From contig OY970359.1 of NCBI GenBank assembly GCA_963718665.1, forward strand, positions 544,001 through 608,000: DNA of 64,000 nt. The letters are read 5' to 3'. The notes beneath the pieces are model-generated. The model ran no database searches and had not been told where the DNA came from. It worked only from the letters and a program-made list of their open reading frames with translations. Origin of the DNA: an uncultured Phycisphaerales bacterium (GTDB lineage: Bacteria > Planctomycetota > Phycisphaerae > Sedimentisphaerales > Anaerobacaceae). Positions 1 through 64,000 of this stretch are shown here, piece after piece. Position 1 is the first letter of the stretch, and each line of letters begins with the position of its first letter. The translations under genes and the position numbers were made by a program.

Positions 1-538
1 CGAAACTGTCGGCCACGGAATCCATACGCCGCCGGATTTCACCTTCTAAGACAATTGTTCCTCTGGGCTGGAATCTTTCCAGATTTTCTAAAAACAATCT
101 TTGGGCTTTACCGATTATCCCCATCGTCTCTTCGATTGATTTATTCATTATCGCTGCAATCTCATCCAAATCGAGCTTTTCAATGTAATAAAGCGCCATA
201 GCAATAGATTCCTCCAAATCCAGTCCGGCAAGCGCCTTCGCCGCACAAAGGGCATCTTCACGTTCGAATAATAGCCGACCGTTAAGCGTATTGCCTTTTC
301 CCAAATCCTCTCCTATCGTCTCCGTCATACAGCCGATGATAATCGATATCCCGGCTTTTGTTTCCTGCATTCGGGCCAGATAGGAAGATACGAGGGAATA
401 AACGGCTATGGTCTCGGCCAACCGTTTGCTGTTGGTGTATTTGACGCATCTTACAATGACAAATGGTAAAAGTACGCGGATTAGCTCTCTGTAAGTTGAA
501 AGATTTACCTTTGGCGTTAAATTGCTTACTCGCTCCAT
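1..538 (-). CDS. ECF sigma-70-like protein, divergent; 3' end runs off window
   Basis: Not in ORF track. Manual translation from ATG 538 with AGGAG RBS is open to the edge: MERVSNL...YRELIRVLLPFVIVRCVKYTNSKRLAETIAV (region-2-like)...ALAGLDLEESIAMALYYIEKLDLDEIAAIMNKSIEETMGIIGKAQRLF (region-4 HTH-like). Confidence 0.65.
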   Translation of the reverse strand, partial: MERVSNLTPKVNLSTYRELIRVLLPFVIVRCVKYTNSKRLAETIAVYSLVSSYLARMQETKAGISIIIGCMTETIGEDLGKGNTLNGRLLFEREDALCAAKALAGLDLEESIAMALYYIEKLDLDEIAAIMNKSIEETMGIIGKAQRLFLENLERFQPRGTIVLEGEIRRRMDSVADSF

Positions 539-620
539 AACAATCCTCTCCTAACCACGGATTACTCAGATTAATACGGATTATCACGGACCCTTTTCCC
601 CGCGAACGTAGCCTTGCGAA

Positions 621-945
621 GCCCCCACGTCTACTTTTCAAAGAAAAGTGTGGGGGGCGGAAAAAATAAAGGGCACCGCCGCAATCACGCTCAGCGCAGG
701 CCCGTCAGAGCCCTTGAAGAACGTGAAGGACGATGCCCTTTTGGCAACGCAGGTGCAGTCGCACCGCTGCTTAATAAGCAGCGGTGCTCTCTGTGTAGAA
801 ACAAAGAGCACCGAGCCTTCCAAACGCTTCTTCATTACGCATAAACTGACGGTTCGCGCTGAAACGCCTGAAATCTCAGTGTTCAATTACTATGGCGGTT
901 ATCTCTCCGCCGTGGGTATTTTACCTCTATGGTTTTGTCCGACAA
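621..945 (-). promoter_or_regulatory. Structured 5' leader with alternative terminator/antiterminator folds and candidate sigma70 promoter
   Basis: Stems 668-680/729-741 followed by a U-tract, 691-708/846-862, 715-729/816-834; perfect 12-bp hairpin 761-787; TTGTCG-N16-TAAAAT at 945-918. Confidence 0.5.
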
Positions 946-1230
946 GGGAAAATTAGGAAAAACTCAACTAAATATGCCAGTTTGAAAAGCCAGAAGCTTG
1001 ACGCTGATTTACGCCAGTTTGTAAGCGATTTGCTCGTCTTAGGATGTCTTTGACAGTCAGAACTATTGCCCTTCTGAAAAAAGCTGTTTTCTTTCCCCGT
1101 TTAACGATATACTGCCACCTTAGGGCCGGGAGCATAGAATCACATCTCTGTCCATCAACATTGCCGTCCGGCAGATGCCTTTAACCCGTTTTATAGAGAC
1201 TGTATAATCATTGTTATACTTAAGGAGTAT

Positions 1231-2427
1231 GTGTCCGCAATGAAGATCATAACTACTAACGAAGGGCTGAAAAAGAACCTTTCCAGGCTTATTGAAAATT
1301 ACACTAACATTGCGTTTGCAGTAGCGTGGGCATCTGCTAAGACGGAGATATTTCAAGAGCTAAGCGAGAAGCGGTCTCGAATACGTAAAGCAGTCATAGG
1401 CACTCATTTTTATCAAACACACCCCGATGTGTTAGATACTTTTGTTGGATCAGAGGAAGTTCGCTCCATATATCAACCGAATGGTGTTTTTCATCCTAAG
1501 GTCTATATTTTTTGGGATCAAAAGCACTGGGAAATATTAATTGGAAGCGCGAACTTGACTTATTTCGCATTGTATCGGAATTCTGAAGTAATGGTCTTGA
1601 TCTCTGATGCTGATGAAGGCAACTCAACGCTGAAGGAGCAAATCCTCGAACTAATCGAGAACTACTGGAAAGATGCGAGTATTATCACTAAACCTTCGGT
1701 AATTTCATATCGCGCACGCTGGTCGAGGCAGCAACGTTCTTTGCAGCGTTTATCTGGCCAATATGGAAAAAGCACAGCGAAAAAACCTCCTATGGATTCA
1801 TTGGTAGTGTCGATGTCATGGGAACAGTTTCTCGCTTCCGTTAAAAATGATCCTCATCACGAATTTGAAAATCGTCGTAAGCTACTCAAATTAGCCAGAT
1901 CAGCTTTTGATAAGTATGGTCGGTTCGACTTAATGGAAATTGGCTTAAGAAAAACAATCGCCGGACTACCAAACAACTTCGAACCATACTGGGGGTTCTT
2001 CGGAAGTATGAATGGAGCAGGCTACTACCATCGAGCAGTTAATGAAAATAATCGCCACCTCTCACAGGCGCTAGATAAAATCTCATTGACAAATGTCCCC
2101 GTAACACGAGAGCATTACACAGAATATTTGGCTGAGTTTATCAAGGCATTTCCAAACGGCGGGGATGGCGTTGCTGTTGCCAGTCGTCTGCTGGCACTAA
2201 AACGGCCCGACCAATTCGTTTGCATTGATTCAAAGAACAAAAGGGAGCTTTGCAGAAACTTTGGAATAAAACAGATAGGCAAGGATTATGATCGCTACTG
2301 GGAAGAAATCATAGAGCAAATTATGGATTCTGTCTGGTGGAACGAACCCCGACCAAATAACGACATAGACAGTACAGTTTGGGATGGCAGAGCAGCAATG
2401 TTAGATTCCATCTTTTATCGCCCGTAA
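1231..2427 (+). CDS. Phospholipase D (HKD)-family nuclease, restriction-endonuclease-like
   Basis: Single HPKVYIFWD...IGSANLT motif in N-terminal half; AAGGAG RBS; helical C-terminal domain (SRLLALKRPD). Confidence 0.75.
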   Translation: MSAMKIITTNEGLKKNLSRLIENYTNIAFAVAWASAKTEIFQELSEKRSRIRKAVIGTHFYQTHPDVLDTFVGSEEVRSIYQPNGVFHPKVYIFWDQKHWEILIGSANLTYFALYRNSEVMVLISDADEGNSTLKEQILELIENYWKDASIITKPSVISYRARWSRQQRSLQRLSGQYGKSTAKKPPMDSLVVSMSWEQFLASVKNDPHHEFENRRKLLKLARSAFDKYGRFDLMEIGLRKTIAGLPNNFEPYWGFFGSMNGAGYYHRAVNENNRHLSQALDKISLTNVPVTREHYTEYLAEFIKAFPNGGDGVAVASRLLALKRPDQFVCIDSKNKRELCRNFGIKQIGKDYDRYWEEIIEQIMDSVWWNEPRPNNDIDSTVWDGRAAMLDSIFYRP

Positions 2428-2745
2428 CTTCATATCTAACGGCAACTCTCTCAAACTAAATCTGTATCAATGCTGGCATACCAGAGCATTCTGGCGAGTC
2501 AAATGTTTTTCCTAAATTCTTCTTTCCACCGTGTAATGCCCGTTAATAAAATACTAACTATGAACAACGAGTATCCAGCATCGAGCATCGAGTATCCCAT
2601 TCGTGCCGCTTCGCAGTATTGACTTCCTGACCAAAAACCCATAAGCTATTGCATTCGATTGAGTATGTAACGAACTCGCAGGGCACACAGTTATAATGTT
2701 TTTCTCTGCGGTCTCAGCGTGCTCCGCGGTGAAAGAGGTTTGTGA

Positions 2746-3936
2746 ATGAGCACTAAATACGCGATAATAATACCTGATGGCGCGGCGGATAACCCGATAG
2801 AGCAGTTCGGCAACAAAACGCCCTTGGAAGCGGCTAATACCCCGAATATGGACAAAATCGGCCAGACCGGCCGGCTCGGCGCCGTCCGCACCGTCCCCGA
2901 AGGTATGGAACCGGGCAGCGACGTCGCACAGATGTCGCTATTGGGCTATGACCCGAAAAAATACTACACCGGAAGAGCGCCGATTGAAGCAGTCGCAAGA
3001 AACGTCCACTTATCACCCGATGACTGGGTCTTCAGGTGCAACCTCGTTACTTTCGCAGACGGCAAAATGGCTGACCACAGCGCAGGCCATATATCCACCG
3101 AAGAAGGAACTCGCCTCATCGAAGAGCTTAATGAGCAGCTCTCAAATGATAATATCCGTTTCTACACCGGCGTAAGTTACCGTCACCTGCTCGTCCTCAA
3201 AAATACCGATGTCAACGTCAAGACCTGCCCGCCCCACGATTTCATAGGTACCCCCGTCGAAAAAATCCTCCCAAGGGGCAAGGGTTCAGAATTACTTATC
3301 GACCTGATGATGCGCTCGCAGCAGTTCTTCCACAACCACGATATCAACAAGGTCCGGGCGGACTTAGGCGAAAACCAGGTCAGCTCAATCTGGCTCTGGG
3401 GTCAGGGCAAAAAAGCAAAACTCGAAAGTTTCGAAAAACGCTTCGGCTTAAAAGGCGCAGGCATCACCGCTGTTGACCTCTTCAGGGGACTTGCGAAACT
3501 CATCGACTTCGACCTCATCGAAGTCCCCGGCGCAACCGGCTTTATCGATACCAACTTTGAAGGCAAAGGAGCGGCAGCGATTAAGGCCCTCAAGAATTAT
3601 GATATCGTCATCGTTCATGTCGAGGCCCCCGATGAGGCAGGCCACTCGGGTAATCCCGAAGCCAAGAAAAAGGCAATCGAACAGATTGATAAATACATAG
3701 TAGGCCCGATTTACGAGGCGATTAAAAAATACCCCTCTTGGCGGATTATGGTCCTGCCGGACCACCCAACACCCGTAAAAACCGGCGCCCATTGCGGCGA
3801 CCCCGTCCCGTTCGCTATGGCAGGCGACAACGTTTCGGGCGCTTTTCAGGCCGCCTTCACCGAATCAAACGCCGCAAAATCCGGCTTGCGTATTGACAAG
3901 GGGTATCAACTTATGGAATACTTCTTAAAAAGCTGA
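2746..3936 (+). CDS. apgM: Cofactor-independent phosphoglycerate mutase family (ApgM-like; proposed homoserine kinase subfamily)
   Basis: PDGAAD, PGSDVA, HVEAPDEAGH, PDHPTP metal-binding motifs. Confidence 0.85.
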   Translation: MSTKYAIIIPDGAADNPIEQFGNKTPLEAANTPNMDKIGQTGRLGAVRTVPEGMEPGSDVAQMSLLGYDPKKYYTGRAPIEAVARNVHLSPDDWVFRCNLVTFADGKMADHSAGHISTEEGTRLIEELNEQLSNDNIRFYTGVSYRHLLVLKNTDVNVKTCPPHDFIGTPVEKILPRGKGSELLIDLMMRSQQFFHNHDINKVRADLGENQVSSIWLWGQGKKAKLESFEKRFGLKGAGITAVDLFRGLAKLIDFDLIEVPGATGFIDTNFEGKGAAAIKALKNYDIVIVHVEAPDEAGHSGNPEAKKKAIEQIDKYIVGPIYEAIKKYPSWRIMVLPDHPTPVKTGAHCGDPVPFAMAGDNVSGAFQAAFTESNAAKSGLRIDKGYQLMEYFLKS

Positions 3937-3996
3937 TTGGACCGGCTTTTTGAACAGAAACAAGGATTATTTTAAGACAGTTTTAACGGAGTAGCT

Positions 3997-5238
3997 ATGC
4001 CTATACTTGTTCAAAAGTTTGGCGGGACTTCGGTAGCAAACGCCGAGAAAATCCGTCGGGCCGCACAGAAGGCAATAGACGCGACCAAAAAGGGTTACCA
4101 GGTTGTTGTCGTCGCTTCAGCTCGCGGCCACCAGACAGACCATCTCGTGGCGGACGCAATGGAGCTTAACCCGAACCCGCCCAAACGCGAAATGGACCAG
4201 TTGCTCAGCACAGGCGAACAGCAGACGGTATCACTCTTCGCGATGGCGCTGGATGCGATGGGGCAAAAAGCAATCAGCTTTACGGGCTTCCAGGTCGGAA
4301 TGCTCACCGACAGCACGCATACAAAGGCCCGTATAAAGAGCATCGACGCCAAGCGAATCCACAAGGAGCTTAAAGACGGCAAAATCGTAATCGTCGCCGG
4401 CTTCCAAGGCATCGACGAAAACGACAATATCACAACCCTTGGCAGAGGTGGCTCAGATACTACCGCGGTCGCCATCGCCGCCGCTGTGGGCGCAGAGGTC
4501 TGCGAAATTTTCACCGACGTTAACGGCATATACACAACGGACCCGCGCATTTACACAAAAGCCGCGAAAATGAAGGAAATCAGCTACGACGAGATGCTCG
4601 AACTCGCCAGTTTGGGCGCAGGCGTTATGCACAGTCGCAGCATAGAATTCGGTAAAAAATACAACGTAAAAATTCACGTCAGGTCCAGCAGCGAAGACGT
4701 TGAAGGAACATACATTATTGGAGAGGCGGAACAAATGGAAGGAATAGTTGTTTCGGGAGCGACGATACAAAAAGACATGGCGAAAATAACTTTGGTGGGC
4801 ATCGACAATAAGCCGGGCAACGCCGCCAGGGTATTTCACAAGATGGCCCAGGCCAAAGTGGTCGTCAACGACATTATGCAGACCGAAATCAGCTCCGACA
4901 AGGCCAATCTGGCCTTCACGATAGGCACGTCGGACCTGCACTCGGCCAAAGAGGCAATCGCCGGCATAAAGAGCGAGGTAAAGTGTGACAATGTTTTCTT
5001 CCGTGAGGATATCGCGGAGGTCTCGGTTGTGGGCGTCGGGATGAGAAACCACTATGGCATCGCTGAAAAGATGTTCAGCGCATTAGCCAAAGCCAGGGTC
5101 AATATCGACTCGATTACCACAAGCGAAATACGCATAAGCTGCGTCGTCGATAAAAACCAGGCGGAAAAGGCCCTGATAGCAGTTTGCGACGCATTCGATT
5201 TGGATAAGCCAGCAGAAAAAAGAGCCAAAAAGAAATAA
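3997..5238 (+). CDS. lysC: Aspartate kinase
   Basis: VQKFGGTSV, TTLGRGGSDTTA, two C-terminal ACT domains. Confidence 0.95.
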   Translation: MPILVQKFGGTSVANAEKIRRAAQKAIDATKKGYQVVVVASARGHQTDHLVADAMELNPNPPKREMDQLLSTGEQQTVSLFAMALDAMGQKAISFTGFQVGMLTDSTHTKARIKSIDAKRIHKELKDGKIVIVAGFQGIDENDNITTLGRGGSDTTAVAIAAAVGAEVCEIFTDVNGIYTTDPRIYTKAAKMKEISYDEMLELASLGAGVMHSRSIEFGKKYNVKIHVRSSSEDVEGTYIIGEAEQMEGIVVSGATIQKDMAKITLVGIDNKPGNAARVFHKMAQAKVVVNDIMQTEISSDKANLAFTIGTSDLHSAKEAIAGIKSEVKCDNVFFREDIAEVSVVGVGMRNHYGIAEKMFSALAKARVNIDSITTSEIRISCVVDKNQAEKALIAVCDAFDLDKPAEKRAKKK

Positions 5239-5294
5239 GCATTAACCCCCCAATAAATTGAGGGGCTAAACACCTGGATTCCCCCTAAGGGGGA

Positions 5295-5951
5295 ATGACA
5301 ACTGCTATGGCGCGATATGCGATGAGCAGACGCATGCGTAATGCCGTTGCCATCATTATTACGCTGACGGCGGCGACATTATGTTTTCTCGACCGTAGTT
5401 ACATCAGCCGGTCATTAACCAAACCCCTGCAATCGAGCCATCAGCAGGATTCCGGAGACGTTTCAAAATATCACGGCAGGCAATTTGCCGTCGTAAAAGT
5501 CGTCGATGGCGATACCCTCGATATCGATATCCCCGATTTATCCGCCGACGGCGGACGCAAATACAGCCATACCAGAATCCGCCTTTGGGGAATCGATACG
5601 CCTGAAACCAAAGACCCAAGAACAGGGCCAATGTATTTCGGCAAAGAGGCATCGGACTTCGCAACCAAACTCGCCCTCGGCAAACAGGTAACTGTTTACT
5701 TGGAAAAAGAGAAGAACAGCAGGGACAAATATCATCAGCTTCTCGCCTATATCCAACTGCCCGACGGGACTTTCCTGAATGAGATTTTATTAAGCGAGGG
5801 TTACGCCTACGCGGATTTGCGATTCAAACACGGCTTATATAATAAATACAAGCAGTTGGAATCCGTCGCCCGAAGCCGCAAGATTGGCCTCTGGGCAAAT
5901 GTAACCCCCGAACAAATGCCTAAATGGCGGCAACAGAAAATCAAAAATTAA
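5295..5951 (+). CDS. Thermonuclease (SNase) family, N-terminal membrane anchor
   Basis: VVDGDT, IRLWGIDTPE, DKYHQLLAY, GLW motifs. Confidence 0.9.
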   Translation: MTTAMARYAMSRRMRNAVAIIITLTAATLCFLDRSYISRSLTKPLQSSHQQDSGDVSKYHGRQFAVVKVVDGDTLDIDIPDLSADGGRKYSHTRIRLWGIDTPETKDPRTGPMYFGKEASDFATKLALGKQVTVYLEKEKNSRDKYHQLLAYIQLPDGTFLNEILLSEGYAYADLRFKHGLYNKYKQLESVARSRKIGLWANVTPEQMPKWRQQKIKN

Positions 5952-6192
5952 AATGCAAAAGGCAAAATTGCGGTATCCCTATGGGATGATATTCTAACCA
6001 CAGGCAAGCTCCCCCGATAAAGACATTCGAGGGCAGGCAGGGCAGGCCGCTGAGGTAAATAATTAACACCGATTTATTTTAGACGCTGATTAACACGGAT
6101 GGAAACGGATTTACACGGTTTTTTCGCCGCGTCTTGAGTCGGAGCTAAGCTTATTAATTCAAACGACTAACCTTCCGATAAATATTCCCATC

Positions 6193-9100
6193 CTACGGTG
6201 GCCCCCACATCGTAGGATCGTTTATCCGTCGTATTTCTCTAAATACATCTATAGGATCTAGGGGTGTTATAGGGATTGAAAGCTGCAAGCGATCCAAATC
6301 ATTTTCCGATATACTATCTTGGGGACCGACCGAATCCGCCTTCACCAGTGGCTGATCACGAAACGTTAGCAACTCGTTGTATTGGTCAATATCCTTTTGA
6401 CTGGTATAAACAGCACTAGGGTATACGTATGATAAAGCTTGTAAGATGCTTTCTGTCATTCGTTCCATTCTGCTGTAGGCACCATTGGTGAGAGAGTCCC
6501 AGTAAATTCTGTCTATTTCTTCCTGTTCTCTTTCTCTTACCAACCAATCAGATATCCAGTCTCCGACAGTACATAAACCTAATGGGTCGATTTCATTAAC
6601 CGGATTATTCAGGCAATAAAGATACAAATTTGGTCCATCGGACATACCGGTGGGGTCCTGGGTAATGAAACGGCCAACTTCGGGGTCATAGTATCTTGCA
6701 CCGAAGTAAACCAATCCTGACGCGTCGAGCTCTTTGGTTAAGAATTGGTGCGAATTATCGGCCGAGCCGGTTTGAGCAACAATATTTCCAAAGGCATCGT
6801 AGCTATAACTTTGTGCAATTGCGCCGGAGGAGTCAGTCAAGTTTACCACGCTTCCCAAGCCATCGTAATGGTAATACTGCGAAGCGGACTGCTCACTAAT
6901 AATCCCGCCGATTCCGCCCGCCGCATAGGGATTGCGCAGGTAACTGGCGGTAGTTGTGCCGGCTGCATTGCGCTCCAAAATCACGTTAAGACCCTCGTAA
7001 AGATAATTTGTGGTTGATGAACCACTTTCAACTGAGATTCTTTTCCCTTCGCCGTCGTATCCGTAAGTTTCGCTGACGTCGGTAGAAGTAAATTGAACAA
7101 GATGATTTCTTGAGTCATAAGTTAAATTTGCGGTCTCGTCTCCCTGCTGCTTCTCAACCAGGTTGCCGTTTTTATCGTAAGTATAGATTATTTGTTCTTC
7201 GCCGGTAATCTGCTCATCAGTAAGCTGGTTTAAGGCGTTATACGAATAATTATGCGTGATTCCATCTTTAATCATCTGTGTGCGGTTACCTGCAGGGTCA
7301 TAAGCATAGCTAATCTGATAAGAATCAGCCGCAGAAGTTTTGCGCTCCTCAGTTAATTCTCCCTTGGCATCATAAGTATAATCAATTTCCCCATCCAGCG
7401 TTGTAACACTGGTTCGCAGACCTCTTATGTCATAGATATAGCTAAATTCAGCGAGTTTCGTAAAAGGTCTTTTTGCCTGCTGTTGAGTAAGTTTAGTCAG
7501 GCGGTTCATACTATCATAGGTATAAACTGCGTTTATCTTGTTTGGATAAGCCAATTTCACCAAATTGCCCAGCTTGTCATAAGTGTAGCTGGTGACTTTT
7601 TTCTGGGAGTCGGTGAGAGAAATTAAGCGGTTTAAGGCATCATATTTGTATTTAGTGATTTTTCCGTCGGGGTCAGTCAAGGTCAGGCGGTTGCCAGCTT
7701 TATCATAGGCATAGCTTACATTATCATTTGCTGCCGGGCCATCAACTTTAATCAGCCGTCCGAGTTTATCATAAGCATAACCGGTGGTCCCTTGCGCATC
7801 AGTCATTGAGATTCGCCTGCCCAGGGAGTCGTAAGCATAACTAACCTCTGAATCAGGATAAATAATTTCAATCAGGCGATTAAGGTTGTCGTATTGATAA
7901 GTGGTAGTTTGTCCTTTGGCATCAACTGAAGCAATACGGTTTCCTGCGGCATCATACTGGTATTGCACTTCATTACCCAAAGCGTCGGTTCGCGAGATTA
8001 AACGATTGAGGCTGTCGTATTCATAAGAAGTCCGGTTATTATTCTGGTCAGTTACAGAAATTAAATTCCCTTCTGTATCGTAAGCATAGTTAATCACATG
8101 GCCTGAAGCATCAGTTGTGGAAGTTACTCGATGGTCCTGGTCATAAGTATAGTAAGTGGTGTTGGCATTAGCATCAGTTACGGAAATTCGATTACCTGCT
8201 TCATCATAGGCATAGCTTACTGAAGACCCATCGGGATAGGTGACTTGGGTAAGCTTATTCAGCTCATCGTAATCAAAATTTGTAATATTATTTTTTGCGT
8301 CTTTGACTTGCGTCAAGTTTCCTACACCGTCGTAAGTAAAAAGTGTAATTCCTTTTGCAGCATCACTCTTGAGGGATAGGTTGCCTTGAGAATCATAGCC
8401 AAAAAGAGTTTTCTTGCCTAATTGGTTGGTTGCACTTATTGGCTGGCCGTAAATATTGTATTTATAGGAAACTGAACCGGCGAGAGCATCTACAGTTTTG
8501 GTAAGATTACCATACTTATCATAGGTATTAGTGGTAATATTGCCCTGCGCATCAGTAAAGGTTTGCAATAAGTTAAAGTTTGCCTCGTAATTAAATGAAG
8601 TAAGATTACCCTTGGGGTCGGTAACCCCGGTCAAATTGCCTTTCGCATCGTATTCCATGCTGGTTGTGCGGCCCAATTCATCGGTACGGGAGGTAAGATT
8701 TAAGTTACTATCCCATGTTGAGAGGATTTGGCCGCCTTGAGGATTGACTACTTTGGTGATTAGATAATCACTGTTATAGTAATGCACTGTCTGGTTGCCT
8801 CTGGAATCGGTAATTGTGGTCACGCTGTCAGCAGTATCAAAACTTAAGCTTGTGTAATTATTGTTGCCCTCGCCCGTAGAAGATGTGCAGCGGCCTGAGT
8901 TGTCAAAAGTAAAATATACCGAATCTCCCCTTGGATTGGTCTTCCTGGTGAGTTTGTGATTTGAGTCGTACTGATAAGTGGTTGAATTGCCCTTGGGGTC
9001 GATAACGCTGGCTAAGTTGCCGGAAGAATCGTATGTATAATCATAATTTCTTCCTACCGGGTCGGTTATCTGGGTTAGCTGGTTTGAATCGTTATAGCTT

Positions 9101-10173
9101 AAATTAATTACGCGTCCTGCGGTATCGGTAATTTGAGTGAGGTTATTCTTAGCGTTATAACTAAATGAAATAACGTTGCTATTGCGGTCTTTTATTTGCG
9201 TAAGCTTCCCGGAAAGATCAAAAATATATTGTTTACCATCTTTCTTGCGCCAGCTATAGTTAGTCGAGGCCTTGGTTAAGGTGGAATATTCACCTCGCTG
9301 GGCAGTATATGTGCCGTCTAAATTATCAGCAAATAAATAACCCTTTGCCTGCTCATCTTTTATTTTGACGAAATTAGCGTCGCCAAAACCATCATCCATT
9401 TCTAAATAAACATTATAACTATGCGTCCATCCAAAACCCAAAGGCTCTTCCGTTTCTTCCTGACTGTTATACGTGCGGACAAATTCAAATTTCAGGCCCC
9501 GCCCGGGTATAGTTAAGTCGGGGGTGATAACATACATATTGCCGGTTACGGAGTTTATAGGGTCGCCGACGGACGGATTTGGGGATTCCCCATTCGTGGC
9601 ATCAATAGGAGGATCTGGCGGCTCCGGCGAAGGTGTTGGAAAGTGTATCATCGTGATTGTAAATACACCAGCATTTTGCCCTATGAATGTTGCATACGAA
9701 TTAAGCTCCGTGTCTGTATCACTTGATGAGTAATTATCCTGAAAAGTACCTGATATTGTCTTATTTAAAACTGTGCCGACAAAATTACTAACTTCTGTGG
9801 CCGTTCCGCTCCCTTCCGAATCATTGTAATTGCTGGTATATGTGGTTGTAAAAGTTATCGAATTACCAGTTACCTTCCCTGTTAAAGTTGCACTCGTCGT
9901 TCCAGAACTATCGCTAGTATTAGAACCGCCGCTGAGAGTCCCATCGGGAGCTTGGTTTATCGTAAAATTATCATTAGGAAAATCAGGAAACGCAACATCA
10001 CGACTACTTGTATTCTGAGTTCCATCGGAAAGTGTCAATGTGACAGTTTCTGTCAGGTTTATGGTGGAAGGCGTAATAGTTGTATCCCAAACTCCCGATA
10101 CATCCGCATTCGTGGCAAAGGCAAAATTACTATTGCATAAGCAAAACAAAACTACTAATAAAATCCTTCTCAT
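6193..10173 (-). CDS. RHS/YD-repeat protein with signal peptide, DUF6531-like region, RHS core and ~120-aa C-terminal tip
   Basis: Many YxYD repeats; GDPINSVTGN; RYYDPEVGRFITQDP...NNPVNEIDPLGL core end. Confidence 0.93.
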   Translation of the reverse strand: MRRILLVVLFCLCNSNFAFATNADVSGVWDTTITPSTINLTETVTLTLSDGTQNTSSRDVAFPDFPNDNFTINQAPDGTLSGGSNTSDSSGTTSATLTGKVTGNSITFTTTYTSNYNDSEGSGTATEVSNFVGTVLNKTISGTFQDNYSSSDTDTELNSYATFIGQNAGVFTITMIHFPTPSPEPPDPPIDATNGESPNPSVGDPINSVTGNMYVITPDLTIPGRGLKFEFVRTYNSQEETEEPLGFGWTHSYNVYLEMDDGFGDANFVKIKDEQAKGYLFADNLDGTYTAQRGEYSTLTKASTNYSWRKKDGKQYIFDLSGKLTQIKDRNSNVISFSYNAKNNLTQITDTAGRVINLSYNDSNQLTQITDPVGRNYDYTYDSSGNLASVIDPKGNSTTYQYDSNHKLTRKTNPRGDSVYFTFDNSGRCTSSTGEGNNNYTSLSFDTADSVTTITDSRGNQTVHYYNSDYLITKVVNPQGGQILSTWDSNLNLTSRTDELGRTTSMEYDAKGNLTGVTDPKGNLTSFNYEANFNLLQTFTDAQGNITTNTYDKYGNLTKTVDALAGSVSYKYNIYGQPISATNQLGKKTLFGYDSQGNLSLKSDAAKGITLFTYDGVGNLTQVKDAKNNITNFDYDELNKLTQVTYPDGSSVSYAYDEAGNRISVTDANANTTYYTYDQDHRVTSTTDASGHVINYAYDTEGNLISVTDQNNNRTSYEYDSLNRLISRTDALGNEVQYQYDAAGNRIASVDAKGQTTTYQYDNLNRLIEIIYPDSEVSYAYDSLGRRISMTDAQGTTGYAYDKLGRLIKVDGPAANDNVSYAYDKAGNRLTLTDPDGKITKYKYDALNRLISLTDSQKKVTSYTYDKLGNLVKLAYPNKINAVYTYDSMNRLTKLTQQQAKRPFTKLAEFSYIYDIRGLRTSVTTLDGEIDYTYDAKGELTEERKTSAADSYQISYAYDPAGNRTQMIKDGITHNYSYNALNQLTDEQITGEEQIIYTYDKNGNLVEKQQGDETANLTYDSRNHLVQFTSTDVSETYGYDGEGKRISVESGSSTTNYLYEGLNVILERNAAGTTTASYLRNPYAAGGIGGIISEQSASQYYHYDGLGSVVNLTDSSGAIAQSYSYDAFGNIVAQTGSADNSHQFLTKELDASGLVYFGARYYDPEVGRFITQDPTGMSDGPNLYLYCLNNPVNEIDPLGLCTVGDWISDWLVREREQEEIDRIYWDSLTNGAYSRMERMTESILQALSYVYPSAVYTSQKDIDQYNELLTFRDQPLVKADSVGPQDSISENDLDRLQLSIPITPLDPIDVFREIRRINDPTMWGPP

Positions 10174-10846
10174 TTCACCACCTTGTTTTTGTATCGCTTC
10201 TTGTTAAACGACTGATTATGCAACCAATCTTTCTAATCGCATCATTGTAATATATCAAAATCTTCCTCGGATTACAATAATCCCGGGTTTCAAGACCTCA
10301 AAGGCAAGATTTATCAGCCGGAGGCGGGGAAATGTTAAGATGGGCAATTTAATCAAACGTTTGTTTGAGAAACTGGACGAACGCTGCCCCCCGCCGTTTT
10401 GATTCTCAAAACGAGACGCGGGGGTCTTCGCTGCGCTACGAAAAAAAAATCCGGTGATTTTCAAATATTTTTTTTATTCCTTGTCCTGCAAGGACTTACT
10501 GATTTTGGGCAAAAAAATCGTGTTTTGTAAGTCCTTAAAATTGCCTAAAATTCACCTTATATATAGAGGCACATAAGTGCACAAGAACACAGGTGCACAA
10601 GGAAAAAGGCAAGAGGCAGCGGAGACCCGCAAGGTAGCAAGCCCCGGGAGGGCAAGTTTCACGCCAAGATAGGCAAGGCACAACTGATATTAAAAATCAA
10701 AAAGTAAAAGGCAAAAAGACAACGCAAAATTCAAAAAGGTAGCGCAGAAGCGCACGCATTTCGGGGCAGCAGTCCCAAGAGAACATTCCGTTTTTTGATT
10801 TATGATTGCCGAAGCGCTTCGCTACGTGTCTGATTTAATAATAACG

Positions 10847-10872
10847 TGGATTCCCGCTTGCGCGGGAATGAC
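10847..10872 (+). repeat. REP-like palindrome (GGATTCCCGC-TTGC-GCGGGAATGAC)
   Basis: Perfect stem; related interrupted copy at ~30336-30391. Confidence 0.6.
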
Positions 10873-10979
10873 AAATTAAAACCCTGCCACTCGCCAAAGG
10901 CGGAGATGGCAGGGCTAACTATGGAAGCTGGGCCCCAGATCGTAGTCTGGGGTCTTCGCAAAGCTACGAGGAGAGGATT

Positions 10980-11588
10980 ATGACTACTATCCAAATCAAA
11001 GTTCCAAACTGGTTAGACCTTGCTTTCGTTTGGCCGGTTTTGCTTTATCGACAATGGAAATACGGCTATTCGTTTCGGAAGATTTTTATAGGCGAAGGGA
11101 GATTCGCGATTGTCGAGCCGACGGATTACTACCGGCTAAATAATTTTCACTGGTGCATAAGCGTAAGCAGGAGAAATATCTATGCCGTTCGGCTCGTGCT
11201 GACAGATAACTGGCAGTTGAAAAAGGTGCGAATGCACAGGGAGATAATGAACGCGCCTGACGGGCTTCTGGTGGACCATAAAAACGGCAAAACCCTTGAT
11301 AACAGAAGATCGAACCTGCGATTAGCTACACATTCTCAGAACATGTGCAACAAGCCAAAAACAAGCACAAAGAGCACGTCGCGGTTCAGAGGGGTTTATT
11401 TGGATAAACGCAAAGGAAGGTGGGTTGCCAAAATCCAAATCAACAGAAAATGTATATGGCTTGGGTATTTCGACAATGAAATCGACGCGGCAAAGGCATA
11501 CGATACGGCGGCGAAAATGTATCACGGGGAATTTGCCCACCTGAACTTCCCGGAACCACAGATTACACAGATTTCACGGATTATTTAA
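10980..11588 (+). CDS. HNH endonuclease with C-terminal AP2 DNA-binding domain
   Basis: MHREIM...VDHKNGKTLDNRRSNLR (HNH); SRFRGV...WVAKI...LGYFDNEIDAAKAYD (AP2); GAGGAG RBS. Confidence 0.92.
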   Translation: MTTIQIKVPNWLDLAFVWPVLLYRQWKYGYSFRKIFIGEGRFAIVEPTDYYRLNNFHWCISVSRRNIYAVRLVLTDNWQLKKVRMHREIMNAPDGLLVDHKNGKTLDNRRSNLRLATHSQNMCNKPKTSTKSTSRFRGVYLDKRKGRWVAKIQINRKCIWLGYFDNEIDAAKAYDTAAKMYHGEFAHLNFPEPQITQISRII

Positions 11589-11695
11589 CCACGGAAGCGG
11601 AAACTTTCAAGATAAAGAAAATAGGGTCAAAAGGCCGAAGAAACTGATATAACCGCGAATTTCTCAGCCGGAGCAGATACGGAAGGAATGAGATT

Positions 11696-12421
11696 ATGGA
11701 AAATCAAACTAAAAACGCAGCCATTGCGGAACAGACCGTGGACAGCAAGCAATGCCAGACGTTCAATCCGAAAGCGACGCTGCTTTTGGACGTGCCGCCA
11801 ACAGAAGCCGGGAAAACCACTGTTGAGCCGATGAAAAAAACGCCATCGAGCACGCCCGAAGAATCTTCTGAAAAATTATTGCAGGGACTTTCGCTGAATA
11901 CGGAGGCCTCGGCAGAAAAAACGCCTCTCGCACAAAGGAGATGGCAGCTTGTATCACTGCTGACGGGAATACTTTTTGTTACGGCTGCCGCGATAGTTGT
12001 GTGGCTGGCTCTGGAGGTAAGCGCAACGAGAACGCAGCAAGGCCGGCTGGAAGTCGAGAACCAGTCGCTGCGGGAGCAGTTGAATCTTGCCGGCTCGCAG
12101 ATAACAGGATTGAAAAATGAGATGGAGGCGCTGCTCAATCGCAACACAGCGCCGGTGACGGGAAACGCGAAATTAAATTCGCATGGCATTACGCCCATCG
12201 CTGCCGCGTCCTCTAAATCGGCTTCGGCTGACACAAGCCGAATAGACGCAATGCGGAAAGGAACATATTCCAAGGGGGCAACAAGAGAGGAGCTTATAGC
12301 GGCAATGGGGGAACCGGACCGCGTTTATAATTCTCGCGGATATGAGCAATTGGTTTACTTCGGCAAAAAACCCGGCCGTTTCTGGTTAACCGGCGGACAC
12401 GTGGCCCAGGTCGGCGGATAA
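11696..12421 (+). CDS. Hypothetical single-pass membrane protein with coiled coil and SmpA/BamE-like C-terminus
   Basis: TM segment LVSLLTGILFVTAAAIVVWLAL; GATREELIAAMGEPD motif. Confidence 0.7.
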   Translation: MENQTKNAAIAEQTVDSKQCQTFNPKATLLLDVPPTEAGKTTVEPMKKTPSSTPEESSEKLLQGLSLNTEASAEKTPLAQRRWQLVSLLTGILFVTAAAIVVWLALEVSATRTQQGRLEVENQSLREQLNLAGSQITGLKNEMEALLNRNTAPVTGNAKLNSHGITPIAAASSKSASADTSRIDAMRKGTYSKGATREELIAAMGEPDRVYNSRGYEQLVYFGKKPGRFWLTGGHVAQVGG

Positions 12422-12453
12422 AAAACAGAAGACGCTCAAGTCATCAGAGGCGA

Positions 12454-13809
12454 TTAGAGGTTATATTCTTTTATTTTACGGTAGAGGGTGCGCTCGCCGA
12501 TACCTAAGAGTTTCGCGGCGGTCTGACGGTTATTGCCCGTTTTGGCAAGCATGTCGATAATCGCCTGTTTTTCTATTTCATTCAGCGGCATATCGCCTGA
12601 GGATTTCGACTGGCCCCCCGTGAGCTGGCGGATGCGATTGATTTCGGGAGGCAAATCCTGAACATCCAGCTTGTTACGGTCGGACATAACAACCATAGTT
12701 CTGATTGTGTTGCGAAGCTGGCGGATATTGCCGGGCCACTCGTAGCCGGCGAAGATATTCATTACAGAGTCAATTATACCAGCAACCTTCGAGCCGGTTT
12801 CACCTGCTGCTTCCTTGAGGAAGAAGTTGGCCAGCAGCGGAATATCCTCGCGGCGTTCGCGTAAAGGCGGAACCGAAACACTGACGCCCTTGATTCTGAA
12901 GTAAAGGTCCTGCCGGAATTTTTTCTCCTCGACTAATCCGGTGAGGTCATGGTTTGTCGCGCTTATGATTCGCACATCGACAACAATCGGCTTATTGCCC
13001 CCGACGGGGACAACAATGCCGTCCTCAATAACACGCAATAATTTCGCCTGCATATTGAGGGGCATATCACCTATTTCATCGAGAAACAGCGTGCCCTTGT
13101 CCGCGATTTCAAAAAGCCCCTTGCGGTCAATAGCAGCGCCGGTAAACGCGCCTTTGACATGGCCGAAGAGTTCGCTTTCGAGAAGTGTCTCGGTGAAGCC
13201 CGCGCAATTTATGGGCACAAATCGCCTGTTCCAGCGGTTCGAATTGTCGTGAATAGCCCTCGCCAGCAATTCTTTGCCTGTTCCGGATTCGCCCTGGATA
13301 AGAACAGCGATATTCGTCGGCGCCACCCTGCGAAGAACCTCAAATATGCTTATCATCCGGGGACTGTTTCCCAAGACGCCCTCGAATCTGAAATCCTCAT
13401 CAGGAGCACGGCTCTGGGCATTGGCGTGTTTTTTGCGGACTATCAGTGAAGCGGCCTGCTCGACGAGCGAACGAAGCTGGTCGATATTAATCGGTTTGAC
13501 CAAGTAATCATAAGCGCCGTGTCTTATCGCGTCTTTGCAGGTTTCGATGGTCGCGTATGCGGTGATGAGGATGACTTCCGTCTGGCTGTTTTTTTTCGCT
13601 TCCTGCAGTATATCAAGGCCGTCGATATCGCCGCCGAGCTTCAAATCGGTAACTACAACGTCGATATCCTGGCTTCGTATGATTTCGAGCGCGTCCCGGC
13701 CCGTATAAACGGGGATTGCCTTATCGCAGCATTTACGCAGCGCCTCAGCCATACCGTCGGCGTGGTCTCTCTCGTCATCAACAACAAGGACAACGGCGTC
13801 TTTAATCAT
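12454..13809 (-). CDS. Sigma-54-dependent response regulator (NtrC/AtoC family)
   Basis: Receiver domain; GESGTGKE; GAFTGA; WPGNIRQL; Fis-type HTH. Confidence 0.95.
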   Translation of the reverse strand: MIKDAVVLVVDDERDHADGMAEALRKCCDKAIPVYTGRDALEIIRSQDIDVVVTDLKLGGDIDGLDILQEAKKNSQTEVILITAYATIETCKDAIRHGAYDYLVKPINIDQLRSLVEQAASLIVRKKHANAQSRAPDEDFRFEGVLGNSPRMISIFEVLRRVAPTNIAVLIQGESGTGKELLARAIHDNSNRWNRRFVPINCAGFTETLLESELFGHVKGAFTGAAIDRKGLFEIADKGTLFLDEIGDMPLNMQAKLLRVIEDGIVVPVGGNKPIVVDVRIISATNHDLTGLVEEKKFRQDLYFRIKGVSVSVPPLRERREDIPLLANFFLKEAAGETGSKVAGIIDSVMNIFAGYEWPGNIRQLRNTIRTMVVMSDRNKLDVQDLPPEINRIRQLTGGQSKSSGDMPLNEIEKQAIIDMLAKTGNNRQTAAKLLGIGERTLYRKIKEYNL

Positions 13810-14576
13810 CGCACGTCCTCCGAAGGGGCGAGCAGCAGCCTGATTGTGAAAGCCGTCCCTTTCCCCGGCTCACTGACGACAGTGATTGTCCCCTTGTGGG
13901 CGTCGATAATTTTTTTAACGGTAGCAAGACCCAGACCTGTGCCGTCGGGCCTTGAGGATTGATACGGCTCGAACAAATGGCTAAGCCGTTCGGCAGGAAT
14001 CCCTTTGCCGGTGTCGCTAATCTGAATTTGGGCGTATTGCCCATCGCTGACCGTCTGCACCATAACTTCGCCTTCGCCGCCGATGGCCTGCTGAGCGTTT
14101 ATAAGCAGGTTGAGAACCGCCTGTTTGAGCATACCGGCGTCTATAAGACAAATCAGCGGTTCTTTATGAAGGCACTTTCGCAAAGTTATTGAATGCACGG
14201 CTGCCTGCGGGAGATAAAAATCGATTATGTCGTCGATGACCGGATTCAGGTCAGCCGCCAAAAGACGCGGCTGTGTGCGGTCCGCGTAACGGAGAAAACT
14301 ATCGAGGATTTGTTCGAGCCGGGACGCTTCCTTATCGATTACGGCCAATTTTCTGCGTGCCCGCGCCAGACGCTGTTCAATATCGCCCGCCGGGCCTGTC
14401 TGGAGCTCTTCATCCACCAGCCGAAGATTCACTTTGATGGTTGACAGAGGGTTTTTTATTTCGTGGGCGATAACGCCAAGCAACCGGCCTAATCCTTCGA
14501 CTTCGCTCAGGGTAAACCCTTCGGTTTTAGCGCCGCAGCTATTAACCGACTCAGATTGTTCAGGTGAATTCTTCAT
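13806..14576 (-). CDS. Histidine kinase (HisKA + HATPase), no sensor domain
   Basis: AHEIKNPL, NLLINA, DTGKGI, GTGLGL boxes; overlaps regulator start. Confidence 0.9.
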   Translation of the reverse strand: MKNSPEQSESVNSCGAKTEGFTLSEVEGLGRLLGVIAHEIKNPLSTIKVNLRLVDEELQTGPAGDIEQRLARARRKLAVIDKEASRLEQILDSFLRYADRTQPRLLAADLNPVIDDIIDFYLPQAAVHSITLRKCLHKEPLICLIDAGMLKQAVLNLLINAQQAIGGEGEVMVQTVSDGQYAQIQISDTGKGIPAERLSHLFEPYQSSRPDGTGLGLATVKKIIDAHKGTITVVSEPGKGTAFTIRLLLAPSEDVR

Positions 14577-14891
14577 GAAACGGTAATTTTAACCGTATCT
14601 CCGCCGCAATTCAAGTAATGAAAACACGGTTTAACCTGCTGCGAAGACGGGTAAATGGCTGATATCCGGCACAAAACAACCGGGGTAAAAATAAAAACGA
14701 GGAAGAACGGCGTTAATCTCGCTTCCGCCGCCCTTCCTCATATGTCTTCGTTTAAGGAGGAGAGTGATGATTTCTTTTTTTCTGATATTTATACGAGGGT
14801 CTGTTTAGATGGTTCGCAAAATCCTAAAAAAATATTAAAAAATTAATCACAAAAACCACAGTTAAAAAACAACTGTTTATATGAACAAGGG

Positions 14892-16094
14892 TCATTTTTT
14901 AATCGTTTTGATTCCGAGGTGGCGGTCGGCAAAGTTAAGAAATTGCTGCCAGTCATAATCGGTCAGATTGTGAGTGCCTTTGCGAATATGATAGCCAATA
15001 GTGACGCCAACGGGGGTTTCGAGGGGAGGCATATCTTCTACCCCGAGGCCTTTTTTGCCAAATAGCTGATAGACCGGCTCGGCGTATTTAGCGGAGAGGA
15101 ACGAGCCGCGAGGGTCACCCCAGAGGTCCTGTTCAGCGGTCGCGATATACACAGGACGAGGAGCCATCAGGGCGACGAGCATGTGCCAGTCAACGGGAAG
15201 GTCATTGACGCGGCTGTTATAGGTTTTGAAATTTTGGCAGAACCAGTGCGGCGCGTAACCATTTATTGATTTTACGGTTTCGCCGAAGCCGCGACGTACG
15301 ATGACCGCCCCGCCGCAGCCGGATTCTCCGGAGAAAACGATTGCAAAGCGTTCATCCTGAGCGCCCGCCCACATTGCTACCTTGCCGTATCGTGAAAGGC
15401 CGGCAACACAAACCCTGTTGGCGTCAATGTCTTTATCGGTAACGATGTAATCCATTGCCCTGCTCAAGCCCCAGGCCCAGGCACCGATAGCGCCCCATTC
15501 GTCGGGGCCGGGCTGGTTCTGGTCGGGTTTGGCAAAATACTTGCGAATACTTTTAATGTAACCATTCTTATCATCCGGCTCTATCTGCGCGGCATTAAAG
15601 GTCGCCAGACCATAGCCGTGGTCCAGAAGCAACTGCTTTTTAGGAGCCCATTCCACAATAGCGATTAATGGAACGGGTTTTTTAGCAGCACTCGCGGGCA
15701 AAACGATATTCACATCCATTTTCGGCCCGCCGGCTTTGCCCGTGAAATATATTGTTACTGTTTTGGTAATGGCGAGACCATTCATATCGGAGCGGTTTTC
15801 CGCAGTAACTTTCCATGTCATACCAGCCGGCCTGCCAATCATCGTGCGGCCATACACATTGGTTTCGAACAATTTGAGGATTTCCGGCCTGCGTTTTTGT
15901 TTCCATGTATCGACGTCATTAACCTTGTCGCCATTGAGCATAACCAGCGGGTCCGGCAGGGTGAACTTAGGGACGTTCCCCTCATCGTATAATCCCGGCG
16001 GGTAACCGGGCGGGAGCGCCGCCGCTAAAACTAAATTAGAGAATAACGCGAAAAGCGAATATACAGCGATTTTTATAAGGAACGACAATTTCAT
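14892..16094 (-). CDS. Glucuronoyl esterase-like (CE15) secreted esterase
   Basis: WAWGLSRAMD, GLSRYGK nucleophile motif; signal peptide; ATG 16094 with GAAAGGAG RBS. Confidence 0.8.
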   Translation of the reverse strand: MKLSFLIKIAVYSLFALFSNLVLAAALPPGYPPGLYDEGNVPKFTLPDPLVMLNGDKVNDVDTWKQKRRPEILKLFETNVYGRTMIGRPAGMTWKVTAENRSDMNGLAITKTVTIYFTGKAGGPKMDVNIVLPASAAKKPVPLIAIVEWAPKKQLLLDHGYGLATFNAAQIEPDDKNGYIKSIRKYFAKPDQNQPGPDEWGAIGAWAWGLSRAMDYIVTDKDIDANRVCVAGLSRYGKVAMWAGAQDERFAIVFSGESGCGGAVIVRRGFGETVKSINGYAPHWFCQNFKTYNSRVNDLPVDWHMLVALMAPRPVYIATAEQDLWGDPRGSFLSAKYAEPVYQLFGKKGLGVEDMPPLETPVGVTIGYHIRKGTHNLTDYDWQQFLNFADRHLGIKTIKK

Positions 16095-16273
16095 AATTCG
16101 ACTCCTTTCAGGCAATGCACCCATGAAGATAAGATTATTTCGCTAATCCTTCAATAGTATTTGTCTTAATTGCTATTTTACCTATGAATAACAGGTCACG
16201 GCAACAAGTAAACTTTAAGTGAGAAAACAAAAGTGGCGAAAATGAACAGCCGAGTATAATATATGGGTATTAT

Positions 16274-16360
16274 GGAGCAGTGGCTGAGCGGCTGAAAGCG
16301 ACGGTCTTGAAAACCGTTATACCGTTTACGGTATCGGGGGTTCGAATCCCTCCTGCTCCG
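16274..16360 (+). tRNA. tRNA-Ser(UGA)
   Basis: GGAGCAG/CTGCTCC acceptor, CTTGAAA loop, long variable arm, GTTCGAATC. Confidence 0.95.
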
Positions 16361-16377
16361 TTACCTTTCTGCCATAT

Positions 16378-16413
16378 CGTCTTGAAGGCATTAAAACCAA
16401 TGCCTTCAAGACG
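16378..16413. repeat. Perfect 15-bp inverted repeat just inside island left end (possible terminator)
   Basis: CGTCTTGAAGGCATT-AAAACC-AATGCCTTCAAGACG. Confidence 0.7.
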
Positions 16414-16550
16414 TTCAAGGCTGTTTGAAAGCACTATTAAGATTTTACAGGAAACAAATCCCCCCAAAGACAATTCAGACACTTAATCTAACCGGTTTGT
16501 GCCTTGGCCTTATAGAATGTTAAAGCTTTTCCCCCGACACTGTGAACTGA

Positions 16551-16697
16551 TTAAGACTTAATGGTCTTGCGTTTAGTCTGCCCCGCTTTCTTGGACATCA
16601 ACTGCAACCAAAGTATCTCCGCGAGTCGTCGGGCCGCCTCTTTTAACATTCGATCCTGGTTGGAATAGATTTGTTTTTCAAGCCGATTATGAGCCAT
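16551..16697 (-). CDS. Small hypothetical protein (48 aa)
   Basis: Manual translation MAHNRLEKQIYSNQDRMLKEAARRLAEILWLQLMSKKAGQTKRKTIKS; below ORF-track cut-off; RBS-like sequence is distant. Confidence 0.35.
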   Translation of the reverse strand: MAHNRLEKQIYSNQDRMLKEAARRLAEILWLQLMSKKAGQTKRKTIKS

Positions 16698-16841
16698 GAC
16701 AATATTTTTCTTGTTTGTTTTCCTTTCAGCTTATCACGCTAGAGATATGTGCCAAGGGGGGAAAATTGACTACTTTAGCAAAAACGCCCTGGGTAGTTTT
16801 TAATATTTATAAACTTTTTATCCACCTATCGAAATAATCTA

Positions 16842-16871
16842 TTGACAAATGCAACTCTGTTGCATTATCAT
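16842..16871 (+). promoter_or_regulatory. Sigma70 promoter with palindromic operator (candidate Zur box)
   Basis: TTGACA 16842, TATCAT 16866; AATGCAAC-TCT-GTTGCATT 16848-16866 between them. Confidence 0.7.
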
Positions 16872-16877
16872 AAAGAC

Positions 16878-17312
16878 ATGAATAGTTTAGAAAATACCTT
16901 ATTGCAATTGAAAAACAAGGGATACAGATTTAGCTTTGTGCGTAATTTTATTTTGAGTTCGCTTGATAGAAACAAGAGACCTCTTTCGGTTTCTAATTTT
17001 CAAAAACTGGCTAAGGCAAAAAAGTTGTCTGCGAACAAGACCACAATATACCGCGAACTCAACTCCCTAAAGAAAGAAGGAATAATTTTAGAGATGCAAC
17101 TAAGAGACAATAAAAGGTGGTACGAATTAGCCGTAAGAGAGCATCACCACCATATTGTCTGTATAAAATGCGATAAAGTGGAAGATTTTACCGGATGTGA
17201 TTCTAAAAAACTAATAAATAAAGCATTAACACAAGCACCCGATTTCGCAGAAATCACAAATCACACGGTTGATTTTTGGGGGTTGTGCAAAACGTGCGCT
17301 AAAAAAACATGA
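16878..17312 (+). CDS. zur: Fur-family regulator, probably Zur
   Basis: TTIYREL, HHHHIVCIKC, CKTC; heads zinc ABC operon; start placed at ATG 16878 because the ORF-track TTG is the -35 box. Confidence 0.85.
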   Translation: MNSLENTLLQLKNKGYRFSFVRNFILSSLDRNKRPLSVSNFQKLAKAKKLSANKTTIYRELNSLKKEGIILEMQLRDNKRWYELAVREHHHHIVCIKCDKVEDFTGCDSKKLINKALTQAPDFAEITNHTVDFWGLCKTCAKKT

Positions 17313-18226
17313 ATAAAAAGGCTATTTATTTTGTTCTCGGTTTTTTGTTTGTGGGAGTTTTAACTCTTATTGTTAATAACATCTATAAACCAACAACCCA
17401 ATCAAACAAACCTCAGGTTACAGCGAGTTTTTATCCTCTTTACTTTTTCTCCCAGCAAATTGCAGGAGATAAGGCAGATGTAATAAACATAACGCCTGCC
17501 GGAGCTGAACCTCACGATTATGAACCAACGGCACAAGACATTGCTCAAATAGAAAATAGCAAAATGCTTGTCTTAAATGGCGGTGGGTTGGAGGCTTGGG
17601 GAAACAATATAAAACAAAATCTTAATCCTAAAAATACTATCGTTGTAACGGCTGGTGAGGGATTAACAAACCAACAGGTAATGGAAAACGGACAAAATAT
17701 AATAGACCCGCATATTTGGCAAAGTCCTCCATTAGCCAAACAAATGGTTGATAAAATTACTCAAGGTTTTATACAAATTGACCCAACCAATAAAGCTTAT
17801 TATCAAGCAAACTCCGATGCATTAAAAGTCCGATTAGATAACTTGGATAAAGAATACAGACGAGGATTAAGCGATTGTTTAGAAAAAAGCATTATTACAT
17901 CTCACGCCGCTTTTGGATATTTGGCTACTACTTACGGCTTAAATCAAGTGTCTATCGCTGGGTTGTCGCCAGACGCCGAACCCTCCCCGCAACAATTAGC
18001 TGATATTGTAAAATTTGCTAAAACCAATAACGTAAAATACATATTTTTTGAAAGTTTGGTAAGCCCAAAATTATCAGATACCATAGCAACCGAAGTAGGA
18101 GCAAAAACTCTTGTGTTAAATCCGATTGAAGGATTGACCAATGAAGAAATATCTCAAGGTAAGAATTATTTTACAGAAATGCAAAACAATTTAGCCAATT
18201 TGAAAATAGCACTACAATGCAAGTAG
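17309..18226 (+). CDS. znuA: Zn/Mn ABC transporter substrate-binding protein
   Basis: EPHDYEP, DPHIW, SHAAFGY motifs. Confidence 0.9.
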   Translation: MNKKAIYFVLGFLFVGVLTLIVNNIYKPTTQSNKPQVTASFYPLYFFSQQIAGDKADVINITPAGAEPHDYEPTAQDIAQIENSKMLVLNGGGLEAWGNNIKQNLNPKNTIVVTAGEGLTNQQVMENGQNIIDPHIWQSPPLAKQMVDKITQGFIQIDPTNKAYYQANSDALKVRLDNLDKEYRRGLSDCLEKSIITSHAAFGYLATTYGLNQVSIAGLSPDAEPSPQQLADIVKFAKTNNVKYIFFESLVSPKLSDTIATEVGAKTLVLNPIEGLTNEEISQGKNYFTEMQNNLANLKIALQCK

Positions 18227-18984
18227 ACCACACAAAAAATATAATTGAGATTAAGGACGTATGTTTCAGTTATGGGAATGAGGAGGTCTTAAAAGCCATT
18301 ACTCTTAATATACATAAGGGCGATTATTTAGGAATAGTCGGCTCTAACGGAGCGGGCAAAACAACGCTTCTTAAGTTAATTTTGGGGCTGTTACCTTTAT
18401 GTTGTGGGTCAGTAAAATTATTCGGGCAAGACATAAAACAATTCAAGGATTGGTCAAGGATTGGTTATGTCCCGCAAAAAGCCACTAATTTTGATGTAAA
18501 TTTTCCTGCTACAGTCAAAGAGGTTGTGGCAATGGCGAGATTTTCAAAAAGAGGATTGCTTCACCGAACTACAAAAGAAGATGAAGAAATAATAGGAAAA
18601 TCTTTGAGGCAGGTTGATATGTGGGACTATAAAAACCGTTTAATAGGCGACTTGTCTGGCGGTCAGCAACAGAGAGTTTTTATTGCTCGGGCTTTGGCAG
18701 GACAACCAGAGGTTATCTTTTTAGATGAACCAACTACTGGCGTTGATAAAAAATACCAAGATGACTTTTATAATATCTTGAGAGGATTAAATAAAGATTT
18801 GGATTTAACATTAGTTCTCGTAACCCACGACATTGAAAGGATAACCAAAGAAGCAATGCACATTGCCTGCGTTGACCATACTTTAGTCTGTCATACTTCG
18901 CCAGAGGAATTCTTAAAAGAAGGCGAATTATTAAACATTTCGGGTCAAAGAGTTAAAATTATTGTTCCTCATCGTCACGCTTAA
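18217..18984 (+). CDS. znuC: Metal ABC transporter ATPase
   Basis: GSNGAGKTT, GYVPQ, LSGGQQQR, LDEPT. Confidence 0.92.
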   Translation: MQVDHTKNIIEIKDVCFSYGNEEVLKAITLNIHKGDYLGIVGSNGAGKTTLLKLILGLLPLCCGSVKLFGQDIKQFKDWSRIGYVPQKATNFDVNFPATVKEVVAMARFSKRGLLHRTTKEDEEIIGKSLRQVDMWDYKNRLIGDLSGGQQQRVFIARALAGQPEVIFLDEPTTGVDKKYQDDFYNILRGLNKDLDLTLVLVTHDIERITKEAMHIACVDHTLVCHTSPEEFLKEGELLNISGQRVKIIVPHRHA

Positions 18985-18989
18985 AATGT

Positions 18990-19790
18990 ATGTATTTAGA
19001 TATTTTTCAATATAGTTTTATTATAAGGGGGGTAGAAGCTGGGATTATAGTCGCCATTATTGCCCCGCTCATTGGTATTTTTTTAGTTTTAAGGCGCTAC
19101 TCCTTAATAGCCGATACACTTGCTCACGTATCACTTGCGGGCATAGCGATAGGGCTTCTATTGGGCATAAACCCTGTTTTAACAGCTCTTGGAACTGCTG
19201 TTGTTGCCTCTCTGGGTATTGAGAAATTGAGGATTTCAAAAAGGGTATACGGCGAGTCTGCTTTGGCTCTTTTTGTATCTGGCAGTTTGGCTTTAGCTGT
19301 TGTTATTTTAAGTTTGGCTCACGGCTTTAACGCCAACCTTTTCAATTATCTGTTCGGGAGCATTGTTACTGTTACGATGAGCGACGTCTATACAATCGCG
19401 ATTCTAGCAATTGTGGTTATAGCAATTCTTCTGTCATTTTATAAAGAGCTTGTTTATGTCACCTTTGACGAAGATGCGGCAAAGGTAAGTGGCATACCAA
19501 CAAAATTGATTAACACGGTTCTTATTATTCTTGCGGCCATAACAGTTTCTTTGTCTATTCCAATCGTGGGGGTTTTACTAATCGCCGCACTAATTGTTGT
19601 TCCGGTAGTTTCTGCTTTGCAGCTAAGAAAAAGTTTTATTAAAACCATTTTATATGCAGAGATTATTTCTCTTTTTTCTGTTATCTCTGGCATATTTGCA
19701 TCTTTTTACTTAAATCTATCTACGGGCGGAACAATAGTTTTAATTATGCTTGCCATATTTATTTCAATTTTTACGGCAAAACGCCTATAA
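18990..19790 (+). CDS. znuB: Metal ABC transporter permease
   Basis: DTLAHVSLAG, YLFGSI, TFDED; multiple TM helices. Confidence 0.92.
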   Translation: MYLDIFQYSFIIRGVEAGIIVAIIAPLIGIFLVLRRYSLIADTLAHVSLAGIAIGLLLGINPVLTALGTAVVASLGIEKLRISKRVYGESALALFVSGSLALAVVILSLAHGFNANLFNYLFGSIVTVTMSDVYTIAILAIVVIAILLSFYKELVYVTFDEDAAKVSGIPTKLINTVLIILAAITVSLSIPIVGVLLIAALIVVPVVSALQLRKSFIKTILYAEIISLFSVISGIFASFYLNLSTGGTIVLIMLAIFISIFTAKRL

Positions 19791-19913
19791 ATCATTTCAC
19801 CGTGAAAAGCAAACGGAATTTTAAAATTAATTACAAATCTTTGAGTGAAAAAATGAATCAGAAAATTCCGTATCAGCCTATCAAAACTTGGCTCGAATCT
19901 AAAGATTTCAAAG

Positions 19914-20177
19914 TTGCCATTAGACGAACAAATTTCAAAACTCCAGGCAGAAATCAGTTACCTAAAGGTTCAATACGCTTCAAGCGATGAAGTCCTTAAT
20001 GAAGCTCGCGACCTCTATTCCCGTTGGCCAAACCTTGATCGTGCGGAAAAAAGGCAGATTATTGAGAACATAACTGAAAAAGTCGTTGTTGGCGAAAAAG
20101 ATATAACCATCAATCTATGCTATCTCCCTTTCTTTTCCGAAATGATGGCAGCTAAGACACGGCACGTTCCTGCTCCG
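19914..20177 (+). pseudogene. C-terminal remnant of a large serine recombinase
   Basis: Coiled coil then EARDLYSRWPNLDRAEKRQIIENITEKVVVGEKDITINLCYLP, resembling LSR tails; no catalytic N-terminus; reads into attR. Confidence 0.6.
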
Positions 20178-20328
20178 ATCTTCTCATGGCGATACGAAAG
20201 ACACGGCCGTTCTTCTCACGGCGATATGAAAAACACGTCCGTTTTGAGAATAAAAAGCAAACCTTAACGACCTGTGTTAGAATATAATCAATATGTTTTG
20301 ATTCAAAAACAAAAGGAAAGGACCGGTT

Positions 20329-21495
20329 ATGTGCACTGTGAAATTCATTAAAACAATTGTCTGTTTCATAATCGCTTTGTCGGCGTTAACATCCCCGGCA
20401 CAGGCCGAGGCCTGGAAATTCGGCGTTATGGGCGACACCCAGTGGACGTGTCCTAACGACCCGGCGGGCAAAAATCCCGACCGCGTCTCCAAATCAATCA
20501 TCGACCAGATAAACCGCCAGTTCATCGACGCCAGGGTAAAATTCGTAATCCAGGTCGGCGACCTGACGGAAACCGGCACCGACGCCGCCGAGACGGTCCG
20601 CGCTAATGCTTCCCAGCCACTTTATGACGCCGACATAGGATTCTTCCCTATGCGCGGCAACCACGAGACCTACTCCCCCATACCCAACGGCTACGCCATT
20701 GCGGCCTTGCAGTCGAATTACCCGCAGACACGAGGTATCAGCAACACCTTCGGCGCCGCCAATTTCAGCAGTCCGACCTCGGTCAGCGCCGATCTGAATG
20801 GCATGAGCTATTCCTTCGACTACGGCGACCCGTGCAACAACGCCCGTTTCGTCATCATCGATAATTGGGCGACGCCGAGTAAAGACGTTAAAGTCGCCGG
20901 CCTCAAAGATATCTATTACGGCTACTCCATCGGTGAGCAGCAGGCCTGGATAAGCAGCCGGCTTGACAAAAACACACGCGGCACTGAGCATGCGTTTGTT
21001 TTCTCCCACCAGCCCCTAATCGCAGAGAACCACCAGGATTCTCCTTTTATTGGCTACACGAACGCCAACCAGGAAATGCAGAATGCCTTCTTTGCCTGTC
21101 TGCAGAACAATGGCGTAAAATACTACATCTGCGGCCACGACCATATGCACCAGCGATCCATAATTACCAGTCCGGACAGCAACTCCCGCGTCGAAGAAAT
21201 AATCTGCGCATCCTGCAGCAGCAAATTCTACACCCCCAAAGACCCCAATGACTTCAGGTGGTATAGCCAGAAAGTCCGCGAGAAGTCCTTATCCAGGGAA
21301 ATAAAACATGTCGGCTACTATATCTTCACCATCGATGGACCGCGAGTGACCGTCGATTACTATTCCGACAACCATGGCAACTGGCAGTCGGACGCCGACT
21401 ACCCCAACGGCCCCAATGACGTTAACAACCAGATAACCCCCGCCTTCCATTTTGTTAAGAAAGAAACCTGGGGTTATACTCTCAGCGGAAAGTAG
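20329..21495 (+). CDS. Secreted calcineurin-like metallophosphoesterase
   Basis: GDTQ, GDL, RGNHE, FSHQP, GHDH; signal peptide. Confidence 0.88.
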   Translation: MCTVKFIKTIVCFIIALSALTSPAQAEAWKFGVMGDTQWTCPNDPAGKNPDRVSKSIIDQINRQFIDARVKFVIQVGDLTETGTDAAETVRANASQPLYDADIGFFPMRGNHETYSPIPNGYAIAALQSNYPQTRGISNTFGAANFSSPTSVSADLNGMSYSFDYGDPCNNARFVIIDNWATPSKDVKVAGLKDIYYGYSIGEQQAWISSRLDKNTRGTEHAFVFSHQPLIAENHQDSPFIGYTNANQEMQNAFFACLQNNGVKYYICGHDHMHQRSIITSPDSNSRVEEIICASCSSKFYTPKDPNDFRWYSQKVREKSLSREIKHVGYYIFTIDGPRVTVDYYSDNHGNWQSDADYPNGPNDVNNQITPAFHFVKKETWGYTLSGK

Positions 21496-21764
21496 CTCCT
21501 GATTTGGGCAAGGATGGCCATCAAACGTCGTTAAGAACATATTACAGGTTCTAACATCGTTCCGGAGGAGCGACTATTTCACACTATTTTTACGTTTGAT
21601 GTGTAAGAAGGTGATAGTCGAACAGATGAGCTTGCGCAAATGCGGTCAACTGTTCACCCTTCAGCTGTTCAAATTGCGGTATTGCAGGTTATGAGCGGCG
21701 TTTTTTTGTTAAAAAACCGCTTGCAGGGAGTCGATAATAGAGATTATAATAGGCGGCAGTTTGT

Positions 21765-21836
21765 GCGGGTGTAGCTCAGTGGTAGAGCGTCACGTTGCCA
21801 ACGTGGATGTCGTGAGTTCGAGCCTCATCACCCGCT
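21765..21836 (+). tRNA. tRNA-Gly(GCC)
   Basis: GCGGGTG/CACCCGC acceptor, TTGCCAA loop; TATAAT at 21745. Confidence 0.95.
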
Positions 21837-22109
21837 GTTAGTAAGTCGTGCCTCGTGGCTCGGCCCACGTGGCTCGTTTTTATCGAGCGACGAGTAACGA
21901 GAAACGAGCGATAGTTATGCATCAATGATGTATTGGTTTTACGCAACAAATTATAGTGTCGGCGAGTTACCGGCTAAATGAGTAGTTTGGCGTTGGTCGC
22001 CGACGCGTTTGGGCAACGAAATATGGAAAAAATGTGGCTGCGGGAATCAGGGTTCCTAATGCCATTTTTGTTTTGTATGAGCGTAAGCCCGGTACGATAG
22101 GAGAATAAC

Positions 22110-23627
22110 ATGGCAGAGCAACCACAGGAAACAACCCCAAAGAACACCGTAAAAATCGAACAGTCAGGCCCGTGCAAAAAGAAGGTCATTATCGAGGTCC
22201 CTCGTGAGACGATAACAAAGGCCACCGACGCCCAATACGAAACGCTGCGCAAAGACGCGCTGGTGCCGGGTTTCAGAAAAGGTCGTGCGCCGAAACGATT
22301 GCTGGAAAAGCGATTCGGCAAAGAAGTCGGCGAGCAGACAAAGCTGAAAATACTGGCAGAAGCGAGCGATTCGGCAATAAAGGACAACAAGCTGGATGTT
22401 TTGCGCGAGCCGGAGATTGATTATGAGAAGATAGAATTGCCCGCGGAAGACGCCCTGAAGTTCGAATTCGAGGTTGAGGTGCGTCCTGAGTTTGAGCTGC
22501 CAAATATCGAGGGCATACCGGTCGAGAAGCCAAAACACGTGGTAACCGAAGGAAACGTTGACAGGGAAATCGAGATGCTCTGCAAATACGCGGGGACGTG
22601 GACGCCTAAGGACAACGGCAAGGTTGAGCTTGAAGACCAGGTCGTCGCGGACGTGATGCTGAATATCGAGGGGCAGGAACAAAAAGTTGATAACACCGAA
22701 ATATACGCCAGGCCGAGCGGCTTTGTGGCGGAGGTGCCCGTCGAGAAATTGGACGAAATCATAGTTGGGGCAAAAACGGGAGACGTAAAGACCACGGAAG
22801 TGGAAGTGCCCAAGACATTCTTCAGAGAGGACCTGCGAGGCAAAAAGGTCAATATCAAGCTAACAATTAAGGACATCAAGTGGCTAAGACCAGCGGAACT
22901 GAATCAGGACACGATAAGCAAATACGGCGTGGCGACCGAGGAAGAGCTGCGAAAGGCGATTCGCGAAAAGCTTCAGAGCCGGCTCGAAGGCCAGGCGAAA
23001 AACGAGATGGCCGAGCAAATTTACAAATACCTGCTGGACAACACCAGCTTCGATTTGCCTTCAGACGTTGCCGCGGACCAAGCAGTCGCGTTATTACGAC
23101 GCCAGTATATCAACCTGATGATGCAGGGCATTGACAAAGAGCAGATTGACAAGAATATTGAGCAGTTGAAGGCGAACACCGAGCAGCAGGCAAAAGAACA
23201 GCTCAAGGTGTTCTTCATAATGGACAAAATCGCGGAAAAGTTGGATATAAAAACGACGGACGAGGAAATCAACGGGCATATCGCCCAGTTAGCCGTCCAG
23301 AAACACATCAGGCCCGAACGAATGAAAGAGGAAATGCAACGGGATGGTTCCCTCGAACAGTTCAAGCTTCAGGTCCGCGAACAAAAGTGTGTAGCCAAAC
23401 TGCTTGAGTCGGCGAAAATAACCGAAGTTGAGCCAAAGGCGCAAAAACCGAAAGCGGAAAAGGCCGAAACACCCAAGCACAGGAAAACGACCGAAAAAAC
23501 AGAGGTCAAACCTGCTAAAAAGGCCGAAACCGCGACAAAGCCGGCGCATCCCAAAAAAGCAAAAGCCGCGAATGAGGAAAAGCCGGCGAAAAAGACAAAG
23601 CCGACAACCCGAAAAAAGAAAACCTGA
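22110..23627 (+). CDS. tig: Trigger factor with Lys-rich C-terminal tail
   Basis: VPGFRKGRAP ribosome-binding motif; upstream of clpP. Confidence 0.93.
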   Translation: MAEQPQETTPKNTVKIEQSGPCKKKVIIEVPRETITKATDAQYETLRKDALVPGFRKGRAPKRLLEKRFGKEVGEQTKLKILAEASDSAIKDNKLDVLREPEIDYEKIELPAEDALKFEFEVEVRPEFELPNIEGIPVEKPKHVVTEGNVDREIEMLCKYAGTWTPKDNGKVELEDQVVADVMLNIEGQEQKVDNTEIYARPSGFVAEVPVEKLDEIIVGAKTGDVKTTEVEVPKTFFREDLRGKKVNIKLTIKDIKWLRPAELNQDTISKYGVATEEELRKAIREKLQSRLEGQAKNEMAEQIYKYLLDNTSFDLPSDVAADQAVALLRRQYINLMMQGIDKEQIDKNIEQLKANTEQQAKEQLKVFFIMDKIAEKLDIKTTDEEINGHIAQLAVQKHIRPERMKEEMQRDGSLEQFKLQVREQKCVAKLLESAKITEVEPKAQKPKAEKAETPKHRKTTEKTEVKPAKKAETATKPAHPKKAKAANEEKPAKKTKPTTRKKKT

Positions 23628-23771
23628 GCGTAAGAATATCCGATATTTAACAGAGCACAAGTGCAACAGTGCACAAAGGCAAAAGAGCACAAGTTGAAAA
23701 ATTACTTATTCCTTATGCACTTGTGACTTATGCTCTTGTGACTTACGACTTATGACTTATTAAGGAAAAAC

Positions 23772-24458
23772 TTGATGTTCAGCACAGGACCTGAAAAACA
23801 TATGATAATTGAGCCGAAGGGACAGTACCAGGACCAGTACGGGCCGGGAGGCGGTCATTACCAGCAATTTCGCCAGATGAGTTTGGATGATATGCTGCTG
23901 GAAAACCGGATTGTGTTCCTCATCGGCGAAATCAACTACGCCAGGGCTACCGAGGTAATAATGAAAATCCTTTACCTCGATAACCAGAAACGCAACACGG
24001 AAATCAGCTTGTATGTGAACTCGCCGGGAGGCAGCGTTGACGACACGATGGCGATATACGATACGATGCGGTTCGTAAGCTCTCCTATTGCTACTTATTG
24101 CATTGGTCGTGCGCAATCTGGCGGAGCGATAGTTCTCGCGGCGGGAACAAAAGGCAAGCGGTTTGCGCTGCCACATGCAAAGATTATGCTTCATCAGCCG
24201 TGGGGCGGAGTTTACGGCCAGGCGGCGGATATAAAGATTCAGGCCGAAGAAATCCTCAAGGCCAAGAAAATGCTTAACGAGCTGCTTGCCAAGCTCTCAG
24301 GCCAGCCCGTTGAAAAGATTATCGCGGAGACCGAAAGAGACAGGTATTTGACGGCGGACGAGGCGCTCGCATACGGACTCATCGACGAGGTCCTGGAGCT
24401 CGACGAGTCAGGCAAGAAAAAACCGGACGATAAGAAAACAGACGAGAAAAAACAATAA
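23772..24458 (+). CDS. clpP: Clp protease proteolytic subunit
   Basis: [24 protein letters not shown]; exact start uncertain. Confidence 0.92.
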
Positions 24459-24478
24459 CCACTAAAGAAAGTGAAACT

Positions 24479-25111
24479 ATGGCAGTTGACCAGAACTTAG
24501 TTCCGATAGTAATTGAAAAAACAGGTCGCGGCGAACGGGCATACGATATTTACTCCCGGCTGCTTAGAGACAGAATCATTTTTCTGAGCGGGCCGATAGA
24601 TGATATTTCCGCCAACCTGATTATAGCTCAAATGCTGTTTTTGAGCAACGAGGACAGCAAGACGGACATTCATCTCTATATCAATTCGCCCGGCGGGTCA
24701 ATCTCGGCAGGACTGGCCGTTTACGACTGTATGCAGTTTTTACGCTGTGACGTGGCGACCTATTGCATAGGCCAAGCGGCGAGTATGGCTGCGGTATTGC
24801 TGGCGGGCGGCAAGGCGGGCAAACGATTCCTGCTCGCCAACAACAGGGTGCTGATTCATCAGCCGTTGATTTCGGGAGAGCTGATTGCCCCTGCGACGGA
24901 CCTTGAGATTGAGGCCAGGGAAATAATGCGTCTGCGCGAACGGCTATACACAATACTATCCAAACACACAGGCCAGTCAGCGGAAAAAATCGAGAAGGAC
25001 TGCGACAGGAACCTCTGGCTGGACGCGAATGAAGCGATAAAGTATGGTCTGGCGGACAGAATAATCCAAAAGGCGCCGGAAATGGTCAAATCGGCAGACA
25101 AGGAAAGCTAA
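24479..25111 (+). CDS. clpP: Clp protease proteolytic subunit (second paralogue)
   Basis: [26 protein letters not shown]. Confidence 0.95.
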
Positions 25112-25113
25112 AT

Positions 25114-25766
25114 TTGAGAATTATGTTCTTAGTTCGTAGTTCATTGTTCGTTGTTTCATTAGTATCGCTGGCATTCGCGTTTGGATGCGATAGCGGCACA
25201 GCCGGAAAACCAACGTCTTCACAGCAGGTCCAGCAGCTTACCTCGCAAAATACAGAGCTTCAAAATCAGCTCGAACAGACCCAGGTGGAAAACGCCCAGC
25301 TATTAAAACAGGCGGAGTCACTTTCCAAACTGCCGGGGGATAAAAGGGCCGACGCGATATATCACCTCAAGTCGGTCAAAATCGGCAGGTTCACAAACTT
25401 TTATGATGACGACAAGACCCCGGCGCAACCGGAAAGAAAAAGCTGGTCGTTTACGTTGAGCCGATTGATGAGACGGGCGACATCGTAAAGGCGGGCGGAG
25501 CTGTTGAGGTCCAGCTCTGGGACCTGAATAAAAAGGAAAATGAAGCCCGTTTAGCACAGTGGCAAGTTGAGCCGAATGAGCTTAAGACGCTCTGGCTGGG
25601 CGGGATGTTTTCGAGCAGCTACCGGCTGAGTTTTGATGCGGCCGGAATTGTTGACAAGTTCGACAAACCATTGACCGTAAAGGTCAACTTCACAGATTAC
25701 CTGTCGGGCATGACGTTCACAGAACAATTTATCATTCGCCCGCCACAACCCGCCAGCAAAAAATAA
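25114..25766 (+). CDS. Hypothetical lipoprotein, frameshifted near 25418
   Basis: Lipobox-like FAFGC and coiled coil; continues in another frame as KKKLVVYVEPIDETGDIVKAGG...PASKK* to 25766. Confidence 0.7.
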
Positions 25767-25959
25767 CCACCCCCCGCCGCTGTAATCATCTCCGCACCTG
25801 CCAAAATTCCTCAGAAACCAAAAATGAAATTCTCTGTATCCTCTGCCTACCCTGCCTGCCCCGGCAATCCGTAGGCCAGGGAGCAAGCGTAGCGCGTCGA
25901 AGGGTGGCTAAAAACTTCGTGTGTCTTCTTTTTCTCCGTGGTAAAGTAATTCGGCAATT

Positions 25960-27822
25960 ATGTCAAAAACGAAACTATCAAAACTATTATCAAAGCAGGT
26001 AGTTCTGGCTGACGGGGCGATGGGAACGATGCTCTACCAGTCAGGCGTCTATATCAACGCCTGCTTCGATGAGCTGAATCTCAGCAACCCCAAACTTGTA
26101 ACCAAAATCCACAAGCAATACGTCGAAGCCGGCGTTGACTTCATCGAGACCAACACCTTCGGCTCAAACGAGGTCAAGCTCGCTAAATATGGCCTGGCTG
26201 AACAAACCGAGAAAATAAACACCGCCGGTGTCAAAATCGCTAAACAGGCAGCAGGAGATAGCGTGTTGGTTGCTGGGGCTATCGGGCCTCTCGCACGCGA
26301 TATCGCCCTTTACAATCAAATATCCAAACAGCAGGCAATCTCCGCCTACAAAAAACAGGCCAAAGCGTTAGCAGATGCCGGCGCGGATTTCCTCATCCTC
26401 GAAACATTCTCGAATACTGATGAGCTAATACTGGCTATCGGGGCCGTATATAGCGTAACCGACCTCGAAATCGTCGCCCAGATGACCACTACCGAGCTAA
26501 ACGAGACGCCTTATGGCGAAAAAATCGACCAAGCAATCAGCCGAATCTCCGCTCAAAAAGGCGTAACTGCCGTGGGCCTCAATTGTTCCGTAGGCCCATC
26601 CGCGATGCTAAACGCCCTCGAACTAATCCACGCCGCCACCAATAAGCCCATTTCCGTCCAGCCAAACGCGGGGCTCCCCCGCCAGGTCGAAGACCGACTC
26701 CTTTATATGTCCACACCCGAATATATGGCGGAATTCGCAAAGCGATTCTACGAAAAAGGAGCACGAATCATCGGCGGCTGCTGCGGCACAACGCCCGACC
26801 ACATAAGAGAAATGGTTCGCGCAATCCGCGCAATCGACAAGGCCGCGACATCAAAGACACGATTGGGCGCTGTAACAATCGAAACACCAAAAATAACCGA
26901 AGTGCGCGAAACACCTCTGGCGGAAAAATCGAAGTTCGCGGCCAAACTCTCAAAAGGCCAAAAGGTAACCACCATCGAAATCACCCCGCCCAAAGGCCTC
27001 GATATCGACCCCATCCTCGAAAAAGCGAGGGCCTGTGCCGATATGGGTATCGACGCTATAAATATCCCCGACGGCCCACGCGCAAGCTCACGATTATCGC
27101 CAATGGTTACAGCCGTAAAAATCCAGCAGGCCGCCAACATCGAATCAATCCTGCACTTCTGCTGCCGCGACCGAAACCTCATCGGTATGCAATCCGACAT
27201 CCTCGGCGCATACGCTATCGGCCTTCGCAATATGCTCGTCATCACAGGCGACCCGCCAAAAATGGGCGACTATCCGCAGGCAACAGGCGTGTTCGATATG
27301 GATTCAATCACGCTGACGGGCGTAATCAGAAATCTCAACCGCGGGATTGACCTGGGCGGCAACCAGTTCAGCCCACCTACTTCGCTGGCGATAGGCGTCG
27401 GCGCAAACCCCGTCGCAACCGATATCAAACGCGAAATCGATAAATACCACCAGAAGGTCTTAGCGGGCGCGGAATTCGCAATCACCCAGCCCGTCTTTGA
27501 CGCTGATACGCTTTTGGGCTTCTTAGATTCGACTAAAAAATCGAAAATACCTGTCATTGCCGGTATCTGGCCCTTCACCAGTTTGAAAAACGCGGAATTT
27601 ATGGCAAATGAAGTCCCCGGCGTTGTAGTGCCCGCCAAATTATTGGAACGAATGAGCGCAGCAAAGACCCAGCAGCAGGGAAAAATCATCGGCGTTGAAA
27701 TCGCGAGGGAATTGATTGACCGGATTAACGACCGCGTCGCGGGATTCGCCGTGAGTGCACCCTTCGGCAACGTTAAAATAGCGCTGGCCGTCTTGGGCAA
27801 AATCGAAATCGATAAAATCTGA
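25960..27822 (+). CDS. Bifunctional homocysteine S-methyltransferase / methylenetetrahydrofolate reductase (YitJ-type)
   Basis: DGAMGT, GLNCSVGP, GGCCGT; C-terminal CRDRN, ITGDPP, ITQPVF. Confidence 0.9.
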   Translation: MSKTKLSKLLSKQVVLADGAMGTMLYQSGVYINACFDELNLSNPKLVTKIHKQYVEAGVDFIETNTFGSNEVKLAKYGLAEQTEKINTAGVKIAKQAAGDSVLVAGAIGPLARDIALYNQISKQQAISAYKKQAKALADAGADFLILETFSNTDELILAIGAVYSVTDLEIVAQMTTTELNETPYGEKIDQAISRISAQKGVTAVGLNCSVGPSAMLNALELIHAATNKPISVQPNAGLPRQVEDRLLYMSTPEYMAEFAKRFYEKGARIIGGCCGTTPDHIREMVRAIRAIDKAATSKTRLGAVTIETPKITEVRETPLAEKSKFAAKLSKGQKVTTIEITPPKGLDIDPILEKARACADMGIDAINIPDGPRASSRLSPMVTAVKIQQAANIESILHFCCRDRNLIGMQSDILGAYAIGLRNMLVITGDPPKMGDYPQATGVFDMDSITLTGVIRNLNRGIDLGGNQFSPPTSLAIGVGANPVATDIKREIDKYHQKVLAGAEFAITQPVFDADTLLGFLDSTKKSKIPVIAGIWPFTSLKNAEFMANEVPGVVVPAKLLERMSAAKTQQQGKIIGVEIARELIDRINDRVAGFAVSAPFGNVKIALAVLGKIEIDKI

Positions 27823-27942
27823 CAAAGGATTTCACCGCATGGCTTGGCCATCCCTTGCGGGAGAGAACGCTGAGAACGCAGAGTTTCTTAGACACGGATT
27901 AACACGGATTTACACTGTTTTATGCATAGCAAAGGAACTGGT

Positions 27943-28557
27943 ATGCAAAAGCAAAACTTAGCGAGAGAACTGAGTGTTGAACTTATCGCGATAACGCCAG
28001 ACCCGCAGAAGGTAATCGAGCAGGCGGGAAGGACGTGCTATTTGAGTTTCGACAAGATGGACGACAATTCGCAGGCCGGCTTCATCAAACGCCTCATCAA
28101 AATGGGCCACGAATCACCGCTCGAACACGCATACGCGACTTTCAGAATCAAAAACTGCTCCCGCGCGATGACGCACCAATTAGTAAGACACCGCCTTATG
28201 GCTGTCTCACAGCAGTCCCAGCGATATTGCGACGAAGAGGAATTTACCTACGTTGTGCCTGAAAGTATGCCAGCAGAATTGGTTGACGAATTCCATAACG
28301 ATATGAAAACGATACAGGAAATGTATCGCAAATGGCGTGACAAAGGGCTAAAGAAAGAGGACGCCCGCTTCGTCCTGCCCAACGCCTGCACAAGCGAAAT
28401 CGTCGTCTCGGCCAATTTCCGTGAATGGCGGCATATCCTCACCGTCCGCACAGACAAAGGCGCACAATGGGAGATAAAAAAAGCGGCCCACCTGATTTTA
28501 GACACCCTGAAAAAACTCGCCCCGGCCTGCTTCGAGGATATTATTCCGGAAAAGTGA
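27943..28557 (+). CDS. thyX: FAD-dependent thymidylate synthase
   Basis: GHESPLEH, HQLVRHR...SQQSQRY, AQWEI. Confidence 0.95.
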   Translation: MQKQNLARELSVELIAITPDPQKVIEQAGRTCYLSFDKMDDNSQAGFIKRLIKMGHESPLEHAYATFRIKNCSRAMTHQLVRHRLMAVSQQSQRYCDEEEFTYVVPESMPAELVDEFHNDMKTIQEMYRKWRDKGLKKEDARFVLPNACTSEIVVSANFREWRHILTVRTDKGAQWEIKKAAHLILDTLKKLAPACFEDIIPEK

Positions 28558-28710
28558 TGCCACAGATAATATAGATTTTTAGCTACAGAGGACACAGAGA
28601 GCACAGAGAAAATAAAAGTTAAAATAATTGCTTTTATTTCCACTTTGACTATATACTGCCGCCTTAAGACCGGAAGATATGACTTTCGTGCTGTAATGGG
28701 AATGAGTATT

Positions 28711-29575
28711 ATGTCTCAAGATGATTCCAAGAAAAAAAAGGAACAAGATGGAATTAGCAAACATCCTAAATCACCTGCCTTCAACGTAATTCCGCAATAC
28801 CCCCGAAGTAATCGATTATCATTTAATAAGTTCTGATGGCGGCAAGCATTGGGAAAAACGCCCGGGCTTACTTAGTGCAATAATTTGTGGCACCAAACCA
28901 GAAGATTCAGACCCTGCCATTCATGCCATAATTGACCCAATTATCAAAAAAGTTGTATCAGAAAATGACAACCAATTATCTCAGAAACTACATGATTGCG
29001 TCCATAAGTTACATGGGGTCAAATATCATCTTGAGACAATCCAGAAGGAGATAGCAAAACGAGTCGATGAACTTCGAAAGAATTATTCGGCGGGATCCGG
29101 AGTTTCAACTGAAATAAAAAATCCCAGACTCGTATATGAAACCGAAGCTTTTCTATACCAAGTAAAAAGTAGTTTAGATCTCCTCGTTCAAGCTCTTGGC
29201 TCCCGAATCCCTCCACTTACATCGATGCCAACTTTCAAGAAAAAAACCGTTGACGGGGTAAAACATGCTGGAGGTGCCGTCATAGACGCTCTATCCAAAA
29301 ATGGCTTTCCTGCATTAGCTGAACTTTTTGAAAAATACAGATATCAATGGATTCAAAAGCTTGTTGATATGCGTGACACAGTGGCCCACTATAGCCAATT
29401 AAAAGGGTTCCATTGTTTTATTGAGGAGCCTTTTTTGGGTAAGGGACAAATAACTATTCATTTTCCAGCTATGCCGACAGGGGAGAGAGTAGATACCTAT
29501 TGCGAGGAAACATATAAAAATCTTTTAGACCTTTATAATACAGTGCTTAATATGATGCCTGATCGTAAAAAATGA
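28711..29575 (+). CDS. HEPN-domain protein, frameshifted at C-run ~28800
   Basis: After a one-base shift the frame is open to 29575 with EAFLYQVKSSLDLLVQ and MRDTVAH (RxxxxH). Confidence 0.65.
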
Positions 29576-29597
29576 TGCGTTGTTTTTTAGAGTTTGC

Positions 29598-29622
29598 CGT
29601 CGGGGTAAACCCCGACCTGCAA
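29598..29622 (+). repeat. REP-like hairpin, copy 1
   Basis: CGTCGGGGTAAACCCCGACCTGCAA. Confidence 0.7.
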
Positions 29623-29687
29623 TTTGCTTTCCTTTCCATTTTGACGATAGACTGTAATTTTATGGCAGGAAGAAACGGATATGGTAT

Positions 29688-30143
29688 ATGAACGAAGCTA
29701 ATCCAAATGAAAAGAGTGATTTGAAGTACAAGGTTTACCTTGAGGAAAGGAAATTCCTTGTAGATGCCGAACGTGAGCAATCCCAATCATTTGACAAAGC
29801 AATTTTGACGCTCGCAGGAGGTGCTTTTGGTATTTCACTAACTTTTATCAAGGATATTGTTTCAAATCATGAACCTGTTCAACTACCCTGGCTGATATTA
29901 GCTTGGATATGTTTCATTGTCAGTATGCTTTCCACGCTGATTTCGTTTTTGACAAGTCAAAAAGCATGTGCAACGCAAAGAGAAATACTTGAAGCATTGT
30001 ATTGTGATGAACAAGACAAAAAAAGTAATCACGAGAATACAGCAGCTGAACGGACAAGTTGGCTGAACTGGTTTTCAATATCAACTTTTATTATGGGCAC
30101 AATTTTCTTGGCGATATTCAGTATAGTTAATTTAATGACTTGA
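29688..30143 (+). CDS. Hypothetical 3-TM membrane protein
   Basis: SFDKAILTLAGGAFGISLTFI plus two more hydrophobic helices; AT-rich. Confidence 0.8.
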   Translation: MNEANPNEKSDLKYKVYLEERKFLVDAEREQSQSFDKAILTLAGGAFGISLTFIKDIVSNHEPVQLPWLILAWICFIVSMLSTLISFLTSQKACATQREILEALYCDEQDKKSNHENTAAERTSWLNWFSISTFIMGTIFLAIFSIVNLMT

Positions 30144-30157
30144 AAGGAGTAGATGAT

Positions 30158-30298
30158 ATGTCAGAACCAAAAAAAAGAATAGAAGAAAGGGGTTTTGTTC
30201 CGCCAAAGCCGCCTACAAAACCAGGTGGTGCTGAAACTGGCTATGTCCCGCCTAATCCACCAAGGCCGCCTACAAAACAATCAGACACAAAAAAATAA
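30158..30298 (+). CDS. Proline-rich micro-protein (46 aa)
   Basis: GAAAGGAG RBS; MSEPKKRIEERGFVPPKPPTKPGGAETGYVPPNPPRPPTKQSDTKK. Confidence 0.65.
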   Translation: MSEPKKRIEERGFVPPKPPTKPGGAETGYVPPNPPRPPTKQSDTKK

Positions 30299-30308
30299 GA
30301 GAACTCGT

Positions 30309-30333
30309 CGTCGGGGCAAGCCCCGACCTACAA
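30309..30333 (+). repeat. REP-like hairpin, copy 2
   Basis: CGTCGGGGCAAGCCCCGACCTACAA. Confidence 0.7.
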
Positions 30334-30443
30334 CTGGATTCCTGCTTTCCGAAATGGGTTCTTCGCTGCGCTCCGTGTCGCAGGAATTACAGATCCCAAC
30401 CCAAAGATTTTCTATGCCCTCTGTTGCTTAAAAAACTCTGTGG

Positions 30444-31913
30444 CTAATTCAACGCAGGTATCAACTTAATCAAAAACTGCCAGACAGCATCTACGGAGGC
30501 GATATCGACGCGTTCCTGGGGCGAATGGGGGTTTTTAATCGTGGGGCCGATGGAAATCATCTCAATAGCCGGCAATCTCTCGCCAATAACAGCCGGCTCA
30601 AGGCCCGCGTGAACAACCTTAACTTCCGGCTCTTTATTATTGAGCTTCCTGTAAATCTCTTTTGCGCGTTTAAGCAGCGAAGAATTGACATCCGGTTTCC
30701 AGGATGGATAGCCGCCTACGGTTTCGACTTTGGCTCCTGCTGACTTTGCCAGGCCGGTAATTTTGGCGGTTATCTCATCGAGCGTTTGTTTCTCCAAACT
30801 CCTCTGAGAGATTAAAATTCGCAACTGCTTCTCATCACGAAGTAACTCAACTTTGGCGAGGTTGCTGGACGCCTCGACAATATCCTCAAACTGAGACGAC
30901 ATTCGATAAACACCCGTCGGCAAATTTGAGAGAAGATTTATGATTTCTAATTGCCGATTACTGATTGCTACCGCTGGTCGAAGGGTAGTTTCTTTCAATT
31001 CGACTTTTAGATTGGGTTCGGTTTTCGCAAATTCTTTTTTGAAAGACGACTCTATTTCAACAAGCATCTTTTTCGCAGCATTGAGCTTTGAGGCATCGAA
31101 ACAGATAATCGCTTTTGCGCCTCTTGGGATAGCATTATGGACAGTGCCGCCCTCGATATCACAGATGCACAAATCAAAATCCTGTAAACCTTTCAGGGTT
31201 TTTGCTAATAGTTGGATTGCGTTTGCGTATTGCTTGTCGATATCGATACCTGAGTGGCCGCCGTGAAGGCCTGAGATTTTCAGGTAGAAGCAGGCAAGCG
31301 AATCGGGCACGGGTGAAAATTCGAGGGGCAGGCGTATTTCGGTCTGTTCGCCGCCCGCGCAGCCAACAATGAAGGATGTATCTTCGCCGTCGAGATTGAT
31401 GAGGTATTTGCCCGTAATGAAGCCGGGCTTCAAACCATTCGCCCCGGTCAGTCCCGTTTCCTCATCGACGGTAAAGAGCAATTCGATTCGCGGATGCGAT
31501 ATTTTTTCGTCAAGCAGTGCGAGAGACAATGCGACTCCCACGCCGTTATCCGCGCCGAGGGTTGTGCCATCGGCTGTAATCCAGCCATCGCGTTCGACTA
31601 ATTCGATAGGGTCTTTGGTGAAGTCGTGTTTCGATTCGGGCGTCTTTTCGCAGACCATATCGACGTGGCTTTGAAGGACGATTGCGGGGGACTTTTCGCA
31701 ACCCTTCGTCGCGGGCAGCTCGATAATCAAGTTATCGACGTCATCGCTTCTAAAGGTGAGATTGCGGCTTTTGGCGATGGTCTTGAGCCAATCCATAATC
31801 TGCTTTTCATTTTTTGACCCGCGAGGGATGTGGTTTATTTGTCTGAAAAACTTCCAGACGTTTTTCGCCCTGGCCTGTTTTAACGATAGCTTTTTATCCG
31901 CTGACATATCCAT
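30444..31913 (-). CDS. pepD: Aminoacyl-histidine dipeptidase (M20C)
   Basis: QSHVDMV, TLGADNG, DEETGL, HAGLE, HSPQE; start trimmed because ORF-track start lies in the tRNA. Confidence 0.92.
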   Translation of the reverse strand: MDMSADKKLSLKQARAKNVWKFFRQINHIPRGSKNEKQIMDWLKTIAKSRNLTFRSDDVDNLIIELPATKGCEKSPAIVLQSHVDMVCEKTPESKHDFTKDPIELVERDGWITADGTTLGADNGVGVALSLALLDEKISHPRIELLFTVDEETGLTGANGLKPGFITGKYLINLDGEDTSFIVGCAGGEQTEIRLPLEFSPVPDSLACFYLKISGLHGGHSGIDIDKQYANAIQLLAKTLKGLQDFDLCICDIEGGTVHNAIPRGAKAIICFDASKLNAAKKMLVEIESSFKKEFAKTEPNLKVELKETTLRPAVAISNRQLEIINLLSNLPTGVYRMSSQFEDIVEASSNLAKVELLRDEKQLRILISQRSLEKQTLDEITAKITGLAKSAGAKVETVGGYPSWKPDVNSSLLKRAKEIYRKLNNKEPEVKVVHAGLEPAVIGERLPAIEMISIGPTIKNPHSPQERVDIASVDAVWQFLIKLIPALN

Positions 31914-31939
31914 ATTCCATAAATAAACGCTCTGGGAAC

Positions 31940-32013
31940 TATCCCCGGTGAGATTCGAACTCACAACCTTTGGCTTCGGAGGCCAACACGCTATCCAGTT
32001 GCGCTACGGGGAC
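31940..32013 (-). tRNA. tRNA-Arg(CCG)
   Basis: GTCCCCGTAGCGCAACTGGATAGCG...CTCCGAA...GTTCGAATC. Confidence 0.93.
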
Positions 32014-32250
32014 CGAATAACCCCTTTCTAATACGGCAAAAAGGCCAAAAAGTCAATAAAATCAGCTCAGGCGGCAAATTTTGCCAAAATGGGCCCCCGC
32101 AATATGAAAACCAGTTCCAATAAAATATTCGGCGGGATTCTTCGACTATTTCGACTACGTTCAAGACAGGTAAAATCCGCCCTGCAATCAAACTTTCACA
32201 ATTCCTGACTTTGACAAGCCGCACTCTACTGGTTACAGTATCCCCATATT

Positions 32251-33591
32251 ATGACAGCGCTTATTAATATTGCATATTTGATTGCGCTTTTGGCGGCGAG
32301 TCCGATGGCGATTTATAAAATGCTCAGGTACGGGCGATACCGCGCCGGGTGGGCTAATCGCTTCGGCAAAATAAACCGCAAACGACCCGACAAAAAGTGC
32401 ATCTGGATTCACGCAGTAAGCGTGGGCGAGGTAAATGCGACGACAACGCTAATCCGCGAACTCGAAGCCAAATTCCCTGATTACGAAATCGCAATCAGCA
32501 CCACGACCGACACGGGGTTTGCCCGTGCAAACGCGCTCTTCGGCAGCCGACTGAGCATTTTTTACTTCCCGATGGATTTTTCGCTAACAATGAAACGGGC
32601 TTTCGCGAACATCAGACCCGCGATGTGCCTGCTGATTGAGCTTGAGGTCTGGCCCAATCTTGTGCGAATCGCAAAGCAATCGGGTGTTCCCGTAATAGTC
32701 GTCAACGGCAGATTGAGCGAACGAAGCTTCAGAAGATACAACCTGATAAAAGCGGTAACGAGAAAGTTATTCGGCAATCTTACGCTGGCACTTGCGCAGA
32801 GCGAAGAATACGCCGAGAGATTCCGGCGACTCGGTATGCCTGCGGAGAAGGTTATCGTTACGGGTTCGGTAAAATACGATACCGCGCAGGTAGCAGACAA
32901 AGTTGATGGGGCTGAGGTATTGGCGGCTCAACTGGGTCTCAAAAACGAACGACTTTGGGTGGCAGGAGCAACAGGCGACGACGAAGAGCAGATTATTTTG
33001 GACGTTTACAAGCGGCTGGCTGAGCAAAAACAATTCGCGGATTTACGACTTGCGATTGTGCCCCGAAAGCCGGAGAGATTTGATGAAGTAGCAAATTTAA
33101 TTAAACAAGCAGGATTCGGATTGATTCGGTATAGCGAAGTAAAGAAAGAAGCCACAGAGCATTTATTAGCCACAGAGAGCACAGAGGACACAGAGAAAAA
33201 AATCATAAATCATAAATCATCAATCATAAATGTAATTCTCGGCGATACGATGGGTGATTTGCGAAAATTTTATTCGCTTGCTGCGGTAATTTTTGTGGGC
33301 AGGTCGTTAGTGCCGATGGGCGGGTCGGATATGATGGAGGCGGCGGCATTAGGCAAATGTACGATTTTTGGCCCGCACGCGTTTAACTTCAAACAGGCCG
33401 TAGAGGATTTGCTGAAAGCCAACGGCGCAATCTTAGTCAAAAACGCAGATGAATTATTAAGTGCGATGACCAAATGCCTGACCGATGCCGATTATGCTCG
33501 ACGAATCGCTCAAAACGGCCGGCAGATAATCAGAAAAAACCAAGGCGCAACAGCACGCACGATAAACAACATCAGCAAGATGTTGAAATAA
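32251..33591 (+). CDS. waaA: Kdo transferase, with repeat-derived in-frame insertion
   Basis: WIHAVSVGE, ELEVWPN, NGRLS, VPRKPERF, LGDTMG. Confidence 0.93.
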   Translation: MTALINIAYLIALLAASPMAIYKMLRYGRYRAGWANRFGKINRKRPDKKCIWIHAVSVGEVNATTTLIRELEAKFPDYEIAISTTTDTGFARANALFGSRLSIFYFPMDFSLTMKRAFANIRPAMCLLIELEVWPNLVRIAKQSGVPVIVVNGRLSERSFRRYNLIKAVTRKLFGNLTLALAQSEEYAERFRRLGMPAEKVIVTGSVKYDTAQVADKVDGAEVLAAQLGLKNERLWVAGATGDDEEQIILDVYKRLAEQKQFADLRLAIVPRKPERFDEVANLIKQAGFGLIRYSEVKKEATEHLLATESTEDTEKKIINHKSSIINVILGDTMGDLRKFYSLAAVIFVGRSLVPMGGSDMMEAAALGKCTIFGPHAFNFKQAVEDLLKANGAILVKNADELLSAMTKCLTDADYARRIAQNGRQIIRKNQGATARTINNISKMLK

Positions 33592-33593
33592 AA

Positions 33594-34514
33594 TCAACTC
33601 CGCAGTTTTTTATTGACGGCTTTGATGTGAGCCGGGGAAGTGCCGCAGCAGCCGCCGATTATGGTTATGCTGGCGGCGTAGATTTGCTGCGCGGCATCGG
33701 CAAACTCATCGGGCGTTACCTTATAGACGGCTTTGCCGTCGAGCAGTTCTGGTTTACCCGCGTTTGGTTCGGCGAAGACCAGGACCTTCGGATTAACTGC
33801 CTTGGCGGCGGCAACATACTTTTTTGCAAGCTCAACATATTCGTCGAGGGAGGTTGTGCCGCAGTTGAAACCCACGGCGTCTGCGCCAGCGGCTACAAGG
33901 GATGAGACGGCGGTTTTCACATCGACGCCCATCATAGTTCTGAAATCGTCTCCGCGTTTGTCGAAAGACATCGACGCGAGAACGGGTAAGACGGAGCCCG
34001 AGTATTTGACCGCTTCGACAGCGACGACCGCTTCATCGACAGCACCCATTGTTTCGATGATAAAGCCATCGACCCCTCCTGCTATAAGCGCCTTTACCTG
34101 GTCGGCAAAGATTCCCCTGAGCTGGTCGGGCTTCAAGCTGCCGAGCGGTTCGAGAAAGTCGCCGCTTGGACCTATATCGCCGAGGACATATTTATCTTTT
34201 CCCGCGGCCTTGCGGGCAAGCTGAGCGCCGGTTGTGTTAATGTCCCCAACGCGGTTTTCGAGGCCATGCCGAGCAAGGGTGAAGCCATTGCCGCCAAAGG
34301 TATTCGTAAGGATGGCGTCGCTGCCCGCGTTCAAATAGCTGTTATGAATCCGCAGGACCAAACCAGGCGATTCAAAATTAAGTAATTCACTGCACTTGCC
34401 CGGCTCAATACCCAGGCCAATCAACTGTGTCCCCATAGCACCGTCGAGCAGAAACAATCCCTTGCGTAACCTGTCTTTCAAATTCAGCTTACTCACAAAA
34501 ATTTCCCCTTTCAA
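33594..34514 (-). CDS. Homocysteine S-methyltransferase domain protein (MetH N-terminal-like)
   Basis: LDGAMGT, RTMMG, GFNCG, PNAGKP, GGCCGT. Confidence 0.88.
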   Translation of the reverse strand: MKGEIFVSKLNLKDRLRKGLFLLDGAMGTQLIGLGIEPGKCSELLNFESPGLVLRIHNSYLNAGSDAILTNTFGGNGFTLARHGLENRVGDINTTGAQLARKAAGKDKYVLGDIGPSGDFLEPLGSLKPDQLRGIFADQVKALIAGGVDGFIIETMGAVDEAVVAVEAVKYSGSVLPVLASMSFDKRGDDFRTMMGVDVKTAVSSLVAAGADAVGFNCGTTSLDEYVELAKKYVAAAKAVNPKVLVFAEPNAGKPELLDGKAVYKVTPDEFADAAQQIYAASITIIGGCCGTSPAHIKAVNKKLRS

Positions 34515-34538
34515 ACTTGTATTGCGTTTATATACGGA

Positions 34539-35372
34539 TTATTGCCGTTTCTGTTCGATGGCTTTGCCGTCGATTACCCGGTAAACATGGTCAAAACCAC
34601 GCGGCAAAGGTCTCACAAACAACCGCTGCCGCTGCTGGACGCTCAATTCCGTCGGTTTGACGGATGCCAGCGAAATATCGGCGGAATCCTCGCCGCTTTC
34701 TTTGGAAACGGCAACTATTTTTATCCGCGAAGGAGTTAAAAATCCTTCGGCTGTTTTCTCATAGCCGGCAAATTCCGCTTTCAGGTAAATATCGCCCGAT
34801 TCGTCGAAACGCTCCATCTTTGCTACCACATAATCGCATGACTCGATATATATTTTCTGAAGTATGACGCCGCGGTCGTTACGCAAAGTGAGCAGGTCGA
34901 GATTACCATTACGGCTTAACGTCCAGTCGCCCTGACGTATATCGACAGAGCCAAAGGCCTCAAGGGCTATCATCGGGCTGACGGCGAAGCCATTCCAGAT
35001 TCTGGCCTGCGACCAGGCGCCAGACCAGTACGAGCTGACTTCTTTTGGTTTGAGCCAGAACCAGAATTCGTCGGCGTTTGAGCCGAACACCAGACCGGTG
35101 GCGTCAAAAGCGACGTCGCCCTGCAGGTAAATTTCATCAGGAGGATTCACCCAGAGTTTGACTGGGAAATTTTCTTTGCGAACTTTTCCTTCGGCGTAAT
35201 ACTGCAAAAGACACTGGCCCGTCGCGCAAACGGGAACTGCTTTTTCACGATGCGATTTCAATGCCGCAATCGCTTCGTCAGCGGTCGTTTTGCCCGGACA
35301 ATGACGCATCGGCTGTACGGCACAGCCCGCGAAAAACAGCATCAACATTAAAAACACAAACCGATTTAACAA
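34539..35372 (-). CDS. Hypothetical lipoprotein
   Basis: Lipobox FFAGC; 277-aa ORF abutting upstream gene. Confidence 0.75.
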   Translation of the reverse strand: MLNRFVFLMLMLFFAGCAVQPMRHCPGKTTADEAIAALKSHREKAVPVCATGQCLLQYYAEGKVRKENFPVKLWVNPPDEIYLQGDVAFDATGLVFGSNADEFWFWLKPKEVSSYWSGAWSQARIWNGFAVSPMIALEAFGSVDIRQGDWTLSRNGNLDLLTLRNDRGVILQKIYIESCDYVVAKMERFDESGDIYLKAEFAGYEKTAEGFLTPSRIKIVAVSKESGEDSADISLASVKPTELSVQQRQRLFVRPLPRGFDHVYRVIDGKAIEQKRQ

Positions 35373-35861
35373 TTACAACTCTCCCTGCAGAATCTGCCCC
35401 ATCTGGGAAGTCAACTGGGCAACCTGCTCTTCACCCAGATTGGGATTGACCACTTCGGCGAAATCCTGTGTGCCGGTGATTCTCAATCGCCAGATTTCCC
35501 TGCCGTCCTGCGTTCTTGAAGAATCATATTTCAAGCGGCGTCTTCGCATCAGGACAAGCGTAAGGACGAAACGGAAATTAACCTTTTCCTGCTCGGTTTC
35601 CGTCGCCAGCCGTTCAAAGAACGCCATCAGCATATCATCATCGACGAACAACTGCTTTTTCTGTTCGGGCGTCGGCAGTTTGGTTTTCCAGTAACAAAAG
35701 ACCTCCGGCTTTTGCTGCGTCCATGCCTCGGCGCAAAAATCACGCCTCGCAAACCCCTGCTCGGTCTGCACCAAGGTCGCGTAGTATTCCTCGCCCGGCT
35801 GGATTTGCCTGCCTGTGGCACAGCATTGCCCCAGCGGCTTATCAATTACCCATTCGTCCAT
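35373..35861 (-). CDS. Conserved hypothetical protein
   Basis: CCATGR...RRDFC; LMRRRRL; operon context. Confidence 0.75.
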   Translation of the reverse strand: MDEWVIDKPLGQCCATGRQIQPGEEYYATLVQTEQGFARRDFCAEAWTQQKPEVFCYWKTKLPTPEQKKQLFVDDDMLMAFFERLATETEQEKVNFRFVLTLVLMRRRRLKYDSSRTQDGREIWRLRITGTQDFAEVVNPNLGEEQVAQLTSQMGQILQGEL

Positions 35862-35894
35862 AGTATTATTTCAACTCCATGTTGTGTCGTGCCG

Positions 35895-36230
35895 TCATCT
35901 AAATTTCAAGTGTTCGCACATATTGCTTACAGTGGCAGGCCCGATGCCTTTGACGTTGTCGAGGTCATTGCAATTCTGAAACGCCAAATCGCCCCGGCCG
36001 CTTTGCCGAAACTGTTCACGATAACTTATTATCGCCTGTGCCCTTGCGACCCCGACGCCCGGCAGCATCATCAAGCCCGCCGCAGGAGCATCATTCGGGT
36101 TTATCCTGCTTTCCAGCTCAATTCTGGCTGTTCCGCTTTCCGCAACGACGCTGCCAATCGTAAAGCACAGGCCAAAAACAACAGCCAGGCAAGAGGCGAT
36201 AACAAACGCAAACAATTGAATCCTGTTCAT
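35895..36230 (-). CDS. ComEA-like helix-hairpin-helix protein
   Basis: INPNDA, LPGVG, VKGIGP; N-terminal TM. Confidence 0.85.
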   Translation of the reverse strand: MNRIQLFAFVIASCLAVVFGLCFTIGSVVAESGTARIELESRINPNDAPAAGLMMLPGVGVARAQAIISYREQFRQSGRGDLAFQNCNDLDNVKGIGPATVSNMCEHLKFR

Positions 36231-36242
36231 ACCGATATTCCG

Positions 36243-37706
36243 TTACCGGCCAAAGATACGGTCGCGGAACCTCTTCAATGCCAGGTATGATTCCTTGGGT
36301 TCGAGTCCCGCCGTCATAAGCCCGCTGTCGGGAACGGCTCCGTCCGCCACATCGGTGAAATTAGAATACATAACCCCGTCAATGCACGCCTTGCTGAGCG
36401 CTATCCTGTAAAACTGGTCGAGCCATTCCGCTTGTTTAACCTTATCCCAGGGGCCATGCCAGAAACCAGAAACATCGGCAGTACCATCACGGCCGGGAAC
36501 CTCGACATTTGTGATATACATCGGCCTTGATATAGGAGCGTAGGAGTCCAGAATCGCCGAAATCTGCATCATATCGCGGACGTGCATGCCGGATTCATCG
36601 GCGCCGAAACGCATAGTAAGCCCGAAGGCGTCGAAATTTATGCCGCTCTGGATGACCATATCCATATAGACCAGCGGCGGAATGGTGTCGGCTGTCTGCC
36701 CGTAATACTCGCCCCAGGGATTGCTGACCTCTATTATCCTCAGCGCGCGTTCAGAAGCGGTCTTGACCGCCCTGTTGGCCGCGCGGGTTATCTCCAGCAC
36801 CTGCTCGAAACCAAATCCGAAATGATTAAAGGCGTTAAGCCCGCTGACGACGCACCACGTCCTGACCATACCGCCATACCTGGCAGCCGCCGCTGAAACA
36901 AACTCGTATGCGTACTCGCGAATCTTCTCAAAATCGGGGTGGCTTTCGAGCAGCCACTTCGGCAGATATTCTTTAGTAAAGCAAAGCAAAGGCCCCGCGC
37001 CAATTGCAAGTTTTCTTTTGCTGAGCATAGTTATACAAACATCAAGTTTTGAAAAGTCGTATTTGCTTCTTTCCAGCTCAATATGTCCCCAGTTGAAAGG
37101 CACCATCGCCAGGCCGAATACGCCGGCCAATTGATCGAGGTAAGCCGGGGTAGTAACCTGCTTAGGGTCAACCCAGCAGCCGAGACAACCGCGGCCAAAC
37201 CCGTGATTTTTACCTCTTGTCGTGAAAAGCAGCTTGGCATGTTTGGCCGCCAGCGATTCCGAAAACGCCATCGCTTTTTGCAGCGCCTGGTCGGCAAGCT
37301 GCGAGGCGGCTGGGCCGTCAGCAATTTCCTGGATGGCCTTGATGAACAAATCCTGGATATCCCCATACAGCGCAGCGGTATCTTCGGCATCCTCGAAAAT
37401 AGACCAGTCCTCGCGTTTGTTGATGATTTGCATAAGCCGGCCGCGGGTCAGCTCCAGATTAAGATTATATGGCTCAGGCCTTTCGGGCAGACAAGTCGTC
37501 GAAAGCAGAATCCTGCCGAAACCCTCAACAGGCCACAGCAACGCCACGCCGGCGGTTTCCTCGCTTGGCTTGTAGCACTCCAGAATGCCGTCCACAAAGC
37601 TGACCTGCGCCTTGCGAATCGCCATACCGTCGGAGCCGAACATATACGCCCCGTGAAGGGCAAAATCCGTTACCTGTTTGCCGTTGTTAAAAATCTGAAA
37701 TCTCAC
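36243..37706 (-). CDS. GH10-like TIM-barrel protein with degenerate catalytic motifs
   Basis: PFNWGHIE...YDFSKLD, WCVVSG, ITNVEVP, GLMT..EPK. Confidence 0.7.
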   Translation of the reverse strand: MRFQIFNNGKQVTDFALHGAYMFGSDGMAIRKAQVSFVDGILECYKPSEETAGVALLWPVEGFGRILLSTTCLPERPEPYNLNLELTRGRLMQIINKREDWSIFEDAEDTAALYGDIQDLFIKAIQEIADGPAASQLADQALQKAMAFSESLAAKHAKLLFTTRGKNHGFGRGCLGCWVDPKQVTTPAYLDQLAGVFGLAMVPFNWGHIELERSKYDFSKLDVCITMLSKRKLAIGAGPLLCFTKEYLPKWLLESHPDFEKIREYAYEFVSAAAARYGGMVRTWCVVSGLNAFNHFGFGFEQVLEITRAANRAVKTASERALRIIEVSNPWGEYYGQTADTIPPLVYMDMVIQSGINFDAFGLTMRFGADESGMHVRDMMQISAILDSYAPISRPMYITNVEVPGRDGTADVSGFWHGPWDKVKQAEWLDQFYRIALSKACIDGVMYSNFTDVADGAVPDSGLMTAGLEPKESYLALKRFRDRIFGR

Positions 37707-37829
37707 GGTATTCCTTTTATCAGAAATAAATTACTTCACCATATCTTAAACAACCGCGTGATTATAACATCAGCCGCTTCAAAGGCAAATAACCTTAAGG
37801 CCATTTTCTCTCGATAGTGATTTGAGCTG

Positions 37830-38594
37830 TCAGAGATTGACGGCAATGCCACGGTCGCGGAGATATTCCTTCATCTGGGTAATTGTGTAACTTTCGAAAT
37901 GGGTAATTGAGGCCATAAGGACGGCTTCTGCGTGGCCTTTGACGACAGCGTCGTAAAGATGTTCGAGTGTGCCCGCGCCGCCGGAGGCGATTACGGGAAT
38001 ATTGACCGCGTCGGCAACCGCACGGGTCAATTCAATATCGTAGCCCTTCTGCGTGCCGTCGGCATCCATACTTGTAAGCAGGATTTCACCCGCGCCGCGT
38101 TTTGCGCCCTCGACTGCCCATTCGACTGCGTCGATATCTGTCGCCTCAGTGCCCGCCTTAACAGTAACCTGCCAGTGCCCCGCTTTGGTTTTCGACCTGC
38201 GGGCGTCAATGGCAAGCACGACGCACTGGTTGCCGAATCGCTGGGCGGCCTGGGTGAGAATATCCGGATTTTTTACCGCTGCGGTATTGACGGAGCATTT
38301 CTCCGCACCGCTTCGCAAAAGCTCATCCATCTGCTCGACGGTGCTTATGCCACCCCCTACCGTAAACGGGATAAAGACGTTTTCGGCGACTTTGCGAACA
38401 AGGTCAACGATTGTCTTGCGAGAGCGAATCGTCGCGGTGATATCGAGAAAGACAAGCTCATCGGCCCCGTCCTCGCTATAACGCGAGCCAAGCTCGACCG
38501 GGTCGCCGGCGTCTCGAAGATTCAAAAAATGCACGCCCTTTACCACCCGGCCATCTTTAACGTCAAGACAAGGTATTATTCTTCTGGTCAGCAT
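37830..38594 (-). CDS. hisF: Imidazole glycerol phosphate synthase cyclase subunit
   Basis: [32 protein letters not shown]. Confidence 0.97.
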
Positions 38595-39205
38595 CAGTTA
38601 CCCCTTCCATTGGCTATCCGGGCGAAATTACGAAGCACCTGTAAACCCTGCCGGCCGCTTTTTTCGGGGTGAAACTGTGTGCCATAAATATTGCCCTTCT
38701 GGATGGACGCGGGCAGCTTGAAACCATAGTCGGTATAGGCAACTTTGGCGGTTTTGTCTGTAACATTGGCGCAGAATGAGTGAGCGAAATAAAAATGCTT
38801 TTCGCCTCCCAAGCCGTCAAATAACGCCATATCATTTGGCAATACAACCTTGTTCCAGCCCATATGCGGTATTACCCGGCCTGGCGGTATGGGAACAACA
38901 TCGCCCGATACAAGACCCAGGCCATTGTGTATGCCGAATTCAGAGCTTTTGTCAAAAAGCATCTGGAAGCCCACGCAGATACCGAGTAGGGGTTTACCCG
39001 CCAGAGCAAGGTCTTTGATTACCGAGCCGAGCGAGCCGAGGGCATTTACAGCGAAACCGAAGGCAGCAACACCAGGCAGAACCAGGGCGGAGGCGGCCTC
39101 AATCTTCCTGCGATCACAGCTCAGCTCGACCGGGCAACCCAGGTGGTCAAAGGCGTTGCAGACACTTTTTACATTCCCAACGTTATAATCGATAACTACA
39201 AGCAT
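38594..39205 (-). CDS. hisH: Imidazole glycerol phosphate synthase glutaminase subunit
   Basis: GICVGFQ, PHMGWN, QFHPEKS. Confidence 0.96.
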
Positions 39206-39415
39206 ATAAAAAATCAAACCCCAGGTTCAACCGAACATTAACCGGTAAATCGAGTATTATAGTTTAGCAAATTTAAATTGCCAGTCGAATACAATCACCT
39301 TACAATATAGTATCAGTAAAACTGATACTGCTGTAACGTGCTTCGCCTGCGGTTTCAGTTCAGAAGGTAACCCGTTGTCCGGAAAGACAGTTGAATTACA
39401 ATCGAGGGAAAAGAA

Positions 39416-41354
39416 ATGTGCGGCATAGTGGCATATTTGGGTCAAAGGACAGCTCAGCCAATCATTATCGAGGGACTGAAACGCCTCGAATATCGCGGTT
39501 ATGACTCTGCAGGCGTGGCCCTGTTGAGCAACGGCGTTATTAAAATCCAAAAGACAAGCGGCAGGATAGCTGCCCTTGAAGCGATTCTCGATAAGCCCAA
39601 CAAGGGAGAAACTCTCGGCCTTGGGCATACCCGCTGGGCAACTCACGGCGTTCCAAACCAGATAAACGCCCATCCACACAAAGATTACACCGGCAAAATA
39701 GCCGTAGTCCACAACGGAATCATCGAAAACTACTCAACACTGAAGACCTGGCTGCAAAGCGAGGGTGTTACCTTTGTCAGCGACACCGATACCGAGGTGA
39801 TAGCGAACCTGATTGGCTATTTTTACGAAAGGTGCGACACAGGCGACAAACAATCGCCTCTGCCAAAACTTCTTGGCGCAATACAGGATACCGTCAGCAG
39901 TTTTATGCCTTCTCTTACACTGAAGAAACCCGAAGGCCAGAACAGGTTCGAGTGGGCGGTCCAGCGGGCATTGCAGCAAGTGCACGGCACTTACGGGCTT
40001 GGAATACTGTGCGCAGGACTGCCCTGATATGTTCATCGGAGCCAAAAAGGGAAGTCCGCTGATTCTGGGGGTAAGTGAAGGTGAATACATCCTCGCATCG
40101 GACGCAGCGGCGATTGTTGAGCACACGGCGAGAGCAATTTACCTTTCGGACAACGAAATGGTAATTGTTACCGCGGACGGATTCCATACCAAGACAATTG
40201 ATAACATCGCGGTAACCAAATCGCTTGAAAACATCGAATTCTCGCTCGAACAAATCGAGCTTGGCAAGTTCAAACATCACATGCTCAAGGAAATCTTCGA
40301 GCAGCCCACGGCGCTAGCCACCTGTATGGGCGGCAGAATTGACCCGCAAAAAGACAGAATCCACTTAGGCGGCGTCAATGATTACCTGCGGGCGATGACG
40401 CACATAAAACGGATAATTATCACCGCCTGCGGGACGGCGTTCCACGCGGGGCTGGTCGGCGAATTCCTCTTCGAGCAACTGGCGAGAATCACCACCGAGA
40501 CCGAATACGCCAGCGAGTTTCGCTATCGCAATCCAATCGTGGAAGACGGCACAACCGTCATCGCGATAAGCCAGTCGGGCGAGACGGCAGATACACTTGC
40601 CGCCGTAGAACAGGCAAAAGAACGCGGCGCAACGGTTCTCGGTATCGTCAACGTCGTCGGCTCATCGATAGCCCGCGCCACCGACGCAGGGGTATATCTG
40701 CACGTAGGCCCCGAAATAGGCGTGGCAAGCACAAAGGCATTCACTGCCCAGGTCGCCGTGCTGACAATGCTTGCTATCGAGCTTAGCAGAAGAAGACACA
40801 TCAGCAGCGATGAAGCGACAAGATACATCAAAGAGCTGACTAAAATACCGGATAAAATCTCACACATCCTTGAACAGTCGGAAGACATCCGGAAAATTGC
40901 TGAGGCGAACATCAACCAGAACAACTGGCTGTTCCTGGGCCGGGGCGTCAATTATCCCGTCGCGCTGGAAGGCGCATTGAAGCTCAAGGAAATAAGCTAT
41001 ATTCACGCCGAAGGATTGCCCGCTGCGGAGATGAAACACGGCCCCATCGCCTTGATTGTCGATGGTATGCCTGCCGTATTCATCGCCACCAACGGCCCTC
41101 AATACGAGAAAATCATAGGCAATATCTCCGAGGTCCGGGCAAGAAAGGGCAAAACCATTATCGTCGCCACCGAAGGCAACGACCACATCAAACAGTATGC
41201 CGATTACCTGATAACCGTACCCGATGCGCCGGAATTGCTTCAGCCGATACTCACCGTCATACCGCTTCAGTTGCTGGCGTATCACGCGGCCGTCCTCCGT
41301 GGCCACGATGTCGATAAGCCCCGCAACCTGGCAAAGAGCGTTACGGTCGAGTAA
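39416..41354 (+). CDS. glmS: Glutamine-fructose-6-phosphate transaminase, frameshifted at ~40012
   Basis: MCGIV start, GHTRWATHG; second frame has SQSGETADT and [10 protein letters not shown]. Confidence 0.93.
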
Positions 41355-41355
41355 T

Positions 41356-42069
41356 ATGCGAAGAAAGATTCAGACGGGTTTCACCATCATCGAGTTACTC
41401 GTCGTCATTGCGATAATCGCCGCATTAACAGCTATACTCCTGCCCGGGCTGGGAAAAGCCAGGGCAATGGCAAGGCGGGTAAGTTGCGGCTCCAACCTGC
41501 ATCAAATCGATATGGCGATGCACCTGTACCTAAGTGAAAACAAGGACACATACCCCTGTGCTCAGGACCCGCTGGACCCAAATACCCCTACTCTCTGGCT
41601 TTGGATGGGGCGTGGCTGGCGGAGTTTCATCACGCCATATTTCGGCGAAAAAATCGATATCAATAACCCATCTGTCCTAAGGTGTCCCGGCGACCAAACA
41701 CAGGCCAGTACATACGAGGCCACAAGCTACGCATACTCAATGGCTTTTTATCACAGCCCACAGCAGATTAACGATATGAGCAGCCCGACGGACAACTATC
41801 AGAATCCGAAACCTTCAATTTCGCAGGAGGCCGACAGGGTTGCCAAGCCGGCAGGGAAAATTATTGTCGGCGACTGGAACAGCAACCATCAGCGACTCAA
41901 TCCGGGTGAAGACAAGGGTTGGTGGAACGGACTGGGCTGCCGGAACTTTTTGTTCGCCGATGGCCAGGTACAACTGCTGCAAGCCGGGAAAATCCGCAAC
42001 GCCAATGATGAAAATCCTAATCCAAATCTTACAATCGACGGCATCGAAGGCATCGACTGGCCACAATAA
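41356..42069 (+). CDS. Prepilin-type N-terminal cleavage/methylation protein (DUF1559-like)
   Basis: [14 protein letters not shown]...LLP...C.SNL.Q; NFLFADG. Confidence 0.88.
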
Positions 42070-42154
42070 TCATTGCGGCTGTGGCACTCCATCTTAAATT
42101 GCCGATATAATAACAAAGAGAATTTTCGTTTCACTTGCTTATGCGAGGTGAAAA

Positions 42155-42619
42155 ATGGGAAAAAACAGATTAGCCACCAGGTTACTCATAATACTGGTTC
42201 TCGCAATCTCGCTTGCCAGCTGCAAAGATGACAAGAAGCAAAAAGCCCTTGTCGAAGAAATTGCCCGTGCAAAAGCCGAAGCCGTCAAGCTCAGGGCGGA
42301 GACGGTGCAGTTGAAAAGCGAAATCAGCTACCTTAACGAAAAACTCGTTACCGCAAACCAAGCAAGAGATAATATGCAGATACAATTAGACCAGATGATT
42401 AAAGACAGCAACTCAGCGGTAACCAATACTGATAACATTCAGCAGGAAAACGACAAACTCCGGAAGCTGCTGGCCGAGCAATTAAAAAAGAACAATGAGC
42501 TGGAAAAACAGGTTGAATACTTAAAGATGGTTATCCGCGAAATCCAGGCAAGAATTGACCCTAATAAAATTGCGGAACATCCGCCAACGCCAATCGAAGA
42601 TACAGCAGCCAGCAAGTAA
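42155..42619 (+). CDS. Coiled-coil lipoprotein
   Basis: Lipobox LASC; heptad pattern. Confidence 0.75.
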   Translation: MGKNRLATRLLIILVLAISLASCKDDKKQKALVEEIARAKAEAVKLRAETVQLKSEISYLNEKLVTANQARDNMQIQLDQMIKDSNSAVTNTDNIQQENDKLRKLLAEQLKKNNELEKQVEYLKMVIREIQARIDPNKIAEHPPTPIEDTAASK

Positions 42620-42627
42620 GCGGTCCT

Positions 42628-43023
42628 TCAATGGACGTTAAGTTTGTTTGTAATGTAGTTGACTATTGAATTGACAGTGAACAAATCACCGAGCTTATTA
42701 ATGTCCGGATTGTTTTGGAACGCCGATAAATCAGTGTGAGGCATCTTGCTTTTCAATTCAGCAAGTCCTTTAGCGGTTAATTTGCCGTGGCTGACCAGTT
42801 CGGGATTGTTCATCAGCGTTTCGACGGGGAAAAGCTCTTCGCGTGGGACTTTTATGCCGAATGCCTTTTCCAGTCGAAAGACAATGTCTAAAAAGTCGAT
42901 ACTTTCCGCCCCGAGGTCGCCCATCAGCGTAGCCGAGCCGGTTACCTCTTCTTCATCGACTCCCAGGGCATTAACCAGCACCTCTCGCACCTGCTCGAAG
43001 ACCTGCTCTTTTGTGGCTGCCAT
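42628..43023 (-). CDS. Acyl carrier protein (long form)
   Basis: DLGAESIDFLDIVFRLE; GGAG RBS before ATG 43023. Confidence 0.88.
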   Translation of the reverse strand: MAATKEQVFEQVREVLVNALGVDEEEVTGSATLMGDLGAESIDFLDIVFRLEKAFGIKVPREELFPVETLMNNPELVSHGKLTAKGLAELKSKMPHTDLSAFQNNPDINKLGDLFTVNSIVNYITNKLNVH

Positions 43024-43349
43024 ATTCTCTTCTCCTTTTAGGCCAAGCCCCGGCAATATCCCCGCTACCGCCTTCAAACCGATGGTTAAATTACTTTAAT
43101 TATCCCGCGGAGGCAATACCTCAACATCTCGAAAACACCTTTACAGAAAACGAAACCTCTACTATAATTCATTTGTTTTAGAGGATAAGCCGAAAACAAC
43201 TTACTGATTCAGGGCTGCGAGAAACAATTTCGCAGCCCTTTTTTTGCGCAAAATTCTGCCCGGCAAAAACGGCAATAACGATATTAACACTTCCGGTTCT
43301 GGGAGTAATTACTTTGCGATTTTATTTGAACCGGCGAGGAAAACCAAAC

Positions 43350-43424
43350 TCGGGGTGACTGGATTCGAACCAGCGGCCTCTTGGTCCCAAACCAAGCGCT
43401 CTATCCAAGCTGAGCTACACCCCG
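43350..43424 (-). tRNA. tRNA-Pro(UGG)
   Basis: CGGGGTGTAGCTCAGCTTGG...TTTGGGA...GTTCGAATCCAGTCACCCCGA. Confidence 0.95.
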
Positions 43425-43648
43425 CATAACGGCCAAACTGAACCGTAAAGGCGTATTCTACACGCAGCCACAGGATATTGCAACAAAAACGACACTTAAG
43501 GAGAACAGAAGACGGATGACAGAAAACAGAAAACTGAGGAAAATCATCATTGCCAAACACATCGGCAGTTGCTATAATTTCTCGTTTCAAAGGCAGTATG
43601 AGCGTGTAGGTGTTAATAGCAGCGTTTTTTCGCAAAGGAGTATGTTAG

Positions 43649-43915
43649 ATGTCAAGAGAATGTCATTATACGGGCAAAAGAGTATCGTTCGGCAATAAGA
43701 TTGCTCGTAGAGGTAAGGCCAAGTACTTAGGCGGCGTCGGTCGCAAGATTACCGGTATCACCAGAAGAAAGTTCAAGCCGAATATCCAGAAGGTTCACGC
43801 GATTGTCGATGGCAAGATAACCCGGATAAGGGTATCAACCAAGGCGATAAAGATGGGGCTTGTTCAAAAACGGCTAAAACGCAACTACAAACCCGCCGAG
43901 AAGAAGGCCAGTTAA
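43649..43915 (+). CDS. rpmB: 50S ribosomal protein L28
   Basis: MSRECHYTGK...GN...TRRKFKPNIQ. Confidence 0.93.
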   Translation: MSRECHYTGKRVSFGNKIARRGKAKYLGGVGRKITGITRRKFKPNIQKVHAIVDGKITRIRVSTKAIKMGLVQKRLKRNYKPAEKKAS

Positions 43916-43990
43916 CGGAAGTGGTTTGGTCGAAGAAGCTTCCTGAGCGAGGCGGGCTGCGCCTCGCTCTTTTTATTTAGTTTGGGCGGT

Positions 43991-44290
43991 ATGGACAAAA
44001 AGATAGACAAATCGCAGGTGAAAAAGGTCGCCAAATTAGGCCGGCTGGATTTGAGCGAAGCGGAGATAGAGGAGTTCGCCGGGCAACTGAGCACCATTAT
44101 CGATTATGTTGAGAGAATGAATAAGCTGAACACCGAAGGCGTCGAGCCGATGGCACACTGCCTGCCGGTAAATAACGTCTTCCGCGACGACATCGTAAAA
44201 AAATCCATGGGAACAGAAAAAACACTGGCAAACGCACCGGAGCAGGATGGCGCATTTTTCAAGGTGCCCAAAATTCTTGAAGAACCGTAA
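43991..44290 (+). CDS. gatC: Asp/Glu-tRNA amidotransferase subunit C
   Basis: VKKVAKLGRL...NAPEQDGAFFKVPKI. Confidence 0.93.
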   Translation: MDKKIDKSQVKKVAKLGRLDLSEAEIEEFAGQLSTIIDYVERMNKLNTEGVEPMAHCLPVNNVFRDDIVKKSMGTEKTLANAPEQDGAFFKVPKILEEP

Positions 44291-44341
44291 CCATTTATGA
44301 TTTCTGATTTATTATTTATGATTGGGAAATAAGAATATAAT

Positions 44342-45103
44342 ATGAAAATGGAAAGGTTTTGGAGAATTCTCGTTTCCTTTTTAGTCATAGTTTGTGTTGG
44401 ATATGAAACGACGATTGGGGCAAACAAGGGAAAAGCAGGAGAGCAGAGCAATCAGATGTTAAATGAAAAAATTGCGAAAGTCATTGACTGCAATTATTTA
44501 CTGTATTTGCCAGTTGACTACGGCAAGGACGACAAGAAATGGCCTTTGATACTGTTCCTGCACGGCAAGGGAGAAAGAGGAAACAATATCGAGGTCATCA
44601 AAAAACAAGGCCCGCCCAAGATGATTGCGCAGGGCAAAAGCTTTGATTTTATTGTCGTCTCGCCCCAGTGCCCCAACGATCTCTGGTGGCCCGAGCAGAC
44701 CGATGTCCTGATAACTTTGCTCGATGAAATTGAGGCAAAATACCGGGTCGATACCGACAGGGTTTACCTGACAGGTCTGAGTATGGGCGGATTCGGAACG
44801 TGGACACTGGCAATCGAATATCCGAATCGGTTCGCGGCCATAGCGCCGATATGCGGCGGCAGTGAACAATATCTCGGGTATCGGCTTAAAAAAGTGCCCG
44901 TATGGGCATTTCACGGAGCAAAAGACAATGTTGTGCCGCTGATAAGGTCGCAGGAAATGGTCAATGCAGTCAAGAAGACGGGCGGAGACGCAAAGCTGAC
45001 GGTTTATCCTGAGGCCGAACACGACTCGTGGACGGAAACCTATAATAATCCGGAACTTTACCAATGGTTTTTGTCACACAAGATAAGCGACAGGACAAAG
45101 TAA
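44342..45103 (+). CDS. Secreted alpha/beta hydrolase (esterase/peptidase-like)
   Basis: FLHGKGE, GLSMGG, FHGAKD, HDSW. Confidence 0.85.
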   Translation: MKMERFWRILVSFLVIVCVGYETTIGANKGKAGEQSNQMLNEKIAKVIDCNYLLYLPVDYGKDDKKWPLILFLHGKGERGNNIEVIKKQGPPKMIAQGKSFDFIVVSPQCPNDLWWPEQTDVLITLLDEIEAKYRVDTDRVYLTGLSMGGFGTWTLAIEYPNRFAAIAPICGGSEQYLGYRLKKVPVWAFHGAKDNVVPLIRSQEMVNAVKKTGGDAKLTVYPEAEHDSWTETYNNPELYQWFLSHKISDRTK

Positions 45104-45113
45104 CGGATTCGCA

Positions 45114-46574
45114 ATGGATTGGCAAAGCGCAAAACAATTACGGGATAAGATTGCAGCCCGCCGGACCAGCAGTGTCGAGGTGACAAAGGCGGTCTTTGCG
45201 CGTATAGCGAAGATAGAGCCAACTATTGGTGCGTTTATCAGCACCTTCGAAGAGCAGGCGATTGCCCGCGCAGCCGAGATTGACAGGCATATCACCGCAG
45301 GGGAAAAAGTCGGGCAATTAGCCGGCGTGCCGGTAGCGGTAAAGGATAATATGTGCACGACGTTTGGAACGACGACGTGCGCATCAAAGATATTAGCCAA
45401 TTTCCACGCACCATATAATGCCACAGTAGTTGAAAAACTGCTGGCGGCAGATGCCGTGATAATCGGTAAAACAAATCTCGACGAATTCGCGATGGGTTCG
45501 AGCACCGAAAATTCGGGGCTAAAACAAACCGTAAACCCATGGGACACAAAGCGTGTTCCGGGTGGAAGCTCCGGCGGGTCAACAGCGGCTGTCGCAGCAG
45601 GCCTTTGTTATGCTGCGCTCGGTTCGGATACGGGCGGCTCGATAAGACAGCCCGCGAGCTTGTGCGGCGTTGTTGGATTGAAACCAACATACGGGCGAGT
45701 ATCGCGCTACGGCCTCGTCGCTTATGGTTCGAGTTTAGACCAGATTGGTCCAATTACACAAACGGTTGAAGATTGCGCCTTGACGCTGAATGTTATCGCA
45801 GGCCACGACCCGGCGGACAGCACCAGCGTCGATGAAAAAACCTCGCCGGTTACTGATTACCTCGCGAAATTGGATGAGCCGGTGAAAAGTTTAAAAATTG
45901 GTATCGCATCGAGTTTTAATGCCGGAGCCGATGAGCAGGTGCGAAAGGCAATCGACGAGGCGATACAAACCTATAAAAAACTCGGTGCGGCTATAATGGA
46001 AATTGATATGCCCCACCTTGATTACGCGATAGCGGCCTACTATATGGTCGCAACCGCTGAGGCGTCGAGCAACCTGGCGAGATACGACGGCGTGCATTAC
46101 GGGCACAGGACACAAAACCCGAATGACTACATCGAGGTTTATACAAAATCACGTGCCGAGGGTTTCGGCAAAGAAGTCAAACGCCGGATAATGTTAGGCA
46201 CATACGCGCTATCGAGCGGCTACTACGACGCTTACTATTTGAAAGCCCTGAAGGTGCGAAACCTTATACGCGGTGATTTCGTGCGGGCATTTGAAAAATG
46301 CGACTGCATTATGATGCCCGTCGCCCCCACTACCGCTTTCAAAATAGGCGAAAAGGTCGATGACCCGCTGAAGATGTACCTGTCGGACATTTACACTATC
46401 GCGGCGAATTTAGCGGGCATACCAGGCATAAGCATCCCCTGCGGCTTTGACGACAAGCAATTGCCCATCGGCCTGCAAATTTTATCGCCTGCGTTCAGCG
46501 AGGAAAAACTGTTGCGAATAGCGCAGATGTATGAAAAGCAAACTGACTGGCACAAGAAGAGGCCATTGATTTGA
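45114..46574 (+). CDS. gatA: Amidotransferase subunit A
   Basis: VAVKDN, GGSSGGS, GSDTGGSIRQP. Confidence 0.96.
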   Translation: MDWQSAKQLRDKIAARRTSSVEVTKAVFARIAKIEPTIGAFISTFEEQAIARAAEIDRHITAGEKVGQLAGVPVAVKDNMCTTFGTTTCASKILANFHAPYNATVVEKLLAADAVIIGKTNLDEFAMGSSTENSGLKQTVNPWDTKRVPGGSSGGSTAAVAAGLCYAALGSDTGGSIRQPASLCGVVGLKPTYGRVSRYGLVAYGSSLDQIGPITQTVEDCALTLNVIAGHDPADSTSVDEKTSPVTDYLAKLDEPVKSLKIGIASSFNAGADEQVRKAIDEAIQTYKKLGAAIMEIDMPHLDYAIAAYYMVATAEASSNLARYDGVHYGHRTQNPNDYIEVYTKSRAEGFGKEVKRRIMLGTYALSSGYYDAYYLKALKVRNLIRGDFVRAFEKCDCIMMPVAPTTAFKIGEKVDDPLKMYLSDIYTIAANLAGIPGISIPCGFDDKQLPIGLQILSPAFSEEKLLRIAQMYEKQTDWHKKRPLI

Positions 46575-48034
46575 GTAATGTAGATTACAAAGTTTTGGTG
46601 GGCTTGGAAATTCACGTGCAGCTTTACACGCGGACGAAGATGTTCTGCGGCTGCGAGCTCGCTTTCGGCGCAGAGCCAAACAGCAGGGTTTGCCCCGTCT
46701 GCCTCGGTATGCCCGGGTCGCTGCCCGTTATGAACAAACAGGCGGTGGAATTTTCGATGCTGGCTGGGCTTGCGCTTAATTGTCAGATTCCGTCTTTCAC
46801 CAAGTGGGACCGCAAAAGCTACTATTACCCGGATTTGCCGAAAAATTACCAGATAAGCCAGTATGATTTGCCGCTGGCCGTAAACGGGCATATCGAGATA
46901 CCGACACAGGATGGCTCGCTGAAAAAAATCAGAATCCGGCGGGCACATTTAGAGGAGGACGCGGGCAAAAATCTACATACGGCAGGAAACTTCTCGCAGG
47001 TGGATTTAAATCGCGCGGGCACCCCCTTGCTGGAGATTGTTACCGAGCCGGATATGAACACCGCAGCCGAAGTGCGGGGATTAGCCGAAGAATTGCAGCG
47101 GATTGTCAGATACCTTGGTGTATCGGAAGCGGATATGCAAAAAGGGCATATGCGTTTCGAGCCGAATGTGAATCTCGTAATCAATCGTGCAGGCCAGCAA
47201 TTCAAAACGCCGATTGTCGAAGTGAAGAACCTCAATAGCTTCATGGCGCTGAAGAAGAGTATCGAATACGAAATCGAAAGACAGAAGGATCGGTTCCTCG
47301 AAACCGGCGAAACAATGGAGATGGGCAACAAAAGCACACGCGGCTGGGACGACGTAAAAGAAGTTACCGTTCTGCAAAGAGAAAAAGAAGAGGCACACGA
47401 TTATCGTTATTTCCCCGACCCGGATTTGGTGCCTGTGCGGGTCAACGAGCAATGGCTTAACGAAATCAAATCCCGGCTGTGCGAGCTGCCGCTTTCAAGA
47501 CGGATTCGATATACGAAGAAATACAGTTTGAACGATTACGATGCAGGCGTGCTGACTAACGACCGCCCAGTCGCTGATTTCTTCGAGGAAGCCGTCAAGG
47601 CGGGCGGCGAACCGAAACGCGTTTGCAATCTCCTGACACAGGTAGGATTAAAATTGGCAAATGCCCGCGGATGCGCAATCACAGAACTTGGCCCGAAGGC
47701 TGCCGATATTGCCCGGCTTGCCCAAATGACGCAAACAGGCGAAATCAGCGCAACAGCCGCAAATACCATTTTGGAGGAAATGGTAAAAACAGGTAAAACC
47801 CCGCGAGAACTTGCTGAACAACTGAACCTGATTCAAAAAAGCGATGCGGGCGAACTTGAGGCAATCGTTGACGAGGTGCTCAAGAGCAATCCACAGGCAG
47901 CCGCGGATTTCAAAGAAGGCGGCAAAAAAAGCGGCAAGGCAAAGGGCTTCCTGCTTGGCCAGGTAATGCAAAAAACAAAAGGCCGGGCAAACCCCAAAGT
48001 GGCTTCTGAAATTCTTGATAAAAAGCTCGCCTGA
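46571..48034 (+). CDS. gatB: Amidotransferase subunit B
   Basis: GLEIHVQL, YPDLPKNYQISQ, YRYFPDPDL. Confidence 0.96.
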   Translation: MSNVDYKVLVGLEIHVQLYTRTKMFCGCELAFGAEPNSRVCPVCLGMPGSLPVMNKQAVEFSMLAGLALNCQIPSFTKWDRKSYYYPDLPKNYQISQYDLPLAVNGHIEIPTQDGSLKKIRIRRAHLEEDAGKNLHTAGNFSQVDLNRAGTPLLEIVTEPDMNTAAEVRGLAEELQRIVRYLGVSEADMQKGHMRFEPNVNLVINRAGQQFKTPIVEVKNLNSFMALKKSIEYEIERQKDRFLETGETMEMGNKSTRGWDDVKEVTVLQREKEEAHDYRYFPDPDLVPVRVNEQWLNEIKSRLCELPLSRRIRYTKKYSLNDYDAGVLTNDRPVADFFEEAVKAGGEPKRVCNLLTQVGLKLANARGCAITELGPKAADIARLAQMTQTGEISATAANTILEEMVKTGKTPRELAEQLNLIQKSDAGELEAIVDEVLKSNPQAAADFKEGGKKSGKAKGFLLGQVMQKTKGRANPKVASEILDKKLA

Positions 48035-48159
48035 GTTCTATTTTCCGCCAACAAACAGATAATTCATGGGAAGCGTCATATTTTTTCCACATTTATCGGG
48101 ATTTCGCTGGACATCCTCTTTCTTGGGGCTAAAATCCTATAAGATATAGGGAGAATAGT

Positions 48160-50040
48160 ATGCCCAGGTCAGGAAAAAACAACGAGCGTATAGAACAGAC
48201 ACCCCGTGGCAATAGAAAACTGACCAAAGTCGAACCGCTTCGCCCGCAGGCCGAAAATCTCGATAAACACTATAACGATTTGGCGAAGTTTCCCTCGGAA
48301 AATCCTTACCCGGTTATGCGTATCCACAAAAATGAGACGATTCTTTACGCCAACAAGGCAAGCGAGCCGCTTTTGAAGGCCAAAGATAGCGCCGTTGGTA
48401 AGCCAGCGCCATTGGAATGGCATCGGCTGACGCAGGAAATTCTTGCGTCTGGCCGCATTGGAGAACAGGAGACGGAGCACAACGGACAAATATTTGGCTT
48501 CAGAGCGGTACCCATTGCCAGCAGTAATTATGTAAATTTTTATGGCGTGGACATCACCGAACAGAAGAAAGCAGAGGAATCGCTAAAGGAGAGCGAAACA
48601 AGATTCAGAGAGCTGTTTAACAATATGAGCAGCGGGGTGGCAGTTTACGAGGCGGTAGAAGACGGCTCAGATTTCATCATCAGGGATTTCAACACGGCCG
48701 GGCAAAGAATGGAGAAAACCAGCAAAGAAGACGCTGTTGGAAAACGAGTCACACAAGTGTTTCCCGGTGTTAAGGAAATGGGCCTGTTGGATGTCTTCCG
48801 GCGAGTATGGCAAACCGGAAGGGCCGAGCAGCACCCAACAAACCTTTACAAAGACGGTAGAATTTCGGGATGGCGAGAAAATAATGTATATAAACTACCG
48901 AGCGGCGAAATAGTAGCGATTTATGACGACGTGACCGAGCAGCAAGTAGCACTGGAACAGTTGCAGGAAGAACGGAATCTTCTGCGGACGCTTATTGACC
49001 ACATACCCAGCGGTATTTATGTCAAAGATAAGGACGGTCGATTCCTTGCCTGCAATAAATCTCTGGCTGAATTATGGAACGTAAGAGACAAGGATGATAT
49101 TATAGGCAAAACGGATTTCGACCTTTTTGAGCCGGCAAGGGCACAGCACTATTTTGACGAAGAACAGAAAGTGATACAAACCGGCCAACCTATTATTAAC
49201 CAGGAATTGCAGTGCACAGATAAAACAGGCAATGACAATTTCCTTCTGGTAGCCAAAGTTCCATTGCGGGATAGCGCCGGCAATATCACAGGGCTTGTAG
49301 GGATTCATCGGGATATCACAGAACGCAAACAGGCAGAGCAAAATCTCCTTGAGCATCAGAACCATCTTAAACAACTGGCGGCACAATTAACGATGGCCGA
49401 GGAAGGGGAACGCAGACGCATAGCAGGCGAAATTCACGATGAGATAAGTCAGACGCTTGCTATGGCAAAAATCAAGCTTGACGCTCTTCGAAGCTCACCA
49501 CACTCCGAAGGAGCACCCGCTGAGATTAAACAGATAAGCTCTTACATAGAAAAAGTGATTCAGGAAACCAGGACATTGACTTTTGAACTCAGTAATCCCA
49601 TTCTTTACGAATTGGGTTTTGAGGCCGCTGCCGCCGAATGGCTGAATGAACAGGTTCAGGTAAAACACGGTATCGCCACCGAGTTTCTTGACGACGGCAA
49701 AGCCAAATCCTTAGACAACGATGTTAAGGTGGTGCTTTTCAGGAACGTCCGTGAACTGCTCACCAATTGTATTAAACACGCCAAAGCGGAAAAAATCAGG
49801 GTCAATATCCGCAGAATCGATAATTCGACAGAGGTTATCGTCGAAGACAACGGCGTCGGTTTCGACCCGGTACAAGTCAGGGCAACGGCATTCAAAAAGG
49901 CAAAATTCGGATTGTTCAGCGTCCGCGAGAGTCTGGAAAATATTGGCGGAAGTTTTGAAATAGAATCAAAACCCGGTGCCGGCTGCAAGGCCACAATGGT
50001 TGTGCCGATGAAAAACACACAAACAAATAAGGAGATGTAA
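48160..50040 (+). CDS. Cytoplasmic multi-PAS histidine kinase (NarX/HisKA_3 type)
   Basis: PAS/PAC repeats; ERRRIAGEIHDEISQ; DNGVGF. Confidence 0.92.
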   Translation: MPRSGKNNERIEQTPRGNRKLTKVEPLRPQAENLDKHYNDLAKFPSENPYPVMRIHKNETILYANKASEPLLKAKDSAVGKPAPLEWHRLTQEILASGRIGEQETEHNGQIFGFRAVPIASSNYVNFYGVDITEQKKAEESLKESETRFRELFNNMSSGVAVYEAVEDGSDFIIRDFNTAGQRMEKTSKEDAVGKRVTQVFPGVKEMGLLDVFRRVWQTGRAEQHPTNLYKDGRISGWRENNVYKLPSGEIVAIYDDVTEQQVALEQLQEERNLLRTLIDHIPSGIYVKDKDGRFLACNKSLAELWNVRDKDDIIGKTDFDLFEPARAQHYFDEEQKVIQTGQPIINQELQCTDKTGNDNFLLVAKVPLRDSAGNITGLVGIHRDITERKQAEQNLLEHQNHLKQLAAQLTMAEEGERRRIAGEIHDEISQTLAMAKIKLDALRSSPHSEGAPAEIKQISSYIEKVIQETRTLTFELSNPILYELGFEAAAAEWLNEQVQVKHGIATEFLDDGKAKSLDNDVKVVLFRNVRELLTNCIKHAKAEKIRVNIRRIDNSTEVIVEDNGVGFDPVQVRATAFKKAKFGLFSVRESLENIGGSFEIESKPGAGCKATMVVPMKNTQTNKEM

Positions 50041-50042
50041 CC

Positions 50043-50696
50043 ATGCCCACGAGAATTTTATTAGTTGATGACCACGCAATTATTCGCCAGGGTTTGAGCT
50101 CGCTTCTGGAAAAACAGCCGGACATCGAAGTGGTCGGAGGTGTCGAGGACGGACGACAGGCGGTGGATACCGTTCGTCAGCTTGCGCCGGACCTTGTGAT
50201 TATGGATATCAGTATGCCTAATCTCAACGGTATCGACGCCGCGCGCAAGATAGCTGAGGAAATCAGCGGCGTGAAGATTATCGCGCTATCCATCCACTCC
50301 AGCCGGCGGTTCGTTGCCGAAATGCTCAAGGCGGGAGCTTCGGGCTATATACTGAAGGATTGCCTTTTTGACGAACTAATGGAGGCAATAAAAACCGTCC
50401 TTGGTGGCGGAATTTATCTAAGCCCCAAGATAACCGGCGTCGTGATAGACGACTATGTCCAGCGTCTCTCGCAACAAGGGCAGCCCGACGGACCGACTCT
50501 GAGCGACCGTGAGCGGGAAGTGCTGCAGCTTTTGGCCGAAGGCAAAAGCACCAAACAAATCGCTCTCCAAATCCACGTCAGCGCCAAAACCATTGAGTCG
50601 AATCGGCGTAATATAATGGACAAGCTCAAAATCAACAGTGTCGCGGAACTAACCAAGTATGCTGTCCGCGAGGGAATAACACCTCTGGAGCAGTAA
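50043..50696 (+). CDS. NarL/LuxR-family response regulator
   Basis: Receiver domain plus LSDREREVLQLLAEG HTH. Confidence 0.95.
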   Translation: MPTRILLVDDHAIIRQGLSSLLEKQPDIEVVGGVEDGRQAVDTVRQLAPDLVIMDISMPNLNGIDAARKIAEEISGVKIIALSIHSSRRFVAEMLKAGASGYILKDCLFDELMEAIKTVLGGGIYLSPKITGVVIDDYVQRLSQQGQPDGPTLSDREREVLQLLAEGKSTKQIALQIHVSAKTIESNRRNIMDKLKINSVAELTKYAVREGITPLEQ

Positions 50697-51013
50697 GCCG
50701 AGCAATTAAACGCCAAAAAGCATTCGCCCATTGGCTTTATAGCCACAAATCGCCATATCCTAATACCGTTATGGCATATATTACTATCTATTATTTAGGT
50801 TTTGCGAAGTCGCTTTTCAGGCAATTCCTTCCTGCATTCCGCCTCTAATCGGCCGATAATACCGCAGGTTACTGCTACAAAAACGCCCTTTGGGGGGCCA
50901 GTCAGGGATGGCTGGTTGCTGCTTCGCCGAGAATAACATTTCAAGTTAGCCGCCTGCGAGTTAAAATCGGACGGGGCAGCTTTCTGCACAATAAAAACCA
51001 ATCATCGATGTCA

Positions 51014-51667
51014 TTACTTCTGCCCTGAGTTTTTCTGAAGAATTTTGCTCTCGGTACCGGCAAGCAGCCGGATGATGTTGTCCCTGTGGAGGATAAAAAC
51101 CATAACAGGGATAACCATCCCGACTATCAGCAAGGGCCACAAATCCGCAAATCGCCAGCCGGGGATTATTGCTATGGCAGCAACAAAGACAACGGGAAAA
51201 GCAAACGCAGAGGCAAGCGAAGCAAGTGACACATATCGCCAAATAAGCACAAAAATAATCCAGACAAGAAGCGTAATCGCCGCGCAAATGGTATAATAAG
51301 GCCATAAGCCAAGCGCAACACCGAAACTTGTCGCAACACCTTTACCGCCTTTGAAACCAAGATAAACGGGAAATACGTGCCCAAGTATAGCCGCACATCC
51401 CACGGCAAGCTGGGCAATCAACTCCCTCGTTGTCCCATTCTCGCCAAGCCACAATCCCACAGCCAATGTCGGCAACAGGCCCTTGGCCAAATCCAGCACA
51501 AAACAAACATACGCCCATCGCCTGCCCAAAGCGCGAGACAGATTTGTCGCGCCGATATTTCCTGAGCCGACCTTGCGCAAGTCAATTCTGTGAGCAGCGG
51601 CTATGAGCATCCCGAATGATACCGAGCCGAACAGATACGCCCCGATTAAAAACGCGGTTAATCTCAT
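51014..51667 (-). CDS. plsY: Glycerol-3-phosphate acyltransferase
   Basis: GSGNIGATN, GHVFP, KGGKGVAT, HRDNI. Confidence 0.95.
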   Translation of the reverse strand: MRLTAFLIGAYLFGSVSFGMLIAAAHRIDLRKVGSGNIGATNLSRALGRRWAYVCFVLDLAKGLLPTLAVGLWLGENGTTRELIAQLAVGCAAILGHVFPVYLGFKGGKGVATSFGVALGLWPYYTICAAITLLVWIIFVLIWRYVSLASLASAFAFPVVFVAAIAIIPGWRFADLWPLLIVGMVIPVMVFILHRDNIIRLLAGTESKILQKNSGQK

Positions 51668-52851
51668 CGTCGCCTCCTCTTCTCCAGTATTTCATCGTAA
51701 ACATCCTTAAGCTGCTGCGCAACCCTGGCGACCGAAACATCCCGGCGAAGATTATCGCTGATAATCGCGTTCGCTGCCCGATTAAGATTATCACGATTAG
51801 TGAAGTATCTGATTGCCTCACTTAACGCGGCAACATCGCGAGGGTCATCGATTGCCCTGCCGTGCCGATTATCCGCAAACAGGTCGATGGCCCCGTTAAA
51901 TTTCGTGGTTATGACTGGTTTGCCCGCGGCAAGGGCCTCAAGAATGAACCGCGAACAGGGGTCATCGAAAGTGGGCAAAACAGCCACATCGGTCGCCGCA
52001 ATCAACTCCTGCACGTTGCCGACGTCTCCGAGAAAGACGACTTTTTCTTCGACTCCCAGTTTTGCGGCCAGTCGGCGATACGCCGTCGAGCTTGCCCGGC
52101 CGGCAACAACCAATCTCGCTGGCGTATTATTATCCGTTTTTTGAAGCCGACCAATCGCCTCCACCAGACAATCGAGACCTTTACGCTTGAAATCATGACC
52201 GACAAAAAGAAACAGAACCGCATTACCTGCTTCTTTTGAACCCAGTTGAGCCAATAACTTAGTCCGCAATGAATCGACACGGGACTTATCTATCTGTCCG
52301 GCCGGCTTGATGCCGTTTGGTATGACCACCATTCGATGTTCAGGGATATGGTAGTGGGTCCTGAACTGCTCCGCCACGTAATTAGAAATCGCGACAACCA
52401 AAGGCCCGGTTTGCCCTTCTGCGAGCCGGTGTTCCGCACCAAACCACGCGGTCCTGCGAAAATTCAAAAATGCGGTTTTTCTTTTCAACGCCTGAAAAAC
52501 GGGGCAGCGATACGTCGCGGCCTTACGGATTATTGATTCAGCAAAAGTCCCGCTCCTCGGCTGATAAATATCCGCAAAGTCAAAAGGCAGAACGCTGTGA
52601 AGAATATCATAATGATTCTGTTCGGTGTGTTTTTTCAAAGCCCTCGCAAAAACCTGATAACTCGTCCTTTTACCGGGCATATCCGCACACAAAATATGCA
52701 CGTTTTGGGCTGTTGGCCGACCTTTGGCGGCAAGGATATGTGTGTCATAGCCGATCGCCCCGATGGCCTCGGCCAATTCACTGACCGAACGCTCAGCCCC
52801 GCCAAGCGCGACATCCGCCCGCTCAATTATGATTGCTATCTTTGGTTTCAT
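51664..52851 (-). CDS. GT4 glycosyltransferase (LPS core, WaaG-like)
   Basis: GGAER, IPNG, RKG, LEALAAGKPVI. Confidence 0.85.
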   Translation of the reverse strand: MKPKIAIIIERADVALGGAERSVSELAEAIGAIGYDTHILAAKGRPTAQNVHILCADMPGKRTSYQVFARALKKHTEQNHYDILHSVLPFDFADIYQPRSGTFAESIIRKAATYRCPVFQALKRKTAFLNFRRTAWFGAEHRLAEGQTGPLVVAISNYVAEQFRTHYHIPEHRMVVIPNGIKPAGQIDKSRVDSLRTKLLAQLGSKEAGNAVLFLFVGHDFKRKGLDCLVEAIGRLQKTDNNTPARLVVAGRASSTAYRRLAAKLGVEEKVVFLGDVGNVQELIAATDVAVLPTFDDPCSRFILEALAAGKPVITTKFNGAIDLFADNRHGRAIDDPRDVAALSEAIRYFTNRDNLNRAANAIISDNLRRDVSVARVAQQLKDVYDEILEKRRRR

Positions 52852-52871
52852 CCGTCGGTATTATAGCCCGC

Positions 52872-53699
52872 TTAAGTTTCGAAAAGAACCGCCCTACCGT
52901 GTTTGGCGTCGTGTCTGGCCATACGCCTGGCCTTACCGGCGATGCGCCTGACAAATACTTTGTCGCCCGCGTTAAGTTTTTCGCGACCAAGATATGCCAG
53001 AAGAAATCGCAGCCGGTCGGTTTTTGAAAAGTATCCGGCGGGAGCCGAATAATGCAACTGGGCGATGTCCTTAACGCGGTATATTTCACTGAATAACACC
53101 GGCTTAAACACCCTTGCCAAATCTATCAGATAAAATCGACCATCCGGAACCCTGAATATGTGGCACAGATATAAATCGCGATGACGGCAGCCGGTATCGT
53201 GAAATTTTTTTATAAATAACGCCAACTGCCTTATAAACTGCCGGCGTAAAGCCATATTTTCCGCTGTCCCCGGCTCATTAAAAAAACCTGGCAAACTTCG
53301 CTCAAGCGATTGACCTTCCCGTATTTCCTCGATGGCCACAAAACTGCGTTTCTCGAAAAAACCTCTCCAAACCTGTCCCCACGCAATCATTTTTGGCGTA
53401 TTTATTCCCATCGTCGCCAGTTTTTTCGCCGCCTCGACCTCCGCCATAGCCCAACTAACGCGTTTTTTCGCAGATAACCAGTTTTTAAATTGTGTCATTA
53501 TCGGCGGATGGTCATATCGTTTAAGAAAAACCGTAGTGGCAGGCGACTCAATCTTAAATTCGATTCTGCTTCGATACGAGGCGAGATTTTTCTTGGTGAG
53601 ATTTTTCCCCGCCCCAAACGCGAACATCGCCTCAATTGACGTCAGGCCAAGCCGTTCAAAGCCGGTCTTGTATGCCGGGTCGATAAAAAACTCCGTCAT
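52872..53699 (-). CDS. Lipopolysaccharide kinase (WaaP/Kdo kinase family)
   Basis: HRDLYLCHI, LIDL, KDIAQL. Confidence 0.85.
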   Translation of the reverse strand: MTEFFIDPAYKTGFERLGLTSIEAMFAFGAGKNLTKKNLASYRSRIEFKIESPATTVFLKRYDHPPIMTQFKNWLSAKKRVSWAMAEVEAAKKLATMGINTPKMIAWGQVWRGFFEKRSFVAIEEIREGQSLERSLPGFFNEPGTAENMALRRQFIRQLALFIKKFHDTGCRHRDLYLCHIFRVPDGRFYLIDLARVFKPVLFSEIYRVKDIAQLHYSAPAGYFSKTDRLRFLLAYLGREKLNAGDKVFVRRIAGKARRMARHDAKHGRAVLFET

Positions 53700-54754
53700 A
53701 TCACGCCCCGCTTCCCGAAACTGCCCGCATCCAGAACTTTTGTCGCCGCTTTACAGACCATTTCGACGGTTATCGCTTCCATACAAAAATGCGACGTTTC
53801 CCTGCAAACCGGCTTATCGCAGGGTGCGCAGGGGGCATCGCCTTTGATAAATACCTCGTCAGCGTAACCGGGGTCCGTCCACGCCGAGTTATTCGGCCCT
53901 ACCAGCGTAATGACTTTCCGCTTTAACCCGATGGCAATATGTCTCGGCCCCGTGTCATTGCAAATAACCAAATCCGCGACGGCGATAAGCGCCTTCAACT
54001 CCCCAAGCCCGACAGGCGTATCGCCCAAGTTTATCGGCTTGTGTTTCGCAGCATCAACAATATGCTCTGCAATATGTTTTTCGTCTGCGTTTGGCGCAAC
54101 CGACAACACAACCGTCGTGTTATACTTTTCGGCCAGCCAGTCGGCGATTTGGGCAAACCTGTCCGCAGACCAGCGTTTGCTTGGCCCCGCCGCTGCGCCT
54201 GGAACAAGAATCACTACAGGCCCCTTCGCGTTGAAAACCGCCGGCAATTTCGCCTTCAATTTCTCTGTGTCTTTCGGCTCAACCGACAACTCGATGCGCC
54301 TGTCCCGCACATCTGCGCCTAACTTCGCCGCGACAGCCAGATAATAATCAACTATCGATATCGGCTCAAATTCTCCTGACGGCAATCTGGGCGGATACAA
54401 CTTTTCGGTCAATAATATCCCCCGCCCGTCCCTTGCGTAACCAATACGAACGGGTATTCCCGCCAGCCGGCAAGTCAAAGCGGAGCCAAAAGAATTTTTG
54501 AACATAATCGCGTGCGTAAAATTATGCTTCTTCAGCATCCGGGCAGTGGCGAATACACCGCTATTATTTTGTTCGAGCCACGTGTCCGCTAAACCACAAG
54601 GTGAAAAAATCTGGCGCACAACATTGCTTGCGAAAAACGTTATCTTCGAGGAATTGAACCGCCCGCGAATCGCCCGCAGGGCAGGCGTGCATAAAATTGC
54701 GTCCCCCATCGGAGAAGGAAGCCAGACCAGAATATTGTCCTTCGTATCAGCCAT
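53696..54754 (-). CDS. waaF: LPS heptosyltransferase II (GT9)
   Basis: MGDAI, GPSKRW, NDTGPRHIA. Confidence 0.85.
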   Translation of the reverse strand: MADTKDNILVWLPSPMGDAILCTPALRAIRGRFNSSKITFFASNVVRQIFSPCGLADTWLEQNNSGVFATARMLKKHNFTHAIMFKNSFGSALTCRLAGIPVRIGYARDGRGILLTEKLYPPRLPSGEFEPISIVDYYLAVAAKLGADVRDRRIELSVEPKDTEKLKAKLPAVFNAKGPVVILVPGAAAGPSKRWSADRFAQIADWLAEKYNTTVVLSVAPNADEKHIAEHIVDAAKHKPINLGDTPVGLGELKALIAVADLVICNDTGPRHIAIGLKRKVITLVGPNNSAWTDPGYADEVFIKGDAPCAPCDKPVCRETSHFCMEAITVEMVCKAATKVLDAGSFGKRGVI

Positions 54755-54790
54755 TTTTAAGTAAATAGATGTGATTCCTGCGCAGTCCCA

Positions 54791-55758
54791 CTACCTCGGC
54801 CCGCGCATGACGTAAAACGTCAGCGCCATCAACTGCAAAAGTATAGCGAACCCGATGGAAATAAGAAGCTGGTTGAACTGTTTCGTTGGGCTCGTCAAAA
54901 ACCATATACTCGCAAGCAAACACAAAAACACTAGCCCCTGTGCGATACCCGCAACAAAACGGGTTATGGAAAATTCCCCGAACATATTATGTCGCTGCAT
55001 CATTTTAATCTGGTCAAGGATATTGCTCAGCAGACGTTCCGTCGTCGGCTGTTCGGCCGGTTGAGGTGGTGCAGTTTGCTCTGGTTCGGCTTGTTGCGGC
55101 GTCGCGGCTTGTTGTTGAGACACAGGCTCTTGCGGCTTTTCCTCAATCGCCTGTGCCTGCTGCTCAGCTGGCAACACATTGGCAGGTTTCTGCGCCGACC
55201 GCGATTTCATCTTGATAATGTTCACGACTTCTTTGAGATTTACGGCCTTATAATCAGGAGCCGGCGCTCCCGGCTGGAGTTTTTGCTCATGCGTGCGACC
55301 CGCAAGCATTATCGTTCTGCAGCCGGCCCTCGCTCCCGCCTCTATGTCATTGGTGGTGTCGCCAACTATCCAGGATTCCCGCAGGTCGATATCCATGTCC
55401 CTGCTCGCCGCAAGGAGCATCCCCGGGTTGGGCTTGCGCCAATCGCTTTCCTTGCGGTATTTCGGAATCACCCCTTCAATATGATAAGGACAATAGTATA
55501 TCCGGTCTAAGGACACGCCCTTTTCCGCAAGAAGCTGTTCCAGTCGTTTGTGAATCTGACCAAGAACCTCCTCGGTTACAATTCCTCTGGCCACGCCGGA
55601 CTGGTTCGACACAACGACAAGTTTATACCCAAGCGACTTAAGCGAGCTCAACGCCTCCGGGCGCCTTCGAGCAGCTTGACCTGGTCCGGGTTATCTATGT
55701 ACCCGGGGTCCTCTATTATCGTATTGTCACGGTCCAGGAATATCGCTTTGTTGGCCAT
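54791..55758 (-). CDS. gmhB: Heptose 1,7-bisphosphate phosphatase with C-terminal membrane extension; frameshift at ~55660
   Basis: Manual N-terminus MANKAIFLDRDNT from ATG 55758; SNQSG, RKPNPG, VGD in downstream frame. Confidence 0.85.
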
Positions 55759-55770
55759 AATTATCTTCGC

Positions 55771-56349
55771 CTATGCAAAACTTTGCTCAACGAGTTTACA
55801 GATTATGTGATACGCGAGCAGGTGAATCTCCTGACTTCTCGCCGCGGATTCACTGTCCGTGCAAAAACATTTATCCGCCAGCCGTTGTATCCTGCTGTTT
55901 TTTCTGCCGGTAAACGCTATAACGACAGCGCCCTTTTTTCTGGCGACCTTCACAGCCGCAAGGATATTAGGCGATGAGCCGCTCGTCGATATCGCCCAGA
56001 ATATATCGCCTTTTCTCACAAGCGCCTCGGCCTGCCTGGCAAATATATTCTCATAACAACCGTCGTTGGCAATCGAGGTCAGCACCGAACTGTCAGTCGT
56101 CAGGGCAACGGCAGGCAACGCCCTGCGACTGGACTCGAATCTGTTCACTAATTCCGCCGCGATATGCTGAGCATCCGCAGCCGAACCACCGTTGCCGCAG
56201 ATATAAACCGTCGCGCCTTTTTTAATCGCCTTTGCTATCGCGCCGGCAATATCGGCAATCGTCTCCAGCCCCGACTCTTCAAGCTCAGTAACCATTCTCC
56301 TGTGAGTCCGAACTATTTCGAATACCTGCTTTTTCAAATTTTTGCTCAT
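55771..56349 (-). CDS. gmhA: Phosphoheptose isomerase
   Basis: CGNGGSAADAQH, STSGSS, QEIH. Confidence 0.95.
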   Translation of the reverse strand: MSKNLKKQVFEIVRTHRRMVTELEESGLETIADIAGAIAKAIKKGATVYICGNGGSAADAQHIAAELVNRFESSRRALPAVALTTDSSVLTSIANDGCYENIFARQAEALVRKGDIFWAISTSGSSPNILAAVKVARKKGAVVIAFTGRKNSRIQRLADKCFCTDSESAARSQEIHLLAYHIICKLVEQSFA

Positions 56350-57845
56350 CGCTTCCCTGATTTCGTTTTTGCTACCTGCGATTTCATTTTTTCGATTATA
56401 AGCGTCGAGCTTTTGCCCTTCATAAGAGGTGCAAATAACAGTTTGCCTCCGTATGATTTGACGAACTTCGCACCCACGACGCCTTTTTTCTCCCAGTCCT
56501 TCCCCTTGACTAAAACATCAGGCTTGACCTTCTTGATAAGGTCAATCGGGGTTGATTCATCAAATATCGTAATGTAATCCACCGACTCAAGGGCCGCCAG
56601 GACCGCCGCCCTGTCAACCTGGTTGTGAATAGGCCTGTCAGGCCCTTTGATTACTCGCACAGAACTATCACTATTTAACCCGACGACCACGACGTCGCCA
56701 CGCTCTTTGCAGAACTTCAGGTATTCGATATGTCCCCTGTGTATGACATCGAAACAGCCGTTGGTAAAAACGATTTTCTGACTTCGTTTGCGACGCCAGG
56801 CCAGCTCCGCCAAAAGCGAATCAACCGACCGAACCTTGCCCTCGCCGCCGCGGTTAAGATAAACAATTTCAGTTATTATCTCGTCCCTGCTGACAGTCGC
56901 GCCGCCGAATTTCTCCACCTCGATTCCGCCTGCGATATTCGACAACTGAACCGCCGTCTTGAAATCGCAGCCGGCCGCAAGTGTCAACGCCAAAGTCGCC
57001 AATACCGTGTCCCCTGCCCCCGTTACATCATACACAATGCGAGGCCTTGTTGGTATTTGCTCATCGAAACCGGGGCTCCTGAGATACGCCCCTTCCTTAT
57101 CCAGCGTAATGACTATCGCTTCGAGTTTGAGCTTTCGCACAAATTCCCTGGCCGCATGGGCCGCGTCAGCGATGGTCTTTATTTCGAACCCTACGCCCAT
57201 ACGCGTTTCATACCGATTAGGCGTAATGACCGATGCCCCGGTGTATTTCGAATAGTCGCTAATAGGCGACGGGTCAATCAAAACCCTTTTGCGTGCCTTC
57301 GCGGCAAGTTTAATTACCTTTTTGCAGAACAAATCCGCGAGGACACCCTTGTTATAATCCTGCAAACAAATGTTATCCGCCTGTTTAATCCTGGTCTCTA
57401 AAATCTTTGCCAGCCGGCCATATTGCCCCTCAGTCAACGGCTCGGTCGATTCATTATCCATCCTGAACAACTGCTGCTGGTGTCTATGCTGCGCCAGACC
57501 TATCAGTCGCTGTTTGGTCGTCGTCGGCCTGTCTGTAACAGTCATCAGGCCCGATACGTCCGCACCCATCTTCGCCAGCAGGTCTTTGAGCTTCTTCCCG
57601 TTTGCGTCATCACCTATAACACCTACGCATAAGGGAACCGCCCCCAGTGCGCACAAATTCGCCGCAACCAGCCCCGCCCCCCCGCAACTGTATTCGGTTT
57701 TGGTTACCTTCAGCACGGGCACAGGCGCTTCGGGGCTAATCCGCTCGGCGTCGCCATACACATATACATCGAGCATAAAATCGCCCACAAGCAGCACTTT
57801 CGGCGTGCCGAGCTTTGTTATGGCATTTAGAAGATTTTCATACAT
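56346..57845 (-). CDS. hldE: Bifunctional heptose kinase/adenylyltransferase
   Basis: RISPEAPVP, DVTGAGDT, FTNGCFDVIH. Confidence 0.95.
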   Translation of the reverse strand: MYENLLNAITKLGTPKVLLVGDFMLDVYVYGDAERISPEAPVPVLKVTKTEYSCGGAGLVAANLCALGAVPLCVGVIGDDANGKKLKDLLAKMGADVSGLMTVTDRPTTTKQRLIGLAQHRHQQQLFRMDNESTEPLTEGQYGRLAKILETRIKQADNICLQDYNKGVLADLFCKKVIKLAAKARKRVLIDPSPISDYSKYTGASVITPNRYETRMGVGFEIKTIADAAHAAREFVRKLKLEAIVITLDKEGAYLRSPGFDEQIPTRPRIVYDVTGAGDTVLATLALTLAAGCDFKTAVQLSNIAGGIEVEKFGGATVSRDEIITEIVYLNRGGEGKVRSVDSLLAELAWRRKRSQKIVFTNGCFDVIHRGHIEYLKFCKERGDVVVVGLNSDSSVRVIKGPDRPIHNQVDRAAVLAALESVDYITIFDESTPIDLIKKVKPDVLVKGKDWEKKGVVGAKFVKSYGGKLLFAPLMKGKSSTLIIEKMKSQVAKTKSGKR

Positions 57846-57860
57846 AGCGGTTTTCTGCGA

Positions 57861-58997
57861 TTAAACAGTTCTTTTCCGTGGTATTTTACCCGCAAGCGAC
57901 CGTTCAATCAACTCCATTATACGGTCCTGCCCCTCCACAAACTGCAACCTGACCGCCAGATATGCCAAAACCAACTCCCCCTCCCCCGACGCCGGCTGCG
58001 ATATTTTGTTATAATCCTTCTCCGTAGTAAGCATCATCCGGGCACCCGACTTCGCCGCGTCGCGATAAATATCGTTCACGTCATTGACTGTATAATTATA
58101 GTGGTCGTCGTAAACCTTAGACCCAACGATATTCGCTCCTGCCAGCCCCACAGTCGCCAAAAACGCCTCCGGGTTCGCTATCCCGCAAAAAACATATATT
58201 TTTTTGCCTTTCAATTCTTCAAGCTGAATTTGCTTCTCGCCCGAAACCGCGAAAACCGGGCTGTGAATCGTCTGCGCTATTATAACATCGGGATTTATCC
58301 TGTTGATAGCCGCCGTCAATTCTGTCAGATTATTTTTCGAAACCAGGTCGCACCTGGTAAGTATTACCGCCTTTGCCCTTTTCAACGCCGAAACCGGTTC
58401 GCGCAGTAAACCCGCAGGCAGCAATCTGCCATAGCCAAATGGCTGCATTGCGTCGATGGTTACAATATCAATATCCCTGTGCAGCCGACGGTGCTGAAAA
58501 CCATCGTCCATAATCAGGACCTGTGCCCTGCGTTTTTTTACCGCCTCAATCGCCCCCGCCAGCCGGTCAGGGTTTACCACTACCGCCGAACCGGAACAAT
58601 TTTTAGCTAACATCCCCGGCTCATCACTCTCGCCCTTCGCCGCTTTATACCCGCGGGTCAGTATCGCGCAATTGACATTCTGCTCACGGAACAGATTGCA
58701 TAACCAGATTACCAAAGGCGTCTTGCCCGTCCCTCCGACGGTTATATTGCCGACGCTTATTACCGGGACCGTTGCCTGTGTCCTGTCCGATGTTACAAGT
58801 CCCGCAGCCGTTACCGCGTATGATTTGGCCTGCCCCCCGTCATACAGCCAATTCCGCAGCGAGATGCCCAAACCATAAAAAACCGCGGCGACATTCAACA
58901 GCAGGCGCAACGCCGACGCGATAACGCCTGTGCTTTGCCCAGAAACAAGTTTCTTAAACCGCTCCTGGTTCATACCGATGATAGTCCGGGTCTCCAT
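57861..58997 (-). CDS. lpxK: Tetraacyldisaccharide 4'-kinase
   Basis: VGNITVGGTGKTP, DDGFQH, LPAGLLRE, TTEKD. Confidence 0.95.
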   Translation of the reverse strand: METRTIIGMNQERFKKLVSGQSTGVIASALRLLLNVAAVFYGLGISLRNWLYDGGQAKSYAVTAAGLVTSDRTQATVPVISVGNITVGGTGKTPLVIWLCNLFREQNVNCAILTRGYKAAKGESDEPGMLAKNCSGSAVVVNPDRLAGAIEAVKKRRAQVLIMDDGFQHRRLHRDIDIVTIDAMQPFGYGRLLPAGLLREPVSALKRAKAVILTRCDLVSKNNLTELTAAINRINPDVIIAQTIHSPVFAVSGEKQIQLEELKGKKIYVFCGIANPEAFLATVGLAGANIVGSKVYDDHYNYTVNDVNDIYRDAAKSGARMMLTTEKDYNKISQPASGEGELVLAYLAVRLQFVEGQDRIMELIERSLAGKIPRKRTV

Positions 58998-59001
58998 TGA
59001 A

Positions 59002-60084
59002 CTACAAATTTCTGATTTTCCTTATTATCGCGTCGGCCATTTCCTGTGTGCCGACCGCCGTCGGGTCGTTGCGGTTTGCCTTCATATCGTAAGTAACATC
59101 TTTACCCTCGGCTATTACTTCCGCGACCGCGTTCTCAAGCTTGTATGCCTCCGCCGTATTCCCGATGTGCCGCAAAAGCAACACGCCGCTGAGTATCAAA
59201 GCAACAGGATTGACCTTGTTAAGCCCCTTGTATTTCGGTGCGCTGCCGTGAGTCGCCTCGAATATCGCGGCCTTCTCGCCTATATTCGCCCCCGGCGCAA
59301 CACCCAATCCCCCTACTAATCCCGCACACAAATCACTGAGAATATCCCCGTATAAATTGGGTAATACCAGGACATCATACAACTCCGGCTTTTGCACTAA
59401 CTGCATACACATATTGTCAACGATGCGGTCCTCGAACTCGATATCGCTGTTCTTCGCCGCTATCTGCCTGCTAATCTCCAGCCAAAGACCGTCGGTGAAC
59501 TTCATAATATTGGCCTTGTGAACGCTCGTAACCTTTTTACGACCCATTTTCCGGGCGTAATCAAAAGCATATTGCACTATCCGCTCTGTGCCCGCGACCG
59601 AAATGGGTTTTATGCTTATCCCGGAATCTGACCTGATTTGTTTTTTGTTGTGCTTATTGAGCCAGTTTATAAGCTCAGCCGTATCGTCCTTGCCCTTCTC
59701 AAATTCGACGCCCGCGTAAAGGTCCTCGGTATTTTCACGGACGAGAACAAGGTCGATATTCGAGTATTTGCTGCGAACGCCCTTATAACTTTTGCAGGGT
59801 CTCAGGCAGGCGTACAGGTCAAATATCTGCCGCAAATGAACGTTTATGCTGCGAAACCCCGTGCCCACGGGCGTCGTTATCGGCGCCTTCAGCGCAATCG
59901 CGTTCTTTTTTATCGATTCCACCGTCGAATCCGGCAAAGGTGTCCCCGCTTTGGCCATTACATCAACTCCCGCCTCGCAGATTTCCCATTTTATTTTCGC
60001 GCCCGTGGCGTCGATGCATCTTTGCGCTGCCTGGGCTATCTCAGGCCCAATACCATCACCCGTTATCAGCGTAACATTAGTCAT
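59002..60084 (-). CDS. Isocitrate/isopropylmalate dehydrogenase family, probably isocitrate dehydrogenase
   Basis: [37 protein letters not shown]. Confidence 0.88.
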
Positions 60085-60205
60085 AATCTTAAGCTCCAGA
60101 ATTAAATACGAGGGGATGATAGTATCGCTCAAAAGCGACGATGTCAATAACGACCATTGACAAAGGGGTATCAAACCTGTTATTCTGCTTGCCTGTTAAA
60201 TTACC

Positions 60206-60278
60206 GGGAGCGTAGCTCAGTAGGTAGAGCACCGCACTTTTAATGCGTAGGTCCTGGGTTCGAATCCCAGCACTCCCA
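60206..60278 (+). tRNA. tRNA-Lys(UUU)
   Basis: CTTTTAA loop, GTTCGAATC; TTGACA upstream at ~60158. Confidence 0.9.
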
Positions 60279-60319
60279 TTTGGAAAATTGGAGGACGGAG
60301 GACTGAAAACGGAAGACGG

Positions 60320-60709
60320 CTAAGCCATCGCTGGTTCAAGAACATCTTCTTCGTTCGGCTGTGAATTAGCTAATTCACCCGGCCTGAACGGAAGTGGCTC
60401 ATGAAATTTCATCGCCACGCGACTCAGGCCATTGCCAATTTGGTCAATTCGACAAACCTGACCCGCGCGAACAAAATCACTGATATCGAAACGGTCATCC
60501 TCGTGGTAATATGGAACGCTGAAACGGGTTGTTATGTTTTGGCCCGGATAAGGGCAGCCCTTGTCCGCATAGCAGGTAAAAGCAGCCCCTCCGCTGGAAA
60601 CGTCAACCATTTGTCCTTGTGAAAGTAAACCGGCAAAATTCTCTGCGAACCACACAGGCCAGTGGTATCTTAATCTTGGCTCTCTTCTCCGCTCGGCTGT
60701 GTCTTGCAT
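60320..60709 (-). CDS. PilZ-domain protein
   Basis: RREPR and DVSSGG c-di-GMP motifs. Confidence 0.85.
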   Translation of the reverse strand: MQDTAERRREPRLRYHWPVWFAENFAGLLSQGQMVDVSSGGAAFTCYADKGCPYPGQNITTRFSVPYYHEDDRFDISDFVRAGQVCRIDQIGNGLSRVAMKFHEPLPFRPGELANSQPNEEDVLEPAMA

Positions 60710-60888
60710 TGCCGGTTCCTCAAAAAAGACATTAATGTGTTTACTCCCTGCGAATCGTCTTTTTCAAGGGACGGCTTAAGAGATTGATAAGTGTGATTGA
60801 TGATTGATTATCTAAAGCCCCGTTCCGCTCTAAATAATCAATAATCAATCGATAAAAAAAGTTGGGACAAAGTCGAATGTTCCGATAA

Positions 60889-62238
60889 TCAGCGAATGAC
60901 CTTATTTACCAAGTCGATAAACTGCTCCCCCCGCTGCTCGTAATTCTCGAACATATCATAGCTGGCGCAGGCAGGACTAAGTAAAACCGCATCCCCTTCA
61001 ACAGCCAGGCCGTTAGCCAATTTAACCGCCTCTTCCAGTGTCTTGGCGTATTTGACCTGTGCCTTGTTTTGCGGATGATTCTGAATGATTTTCCCTATCG
61101 CCCCGGCGGTCTGGCCTATGAGAATCGCCGCCTTGGCCTTTTGGGCAATTTTTGCGCCAAACTCATCGAATGGGATATGTTTATCATACCCGCCCGCTAT
61201 GATAATGGGGCTATCGAACGCCTCAAGGGCGACAATTGAACTGTCCGGCGTGGTCGCCTTGGAATCGTTATACCAGCGAACCCCCCCTGCCTCGCCCACG
61301 AGCTGCAACCTGTGAGGCAACGCCTTAAATGCGGGCAAGCACCCAATTATCTGCTCATCGGCTACATCGAAACGCTTTGCCGCGGCAATAGCACCGGCCA
61401 AATTGGCAAGATACGCCCTGCCCGGCAACCCATACTCGCTGTGAATTCTCGCTGGCACATCATCGGCAGAAAATTTCACGCAAACCCGCCCTGCGTCCTT
61501 CTGATATTTCGCAAACCACTTGCTGCCCACCTCATCATCGCTGTTGAAAATCGAAACCGCCGGCTGATTCGCGTCCGGCTTCTGATGTTGAAAGATTAGC
61601 TCTTTGGCCTTGCAATAATTCTCGAATGTCTTATAGCGGTCCAAATGATTCGGCGTAAGGTTCGTCAGCAACGCGACCTGCGGTGCCTTATCGCTTTGGG
61701 CCAACTGCTCAATCTGAAAACTCGACAGCTCCAAAACAACCAAATCGTCGGGTTTTATTTTACCTGCAATCGTCAGCATCGGCTCATTGCCTATATTGCC
61801 GCCCAACCAGACCTTTTTACCAAATCGACTTCTAAGCAAATGTGCCGTAAGTGATGTCGTGGTGCTTTTGCCATTGGCGCCGGTTATACCGATTATCTTC
61901 GCCGGGCAAAGCTCGAAGAATAATTCGATTTGCGATGTAACTTTTCTCCCTGCCTTGCGGGCAATCTGTAAAAACTTGTTATCCAAAGGCACAGCGGGAT
62001 TAGCCACCACCATATCCGCCTGCTCGAAATCACCTCCCTCGTGTGAGCCGAGATGGTAATCAACATCGAGGCCTTTTAATTGAGCGATTGATTCCGCGAG
62101 CGCATCCTGTTTTGCCAAATCGGTAACGATTACTCTTGCCCCCGCCGAGCAGGCAAACTTCACAACATCCACCCCTCCCCCGAACCTCCCGAGGCCCATC
62201 ACTAAAATCTTTTTATCTCTGAAAAGACCTTCACCCAT
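60889..62238 (-). CDS. murD: UDP-MurNAc-L-Ala--D-Glu ligase
   Basis: GANGKSTT, ELSSFQ, HLDR, NDSKATT, LSPACAS. Confidence 0.95.
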   Translation of the reverse strand: MGEGLFRDKKILVMGLGRFGGGVDVVKFACSAGARVIVTDLAKQDALAESIAQLKGLDVDYHLGSHEGGDFEQADMVVANPAVPLDNKFLQIARKAGRKVTSQIELFFELCPAKIIGITGANGKSTTTSLTAHLLRSRFGKKVWLGGNIGNEPMLTIAGKIKPDDLVVLELSSFQIEQLAQSDKAPQVALLTNLTPNHLDRYKTFENYCKAKELIFQHQKPDANQPAVSIFNSDDEVGSKWFAKYQKDAGRVCVKFSADDVPARIHSEYGLPGRAYLANLAGAIAAAKRFDVADEQIIGCLPAFKALPHRLQLVGEAGGVRWYNDSKATTPDSSIVALEAFDSPIIIAGGYDKHIPFDEFGAKIAQKAKAAILIGQTAGAIGKIIQNHPQNKAQVKYAKTLEEAVKLANGLAVEGDAVLLSPACASYDMFENYEQRGEQFIDLVNKVIR

Positions 62239-62281
62239 ATCTCTATGAGCCGATACGATTTTTTGCGAGTATAACGCTAAG

Positions 62282-63232
62282 TTACAGCGCATCCTGAACG
62301 GCCTTTGCGATATCCAGCTTGGCGTCAATCACTGCCTGCTCGATACACTTCTTCCAGTTGTCGCCGTACTGCTCCTTGTATTTAGGATTCTCATAAGCGT
62401 AGATAATCGAACGCGACGCGTTAATCAGTGCGCCGTTGCCGTCGTGCTTGCAGAACCGGACACAATCCGCGGCCGATGCCCCTTGTGAGCCGTAGCCGGG
62501 AACGAGGAACCACATATTGTCATATTTTTTCCGCAGAGCCGTCGTCTCTTCGGGACTCGTCCCGCCGATAACCATACCAACATTGCTGTAACCGGCCTTG
62601 CCGATTCTGCCGGGCTTATTTGCTATTTCGCCCACAACCGCCGCAAGTTTCTCATACATTTTTTGCCCGTCGCCGGAAGCGAAATCCTGTATCACAGCCG
62701 CGCCGGGGTTGCTCGCTCGAACCCATACAAATACACCCTTACCCTGCTTTGTGGCAACATCCGCGAATGGCTCGATTGCCTCTGCGCCCGCGAAACCGTT
62801 AACCGTTATCGCATCGGGGGCAAGCGTGTCCTCAAGGCCCGCCATTTCGGGATTTTCCAGATGCGCCGTTGCGTATGCCTCTGCCGTATGACCTATATCG
62901 CCTCGCTTGACATCTCCGATTACCTCAACGCCAAGTTCGTTCGCCTCGGAAATAAGTGAATAATAGCTTTCGATTCCCTGCCAGAGATATTTTTCAAAAA
63001 ACGCTATGTTGATTTTCACCGCCGGCACCATCGGCGCGACAATCCTCAGCACCTGTGTGCAATAATCGAATATCGCATCGACCGCCGAGTCCACGTCGAA
63101 CTCGTCATTCATATCGCTTCTGTTCGTTATCACCGCGGGAAGCCGGCTGTAAACCGGGTCCAAACCAACAATCAATGGTGTTCGCTTGCTCTTTATCGCT
63201 TCAACCAGCCGGTCGCCAAAATGATTAGCCAT
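62282..63232 (-). CDS. pyrF: Orotidine 5'-phosphate decarboxylase
   Basis: VGLDP, DVKRGDIGHT, LVPGYGSQG, NASRSI. Confidence 0.95.
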   Translation of the reverse strand: MANHFGDRLVEAIKSKRTPLIVGLDPVYSRLPAVITNRSDMNDEFDVDSAVDAIFDYCTQVLRIVAPMVPAVKINIAFFEKYLWQGIESYYSLISEANELGVEVIGDVKRGDIGHTAEAYATAHLENPEMAGLEDTLAPDAITVNGFAGAEAIEPFADVATKQGKGVFVWVRASNPGAAVIQDFASGDGQKMYEKLAAVVGEIANKPGRIGKAGYSNVGMVIGGTSPEETTALRKKYDNMWFLVPGYGSQGASAADCVRFCKHDGNGALINASRSIIYAYENPKYKEQYGDNWKKCIEQAVIDAKLDIAKAVQDAL

Positions 63233-63365
63233 ACTATTATAAATCCTTTCTTATTCGATTTTCGTTTTTCGCTTTAAGCTGCTTATATTTTGCTTTACTA
63301 TAACCGCTCGATTGTTTTCTAACAAGCTTTCAGTGGCAATTAAGACAAAAAAAGATTCAGAGAAA

Positions 63366-64000
63366 ATGAAGAACAGGAAATTCAAAGCATACTTCTGGCT
63401 TGCACTGCCTCTTGTGCTCGTGTTACTGGCGTTTGTCCTGGTAACGCACAGACCAAAATATTACGCCCCGCTTCGAATCGCCGACCAGAGACAAATCAGC
63501 GTCTATCTGAGTAACTATTTGATGCCGACAGTTTACAACAACTCACAGCTTGATGACCCCTTCGAGGTCGTAATCACGGAGGAAGGCCTTAATGATATAA
63601 TCGCACGCTGGCGCCAGCCGGTAAAATTCAATAACATCACCTTCACTGACCCGCAGGCAATTTTCACGCAAAGCCAAATTATACTGATGGCGACAGCCAA
63701 AACGCGTTTTGCCAATCCCATTCTGACTGTCCGTATAACTCCCGCGATAAATTCATTCAGCCAGTTAAATATCCACGTTGACGGCGTATCCCTCGGCGAG
63801 GCCGGCATCACAACACTCACAAAATCAATGGGTAACAAGGCCTTTACTGACTGGCTTGCGTTCACGGGCACAGAGCCGAATAATATCGTCGCACAGGTAT
63901 GCAGGTCGCTGCTCAACGATGAGCCGTTCGACCCGGTCTTCAAAGTAGGCGACAAATCTCTGCGCATCTGCAAAATCAAGCTCGAAAAAAAGAAAATAAC
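63366..64000 (+). CDS. Hypothetical membrane-anchored protein, runs off window
   Basis: Not in ORF track; MKNRKFKAYFWLALPLVLVLLAFVLV...FEVVITEEGLNDII open to the edge. Confidence 0.75.
   Translation, partial: MKNRKFKAYFWLALPLVLVLLAFVLVTHRPKYYAPLRIADQRQISVYLSNYLMPTVYNNSQLDDPFEVVITEEGLNDIIARWRQPVKFNNITFTDPQAIFTQSQIILMATAKTRFANPILTVRITPAINSFSQLNIHVDGVSLGEAGITTLTKSMGNKAFTDWLAFTGTEPNNIVAQVCRSLLNDEPFDPVFKVGDKSLRICKIKLEKKKI

Follow-up and report, generated by a model that had tools for sequence, protein, structure and literature searches.

Chromosomal HNH-AP2 nucleases of Sedimentisphaerales as possible homing parasites of a GTA-like system

Gene transfer agents (GTAs) are generally portrayed as packaging the DNA of their host with no preference for particular genes, and what maintains them is still an open question. 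In the OMEGA nucleases (IscB, with its HEARO RNA), the HNH gene is preceded by structured non-coding DNA. Homing nucleases of phage T4 are expressed from middle or late phage promoters, and RNA hairpins hold some of them in check, according to excerpts of PMC2988022. As far as these excerpts and those of PMC2248197 and PMC10448857 describe them, the T-even seg and mob genes and the HNN-AP2 genes of Xanthomonas and ICP1-like phages resemble the genes studied here, being intergenic HNH genes with AP2 that occur in multiple copies and are present or absent at common sites. Here, we describe an HNH-AP2 gene located in a 64,000-nucleotide stretch of DNA (the window) from a closed 2.6-Mb Sedimentisphaerales genome (G000), along with its paralogues and homologs. 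Searches of an open-access library yielded no description of this family.

The gene (positions 10980-11588, plus strand) encodes a protein of 202 amino acids in which Pfam identifies HNH_3 (E 2e-9, residues 93-122) and AP2 (E 2e-11, residues 134-183), and it is intact, as a sequence-only reading of the window had proposed. The catalytic HNH motif is preserved and the AP2 DNA-binding domain is present. The structure model (pLDDT 88.5) consists of an N-terminal strand (residues 1-10), an amphipathic helix (residues 10-28), a beta-sheet domain (residues 33-90), the HNH (residues 97-123) and the AP2 domain (residues 134-185). The extra N-terminal segment noted in that reading corresponds to the helix in the model. 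A fold search with the model matched phage HNH homing endonucleases and plant AP2 domains, and weakly I-HmuI. Neither RuvC nor any other IscB-type domain was found, as Pfam returned only HNH_3 and AP2, and the fold search only AP2 and homing HNH folds. A transmembrane anchor as the usual role of the N-terminus was rejected, with a median best 19-residue hydropathy of 1.13, 19% of the values above 1.6 and an amphipathic moment of 0.82. Structure prediction gave a homodimer score of 0.63 versus 0.00 for the best of three controls. Of the solved pairs, 20/30 attained this score, as did 1/23 single chains; the runs agreed in at least 96% of the contacts, with a pLDDT of at least 79. The predicted interface is formed by residues 1-10 and the variable beta-sheet, and the helix is mostly located outside it, so that the variable sheet, at first read as contacting DNA, may instead serve in dimerisation that is specific to each paralogue. 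The models suggest that the nuclease possibly acts as a homodimer.

The gene is not single-copy. The search for paralogues and homologs proposed in the sequence-only reading identified 27 loci in G000, of which 25 are intact and two are frameshifted, and relatives with empty sites, which agrees with its idea of a multicopy, mobile-looking unit with conserved upstream DNA. Each copy consists of a promoter, a variable UTR and an HNH-AP2 gene (intact in 25/27 cases in G000) beside a core gene. The paralogues in G000 have a median identity of 52% and are at most 66% identical, and the top within-genome identity in G017 is 78%. The family is present in 26 of 41 genomes from relatives, including 21 of 23 within the genus, with 0-31 matches each. 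In an even sample of the order, it was identified in 43/111 genomes and 23/56 genera, mostly in the families f1 and f5; it was not found in the portal-carrying families f2 (0/10) and f8 (0/5). We collected 122 copies, six of which were short or broken and left out of the protein counts. His100, Asn108, Asn112 and Asn121 are invariant in all 116 full-length copies, and dN/dS is 0.16 over 32 allele pairs that are at least 80% identical. The 88 sequences from the genus sort into 62 lineages, between which the exposed AP2 strand positions (in ERF residue numbering) and the N-terminal sheet are hypervariable, while the sheet is conserved within lineages. The wider relatives form 2895 clusters at E<=1e-20, phage-type ones included. 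In a second subfamily (L222 and L227 in G127, L218 and L223 in G114), a cysteine-rich N-terminus replaces the amphipathic helix; the portal promoter described below is still present at three loci of this subfamily (L218, L228 and L232). The traits of insertion sequences are lacking in that there are no near-identical copies within a genome and no transposase domain, and inspection by eye of the junctions at the window site showed neither terminal repeats nor a target duplication. Two DDE_Tnp_1 insertion sequences (L212 and L206; G000 positions 501155-502141 and 1714111-1715097) are located in or just upstream of HNH-AP2 leaders, and one of them parts the nuclease gene from its promoter.

At the window site, the nuclease always adjoins the right core flank, a gene for a 241-residue protein that belongs to no Pfam family (11696-12421, plus strand). 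The left core flank, an SNase-like gene (5295-5951, plus strand), directly abuts the right flank in empty alleles. The intervening cargo is variable: in the window it is an RHS-repeat protein (6193-10173, minus strand), and in other genomes it is a SIR2-TPR protein, a UvrD/GajB-like helicase, or nothing. The RHS-repeat protein has a signal-peptide-like start and a DUF6531 domain, and an immunity gene beside it is not evident. A sigma70-like promoter match (10249-10277, minus strand) faces the cargo gene, a consensus match only, with a chance expectation of 1.9. Comparison with empty sites, by which the bounds of the element were to be defined, revealed five relatives without the nuclease between the same two flanks (G007, G021, G013, G004 and G012) and seven genomes in which it is present. 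The allele in G012 (L038) contains only cargo. Imperfect direct copies of the window motif at 6052-6065, which occurs twice in G017, flank this cargo, and the motif is a possible cargo entry point.

The seven occupied alleles at the site represent four nuclease lineages; members of the same lineage are 92% identical to the window gene and the others 54-58%. A tree inferred from a quick search was star-like, and its well-supported branches are compatible with a single origin of these four lineages. Contigs from four DNA runs contained the locus and repeat-derived joints, with no clean empty allele among them. A metagenome scan for further alleles of the window lineage returned only relatives of 37-61% identity, and a genome scan returned two matches of 97%. 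Of 17 HNH-AP2 loci that were hand-picked rather than sampled at random, 10 have neighbours that match PADLOC models, and there is no PADLOC model for the nuclease itself. Different sites in G019 have a divergent cargo promoter region in common (L011:8880-8935 and L094), which indicates that the expression frames of the cargo are also exchanged. At L058 in G017, the upstream flank corresponds to one HNH-AP2 site of G000 and the downstream flank to another, so that a rearrangement breakpoint coincides with the copy.

The DNA upstream of the gene (10374-10979, 606 nucleotides) folds better than shuffled sequences (z -5.9, 0/20 shuffles). The features named in the sequence-only reading are all in place, namely a 10-bp inverted pair (10490-10499 and 10527-10536), the box TTATATATAGAGG (10557-10569) and hairpins that start at 10848, 10882 and 10930. 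The region had been described as free of ORFs, which holds for long ORFs, but two short antisense ORFs of 69 and 64 codons overlap it. A motif conserved upstream of the type A copies (10330-10359, plus strand), for which 6 of 11 matches in the genome are located upstream of and in sense with HNH-AP2 genes, is followed by a REP-like hairpin repeat (10387-10441, unstranded) with seven copies, three of them far from HNH-AP2 genes. Next comes a promoter block with A/T tracts (10443-10569, plus strand), a drifted variant, type A, of the capsid-operon promoter, which contains a site that we take to be IHF-like (10489-10499), an inverted second copy of this site (10527-10536) and TTATATATAGAGG. The putative 5' UTR of 410 nucleotides (10570-10979, plus strand) is a mosaic of modules common to other copies. 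It contains five small, family-specific hairpins that occur only on the sense strand (10619-10776, plus strand; at 10619-10630, 10641-10653, 10663-10674, 10742-10753 and 10763-10776). Both free inner pairs of these hairpins are kept in 31/31 cases across six variants through compensatory changes. Three REP-like hairpins (10846-10954, unstranded) follow. They have 13, 13 and 4 copies in the genome, and 12, 9 and 1 of these, respectively, are far from HNH-AP2 genes; the first two are genome-wide repeats.

The proposal that the gene belongs to an RNA-associated or RNA-guided element with the leader as its partner ncRNA is largely refuted, and we give it a very slight chance. The stable fold and the small covarying hairpins would fit such an element, but the UTRs vary from 45 to 451 nucleotides in length and the leaders are unrelated even between near-identical alleles: 17 of 24 allele pairs with proteins that are 84-97% identical share at most 30% of the shorter leader, and the promoter class differs in five of the 24. 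Pieces that are present elsewhere cover 564 of the 606 nucleotides, and the largest uncovered stretch, of approximately 35 nucleotides, leaves no large unique segment. No Rfam match reached the gathering threshold in the leader, where the two matches obtained were at chance level (E 0.8-0.9). The small hairpins are present in 19/28 type A and 11/17 sigma70-type leaders but in 0/35 type B leaders and 0/17 distant copies. The 10-bp stem is perfect in just 4 of 27 type A copies, which is what a pair of inverted sites for a protein would lead one to expect, and not a helix in RNA. The diversification instead sits in the protein-borne specificity of AP2. The part of the leader that is conserved can be exchanged for a sigma70 promoter (17/122 loci) and is also found in front of the capsid operon, which argues against a single ncRNA or guide. 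What remains of the structured leader RNA are the small sense-strand hairpins with their compensatory changes, and the comparison of HNH-AP2 leaders revealed no family-wide, conserved and covarying ncRNA. Rather than a single RNA, the leader of 600 nucleotides combines a promoter with a 5' UTR of small hairpins with fast turnover and with genome-wide REP-like repeats. The small hairpins are an optional element of the 5' UTR that we read as translational or transcriptional brakes. Two csrA homologs are present, and CsrA is a candidate controller of the hairpins with GGA loops.

At the 122 loci, the promoter is a block of approximately 130 bp ending in TAGAGG in 80 cases and a canonical sigma70-type promoter in 17, and 25 loci, some at contig ends, were left unclassed by the pattern used. 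The sigma70-type promoters take the position of the block and are followed by the same leader pieces, and a promoter is therefore the simplest reading of the block. In G000, 20 loci have the block and seven a promoter of the sigma70 type, which in one case is located beyond an insertion sequence. A single block in this genome has no nuclease behind it; it precedes the genes for portal, scaffold and major capsid proteins. A profile built from the portal promoters of 23 other genomes identified only the portal promoter and 20 HNH-AP2 promoters in G000 (E<=0.004), and a search with a single foreign portal promoter against 2137 upstream regions retrieved the portal and 13 HNH-AP2 loci and none besides. 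The sequence-only reading had noted that the gene has no phage context, which is true locally but not genome-wide, given the homology of the block to the promoter of the portal-scaffold-capsid operon. The nearest portal promoter was that of the host's own lineage in 63/63, 6/6 and 7/11 cases. In five further genera, 15 of 30 HNH-AP2 copies match a portal promoter with 78-95% identity over 148-231 bp, in all 15 cases best that of their own genome, and the other 15 have no such match. The comparisons show homology at the level of the family between the block and the capsid-operon promoter.

The window promoter belongs to type A; it keeps the IHF-like half and the 3' end and has lost the proximal box. 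The proximal GCGCAAG box is present in 1/28 type A versus 33/35 type B promoters. The window promoter is the second-weakest match to the profile (E 0.0012, upstream half only), and it is 54% identical to the portal promoter, compared with a shuffled maximum of 52%. The portal promoters of families in which the nuclease was not found have recognisable boxes, more so by eye than by profile score. Promoters of type B reach about 450 bp upstream (L122:14640-14900). The T tracts in this extension are phased, and it also contains a 23-bp palindrome and short repeats; it is a candidate operator, origin or pac-like region. A 26-nucleotide matrix detected no strong match in G000 beyond the 21 blocks. 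A single gene of the HU/IHF family was found, which makes a canonical IHF heterodimer doubtful.

The capsid and tail operon (L123:2149-11815; G000 positions 1660149-1669818) is GTA-like, as inferred from its gene content. Its portal gene is single-copy in 28/41 genomes and 15/16 genera and evolves under purifying selection. Within the genus, the operon is polymorphic despite its order-wide conservation, and unrelated DNA replaces it in G007, G019 and G020; two of these genomes nevertheless keep 22 (G019) and 17 (G020) HNH-AP2 copies. A portal match is absent from 10 of the 26 HNH-positive genomes. The genes for TerL, TerS and a ParB-like protein are located 0.7 Mb from the capsid operon in a separate packaging operon (L162:9253-18635; G000 positions 975253-984635, minus strand), where TerL was missed by PF03237 and found by homology. 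The first gene of this operon (G000:984195-984635), found in 31/41 genomes, encodes a sigma70-region-4 HTH protein of 147 residues that has a weak Q-like match, and it is followed by genes for an ABC ATPase, a gene of unknown function, the ParB-like protein, TerS, an RpiB-like protein and TerL. An SPL-like radical SAM protein and a methylase are inserted in it as cargo, and an HNH-AP2 copy is located 5 kb upstream. Inspection by eye of the region upstream of the packaging operon revealed a sigma70-like promoter and no evident block.

The similarity of the promoters could be maintained by gene conversion among repeats instead of selection. The genes could also be relic phage nucleases or homing nucleases of the ordinary kind, with a promoter kinship that is a by-product of an ancestral prophage origin and of concerted evolution and has no function in particle production. 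Such an origin would suit the drift of type A, the sigma70 swaps and the copies in genomes without the capsid operon, and HNH-AP2 genes are common multicopy phage genes (excerpts of PMC2248197). We consider it decidedly improbable, as type B promoters (33-35 of 35) and those of distant families (16-17 of 17) retain the two boxes and the distance between them, and the block precedes no other class of genes. It is also quite unlikely that the nucleases have been domesticated as GTA accessory enzymes, the host keeping many specificities for an even fragmentation of the producer chromosome or for defence beside restriction systems. The low dN/dS, the promoter held in common with the capsid operon and the PADLOC matches beside the hand-picked loci would all be expected under domestication; the span of copy numbers from 0 to 31 within one genus, the apparent absence of the nuclease from two portal-carrying families, the polymorphism of the sites, the replacement of alleles and the lack of a PADLOC model for the nuclease speak against it.

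The central core of the window gene (codons 59-165; 11154-11474, plus strand) is lineage-specific and was exchanged recently between species at this site. In comparison with G019, 2 of the 68 synonymous sites in the core differ, and the values for the gene ends are 0.37 and 0.67, with a background dS of 0.35 (51 genes). In two other pairs, the cores have 2/71 and 6/70 synonymous differences, and many pairs are near the background. Young cores between diverged gene ends show that the cores cross species borders and recombine in through the conserved ends. Near-identical pairs share a flank in 25/29 cases, even if inverted or shuffled, and one clear near-identical core is located at a different site. 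The exchange tracts are confined to the gene, and the flanks are diverged. Broad co-conversion tracts were sought in the flanking genes and not seen, as these flanks are mosaic. Variants that track the nuclease lineage and not the genome were seen at the junctions of all three sites examined in this respect. A patch of 7 bp in front of the downstream core gene (11622-11628, plus strand) does so in 3/3 and 2/2 carriers and is a candidate immune variant of the target. At the two other sites, an Asp-to-Ala change near the end of ftsY is present in 3/4 carriers and in none of 17 others, and the end of hisI is disrupted by a repeat in 3/3 carriers, yet also in two non-carriers. The insert at the hisI 3' end (L249, L253, L255 and L259) is REP-like, single or tandemly doubled, and accompanied by what looks like a short duplication. 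No lineage-tracking variant was localised at four further sites, with few genomes for each. The junction variants suggest immune targets, but may reflect mere co-transfer.

These exchanges also bear on a packaging drive, in which the nuclease, made in producer cells that are doomed, would cut their chromosome next to its own gene and thereby provide a free end for the terminase, so that the locus is over-packaged with no need for immunity. This would directly account for a late promoter and for exchange tracts that end at the gene borders, the predicted dimer could make double-strand breaks, and GTAs package by headful with species-specific biases (excerpts of PMC11841831). We regard it as unlikely, though, since the junction variants that track the lineages look like immunity, the copies persist without a capsid operon, and cores that are 97% identical are placed behind both sigma70-type and GTA-type promoters, so that self-cutting would have to be tolerated. 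Homing, with its advantage in the recipient, is favoured over biased packaging, with its advantage in the producer. It has a weakness of its own, in that a nuclease made in a producer with an immune allele has no obvious target, which leaves its delivery to the recipient unexplained.

The explanation that we prefer, with somewhat better than even confidence, is that these are chromosomal free-standing nucleases of the homing type that parasitise a GTA-like system of the host, into which they are wired and by which they are spread. It draws on the sequence evidence for a family under selection, with promoter homology, site polymorphism and exchange of cores. Homing nucleases would have moved from a phage setting into the chromosome, taking along or capturing the late promoter of the GTA. 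The block may be a late promoter that depends on an activator and on IHF or HU, in which case the copies would be expressed along with particle production. GTA particles would carry the nuclease locus to relatives, where the nuclease would cut a long site beside its own insertion point in alleles without its lineage, and repair from the incoming DNA would install the nuclease through homology in the flanks or the conserved gene ends. Defence genes in the cargo would hitch-hike with the locus, and the hairpins of the UTR may restrain copies whose promoter is no longer restricted to the GTA, such as the window copy.

If this is correct, nucleases that copy a GTA promoter and spread faithfully to their sites are selfish passengers of the GTA and speak indirectly for the activity of this undescribed GTA in nature. 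Such a system would also explain the defence hotspots in Sedimentisphaerales genomes and extend intronless homing from phages to the bacterial chromosome. The family appears to be a large set of nucleases of approximately 200 residues with diversified specificity. The chances are somewhat short of even for the full picture, in which dozens of gene drives in the chromosome live as parasites on a GTA of Planctomycetota, being site-specific nucleases that have captured its promoter, are produced together with the particles and force the inheritance of themselves and of neighbouring defence genes through GTA-mediated crosses, while their paralogue-specific dimer and DNA-reading surfaces make up a natural library of rare cutters.

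Compared with known systems, the family works like intronless homing, and the comparisons with OMEGA and insertion sequences fail. It resembles OMEGA in that the HNH gene is located behind structured non-coding DNA and differs from it in having no conserved leader RNA, no Rfam match, and AP2 in place of RuvC and an RNA scaffold. Unlike the free-standing homing endonucleases of phages, it resides in a bacterial chromosome in up to 31 mostly intact copies, with an extra N-terminal strand and helix and a predicted dimer. The candidate target variants are located within about 60 bp, compared with hundreds of bases away in phage homing systems, and the copies have a promoter of about 130 bp in common, whereas those of Xanthomonas phages are without conserved flanks in the excerpts covered. 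The type B promoter, with a distal box, an IHF-like site and a GC-rich palindrome in the spacer of the core promoter, resembles the GafY/GafZ/IHF regulon of the Caulobacter crescentus GTA as excerpted from PMC11150451. Like that GTA, again following the excerpts of PMC11150451, the present system has a sigma-like HTH regulator and several dispersed promoters, here recognised from sequence alone. It differs from the Caulobacter GTA, so far as the same excerpts go, in that it belongs to an unrelated phylum, its dispersed promoters drive polymorphic nucleases rather than accessory particle genes, and the putative TerS keeps the N-terminal region that is matched by phage TerS profiles. The run-off replication of the Bartonella GTA, in the excerpts of PMC11841831, is likewise tied to a locus and skews the choice of DNA that a GTA spreads; there it is a single replication origin that benefits the host, here it would be some 27 dispersed nuclease loci.

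Follow-up and report, generated by a model that had tools for sequence, protein, structure and literature searches.

A probable decayed large serine recombinase element of comM-targeting ancestry at tRNA-Ser, holding a Patescibacteria-type zur-znuACB operon in a Planctomycete

The host belongs to the Sedimentisphaerales. A tRNA-Ser(TGA) gene in the window, the 64,000-nucleotide stretch of DNA analysed here, borders an island that we read, with a probability of roughly 0.7 for the whole explanation, as a decayed large serine recombinase (LSR) element with a comM-derived integrase and a Patescibacteria-type zur-znuACB operon (Table 1). The initial annotation had seen an island at this place, and it is real; that account covers neither the comM ancestry of the integrase, nor the frame that reads through the att site, nor the origin of the cargo in Patescibacteria.

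Table 1. Coordinates of the island and its borders within the window
Feature	Position	Strand	Remarks
tRNA-Ser(TGA), target gene	16273..16361	+	3′ end probably restored by the element; CCA not encoded
attL core	16351..16360	+	crossover dinucleotide TC at 16351-52
Stub of the frame into which the integrase reads through at unsplit sites	16352..16486	+	begins PAPLPFCHIVLKALKP; 44 codons; HTH domain of relatives gone
attL element-side arm	16353..16398	+	contains CTGCCAT (16369-75); kept at the same tRNA in 6/18 congeners
Perfect 15-bp hairpin, just 3′ of the tRNA	16378..16413	.	possible terminator or processing signal
Sigma-70-type promoter TTGACA-18-TATCAT	16842..16871	+	11/12 matches
Palindrome, presumably Zur-box-like	16848-16866	.	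in the promoter spacer
Fur-family regulator, probably Zur	16878..17312	+	144 aa; PF01475; 69% to Nomurabacteria L068
ZnuA/AdcA-type metal-binding protein	17309..18226	+	305 aa; PF01297; best PDB matches YcdH, AdcA; placed by tree
ZnuC-type ABC ATPase	18217..18984	+	255 aa; PF00005; 78% to L068
ZnuB-type permease	18990..19790	+	266 aa; PF00950; 83% to L068
3′ stump of LSR gene	19917..20167	+	~82 codons, by homology; last codons form the attR element-side arm with ATGGCAG (20145-51)
attR core	20168..20177	+	repeat of attL core; junction recurs in G015
Host-side flank, two 32-bp repeats	20175..20245	+	same family directly 3′ of the tRNA at congeners' empty sites

Serine integrases such as Bxb1, phiC31 and A118 use short att sites whose central dinucleotide determines orientation. 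The 10-bp core reported earlier, TCCTGCTCCG, is present at both ends of the island with no extension beyond 10 bp on either side, and in the tRNA gene it runs from the penultimate T-stem base through the 3′ acceptor strand to the discriminator. When the ends are joined in silico, the arms ATGGCAG and CTGCCAT each lie 16 nt from TC, and 18 of 35 positions are mirrored about it, against at most 12 for 12 other centres tried. The inverted arms described before are thus borne out, and sequence comparison finds the 2-bp crossover and inverted arms that mark LSR att sites. A 7-nt mirrored run arises by chance in 1.9% of random flank pairs (n = 20,000). Genome-wide there are 11 copies of the 10-mer, with 0.008 expected per 4 kb; by itself it carries little weight, since in congeners the tRNA end is often duplicated for other reasons. 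Decisive support is comparative: in G015, a genome of the same genus, the same two junctions appear around an intact 19.2-kb element encoding a full-length 501-aa LSR that has both the resolvase (PF00239) and the recombinase (PF07508) domain. These junctions, together with the comM register described below, support attL and attR with a crossover at TC. Empty tRNA-Ser sites, which the initial annotation had proposed to seek, were found in G020, G014, G005 and run X4; in each, the attR-flank repeat family begins right after the tRNA. Relatives lacking znu had been expected to rejoin at the 10-bp repeat. The closest of them, G017, does not, which formally goes against that expectation; as it keeps the attL arm and has lost attR in a larger deletion, we do not count it against the att sites. 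The suggested search for a circular junction yielded no circle or empty-site joint in four contig sets from one study, contigs being prone to drop rare forms.

The remnant at the right end matches LSRs at up to 84% identity, and its homologues likewise carry LSR domains, so it is an LSR remnant as first thought. Its DNA is 87% identical to that of the G015 LSR (dN 0.062, dS 0.52). The integrase was indeed mostly deleted: the catalytic and DNA-binding domains are gone, only residues ~410–490 of ~500 survive, and no mobility genes, including the coupling-protein-like ATPase backbone, lie between the att sites. The host genome holds no complete, catalytically competent integrase, the stump being the sole match there. 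The att site sits inside the integrase gene, and in unsplit relatives the frame continues across it into an HTH domain. An AlphaFold model of a natural LSR–HTH protein (P0067) has pLDDT below 50 at residues 460–508 and a pTM of 0.38, and is therefore uninformative on how the HTH extension packs. A 48-aa open reading frame on the minus strand (16548–16697) was dropped as a part of the island, having no match in Pfam, Atlas or the compared loci.

In LSR trees, for which support is SH-aLRT only and the root is one long-branched comM-targeting sequence, the integrase is placed within the comM-targeting group. The tRNA-type LSRs group in a single clade (10 of 134 rows, SH-aLRT 98), and do so again in a second tree (12 of 40 rows, SH-aLRT 99). 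The tRNA-Ser-targeting LSRs thus appear as one clade nested among comM-targeting LSRs, a relationship that is new here. A short C-terminal tree (49 rows, 94 columns) is poorly resolved; in it the stump groups with G015-like proteins, the tRNA clade is not recovered as one group and a remnant in G116 stays unplaced. The surrounding clade inserts into comM at the first Cys codon of the NPCPCG motif. At 56 of 80 metagenome loci, the integrase arm is joined to antisense comM via CA, with variable bases on both sides; this CA is TG on the gene strand and stands in register with the TC crossover of tRNA-Ser, a correspondence that is new here as well. Natural unsplit sites with identical 16-2-16 spacing and the same right arm occur in L217, L178 and L221, and one of the tRNA type in G300. 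The tRNA site resembles the comM site only modestly: a comM-site model whose right arm is one sequence ranks it 3,692nd of 5.2 million positions and 5th of 44 tRNA genes. The notion that no other site in the genome mimics comM better is unsupported.

Elements of this kind are found in both orientations, and integrases 93% identical can yet be opposite in orientation. By comparison of their sites, one orientation has the 12-bp att core inverted relative to the other, a finding likewise new here. A swap of whole arms was dropped as the explanation: in G1109 the far arm is still the HTH-coding one, and the inversion is confined to the core that the palindromes enclose.

The cargo consists of a Fur-family regulator, a binding protein, an ATPase and an ABC-3 permease in a single operon, the composition of a Zur-ZnuACB system, and is most likely a Zur-repressed, high-affinity zinc importer. 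All four reading frames are intact. The best PDB matches of ZnuA are YcdH and AdcA; none of the four proteins reaches the NCBIfam cut-offs for the named Zur/Znu families. Promoter-like sites occur at chance level (11 against 11.8 expected), and only the best was used. The island has a GC content of 37.2% against 49.2% for the genome, as low as in 6 of 5,215 equal-sized windows, and this, with the affinity to Patescibacteria, agrees with the AT-rich, foreign operon originally described. In its tree, ZnuA belongs to a clade of 26 rows (support 97), of which 22 are from Patescibacteria and three from Nitrospirota. Over 2,885 bp, the operon in its entirety has 74% identity to the Nomurabacteria locus L068 (dN 0.11–0.20, dS >1.5). 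No ZnuA match at E ≤ 1e-20 was found in any of 43 genomes of the same family. The cargo, as far as these comparisons reach, nests among Patescibacteria genes, which is also new here.

The operon could instead be a recent neutral passenger, silent or redundant with host zinc genes, and no fitness islet; we consider this a serious possibility, if short of an even one. The host has a native zinc cluster (C1:2,586,900-2,591,900) with Zur, ZnuA-like, ZnuB-like and ZIP genes, none of 23 congeners has the operon above 28% identity, and third-position GC is 0.28–0.37 in the operon against 0.63–0.70 in two host genes, and hence there has been little adjustment to the host. However, the four frames and the promoter outlasted deletions of nearly everything else, the native cluster has two palindromes similar to that in the operon's promoter, and the native ZnuA/ZnuB-like pair has no directly adjoining ATPase gene, the nearest lying ~7 kb away beside another permease. 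The reads contain two base differences in the operon, and both are synonymous and at third positions as read from the sequence (n = 2). The operon may be expressed and may benefit its host.

The ancestor would have been an integrative element akin to those of 19–30 kb in relatives, whose genes include an LSR and coupling-protein-like ATPases (the ATPases are present in G015 and G1109). Its LSR, of a lineage probably derived from comM-targeting LSRs, would have recombined attP with attB at the T-stem end of tRNA-Ser, crossing over at TC, with the acceptor strand restored by the incoming arm. Because the final codons of the LSR gene contain attP, integration would have severed the C-terminal extension seen in unsplit relatives. 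The zur-znuACB operon, with its own promoter, may have been carried by the element or acquired later. Subsequent deletions would have taken the backbone and more than 80% of the LSR gene, leaving an element unable to excise unaided.

It is possible, though on balance rather unlikely, that the LSR element came first and decayed, and that the operon entered the dead element afterwards by transformation or illegitimate recombination at an insertion-tolerant site. No backbone gene is left beside the operon, the joint to the stump at ~19917 is abrupt, and host comM is intact (509 aa), the island not being inserted in it. The site also collects unrelated cargo: in G002 an attL arm is followed by gas-vesicle genes, and G017, G019, G020 and G022 retain no more than short scars there. 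Against such a late entry, the operon lies entirely inside the attL–attR interval, where intact relatives have varied cargo, and homologues of the coupling-protein-like ATPase encoded by the G015 element are present, at no more than 59% identity, in 79 of 81 Patescibacteria genomes, the only group searched. Against our main explanation, this LSR clade and the operon occur together in none of the loci compared, and the spacers flanking the operon have no match among them; nor was the LSR found in 401 Patescibacteria genomes, in a search without a positive control. Relatives of the LSR were absent from viral contigs, and we rule against a phage origin.

A chance repeat, a tyrosine-integrase scar or an AT-rich Patescibacteria contig misassembled into the genome is highly improbable and largely refuted: in G001 this tRNA is the target of a tyrosine integrase, the genus often has duplicated tRNA ends and the run with the best coverage may itself be the source sample, but G015 has the same junctions with a full LSR, the arms are conserved, contig depth is even (one short-read contig covers 16696–20185 at depth 10.5, adjacent pieces 10–15) and two further runs bridge attL and the znuB-to-stump joint.

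The sites resemble those of Bxb1, phiC31 and A118 in being short with a central dinucleotide, and differ in lying within the integrase gene, in having core-inverted natural variants and in belonging to an integrase without viral-contig relatives. The cargo belongs to the same gene families as the Zur-controlled ZnuACB/AdcABC importers, B. subtilis YcdH (2o1e) and S. pneumoniae AdcA (7jj8) being the best solved matches of the island ZnuA; here, the sequences are of Patescibacteria type in a Planctomycete and zinc specificity is putative. Serine integrases mostly target protein-coding genes, according to the accessible part of one source (PMC13626063), and comM/yifB (magnesium chelatase/ATP-dependent protease) accounts for 12.4% of predicted site-specific integrases in Durrant et al. 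(PMC10083194), where the word 'tRNA' is absent from the main text. The present element shares with those comM/yifB elements the comM insertion of its surrounding clade, the arm spacing and the crossover register, whereas here tRNA-Ser(TGA) is used and restored and host comM is untouched. The Dehalococcoides ssrA islands with DsiB (McMurdie et al., PMC3146451) likewise have an LSR at the 3′ end of a stable-RNA gene, an integrase gene whose 3′ end overlaps the att site, and metabolic cargo. Unlike the tRNA-Ser element, they target tmRNA with a six-gene module that includes a small partner recombinase, and the portions of that paper available to us are silent on comM ancestry, on an HTH extension and on a second orientation.

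We tentatively suggest, as something rather less likely than not to hold in full, that this family ferries working Patescibacteria operons into unrelated sediment bacteria. Its tRNA-Ser branch would represent a natural change of target by a serine integrase: comM would have been exchanged for a T-stem site that partly resembles it, and harmless duplicates of the tRNA end 3′ of the gene may have served as stepping stones. The 12-bp core inversions between palindromic arms would flip orientation while keeping the integrase–HTH read-through. A zinc operon is ordinary in itself; this one exemplifies, at gene level, a transfer out of Patescibacteria into a Planctomycete. In what is available of one account (PMC12455944), that direction appears to be less well documented than exchange among Patescibacteria or into them. 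G015, with an intact integrase and both att sites, is a candidate tool. A close-knit LSR clade appears to have moved from the most common protein-coding target, comM, to a tRNA, and may offer a natural series for studying how LSR specificity and orientation evolve.

The interval at tRNA-Ser(TGA) is a real, immobilised large serine recombinase (LSR) island, whose features are located in the table. The 10-bp core occurs at both ends, as the initial annotation had placed it, and the 7-bp inverted motifs it described do lie 16 nt to each side of the core's first TC. Mirror matches are highest with that dinucleotide as the centre (18/35, against at most 12 at other centres); the mirrored run has a chance level of 1.9%, and the chance expectation for the 10-bp repeat in 4 kb is 0.008. 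The AT-richness noted by eye is also borne out. The host belongs with Sedimentisphaerales, the name carried by trigger-factor proteins that share its 90% cluster. Short-read contigs, all from one study, cover the locus at comparable depth and span attL, the joint between znuB and the stump, and attR; one of the runs may be the source sample. At one synonymous position of znuB, all three covering runs have C instead of T, possibly an assembly error. Immediately left of attR, the integrase-coded arm is more like the last part of the host repeat unit on the right than is the corresponding arm of G015, a same-genus genome; chance or local conversion may account for this. Elsewhere in the window, a stretch of 42% GC encodes a 1,326-aa product that we take to be an RHS/YD-repeat protein.

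Coordinates of the island and of associated features
Feature	Location	Strand	Remark
Island	16351–20177		37.2% GC (genome, 49.2%)
attL core	16351–16360		10 bp
attR core	20168–20177		10 bp
LSR stump	19917–20167
Integrase-coded arm left of attR	20153–20169
End of host repeat unit	20198–20213
znuB variant	19190		C for T
1,326-aa protein	6193–10173	minus
Native zinc cluster	L252:4940–9826 (G000:C1 ~2,586,900–2,591,900)		host genome
GIY-YIG nuclease gene	L042:18936–19190		G020

The recombinase-like remnant is indeed of LSR type: a search with the stump matched 37 proteins out of 76 candidates. Most of them carry both PF00239 and PF07508, and identity reaches 80–84% for the best. G015 carries an intact related element, with the same attL arm as the window and a nearly identical attR 19.2 kb away, at which a full 501-aa LSR ends. 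This element also holds two coupling-protein-like ATPases, a second LSR, and RuvC-like, DUF2958 and restriction genes. The likeness of the stump to the G015 LSR gene begins abruptly at about 19917 and reaches 87% over 246 nt, with dN 0.062 and dS 0.52, so most of the divergence predates the truncation. No second copy of the LSR was found anywhere in the host genome.

Of 23 congeners, 18 yielded the tRNA locus. The attL arm persists in six: at the tRNA itself in G002, G015 and G017, and in G019, G020 and G022 at a second copy of the tRNA end farther downstream. The anticipated empty site exists in G020, G014, G005 and sequencing run X4, where the tRNA runs directly into repeats of the family found beyond attR in the window. 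Rejoining at the 10-bp repeat, which had also been predicted, fails in the closest relative, G017, which is formally one of the outcomes that the initial annotation had named as refuting: attR is missing, and the kept attL arm runs into the downstream phosphoesterase gene. The state of G017 is a deletion, not an excision. At the same tRNA, G001 has a tyrosine integrase. In G020 and G005 (L014), a small GIY-YIG nuclease gene lies amid palindromic repeats directly after tRNA-Ser; in G020 the gene terminates in an extra copy of the tRNA 3′ end, which bears an LSR arm. In G002 (L038, contig C48), a gas-vesicle gene cluster about 15 kb long comes after an attL arm, downstream of tRNA-Ser, and neither LSR nor attR was found there; it is possibly another stranded cargo.

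The att site lies within the integrase gene. At unsplit sites in four related loci (L168, L178, L181 and L221) the LSR frame reads on into XRE-type helix-turn-helix (HTH) domains, and a fifth, L217, is unsplit without the HTH. The frame after the window's attL starts PAPLPFCHIVLKALKP, in the register of these, and is open for 44 codons; stubs of this kind come after the arms in all six congeners. Register and stubs together support the attP that the initial annotation had reconstructed. L178 and L181 also carry pilin-like genes and reverse-transcriptase-like ORFs, which resemble diversity-generating retroelements. A structure model of an LSR with the HTH extension was uninformative. Artificial integrase–RDF fusions change the direction of recombination, according to the available text of PMC12286644.

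The wider LSR family targets comM. Metagenome loci with close LSRs numbered 80; in 56 of them the integrase tail meets antisense comM at a CA that is constant while the bases beside it vary (one further match is not a junction); three loci, two of them near-identical, lie at tRNA-Ser. In the target's own sense this CA reads TG and opens the first Cys codon in the ComM motif NPCPCG. It aligns with the tRNA TC, both following a common AATCC, and this alignment locates the crossover without recourse to symmetry. The part of the tail encoded by att was excluded from the trees, which were rooted on one long branch. Labelled by tail pattern, the 134 rows comprise 90 comM, 9 tRNA, 14 unsplit and 21 unclassified; tRNA-type LSRs form one clade of 10 rows, one unsplit-looking, among comM types (SH-aLRT 98), and 12 of 40 rows in a tree of chosen sequences (support 99). 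The likeness of the tRNA site to the comM site is modest, so mimicry would be only a plausible route to the tRNA target. The host's comM is intact. In L051 (G008:C27), an LSR 72% identical lies inside comM in the rarer orientation and reads into the comM 3′ half. In G116, of another family, an LSR remnant at tRNA-Ser (L242, 53% identity) has an arm matching that host's different acceptor-stem base; no placement in the tree was obtained for it, and it may record a second change of target to this tRNA.

Of 201 family genomes, 8 contained the arm pattern; the controls gave no matches. Among the tRNA-type relatives, G300 has an unsplit site with HTH, and G1109 a complete element of 29.8 kb that is oriented oppositely to the window's. 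Its integrase adjoins the tRNA, into which it reads in antisense, and its far end encodes the HTH extension. Between the two orientations, the 12 bp bounded by CGG and CCG in the palindromic arms are inverted. An opposite-orientation enzyme, P0005, is 93% identical to that of G015 and nests among window-type proteins, implying at least two flips. We infer that recombination or template switching between the inverted arms caused them.

The four cargo genes match FUR, ZnuA, ABC_tran and ABC-3, as expected of the zinc-uptake operon first proposed. Its foreign origin is upheld too: cargo ZnuA lies in a clade of 26 rows, of which 22 are Patescibacteria and 3 Nitrospirota, and ZnuA proteins of the host's order fall elsewhere (a larger enclosing clade includes 14 rows that their records label Gammaproteobacteria or Pseudomonadales). 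Among 80 loci retained from 103, Patescibacteria and two Nitrospirota give the best ZnuA matches, at 73–75%; a Nomurabacteria locus matches the entire operon including the regulator (74% DNA identity, 2,885 bp). None of 43 same-family genomes has a ZnuA match at E ≤ 1e-20, and ZnuB matches, all at most 28%, occur in 5 of 23 congeners. The cargo promoter and palindrome resemble those upstream of loci L067 and L089; the palindrome also resembles two Zur-box-like ones in the host, close to its native zinc cluster. This cluster encodes ZnuB-like and ZnuA-like proteins, a 450-aa protein with no Pfam match, a Fur-family regulator and a ZIP transporter. Three Nitrospirota genomes (L070, L091, L078) carry the same Patescibacteria-type znuACB without a regulator match, which suggests repeated export of the operon. 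None of 401 Patescibacteria genomes searched gave a match to the LSR, though one homologue, P0067, is named as from a Patescibacteria genome. The element's ATPase family occurs in 79 of 81 genomes of Patescibacteria, the only phylum searched.

LSR islands at stable-RNA gene ends are already in print, as in the available text on DsiB (PMC3146451). We found no report of a comM-to-tRNA switch, natural att-core inversion or this operon transfer; Williams 2002 and the TIGER island tables may list such sites. The tRNA-site motif is absent among the matches listed from eight supplements of PMC10083194, whose listed 'tRNA' matches (2 of 6) lie inside protein sequences. The value of the island lies in the combination of a traceable target change, orientation flips and a Patescibacteria-type cargo.
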